A stretch of DNA of 11,624 nucleotides from Promethearchaeota archaeon (GCA_048939465.1 JBHLPL010000061.1:1-11624), one strand, 5' to 3'. Positions 1-11,624 are shown, numbered from the stretch's first letter. Made by a program: numbers and translations. The notes: generated by a model not told the origin, from the sequence alone.

Positions 1-1
1 G

Positions 2-250
2 GAGTATAAGGAAGAACTTGAAAAGAAAGCGTTTGAAATTCTTCATAGTATTCCTTCTCATCTCCGTGGAGGACGTAATCCCTATATTTTTGCGGCTGCA
101 ACCATCTATACTGCTGACCAGAAACTTGCCAGGGAGACGGGAAAAATGTACATACTGACTCAGAAAATCATAGCAGAGATAACAAAAGTTGCAGAATATA
201 GTATTCGTGATCACTTTTGCTCCCTATTAAAACCGAGGATAATTCAATGA
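2..250 (+). CDS. 3' end of a TFB/TFIIB-family (cyclin-fold) protein, 5'-truncated by the window edge
   Basis: Hand translation of frame 2: EYKEELEKKAFEILHSIPSHLRGGRNPYIFAAATIYTADQKLARETGKMYILTQKIIAEITKVAEYSIRDHFCSLLKPRIIQ*, stop TGA 248-250. It matches the second cyclin repeat of TFB (G-x-x-P...AAA-x-x-Y...TQ-x-x-x-A...E-x-x-I/V-R). Not in the ORF track. Confidence 0.8.
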   Translation, partial: EYKEELEKKAFEILHSIPSHLRGGRNPYIFAAATIYTADQKLARETGKMYILTQKIIAEITKVAEYSIRDHFCSLLKPRIIQ

Positions 251-327
251 TCTGCAAAGATCATCAAAACCCCCTCTATTTTTAACACCCAAAAGATGTG
301 GTACCCTTGTTATCTACCTACCTAAAG

Positions 328-335
328 CTTAAATA
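328..335 (+). promoter_or_regulatory. Candidate TATA box (CTTAAATA) for rps17e
   Basis: Archaeal TATA-like sequence in the TFB-like/rps17e intergenic region, about 55 nt upstream of the start codon; motif match only. Confidence 0.35.
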
Positions 336-390
336 CTGCAAAACTTTACTCAAAACGTCAAAAGACTTTCAGCTAGGCGAGGTAATGCCT

Positions 391-600
391 TTGGGCAAAG
401 TGAGAACAGAAGTCGTAAAACGATATGCACATGAAATCCTTAGCTCATACCCTGAGCGTTTCACAACTGATTTCGAGAGCAATAAGCAGAAACTCGTCTT
501 GATTGCAGAAATCAAGTCCAAACGTCTTCGGAATCGAATCGTAGGTTATATAACACATCTGGTCAAAATCAAAGAGACTCAAATCGGAGTCGTTGAATGA
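391..600 (+). CDS. rps17e: 30S ribosomal protein S17e
   Basis: (M)GKVRTEVVKRYAHEILSSYPERFTTDFESNKQKL...KSKRLRNRIVGYITHL is the S17e signature. TTG at 391 gives the canonical MGKVR start with SD GAGGT at 379-383; ATG 385 is the alternative. The ORF-track start at 298 is an over-extension. Confidence 0.96.
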   Translation: MGKVRTEVVKRYAHEILSSYPERFTTDFESNKQKLVLIAEIKSKRLRNRIVGYITHLVKIKETQIGVVE

Positions 601-613
601 AAAATGCAACATC

Positions 614-619
614 TTTTTT
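614..619 (+). terminator. Possible oligo-T terminator after rps17e
   Basis: TTTTTT 13 nt after the stop codon; archaeal intrinsic terminators are oligo-T tracts. Confidence 0.3.
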
Positions 620-688
620 AGGTAAATGCTTTTTAAGATTAATTTGAATTCGCTCCGGTGGTGTAGTCCGGTCAATCATCAGGGGCTC

Positions 689-713
689 AAGGCTGGAAAA
701 AAAGCCTGCCCAA
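689..713 (+). other. tRNA intron 1 (25 nt, position 34/35, inside the anticodon)
   Basis: BHB-like motif: central helix GGGC(683-686)/GCCC(708-711), bulges TC^A (687-689) and AA^T (712-714), intron helix AGGCT(690-694)/AGCCT(703-707). The outer helix is only G682-C715, so the motif is relaxed. Confidence 0.85.
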
Positions 714-731
714 TCGCCCCCTGGACCCGGG

Positions 732-767
732 AAATTAACCAAAAAGTAAATCTGGTTAATTCGGGAA
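732..767 (+). other. tRNA intron 2 (36 nt, position 53/54, T arm)
   Basis: BHB motif: central helix CCCG(726-729)/CGGG(762-765), bulges GG^A (730-732) and AA^T (766-768), 9-bp intron helix AATTAACCA(733-741)/TGGTTAATT(753-761), outer pairs G724-C770 and A725-T769. Confidence 0.9.
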
Positions 768-794
768 TTCAAATCCCGGCCGGAGCACCATAAT

Positions 795-830
795 TTGAAA
801 AATGAACATTATGAAAAGATTTGTGAAAAA
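795..830 (-). terminator. Oligo-T tracts downstream of the pilin gene (probable terminator)
   Basis: The minus strand reads ...TTCTTTTTCACAAATCTTTTCATAATGTTCATTTTTCAAA after the pilin stop: three T4-5 tracts between the convergent tRNA and pilin genes. Confidence 0.4.
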
Positions 831-847
831 GAATATCGAAGACCCTC

Positions 848-1045
848 TTAGAAAGGCAAGAGATTTGCTATGGTTTCCATCAGTGAATTGATAGAATCGC
901 CAGCCCATCCAAGTATACCTAGTATGACCGTAACCAATATCGCTATTGCAAGTATAGAGAGACCTATGATAAGCCCCTCCTCTACGAGTGGCCCAGCTTC
1001 ATCATTCTTGAAGAACTCCTTCAATTTGCGCAGCAGTCTTTTCAT
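848..1045 (-). CDS. Flp/Fap-like type IVb prepilin (65 aa, predicted 47-aa mature form)
   Basis: MKRLLRKLKEFFKNDEAG|PLVEEGLIIGLSILAIAILVTVILGILG...: basic leader, F-x-x-D-E-x-G cleavage context as in Flp prepilins, Glu at +5, then a long hydrophobic helix. Lies at the end of a TadA/TadB/TadC-like cluster. ATG 1045 has SD GGGGA (1056-1052); ATG 1051 is the alternative. Confidence 0.82.
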   Translation of the reverse strand: MKRLLRKLKEFFKNDEAGPLVEEGLIIGLSILAIAILVTVILGILGWAGDSINSLMETIANLLPF

Positions 1046-1079
1046 CAACATTCCCCTATTCTATGTTCCTTTACCGAAT

Positions 1080-1087
1080 TATTTAAA
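1080..1087 (-). promoter_or_regulatory. TATA box (TTTAAATA) of a dedicated pilin promoter
   Basis: Consensus archaeal TATA in the 52-bp gap between the platform gene and the pilin, about 28-34 nt upstream of the candidate ATGs. Confidence 0.55.
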
Positions 1088-1103
1088 CTCCCAACAAGAC
1101 GCC

Positions 1104-1805
1104 CTACAACAGGAAAGTAAGAAATTCGTGGGCAATTAGATAAACAACCAAGTAGATCGTTAATGACAATACCACATGCAGTTCGATCTTCTTCATCTTT
1201 AACATCCTCATGTTTGCATATGTTGTCAGCAAACCAACTGCTCCAAATGTTATTAGAATGTACAGCTGATCAAAAGACAATATCTGCGTTAGATTGTATG
1301 TCGCAACCTCGCCGCTTAGAATGCTTAGCATTGAGAACCAAGGAGCCAGTGTCGTTATTATGCCAAAAATGCACGAAGAGACGATTACCAGAAACCTCAG
1401 TTTGAACTCTTGTGCACGAATAATGCTTTCTCTTTGAGCAACTAGTTGTTGATTTTCCCTTAGGTGAGTAACGATTGAGATTATTCGTTCACCTGAAACA
1501 TACGCATCCTTTTGTATGGATCTAACGACAATTCTGAGTAACCGCCTTGATTGAGGATTTACCAGAGTTTTCTCTAGCATCTGACATGCTTCACCAAGAG
1601 AAAGACCCTTTTCATACATTTTGGCCACAAATTCACCCAATATCTGCTTCAACGGACCGTTATACTGTCTTGAAGTCTCTCTGAATGCTTTCTCGGGACT
1701 CATCTTCCTCAGTAGCTTTTCTCCGAAAATAGCTAGAAAGTTGCCTAATTCTGTCATCTCCATTTTCGAATAATTATCTGTAGCCTTTCTTGTATTCTTT
1801 TTCAA
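1104..1805 (-). CDS. TadB/TadC-like (T2SS-F domain) pilus platform membrane protein, 233 aa
   Basis: Helical cytoplasmic domain (ELGNFLAIF...MSPEKAFRETSRQYNGPLKQILGEFVAKM...GLSLGEAC...SRRLLRIVVRS) followed by about three TM helices. TTG start with SD GGAGG in the end of the upstream gene. Adjacent to a secretion ATPase. Confidence 0.8.
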   Translation of the reverse strand: MKKNTRKATDNYSKMEMTELGNFLAIFGEKLLRKMSPEKAFRETSRQYNGPLKQILGEFVAKMYEKGLSLGEACQMLEKTLVNPQSRRLLRIVVRSIQKDAYVSGERIISIVTHLRENQQLVAQRESIIRAQEFKLRFLVIVSSCIFGIITTLAPWFSMLSILSGEVATYNLTQILSFDQLYILITFGAVGLLTTYANMRMLKMKKIELHVVLSLTIYLVVYLIAHEFLTFLL

Positions 1806-1807
1806 TA

Positions 1808-2635
1808 CTACTGTCCTCCCAGCAATCTCGTTTTGGTTCTCAACAGCATTCTATTGAGCGTGACGAGAAGAATTGCTTGTATGGGAATTAGTGAAAACAT
1901 AAAAACAGTGTTACCAAATCCCCACATAACAAGTCCCAGGCCTAATATGATCGGAAAGAAGATTCCTATGCCGACAAGTATCATGATTCTGCTTTCCACT
2001 TGCATCGTGAATTTGCTGTATTCCGATTGAATCTCCCATTGAGAATAGCTTGATAATTGCTTCAGCAATTTGCCTGAAACACTCTTAGTTGCAATGAATG
2101 TGATTAAATAGTCTCTTAATAGTTTGGAAGGCTGGGATAGGGCAAACTCAGTAATTAATTGCTCTGGGGGTTCCCCATGGTTTATCCGACATATCATTTC
2201 CTTGAATCGTGAAGACACATATGGATAGTTGCCCTCAGCTATGAATCGAACGGCATCGAAAATCGATCCAGTGGCACTTACTGTCATGAGAAACTCTTCT
2301 ATGATCAATTCTGAGTATTTTGCGATTGCAAGTTGTTCTTCCCGATATTTCCTTGGAAGAAGGCCTAAAAAATAACTATACCCTAAGAAAAACACAAATG
2401 GCATCAGAGATAAAGCGACGATCCAGTTAAAACACCCTACGATGGGTACCATAGCTGCAACAATCATACTTCCAAAGCCGATTGCTCCTGAGGATATTTC
2501 TCCTGGAGTCAGCTTTAGTTTCTTATAGTAATACTCGGCAGGAATGCTTAGTCTTTGAGGAGCTAGACGCTGTCCGAGGGTCTTTGCTGGCTCAAAAGAT
2601 GAGAAGAACCTACATATTTTGCTGAATCTATTCAC
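1808..2635 (-). CDS. TadB/TadC-like (T2SS-F domain) pilus platform membrane protein, 275 aa
   Basis: Two N-terminal TM helices, then the T2SS-F-like segment (EFLMTVSATGSIFDAVRFIAEGNYPYVSSRFKEMICRINHGEPPEQLITEFA), then two TM helices. The GTG start overlaps the ATPase stop (GTGA) and has SD GAGGA. Confidence 0.82.
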   Translation of the reverse strand: MNRFSKICRFFSSFEPAKTLGQRLAPQRLSIPAEYYYKKLKLTPGEISSGAIGFGSMIVAAMVPIVGCFNWIVALSLMPFVFFLGYSYFLGLLPRKYREEQLAIAKYSELIIEEFLMTVSATGSIFDAVRFIAEGNYPYVSSRFKEMICRINHGEPPEQLITEFALSQPSKLLRDYLITFIATKSVSGKLLKQLSSYSQWEIQSEYSKFTMQVESRIMILVGIGIFFPIILGLGLVMWGFGNTVFMFSLIPIQAILLVTLNRMLLRTKTRLLGGQ

Positions 2636-4785
2636 GAAACATCCTCCTCGATTTTTTCTAGGATCAGCTTTTTCAAGAAAGACCAGTTTATTTCACCGTG
2701 CTCTTGCAGGCCTTGTCTTAAAGAATATAAGCAATTGAAAATTCGTACGTTTTCATCAACGTTGAAGACACTCTTCTCTTTCATGACTCTGAAGATTTCA
2801 GAATATGTATTGATCTCTCGAGTAAAATCTTCTGGAGTGATGTTCTCATACTGCTTTATTTTCTGTACAGTTGGTGAGTCAAACAATCCAATTTTTGGCT
2901 CAATCTTGTCTAGTGCTGGATTCCAACGGTATATGTCTACCAATTCTATTTTTGGAGTCTTTGAAAGGTCGGTGTTTCTACCAGCGTCAATTTCGCAAAC
3001 GCGAACCAACCTACGCTTTGGCTCTCCGACTGATGTAAACCTCTTGACATGGAGTAACAAATCGAGTTCGCCAAAACAGACAGAGGGGATTTTATGGTGG
3101 ACGTTCCATCTTATCAATAGGTCCTCAGGAGACATGGCATGGCACGTCTGAAGGCCAGTAAGACCTGTAGAGATTGCACGAAACATTGCGGCCGAATCTT
3201 CTGGTGTCTGGATTTCTGAGATGAGAACCCAATCGGGAGATCGATGCAGTAGTTTTGTTATCTCTCTTGCTTTCCCTCCAGGGTTATCTTCTCCTTCAAA
3301 TGGTTTTACCTGAAAGCGTACTTGGTGTTTACCATAATCTGTTTGTGATATGCTTTCTATAACGTCCTCAACCGTTATTTTTCGCCATGAAGATGGAGTG
3401 AGCATGTCGATTGCATTTATTAAAGTAGTTTTACCAGCTCCTGGTCTGCCCAAAATCGTCATATTCCTTCTTCTTATGAGGCAAAAATATAGATAGGAAG
3501 CTGCTTCTTCTGTTAATGTGGAATTGGCTATGAGTTCAGATAGTGTGAAATGTCTTTTTCTAAGTTTTCGTATGTCCAGATGAAAGCCATCTGCGGCAAG
3601 GGGACCTATATCTACAGAGGCACGGATGTGAAAGCGTTTTGAGACAATCTCTGTTTTGAGTGATGGACTTAGCTCATCAAGCCTTAGTCCGCTTTTGGCC
3701 CGAAAATGTGTAACAAGCCTCTTTCTGTCCTCTTCTGACAAATAAATCGGAGTATTACATCTTCCCCACTTCCTATGATCTAGATAGACCGCAGAGTCGG
3801 GTGTATCCACATAAAACTCTTCTATTTTTTCATCAAGAAGAAAAGGCATAATTGTGCCTAATCCTATTGATTCAAAACAACCTAGTAGAGCTAATTCCTC
3901 GGCAAGCTCATCCGGAATTTCAGGGAACTTTTCACTCAAGAAGCGCATGGCTTCCTGTTTCTTAAGACCTATTAGTGCATCGATATCCAAGAACTCGTCT
4001 TCGAAAAGCATGGAAGCTGATACTTCTCTCAGCCCTCTTATCAGATCCAGAAATATCCCTTGAAACTTCGACTTTCCCGTTATTGCATCCACCAAATAAT
4101 ATAACTCAGCAGGCTTATTCTCCGACTCACATATCTTCATTGTATATGGACCGACTTCGTATTGGTCCATAATCGACCCTTTGCCTACAAGTCTCTCTGC
4201 AACTCTAGTCCTTTTTCTAGGAATATATCTGGGTGTTAGAAACAGACCATAGAGTGTTTTTCTTTCAGCTCTTCTCAAGGAAGGATCTAGTTTCAGGTAC
4301 TGCTGGATCAAGTCCGTTTTTTCCAATGTGTTCCTGATTCTTTCCAGGAATCTGGCATATTTTACATAGCAACGTTCGCATTTCTTCTTGGAAAGAGCAT
4401 AATTCAGATTGATTTCCCACACCAGTTCTGCGTGCGCTTTTATGGGATCTTGATATATCAACCCGTCTCTATCTGCTCCTATGAGGCCTTTGAGAAAGAA
4501 TCCTCTATTCTCATAACAGGAGCTTGAATCTGGACACTCTTTTGAGACTACATCTTCCTCAGAGATGCGCATGGAAGATATTTTCCTGGAGGCATTTGCG
4601 ATTTCTTTCAGCAACCTTACCTGATTCGATGTGAGTATATGGAGATATGAAGGTTTTTCAAAGACTATTTCGCTGACTTCTTCTGACGTTTCTATCAGAG
4701 ATCGAATGCATTGGATTGTGCACGGAATGCTATCTCTCAGGTCTGCATTGTTTGCGCACTCTTGACCTGCTCCGTCATGACACAT
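2632..4785 (-). CDS. VirB11/CpaF/TadA-family pilus assembly ATPase with a Cys-rich N-terminal extension (717 aa; true start may lie upstream)
   Basis: Walker A GRPGAGKTT, Asp box ITVEDVIE, Walker B region SPDWVLISE, His-box remnant QTCHA, N-domain motif FLLDEKIEEFYVD. Followed by two T2SS-F genes and a pilin. Confidence 0.93.
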   Translation of the reverse strand: MCHDGAGQECANNADLRDSIPCTIQCIRSLIETSEEVSEIVFEKPSYLHILTSNQVRLLKEIANASRKISSMRISEEDVVSKECPDSSSCYENRGFFLKGLIGADRDGLIYQDPIKAHAELVWEINLNYALSKKKCERCYVKYARFLERIRNTLEKTDLIQQYLKLDPSLRRAERKTLYGLFLTPRYIPRKRTRVAERLVGKGSIMDQYEVGPYTMKICESENKPAELYYLVDAITGKSKFQGIFLDLIRGLREVSASMLFEDEFLDIDALIGLKKQEAMRFLSEKFPEIPDELAEELALLGCFESIGLGTIMPFLLDEKIEEFYVDTPDSAVYLDHRKWGRCNTPIYLSEEDRKRLVTHFRAKSGLRLDELSPSLKTEIVSKRFHIRASVDIGPLAADGFHLDIRKLRKRHFTLSELIANSTLTEEAASYLYFCLIRRRNMTILGRPGAGKTTLINAIDMLTPSSWRKITVEDVIESISQTDYGKHQVRFQVKPFEGEDNPGGKAREITKLLHRSPDWVLISEIQTPEDSAAMFRAISTGLTGLQTCHAMSPEDLLIRWNVHHKIPSVCFGELDLLLHVKRFTSVGEPKRRLVRVCEIDAGRNTDLSKTPKIELVDIYRWNPALDKIEPKIGLFDSPTVQKIKQYENITPEDFTREINTYSEIFRVMKEKSVFNVDENVRIFNCLYSLRQGLQEHGEINWSFLKKLILEKIEEDVS

Positions 4786-4910
4786 GAACAGCAGTCTGTG
4801 TGATCTTCTACGACCTACTCTCTGGTTATCGATTTCTTCGAGCCTTTTTTCACACAGTGTACGTGCTGTTATTGTTATCTGTATCCCCTGTGGTAAAGTC
4901 CTTCTAGTTA

Positions 4911-4932
4911 TTATAAAAAGTCAACTTTGACT
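4911..4932 (-). promoter_or_regulatory. TATA box (TTTATAA, 4917-4911) with an abutting 14-bp inverted repeat AGTCAA-N2-TTGACT (4919-4932)
   Basis: Read directly: the plus strand 4911-4932 is TTATAAAAAGTCAACTTTGACT. The palindrome covers the BRE position of a promoter oriented toward the ATPase. Confidence 0.55.
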
Positions 4933-4958
4933 GAAAACGGCTCCCAACATAATTAGAA

Positions 4959-5294
4959 TTAGTGAAGCTGTAGATGCTTGCGTACTTCGCTATAGGTCAC
5001 CAGTCTAATCTTCCTTTTGTTCGCGTAGCTTCGTGCATGAGAACTAAAACTAGGGCCAACAACTATTCCTTGCTGGAGATCAGCCTTACCAATGGCACGG
5101 TCGAGTCTTAATAAAACGTTTACACCCACTGTTCTTTTCCAGTCTTTTACCACGACACCGTACAATACGTTCTCTCGTTCTTTTATCAGCAGATCGATGC
5201 TATACTTGTTCTTCATAATCCTGTCTTCTTTGACATTGTATCCTTGTGTTTCGAAAAACTCGATGGCTAGTTCTTTTAAGGATCGCTTTCGCAT
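4959..5294 (-). CDS. Small Mrr-cat-like PD-(D/E)xK-fold protein (111 aa), probably with a degenerate active site
   Basis: LKELAIEFFETQGYNV...IDLLIK...GVVVKDW...QGIVVGPSFSSHARSYANKRKIRLVT follows the Mrr_cat pattern (helix ending GY-x-V, acidic strand, x-x-K strand, G-x-x-V-x-x-x-x-F-S/T-x-x-A, I-x-L). Confidence 0.78.
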   Translation of the reverse strand: MRKRSLKELAIEFFETQGYNVKEDRIMKNKYSIDLLIKERENVLYGVVVKDWKRTVGVNVLLRLDRAIGKADLQQGIVVGPSFSSHARSYANKRKIRLVTYSEVRKHLQLH

Positions 5295-5445
5295 TTGCTG
5301 GTCACTCTTGTTATAATACGAAATCTTTGCTTATTAATTTAGCCTTTTGTCAAACTTAAGACACGCCCCTCATATTAATGAAAAGCAGGCGTAAGCAGGC
5401 AAAGTTACAAAACTGAGACAAGATAAATAGTGCTCACCAGATGCT

Positions 5446-5847
5446 CTACTCCGTCTTTTTAAGAATCTGAGGGACGTATTCCCCGATTATTCCGAACAGC
5501 AAATCGACCTTCTTCTCTATTTCCTCGATCTTATCTGTCATCGCTTCAAATAACTTCAAAGAATTCTCAACATTCTCAAGTCTTGTCAGAAGCAACTGTT
5601 CTTGGTTAGATATCGAATTCTTGGCGAGATTCTCTGAATCTTGTAATCCGTTTGTTTGTGTTTGCACTCCTTCAGGAGTCTCATCATTTCTTAACTGGGC
5701 GTCTATTAAACCGGTTTTCGCAAGGGCTTTGTCAATCCTGTTGTCTGAGAACCCAATATTCTGAAGCACCCCCTTAAGACCGCGTTTGCTCATGCCGTTT
5801 CTCAGCATAATCTCAACCATCTCTTCTAAGCTCTTCTTGACAGCCAT
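5446..5847 (-). CDS. Hypothetical protein: small N-terminal helical domain, polar linker, C-terminal coiled coil (133 aa)
   Basis: ATG abuts the upstream TAG (TAGATG) with SD GGAGGAG. N-terminus MVEIMLRNGMSKRGLKGVLQNIGFSDNRIDKAL; heptad-like C-terminus RLENVENSLKLFEAMTDKIEEIEKKVDLL. Confidence 0.8.
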   Translation of the reverse strand: MAVKKSLEEMVEIMLRNGMSKRGLKGVLQNIGFSDNRIDKALAKTGLIDAQLRNDETPEGVQTQTNGLQDSENLAKNSISNQEQLLLTRLENVENSLKLFEAMTDKIEEIEKKVDLLFGIIGEYVPQILKKTE

Positions 5848-6189
5848 CTATTTCGTCTCCTCCGATCCCAATTTTGCTTCAATACGCGCTATCGTCTTTG
5901 CATACTTTCGCAGAAGTTCTACATCCGCTTTAGTCGCCATTCTGCCTTTCATAAAACCGATCTCATCTTTGTTTAGGATACTTGTTTCCTTTACCGAGAG
6001 TACAAGATTCTTGAGGAATGCAATTTCTTGAATTAAGACCTCAAGTCTTAGATGGATGGTGTTTATCCTTTCCTCGAGCGTTGAGATCTTTTCATACACC
6101 TCTTGATCAGGATCATCCTCATGCTCAAGATTGATCCGTACATCATGTCTCATTTCGAGATTCTCTTGATCCATTCTCCTAAAACCCAA
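5848..6189 (-). CDS. Hypothetical coiled-coil protein (about 113 aa, start uncertain)
   Basis: Acidic N-terminus followed by heptads (ISTLEERINTIHLRLEVLIQEIAFLKNLV) and ATKADVELLRKY. Translationally coupled to the next gene. Confidence 0.75.
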   Translation of the reverse strand: MGFRRMDQENLEMRHDVRINLEHEDDPDQEVYEKISTLEERINTIHLRLEVLIQEIAFLKNLVLSVKETSILNKDEIGFMKGRMATKADVELLRKYAKTIARIEAKLGSEETK

Positions 6190-6246
6190 TAATGACGTGT
6201 CTCACTTGGGCTTAAATACACCGCTTTCCTACTTCCGCGAAGGAGG

Positions 6247-6888
6247 CTAGACATTCTCCAGTTGTACGCCCTTTGGGTAATTGCTGCTGATGATTTTATC
6301 GGCAATTCTCATGGTTGCAAGGGCTGCAGGGCTAGATTCTGCACCTTCCACGTAGAAGCTATCTAGCTGCTCTGCTTTGATGACTTCCTCATCATAAGGA
6401 ACTACTCCGAGGATAGCAGTATTAAGATACTGTGCTATCGCCTTGTGGCTGTATTCGTAATCTGCACATTCGCCTGCCTTATTAATTATCGAATAAATCG
6501 ACTCTCCAAATCTGTTTCTAACAAGATTTGATACTGTAAGACTGCTTCCGAGTGATACTTTGTATGGTGTGGTGACTAATATTGCGCCATCAACTTCTTC
6601 TACGGATCTGAAAATCGGCATTAGATTCCCAGTCATAAATATGAGATCGGAATTATCTCGGGACAACCTTAGTATGTTCCTAACTTTTTCCCGTTTTATC
6701 TCATCAGATATCTGAATATACAGCAACTGTTCTTTGTTTGGTATAGGCAGTTGGATCTGCCTGTTATTATCGAAGTTAATGATGAGCGTCTTTTTCCCAA
6801 GCGTTCTTGCATAGTATGCCGTGTTCATCAATATCTGTGTTCTCCCCACTCCACCTTTCCCGCTTGTAAATAATACTGTTTTTGCCAT
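6247..6888 (-). CDS. MinD/ParA (SIMIBI) family protein with degenerate ATPase motifs, 213 aa
   Basis: Deviant Walker A SGKGGVGRT, then GKKTLIINFD, VDGAILVTTP...SLGSSL, SIINK and ILGVVPYDEEVIKA, all collinear with MinD. Confidence 0.88.
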   Translation of the reverse strand: MAKTVLFTSGKGGVGRTQILMNTAYYARTLGKKTLIINFDNNRQIQLPIPNKEQLLYIQISDEIKREKVRNILRLSRDNSDLIFMTGNLMPIFRSVEEVDGAILVTTPYKVSLGSSLTVSNLVRNRFGESIYSIINKAGECADYEYSHKAIAQYLNTAILGVVPYDEEVIKAEQLDSFYVEGAESSPAALATMRIADKIISSNYPKGVQLENV

Positions 6889-7125
6889 TTCTTCTCACTC
6901 ATTCAGTGATTTCAAGCCGCCTATTCATTTCCTTTCAAGATCTTGTTGATGGACGGGCGAATATTAACACCACTTTTGAGTGTCCTCGCTGTGTTTAGAG
7001 GGTACCACAGAGGGGTATTTATTCGCTCGTAATAACTTGCTTTTGAGAATCAAGGTGTGGTTACTATATCATATGGGGAGGAAATACGGCCTCGTAATAT
7101 CTGTCCTTAAAACTCCTTAAGTGGT

Positions 7126-7530
7126 GTGATTGATTTGGAGCTAACTCTCGAGAAAGCATTAGCAATAATAATAACCCTTTCCTTTACCTTGTCTCTAGGC
7201 GTACCTATAGCTCAAAGAGCAATCTACGTGGTTTCTGATTCTCAAAAAATGGTAGCAATAAATATGGTCATAGATGCTGTTGATGGTGGAATAGCAAATG
7301 TTTCGACAACTGGGGAGTTATACATACGTTCTGTATATCTGCCGAATGACTTGGTAATCTGGAGCGAGAATAGAAGCATTTTCTACAAGTTCTATATTGA
7401 GACCTGGCACATAATCGAAAGGACTTACTCTCTAAAGATTGCACTAGAACCCGCTGCTGAATCCGGAAATCATTTTCTTACCATCAGTTTAGTTGAAAAC
7501 GTAATTCACATCGACTTCACAAGTTGGTGA
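7126..7530 (+). CDS. Membrane-anchored archaeal pilin-like protein (134 aa from GTG 7126, or 131 aa from TTG 7135)
   Basis: N-terminal ELTLEKALAIIITLSFTLSLGVPIA (Glu+5-like pattern followed by a hydrophobic helix), an amphipathic helix, then a beta-rich domain (VYLPNDLVIW...SGNHFLTISL). SD-like GGTGTGA lies upstream of TTG 7135. The pilin assignment is by pattern only. Confidence 0.6.
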   Translation: MIDLELTLEKALAIIITLSFTLSLGVPIAQRAIYVVSDSQKMVAINMVIDAVDGGIANVSTTGELYIRSVYLPNDLVIWSENRSIFYKFYIETWHIIERTYSLKIALEPAAESGNHFLTISLVENVIHIDFTSW

Positions 7531-7536
7531 TGCGCT

Positions 7537-7785
7537 TTGGAACTCGTGTGGGTCATCTTGGTGCTCGTAATAATGGTCATTTGGCTTGCGGAGTTGCTGG
7601 TAACTCCCTTCTGTAACGATATGATCTCTTTTTCGTTCATTTTTTCGATTTTCATCGTAACCGCGCCAATAGTCTTATCTATAGCAGCCAAGCTATCTCC
7701 TCTATTCACAATAGTATCGGTATTTGCAATAACCTTTGCAATCATTATGCTAGGCCAGTTTTGTGTCATCTTGCTTACAAGCTAG
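7537..7785 (+). CDS. Small integral membrane protein (82 aa, about 3 TM helices)
   Basis: TTG start with SD GGTGAT (7526-7531) overlapping the upstream stop; almost entirely hydrophobic sequence. Confidence 0.6.
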   Translation: MELVWVILVLVIMVIWLAELLVTPFCNDMISFSFIFSIFIVTAPIVLSIAAKLSPLFTIVSVFAITFAIIMLGQFCVILLTS

Positions 7786-7881
7786 CGCTGTATATGAATG
7801 ATTCTTGGAAGAACGCTATACGCCGTGTTTTTCGAAGAAGCGGTGCTTCTCCTTTTTAGATATCGAATGAAATCTCATATT

Positions 7882-9336
7882 CTAGCGGATTTCAACGCCG
7901 CTCGAGCCACTCTTTCGCTTCTTTCTTATCAATATTACTACTAAAGGACTAACCGATATGATAGGCAGCAGATACCAGATTGAATTGCCCATGTTGCGGG
8001 ATGCTGTTGCCTCGACAACCTCAACATCGACTTCGCCAAAGGATGAAAGGTGAATATCGGATTCCTGTACAACGGCCCTAAGCTTAACGGATCCTAAAGG
8101 AACATCTTCAGGGGTCAACCATGTAAAGGAAGTATTACCATCCACCACCTGTATGTTTCCAATACTATGCCATTCTTCATTCCAGAATGCGTAAATTTCC
8201 ACGTCAGAAGCATTTTCTACCAAGTGGTCTGAAATAGTGTCAATTATCATGATACTGATCGCGGCGGGTTCTCCTCGAGTTATATTTCCATTTAGAGAGA
8301 GAATCGTATTGGTTGGACGGCCTATCACAGATAAGAAGAGTATCGTGTAGTCTGTTGAATTCGTCTTTCTAGCACGAAGTACGACCGGATACGTCCCTTT
8401 CTGTTTAGGTGCTGAAATTATGCTCTGATACGTTCCATTACCATTATCGGATAGCATGCCCTCAGAGAAACTTGTTTTCCAGCTTAGGCTAACATAAGAA
8501 CTATTCGCATTCTCACGGACGATTATGGAAGAAGACGTCGGATCATAATCTACGTAAGCGTAAACGCTTTCTGGAGCTAACGAAGCATCTAATGCAGTCG
8601 AGTTGTTCACGTAAATCTGGTATTCAAGTGTTGCAGACTCATAATCACTGGTCTCTGACACGTTGAAGTTGAATGTGTAATTGCTGCTTGACCAGTCTGT
8701 TTCGTAAAATGCAATAGGAATTCTTCCTGCGCTATCCGTAAAATACGTGTTGTTAATTAGTTGCCCATCATCCGAATAAGCTTGAATCTGAACAACTAGA
8801 TTAGGAATGACCAGTGTCCTGTCATGTTCATTAAAGAACTCAAAAATCACTTCGATCTCTTCGTGGTCAGAGACATGACTGGAAGTAACGTTAACACACG
8901 TGCAATTAATCCCCGCCCTCTTGACTGAAAAGGTTACAACTGCATTTTCCATCAAAGTACCATTTTCTTCATCAACCACCAAAGTCACATTGCCCACACC
9001 TGTCTGTCCGTCTGCACCTGGATCCCACGATTGTGGATCAATCCTGAAATCGGCTGACCTAAGCTGTCTTACACCAGGTTCAGTGAATATTTCTTCCGCG
9101 ACAAAAGAATTGAGTGTATGAATCGAAAAAATAGCCTGCCCTGTTTCTTGAGGTGGACTATATTCTAAGGTGTAGGATGAAGTCAACGTTAGTGTTTCCC
9201 CTATTTCGTACGGAGTTCTTACTGAAATTCCATGAATCTCCACATTTCCTGGATTGCCGTAGGCCGGGTTTAAAAAACTCGTTGTAAGCATAAGAGAGAG
9301 CAGTAATAAGCTTAGATACAATGTTTTTCTATTCAC
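7882..9336 (-). CDS. Secreted, C-terminally membrane-anchored surface (glyco)protein with beta-rich/Ig-like segments, 484 aa
   Basis: Sec signal peptide MNRKTLYLSLLLLSLMLTTSFLNPAYG; T/S/N/V/E-rich body with about 15 N-x-S/T sequons; C-terminal TM IWYLLPIISVSPLVVILI followed by RKKRK. Confidence 0.85.
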   Translation of the reverse strand: MNRKTLYLSLLLLSLMLTTSFLNPAYGNPGNVEIHGISVRTPYEIGETLTLTSSYTLEYSPPQETGQAIFSIHTLNSFVAEEIFTEPGVRQLRSADFRIDPQSWDPGADGQTGVGNVTLVVDEENGTLMENAVVTFSVKRAGINCTCVNVTSSHVSDHEEIEVIFEFFNEHDRTLVIPNLVVQIQAYSDDGQLINNTYFTDSAGRIPIAFYETDWSSSNYTFNFNVSETSDYESATLEYQIYVNNSTALDASLAPESVYAYVDYDPTSSSIIVRENANSSYVSLSWKTSFSEGMLSDNGNGTYQSIISAPKQKGTYPVVLRARKTNSTDYTILFLSVIGRPTNTILSLNGNITRGEPAAISIMIIDTISDHLVENASDVEIYAFWNEEWHSIGNIQVVDGNTSFTWLTPEDVPLGSVKLRAVVQESDIHLSSFGEVDVEVVEATASRNMGNSIWYLLPIISVSPLVVILIRKKRKSGSSGVEIR

Positions 9337-9368
9337 TATAGTCCCGTTAGTTCATCAATGACATAAGG

Positions 9369-9375
9369 ATATAAA
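9369..9375 (-). promoter_or_regulatory. Candidate TATA box (TTTATAT) for the surface protein gene
   Basis: Lies 32 nt upstream of the GTG at 9336 in the divergent intergenic region. Confidence 0.45.
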
Positions 9376-9418
9376 CTACCCTACCGCATCAGTTGACTTC
9401 GTTGTGAAGGAAAAAGTA

Positions 9419-9426
9419 TTTATTAA
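9419..9426 (+). promoter_or_regulatory. Candidate TATA box (TTTATTAA) with purine-rich BRE-like upstream sequence, for atpB
   Basis: GAAGGAAAAAGTA-TTTATTAA, about 46 nt upstream of ATG 9473. Confidence 0.45.
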
Positions 9427-9472
9427 AGTTTAATTTACAGTGCTTGAAAATACCATTGGGGATATAATAAGC

Positions 9473-10891
9473 ATGGTGCAAGAGCGTACTGGCCCAAAAT
9501 CTGAGACACAAGCGTACACCGCTCGTACCTATCAGACCGTGATTGAGGTTTCTGGTCCACTACTAATCGTTGAAGGAGTCGATAATGTTGGATACGAAGA
9601 ACTGGTCAGAGTGATTACGCCGGATGGAGAAAGCCGAACTGGAACAGTCTTAGAAACAGCAAAAGGTAAGGTCGTAATTCAGGTCTTTGAAGGAACTCGG
9701 GGCTTAAACACTGAAAGTACGAATGTGCGTTTCACTAGTGAGACATTAAAACTTCCCGTTTCTGCGGACATACTCGGAAGGATTTTCAGCGGAAGTGGGC
9801 AACCACTCGATGGCGGTCCGCCTATCATTCCTGATGATTACAGGGATATAAACGGATTTCCTATCAATCCTTATGCTCGAGAATATCCTAGAGAGTACAT
9901 CCAAACTGGAATTTCTGTAATAGACGGAATGAATAGCCTAAGCAGGGGGCAAAAGCTGCCAATTTTCAGCGGAAATGGCCTTCCTCACAACAGGATCGCG
10001 GCTCAAATAGCCCGACAAGCTAAGGTATTGGGAAAGGAAGAGGAATTTGCTATCGTGTTTTGTGCAATGGGCATTACGGCTGAAGAGGCTCAGTATTTCA
10101 AAGCCAACTTCGAAAAAACAGGTGCTCTTGAAAGATTAACCATGTTCATAAACCTGGCAGATGATCCTGCTATTGAGCGGATAATAACTCCAAGAATGGC
10201 CTTAACAGCGGCCGAATACCTGGCTTATGAACAAGGTCTACACCTATTAGTAATACTGACAGACATGACCAACTATGCTGAGGCCTTAAGAGAGATTTCT
10301 GCAGCTCGTGAAGAGGTGCCAGGACGACGGGGGTATCCGGGTTACATGTACACCGATTTGGCCACCATTTACGAACGTGCAGGCAGAATTAAAGGTCGAA
10401 GAGGAACGATAACACAGATGCCGATCCTATCAATGCCACACGATGACATAACTCATCCTATACCGGATCTTACGGGGTATATTACCGAAGGGCAGCTAAT
10501 AGTTGATAGGGGTCTTCACAGAAAAGCAATCTATCCTCCCATAGACCCTCGTCCAAGTCTCTCGAGGTTAATGAAAGAAGGAATCGGGGAGGGTATGACG
10601 AGAGGTGATCATCGAGAGGTATCGGATCAGTTGTACTACGCCTACTCGACAGGCTGCGACTTACGGGACCTGGTGGCAGTTGTTGGCGAGGAGGCTTTGA
10701 CAGAGAGGGACAGACAATATCTCAAGTTTGCAGATGAATTTGAAAGACGTTTCATTAATCAAGGTGAGTATGAAGAACGTTCAATATACGATACATTGGA
10801 TTTGGCTTGGAATTTGCTATCGGCATTACCTGAAGGAGAACTAAAACGCATTGACCCCGAGACGATAAAGAAATACCTCAAAACCGACTAA
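9473..10891 (+). CDS. atpB: A/V-type ATP synthase subunit B
   Basis: Signature motifs [10 protein letters not shown]-x-[83 protein letters not shown] 9473 is preferred over GTG 9440, which lies too close to the TATA box. Confidence 0.97.
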
Positions 10892-11200
10892 TCCTTTTCT
10901 GGGTCTTCCATATATCCTAGATAATCATTGGCGCGCCGAAAACCCTCTACAGATTTTATTAAACAGTAGACTGTGCTAAACGATAGGGCCACTCGTTCTC
11001 AAGAAAACAATTATTTAAATACTGGCTTTTATGGCTTCACCAAGAACCTACTGATGGCCATATTTATTAAAAGCACTCAAAGGTCATTGACAGAAAAATA
11101 AAGGTCTCCCTGTTTCTCAGTTATATAAGAACATATTTTTAAGTAGAATCGGCCGAGATTCTTGATAGTGTACAACAAAGGATAAAGAGTTCTCTCCAAA

Positions 11201-11624
11201 ATGCTGCAGGAAAAAATCGAGTATTACGCAAGGGAAATAAAAAAAAGATTTCACCTCAAATTGCAGAAATCGACTCCCAAAATAATTACTACTGATCCGT
11301 TACCTACATCAATTCACTCTAGGAGTTTTGGAGCAATTACAAGGAATAATGTGATAAGAGTTTCGAAGGAGTTCCTCGATTCGCCTCTTCTCGAAGGTAT
11401 ACTAATCCGAGAAACGATGCGTGCCTTCATTCCGGAAATGCTTCTCCCTATTGAAGAGGCTATGGACATAGCTATGTTTGTAGCATACAAGTTACTGCCG
11501 AACAAAGAAGAATGGTTTAAACAATGGGAGAAGGTTGCTCCTCAAAGATTTGTGGGGGACGTCAGATACTGGCCTACTTATGACTTTCTTGAATATGACA
11601 AGGCAACATCTGGGAAAGGCATAA
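11201..11624 (+). CDS. 5' part of a hypothetical protein, 3'-truncated by the window edge
   Basis: Frame open from ATG 11201 to the window end (141 codons): MLQEKIEYYAREIKKRFHLKLQKSTPKIITTD...FGAITRNNVIRVSKEFLDSPLLEGILIRETMRAFIPEMLLPIEEAMDIAMFVAYKLLPNKEEWFKQWEKV... In-frame stop at 11183-11185 upstream. Not in the ORF track because it lacks a stop. Confidence 0.85.
   Translation, partial: MLQEKIEYYAREIKKRFHLKLQKSTPKIITTDPLPTSIHSRSFGAITRNNVIRVSKEFLDSPLLEGILIRETMRAFIPEMLLPIEEAMDIAMFVAYKLLPNKEEWFKQWEKVAPQRFVGDVRYWPTYDFLEYDKATSGKGI

Follow-up and report, generated by a model that had tools for sequence, protein, structure and literature searches.

The window, which is the whole stretch of 11,624 nucleotides from a Promethearchaeota archaeon analyzed here, contains eight ORFs between positions 848 and 6888. 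An ORF check of the window sequence placed all of them on the minus strand in the same orientation, in agreement with the eight co-oriented genes and the span given in a preliminary description made from the sequence alone. The extent proposed there holds for these genes but not as a boundary of the locus, since genes for a pilin-like protein, a small membrane protein, a surface protein and a TFIIB (TFB) paralog lie outside it. The features are as follows:

6888-6247, minus strand: MinD-like protein, 213 aa, degenerate MinD/ParA-like, with a GGVGR variant
6189-5848, minus strand: CC1, a 113-aa coiled-coil protein
5847-5446, minus strand: CC2, a 133-aa cytoplasmic protein
5294-4959, minus strand: Mrr_cat protein, 111 aa, PD-(D/E)xK fold with a degenerate catalytic motif
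4785-2632, minus strand: type IV filament (T4F) ATPase, 717 aa, T2SSE, with a Cys-rich N-terminal extension
2635-1808, minus strand: platform protein, N-half, 275 aa, T2SSF above the Pfam cut-off
1805-1104, minus strand: platform protein, C-half, 233 aa, T2SSF below the cut-off
1051-848, minus strand: mini-prepilin, 67 aa, Flp-like
7135-7530, plus strand: leaderless pilin-like protein, 131 aa from the TTG at 7135, divergent from the operon
7537-7785, plus strand: small membrane protein (cluster c54), 82 aa
9336-7882, minus strand: surface protein, 484 aa
2-250, plus strand: divergent TFB paralog, truncated at the contig end (C-terminal 82 aa)

The stop codon of CC1 abuts the start of CC2, and the platform N-half gene begins within the last 4 nt of the ATPase gene. 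Between CC2 and the Mrr-like gene there are 151 bp, and between the Mrr-like gene and the ATPase 173 bp, both as previously described. TATA-like A/T-rich stretches are located 5' of the Mrr-like, ATPase and pilin genes; the one at the mini-pilin, TTTAAATAAT, is found some 30 nt before the start of the gene. Gaps of this size with TATA-like boxes allow for separate transcription units. The gene order ATPase, platform (split or fused) and mini-pilin was kept across 80 related loci.

The ATPase matched T2SSE above the cut-off (54.8 bits) and was the only T2SSE/T4F ATPase above the cut-off in a profile search of the genome. Consequently, the genome has no second T4F ATPase that could serve as an archaellum motor, which bears out the earlier remark that archaellum genes are absent. 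In the family alignment, the Walker A motif (GRPGAGKTT), the Walker B/Glu motif and the Asp and His boxes were invariant. Eight Cys residues fall within the first 140 residues, and the Cys columns of this N-terminal region of about 140 residues were conserved; the Cys-rich character attributed to a TadA-type ATPase in the preliminary description is thus correct, whereas the parallel to bacterial TadA is not. Phylogenetic analysis placed the ATPase in a monophyletic archaeal clade of its own (SH-aLRT 100) on a long stem, apart from CpaF-like sequences. The score against the TadA model was 87.6 bits (cut-off 373), and all curated ATPase models gave poor scores (86-88 bits). With its very long branch and these poor scores, the ATPase may have changed its function. 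Members of the clade were found in 90 of the 101 sampled genomes of the host phylum and in about a quarter (29/121) of the sampled Thermoproteota; the clade is part of a predicted machine that occurs in nearly all Asgard genomes sampled and in many TACK archaea.

The platform N-half (T2SSF, 35 bits) aligned to residues ~10-290 of fused platforms, and the C-half (T2SSF, E-value = 0.005) to residues ~280-520 of the fused platforms of about 500 aa present in Hel/Loki-type relatives. Judging from these alignments, the two genes are the N- and C-terminal halves of a platform that is a single protein in relatives. Their assignment as TadB and TadC orthologues, in that order, was considered and rejected in favor of an N-half followed by a C-half.

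The mini-pilin family combines a basic leader, the motif [KR][GA]/[SG]PL[VI]EEG[LI]L, a hydrophobic helix and a short tail without a globular head, and the Glu at +5 was invariant in the family alignment. A Pro at position +1 was rejected for the window protein, because the alignment sets the predicted cleavage between Ala and Gly (NDEA/GPLVEEG), so that residue +5 is Glu and residue +7 is Gly. It should be noted that the window prepilin has Glu at -2, where its relatives have Lys or Arg; this residue might impair the predicted cleavage. No Pfam or NCBIfam model matched the mini-pilin, and the window sequence did not match Flp_Fap (PF04964), remaining below the threshold. A profile of the family, in contrast, retrieved 171 cluster representatives, nearly all of 44-97 aa, and reached a true Flp_Fap protein (E-value = 1.6 × 10−5) as well as several sub-threshold intermediates. 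The gene is present in a single copy in the genome and was found in 38 of the 80 related loci. The gene for the leaderless pilin-like protein, likewise single-copy, was detected in 29 of the 80, and 23 of these loci carry it beyond the 38 with a mini-pilin.

Proteins of the leaderless pilin-like family have no leader peptide and begin with M-x-x-[LI]-x-E-K, in which Glu and Lys are invariant. The AF2 model (pLDDT 91.7) shows a long N-terminal helix (residues 2-59) and a beta domain, and the best structural matches covering both parts were type IV pilins, although weak ones (Z 4.0-4.7). The protein is conserved in L001, in Odinarchaeia-type and in Bathyarchaeia loci, and its gene lies between the ATPase and platform genes in Loki/Thor-type loci. 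The genome contains one prepilin peptidase (Peptidase_A24 with Arc_PepC_II, the archaeal type II C-terminus), located on contig C104. A KaiC/ArlH-like gene adjoins it there.

The small membrane protein had no Pfam match; it is conserved in L001 and in the Hel-type loci L035, L036 and L039, and in L035 and L039 its gene adjoins a homologue of the surface protein. The latter has a signal peptide, an Ig-like region rich in N-x-S/T sequons, with weak Big_1/Invasin_D3 matches, and a C-terminal membrane anchor, and its homologues were found in L001, Odinarchaeota loci L029 and L049 and Hel-type loci. The TFB fragment matched PF00382 weakly (21.5 bits), compared with 50-98 bits for the six other TFBs of the genome. 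Its protein cluster, c2 (about 330 aa), has a member within 8 kb of the family ATPase in 48 of 81 loci, in many cases immediately 5' of it and in the same orientation. Genes for Rpb8/RpbG lie near the ATPase in relatives (L084, cluster c31 and L132); none was found in the window, where the contig breaks off within the TFB gene.

The MinD-like protein matched the Pfam CbiA/ParA models and scored 62 bits against the archaeal MinD model (cut-off 202). Its Walker A motif is GKGGVGRT, in which Arg replaces the catalytic Lys; most orthologues share this replacement, and GGVGR is kept in five R-type proteins (the window, L001, L029, L049 and L086). In the Odinarchaeota loci L029 and L049, the signature Lys is lost too, whereas in L084 the catalytic Lys is kept and the signature Lys is lost. 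The window protein consists of the ATPase-like domain only, without the receiver-like domain of TadZ, and, unlike some orthologues, has no obvious C-terminal amphipathic helix. The variant family is rare (about 12 clusters among 5.8 billion proteins), and in every contiguous locus found, all from Odinarchaeia-type genomes, its gene adjoins the ATPase and heads its operon. CC1 had no family match in model searches but recurs at the same position in the Odinarchaeia locus L086 (7667-7990), and a homologue is present in L001. CC2 had no Pfam or PDB match; its AF2 model contains helices 7-16, 21-31, 35-44 and 70-132, the first three of which make up a small N-domain that a linker connects to the long C-terminal helix. 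It lies directly 5' of the ATPase in 20 loci of several phyla and groups (Odinarchaeia-type, Bathyarchaeia, Methanomethylicia, Nezhaarchaeales and Thermoprotei). In lineages without a MinD-like gene, the CC2 gene directly adjoins that of the ATPase or overlaps it. The accessory genes could have proved unlinked to the ATPase in other genomes; for three of the four this was not observed, and the MinD-like, CC1 and CC2 genes are therefore linked to it. The accessory cytoplasmic set is order-specific.

The fourth accessory gene encodes a protein that matched PF04471 (Mrr_cat; E-value = 1.8 × 10−12, 47.8 bits, cut-off 21) and PF22722 (inactive REase; E-value = 2.6 × 10−9). Its motif is D…V-V-K, compared with D…E-V-K in an intact paralog of the same genome, and the same V-V-K substitution is present in L001 and in the Bathyarchaeota locus L038. 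Thus, the view that the locus encodes two pseudo-enzymes is upheld, as the substitutions at catalytic positions of the MinD-like and Mrr-like proteins are conserved in orthologues. Linkage of the Mrr-like gene to the ATPase locus is weakly suggested: it was found only in the sister genome's locus and, 5.9 kb downstream, in L038.

Among the published systems, subclade 4D of Pyrobaculum/Thermoproteus is described as two or three genes without a pilin and was regarded as a possible remnant or transcription-related device; its ATPase, of the arCOG05558 (PAE2119-like) type, has a Cys-rich N-terminal region, and the membrane protein that accompanies it has been interpreted as a short, diverged TadC (PMC4858521, PMC13705601). 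The window locus resembles it in the divergent TFIIB paralog beside a divergent secretion ATPase, with RpbG/Rpb8 in relatives of the locus, in the Cys-rich N-terminal region of the ATPase and in the synteny with the housekeeping genes LSm and S17e. It differs in having a full-length ATPase (717 aa) and both platform halves, as well as the mini-pilin, the leaderless pilin-like protein, the surface protein and the MinD-like/CC1/CC2/Mrr-like set. In the reduced locus L132, an RpbG/Rpb8-like gene is accompanied by genes for a short TFIIB, an ATPase of 343 aa and a membrane protein, and LSm and S17e are close by. This arrangement matches both the family loci and published 4D; no mini-pilin was found in L132. 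In the tree, a split with a support of 100 leaves the L132 ATPase together with the family, but with a branch length of 3.4, and a word-based search found no short ATPase relatives labelled Pyrobaculum. On the basis of the Rpb8–TFIIB–ATPase synteny and the phylogeny, the ATPase clade is considered to include the published subclade (subsystem) 4D. The locus was earlier called under-described; its core is probably the complete form of published 4D (PMC4858521, PMC13705601), with a mini-pilin that had gone unrecognized.

The likeness to bacterial Tad/Flp systems lies in the short headless pilin (Glu +5, Gly +7), the single ATPase, the platform split into two one-domain genes and the deviant-Walker-A MinD/ParA-like protein encoded upstream of the ATPase. 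In Tad systems, six dimers of the deviant-Walker-A MinD-like protein TadZ/CpaE ring the CpaF hexamer (PMC13170226). The differences are an ATPase apart from CpaF, a platform order of N-half followed by C-half, and the domain composition of TadZ, which joins an atypical receiver to an atypical ATPase domain. No secretin (RcpA/CpaC), TadV or TadE/TadF was found among the ORFs of the window, and the absence of a secretin was correctly described before. Of the Tad/Flp-like pilus proposed in the preliminary description, the T4F (Tad/Epd-like) genes, the Flp-like pilin and the split platform were retained, whereas the affiliation of the ATPase was not. The Epd pilus (system 1) of Methanococcus also has two platform genes, a FleN/MinD-family ATPase associated with the system and a short major pilin without a globular domain, but its locus includes a dedicated peptidase (EppA/EpdA) and several minor pilins that bear class III signal peptides (PMC6668835, PMC13705601); neither a peptidase nor a further class III pilin was found in the window. 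The archaellum (ArlF/ArlG, ArlH, ArlX) is similar in its non-cleaved, pilin-like membrane-anchored proteins and in having small accessory proteins, coiled-coil or ATPase-like, in the cytoplasm around its motor. However, the window has no archaellins and its ATPase is far from ArlI, and searches with the window proteins gave neither sequence matches nor significant fold matches to ArlF, ArlG or ArlX.

The core of a type IV filament system is present in the genome, namely, the ATPase, a T2SSF platform, a class III-type prepilin with a predicted cleavage site and a prepilin peptidase. The locus is best read as the host lineage's version of a T4F-like machine shared by Asgard and TACK archaea and paired with its own TFIIB paralog, a reading that we give a probability of roughly two in three. 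In such a machine, the A24 peptidase would cut the prepilin between Ala and Gly, yielding a nearly all-helical subunit of about 46 residues whose residue +5 is Glu. Working via a platform heterodimer, the ATPase hexamer would extract these subunits from the membrane and add them to a thin filament of the Flp/Epd kind or to a short pseudopilus. Two further proteins, the leaderless pilin-like one and the small membrane protein, would form non-cleaved base or priming parts. The surface protein, if glycosylated, may act as an adhesin or envelope anchor. By analogy with TadZ/CpaE in Tad systems, the MinD-like protein is probably a scaffold around the ATPase, nucleotide-dependent or -independent, to which CC1 and CC2 would be coiled-coil connectors, and the Mrr-fold protein would be a recent add-on and possibly a nucleic-acid binder. 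Judged from sequence, the machine may function as a pilus, pseudopilus or translocon, and the positioned pilus for adhesion, contact or DNA uptake suggested in the preliminary description would be a putative function of the same standing.

An unlikely alternative is that the locus encodes a non-adhesive translocon or pseudopilus of T4F origin that handles DNA or protein. In this case, the mini-pilin would serve as a short piston or as a conduit, and the Mrr-fold protein would be the nucleic-acid binder. This alternative draws on a HerA/DUF87-type (VirB4/TraG-like P-loop) ATPase, cluster c24, encoded directly 3' of the mini-pilin in many TACK loci, on the Mrr-like homologue located just after a HerA/DUF87-type ATPase in Bathyarchaeota L038 and on the HerA/VirB4-like proteins CedB and CedD, which power DNA import in Sulfolobales (PMC11868833). 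However, a genome search found no clear orthologue of the HerA-like partner in the genome of the window, and the Mrr-like gene is missing from nearly all loci. The lack of a globular head for adhesion in the mini-pilin would also fit a translocon, yet bacterial Flp and archaeal Epd pilins are headless too and are nonetheless adhesive (PMC6668835, PMC13705601).

A membrane-linked signaling or transcription device without a filament, working with the TFIIB paralog as proposed for 4D, appears highly improbable. The conserved linkage to a divergent TFIIB paralog, with RpbG/Rpb8 in relatives (PMC4858521, PMC13705601), and the high divergence of the ATPase are consistent with such a device, but a TFB dedicated to the operon may be no more than its initiation factor, and the platform proteins and prepilin peptidase are retained. 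Moreover, the proposal was based on absent pilins, whereas a strongly conserved prepilin-like gene with the invariant Glu at +5 occurs in 38 of the 80 loci, and another 23 have a pilin-like gene. MinD/ParA proteins have many roles beyond pili, and these, together with the 151- and 173-bp gaps and their TATA-like boxes, would agree with a left half (MinD-like, CC1, CC2 and Mrr-like) that is an unrelated cytoskeletal or segregation module merely adjoining the pilus genes. This explanation is the hardest to credit, as every placeable member of the MinD-like variant family adjoins an ATPase of this clade and CC2 stays in contact with the ATPase gene even where no MinD-like gene is present.

With regard to the T4F-like machine paired with a TFIIB paralog, published surveys describe the Asgard/4D machine as pilin-less or as scattered T4F genes (PMC4858521, PMC13705601). 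The mini-pilin, unrecognized until now, would fill the pilin gap in published 4D. It is possible, if rather doubtful, that the Asgard machine builds a thin filament or a contact/translocation organelle from the TFB-associated locus with its mini-pilin and leaderless base, with a ring of dead MinD-like protein and its connectors in Odinarchaeia-type genomes, and that it serves contact with a partner or the exchange of DNA or protein. For the Promethearchaeota archaeon, the machine encoded in the window is the sole type IV pilus-like machine of the genome. If the filament or organelle reading is true, what has been published as a pilin-less 4D remnant and as scattered T4F genes of Asgard archaea would reflect a mini-pilin missed by current models.

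The eight open reading frames proposed in the preliminary description, arranged in tandem between 6888 and 848 on the minus strand, were recovered by ORF calling, and their products were assigned as follows:

6888-6247, minus strand: MinD/ParA-like protein, 213 aa (Pfam and NCBIfam; 62 bits against an archaeal MinD cut-off of 202)
6189-5848, minus strand: small coiled-coil protein CC1, no curated family match
5847-5446, minus strand: small coiled-coil protein CC2, no curated family match
5294-4959, minus strand: protein of the Mrr_cat fold, 111 aa, also matching an "inactive restriction endonuclease" family
4785-2632, minus strand: T2SSE-type ATPase, 717 aa
2635-1808, minus strand: first T2SSF-type platform protein, 275 aa (N-half)
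1805-1104, minus strand: second T2SSF-type platform protein, 233 aa (C-half; weak T2SSF match)
1051-848, minus strand: mini-pilin, 67 aa, no curated family match

The spacing of the genes likewise agreed with that description: the CC1 and CC2 genes are directly adjacent, those of the ATPase and the first platform protein overlap by 4 nt, and gaps of 151 and 173 bp with A/T-rich, TATA-like stretches lie on either side of the Mrr-like gene. The sequence TTTAAATAAT is located approximately 30 nt upstream of the mini-pilin start. A scan for sigma-70 promoters and terminators revealed no enrichment, and the sigma-70 model does not apply to archaea. A candidate tRNA-Glu with two non-canonical introns at 652-790 was not recovered, since ARAGORN found zero tRNAs across the whole window, and the Rfam search of the window at E ≤ 1 gave two chance-level sRNA matches and zero matches to a tRNA model. 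The locus is flanked by housekeeping genes encoding the B subunit of an A/V-type ATPase (9440-10891) and ribosomal protein S17e (298-600; protein cluster c10). S17e was also found near the module in Odinarchaeota, Hel-type and L132 loci (the last being a fetched locus of the published 4D type), and this adjacency indicates an old syntenic block.

The genome carrying the locus (1.96 Mb, 91% complete) was placed by the genome-kinship table in the same order as the 1.3-1.4-Mb Odinarchaeota-labelled genomes. The nearest public record, sister-genome locus L001 (JBHLKK010000032; 84% identity), carries the NCBI label Hodarchaeota, so that the two labels conflict and one is probably in error; the kinship placement is adopted here. 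The only T2SSE ATPase above the family cut-off in this genome was that of the window, and the only prepilin peptidase was a Peptidase_A24 protein with an archaeal type II C-terminus (Arc_PepC_II) on contig C104 (L083:978-1754). Consequently, the locus represents the organism's only type IV filament (T4F) machinery. The convergent neighbour of the peptidase gene encodes a KaiC/ArlH-like ATPase (PF06745, 254 bits; L083:1807-2544). Archaeal type IV pilus loci are known to be accompanied by ATPases of the KaiC family, and this one may be a further part of the machine encoded in trans.

Relatives of the ATPase were archaeal without exception, mostly from Asgard archaea, as well as from Bathyarchaeia, Nezhaarchaeota and other TACK groups. 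Neighbourhoods were compared in 80 loci, of 231 detected, by iterative searches with the window proteins and by all-against-all clustering. The order ATPase-platform-platform-mini-pilin recurred in Asgard genomes labelled Odin-, Freya-, Jord-, Baldr-, Borr-, Sif- and Heimdall-, as well as in Bathyarchaeia, Methanomethylicia, Nezhaarchaeales, Culexarchaeia and Thermoprotei, while Hel-, Loki-, Thor- and Hermod-type loci contained a single platform gene of approximately 500 aa. The 275-aa platform protein of the window aligned with the N-half of this longer protein and the 233-aa protein with its C-half; thus, the two genes are halves produced by fission or fusion, and they do not correspond to TadB and TadC arranged as in bacteria. 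Phylogenetic analysis grouped the family ATPases into one clade (SH-aLRT 100) with a long stem (1.7-1.95 across two trees), distinct both from bacterial CpaF and from the remaining archaeal T4F ATPases, ArlI-like ones included; the sister of the window ATPase was an Odinarchaeota sequence. Nesting of the family within bacterial TadA/CpaF was contradicted by both trees. With the curated TadA and FlaI models, the clade scored 86-88 bits, whereas ordinary archaeal T4F ATPases scored 190-715 bits. Family-level matches, mostly in single copy, were found in 90 of the 101 sampled genomes of the window's phylum (47 of the 49 high-quality ones) and in 29 of the 121 sampled Thermoproteota. The locus presents a complete, ordered machine, the sole one of its kind in its genome.

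The mini-pilins (cluster c8 plus singletons in the locus clustering) have a basic leader, the motif [KR][GA]|[SG]PL[VI]EEG[LI]L with an invariant Glu, a hydrophobic helix of approximately 20 residues and a short tail. In the family alignment, the window protein, present as a single gene copy in its genome, reads KNDEA|GPLVEEGLII, so that Gly is the predicted first residue of the mature pilin, followed by Glu at position +5 and another Gly at +7, the same register as in bacterial Flp (G|xxxxEY). The earlier assignment of Pro to +1 was therefore off by one residue. Position -2 is occupied by Glu in the window, Arg in the sister genome and Lys or Arg in most relatives, and this Glu may matter for cleavage of the prepilin. 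A profile built from 21 members and searched against 1.84 billion proteins yielded 171 cluster representatives, nearly all of 44-97 aa, which grade into sequences of the GGS[IV]VEYGL type; at an E-value of 1.6e-5, the profile matched a protein scored as Flp_Fap by Pfam (68.5 bits). No Pfam or NCBIfam model recognised the family, apart from a weak Pilin_N match in one member, which is plausibly why earlier surveys missed the pilin.

Linkage of the accessory genes with the ATPase, the absence of which elsewhere would have refuted the preliminary description, was found in other genomes for the MinD-like, CC1 and CC2 genes, and the Mrr-like gene yielded only a hint. The Walker A motif of the MinD-like protein is GKGGVGRT, with the catalytic Lys replaced by Arg, and the five R-type proteins observed (those of the window, L001, L029, L049 and L086) all share GGVGR. 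The signature Lys was also lost (QGGVGR) in both Odinarchaeota-labelled loci, and one relative had QGGVGK. A profile searched against 5.8 billion proteins gave only about 12 clusters of this variant before ordinary MinD proteins appeared. It headed the operon in seven loci (L001, L029, L049, L084, L086 and those of genomes G126 and G160, both of the window's order), that is, in every locus with sufficient contiguity; a third genome match, G138, is the genome of L029 and was not counted separately. Given this position, the MinD-like variant is a dedicated part of the machine, apparently confined to Odinarchaeia-type genomes. CC1 homologues occupied the same position in L001 and the Odinarchaeia locus L086, and 20 loci had CC2 immediately upstream of the ATPase, among them those of Bathyarchaeia, Methanomethylicia, Nezhaarchaeales and Thermoprotei. 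Conserved features of CC2 were an N-domain (L-x-x-L-G-F) and a C-terminal Y-x-P motif, and its AF2 model showed a bundle of three helices followed by a disordered linker and a helix of 60 residues. A Foldseek comparison of this model with the PDB gave generic three-helix or HTH-like bundles and no significant match, so that the N-domain may be either UBA-like or HTH-like. Complex prediction for the ATPase and CC2 (score 0.00) gave no verdict either way. In the PD-(D/E)xK motif of the Mrr-like protein, Asp and Lys were kept, and the Glu of the intact paralog in this genome was replaced by Val; this Val was likewise found in L001 and in a Bathyarchaeota homologue 5.9 kb downstream of the ATPase in L038. 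These two occurrences hint at an association of the gene with the machine. Searching PDB sequences for relatives of the Mrr-like protein gave no useful match.

Beyond these eight genes, the following features of the window were assigned:

2-250: C-terminal 82 residues of a TFIIB homologue (weak match, 21.5 bits)
from TTG 7135, divergent from the MinD-like gene: leaderless pilin-like protein, 131 aa (family and AF2 model)
7537-7785: membrane protein, 82 aa, recurring in related loci
9336-7882: surface protein, 484 aa, sequon-rich, with a signal peptide and a C-terminal anchor, recurring in related loci

The pilin-like family starts with M-x-x-[LI]-x-E-K, in which Glu and Lys are invariant, without a leader peptide. 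The AF2 model of the window protein (pLDDT 91.7) has a 58-residue N-terminal helix and a beta domain, the "lollipop" shape of pilins. Foldseek found nothing significant for this model; in the wide VIA-align search, type IV pilins were the top matches and the only ones covering both helix and sheet, but with weak scores (Z 4.0-4.7), so that the model is no more than consistent with a pilin fold. In Loki/Thor-type loci, the pilin-like gene separates the ATPase gene from that of the fused platform. Loci L044-L079 (Loki/Thor/Hermod-type), which carry the fused platform and the pilin-like gene, adjoin the operon of ribosomal proteins L3-L4-L23 and have, a few genes downstream, a gene (c18) that is prepilin-peptidase-like by its motif (D…R-x-I-P-N). 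Small Ras/Arf-like GTPase genes were located a few kb from the module in the Hel- and Odinarchaeia-type loci L035, L039 and L086, a Roadblock/LC7-like gene a few kb from it in L086, and a Urm1/ThiS-like gene near it in L035, L039 and L084.

The locus was compared with subclade 4D, a group of archaeal loci described in Pyrobaculum and Thermoproteus, which comprises a short ATPase (arCOG05558, 335-343 aa) that is Cys-rich near its N-terminus, a membrane partner with 4-5 TM segments that is possibly a diverged short TadC, and an operon including a lineage-specific TFIIB homologue and adjoining the Rpb8 gene, with "no potential pilins" (PMC4858521). In 48 of the 81 loci, a gene of a TFIIB-like cluster was located no more than 8 kb from the ATPase, often directly upstream and co-oriented, and commonly an RpbG/Rpb8-like gene and an LSm gene came before it. 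The TFIIB homologue of the window is a divergent paralog, as indicated by its 21.5 bits versus 50-98 bits for the six other TFB genes of the genome. Locus L132, from a Thermoproteota genome and reached through a weak 356-aa-frame match, has the published 4D layout (RpbG-like gene, 162-aa TFIIB with a Zn ribbon, 343-aa ATPase, 186-aa membrane protein), with LSm and S17e nearby, as in the family loci and the window. Its ATPase was on the family side of the split with support of 100, but with a branch length of 3.4, and no mini-pilin was found in this reduced locus. A word-based search for ATPase relatives shorter than 394 aa, aimed at Pyrobaculum arCOG05558, returned fragments and CpaF-like proteins only. 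On the basis of the TFIIB/Rpb8 linkage, the L132 layout and the tree position of its ATPase, the window's family may be read as the complete form and 4D as a reduced derivative. Sivabalasarma and Albers considered 4D a likely remnant and ordered T4F loci rare among Asgard archaea (PMC13705601).

From the observed parts, their conservation, linkage and motif states, we infer the following working steps. The A24 peptidase would cut the prepilin, and the ATPase hexamer and platform heterodimer would build a thin Flp/Epd-like filament or a short pseudopilus, with the leaderless pilin-like protein and the small membrane protein as non-cleaved base parts and CC1 and CC2 as connectors. In the Caulobacter Tad machine, CpaE dimers ring CpaF, and the deviant Walker A of TadZ serves dimerisation (PMC13170226); by analogy, the MinD-like protein may form a structural ring or positioning scaffold round the motor. 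The TFB paralog would most simply be an initiation factor dedicated to the locus.

The main rival to a filament is a role as a translocon or pseudopilus, which is suggested by the nuclease-fold (Mrr-like) protein of the locus and by the HerA-like partner in TACK loci. There, a HerA/DUF87-type ATPase gene usually comes next after the mini-pilin (VirB4/TraG-like P-loop; L014:12360-13910 and cluster c24 in L021, L023-L025, L032, L038, L053, L062, L074 and L075) and mostly co-occurs with CC2; no clear orthologue was detected in the window's genome. Makarova, Koonin and Albers suggested a transcription-related role for 4D (PMC4858521), and a filament-free, transcription-linked role is less likely for the present locus, which contains a pilin.

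The window contributes a MinD-like variant that is order-specific and comes with CC1, a CC2 protein conserved far more widely, a Mrr-fold add-on with a degenerate motif and a pilin-like gene without a leader; the prevalence figures for the ATPase clade are likewise an addition. The way in which Asgard archaea, the closest known relatives of eukaryotes, contact partners and surfaces is a central question for models of eukaryogenesis. The locus provides the pilin missing from 4D-type systems and names further candidate parts (the leaderless pilin-like protein, the degenerate MinD and the two coiled-coil proteins), which offer specific targets for work on cultured Asgard strains by cryo-ET, proteomics and genetics. 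The headless pilin with Glu at +5, the split platform and the deviant MinD are common to this machine and bacterial Tad, and these shared traits bear on the archaeal origin of Tad pili proposed earlier (PMC6668835).
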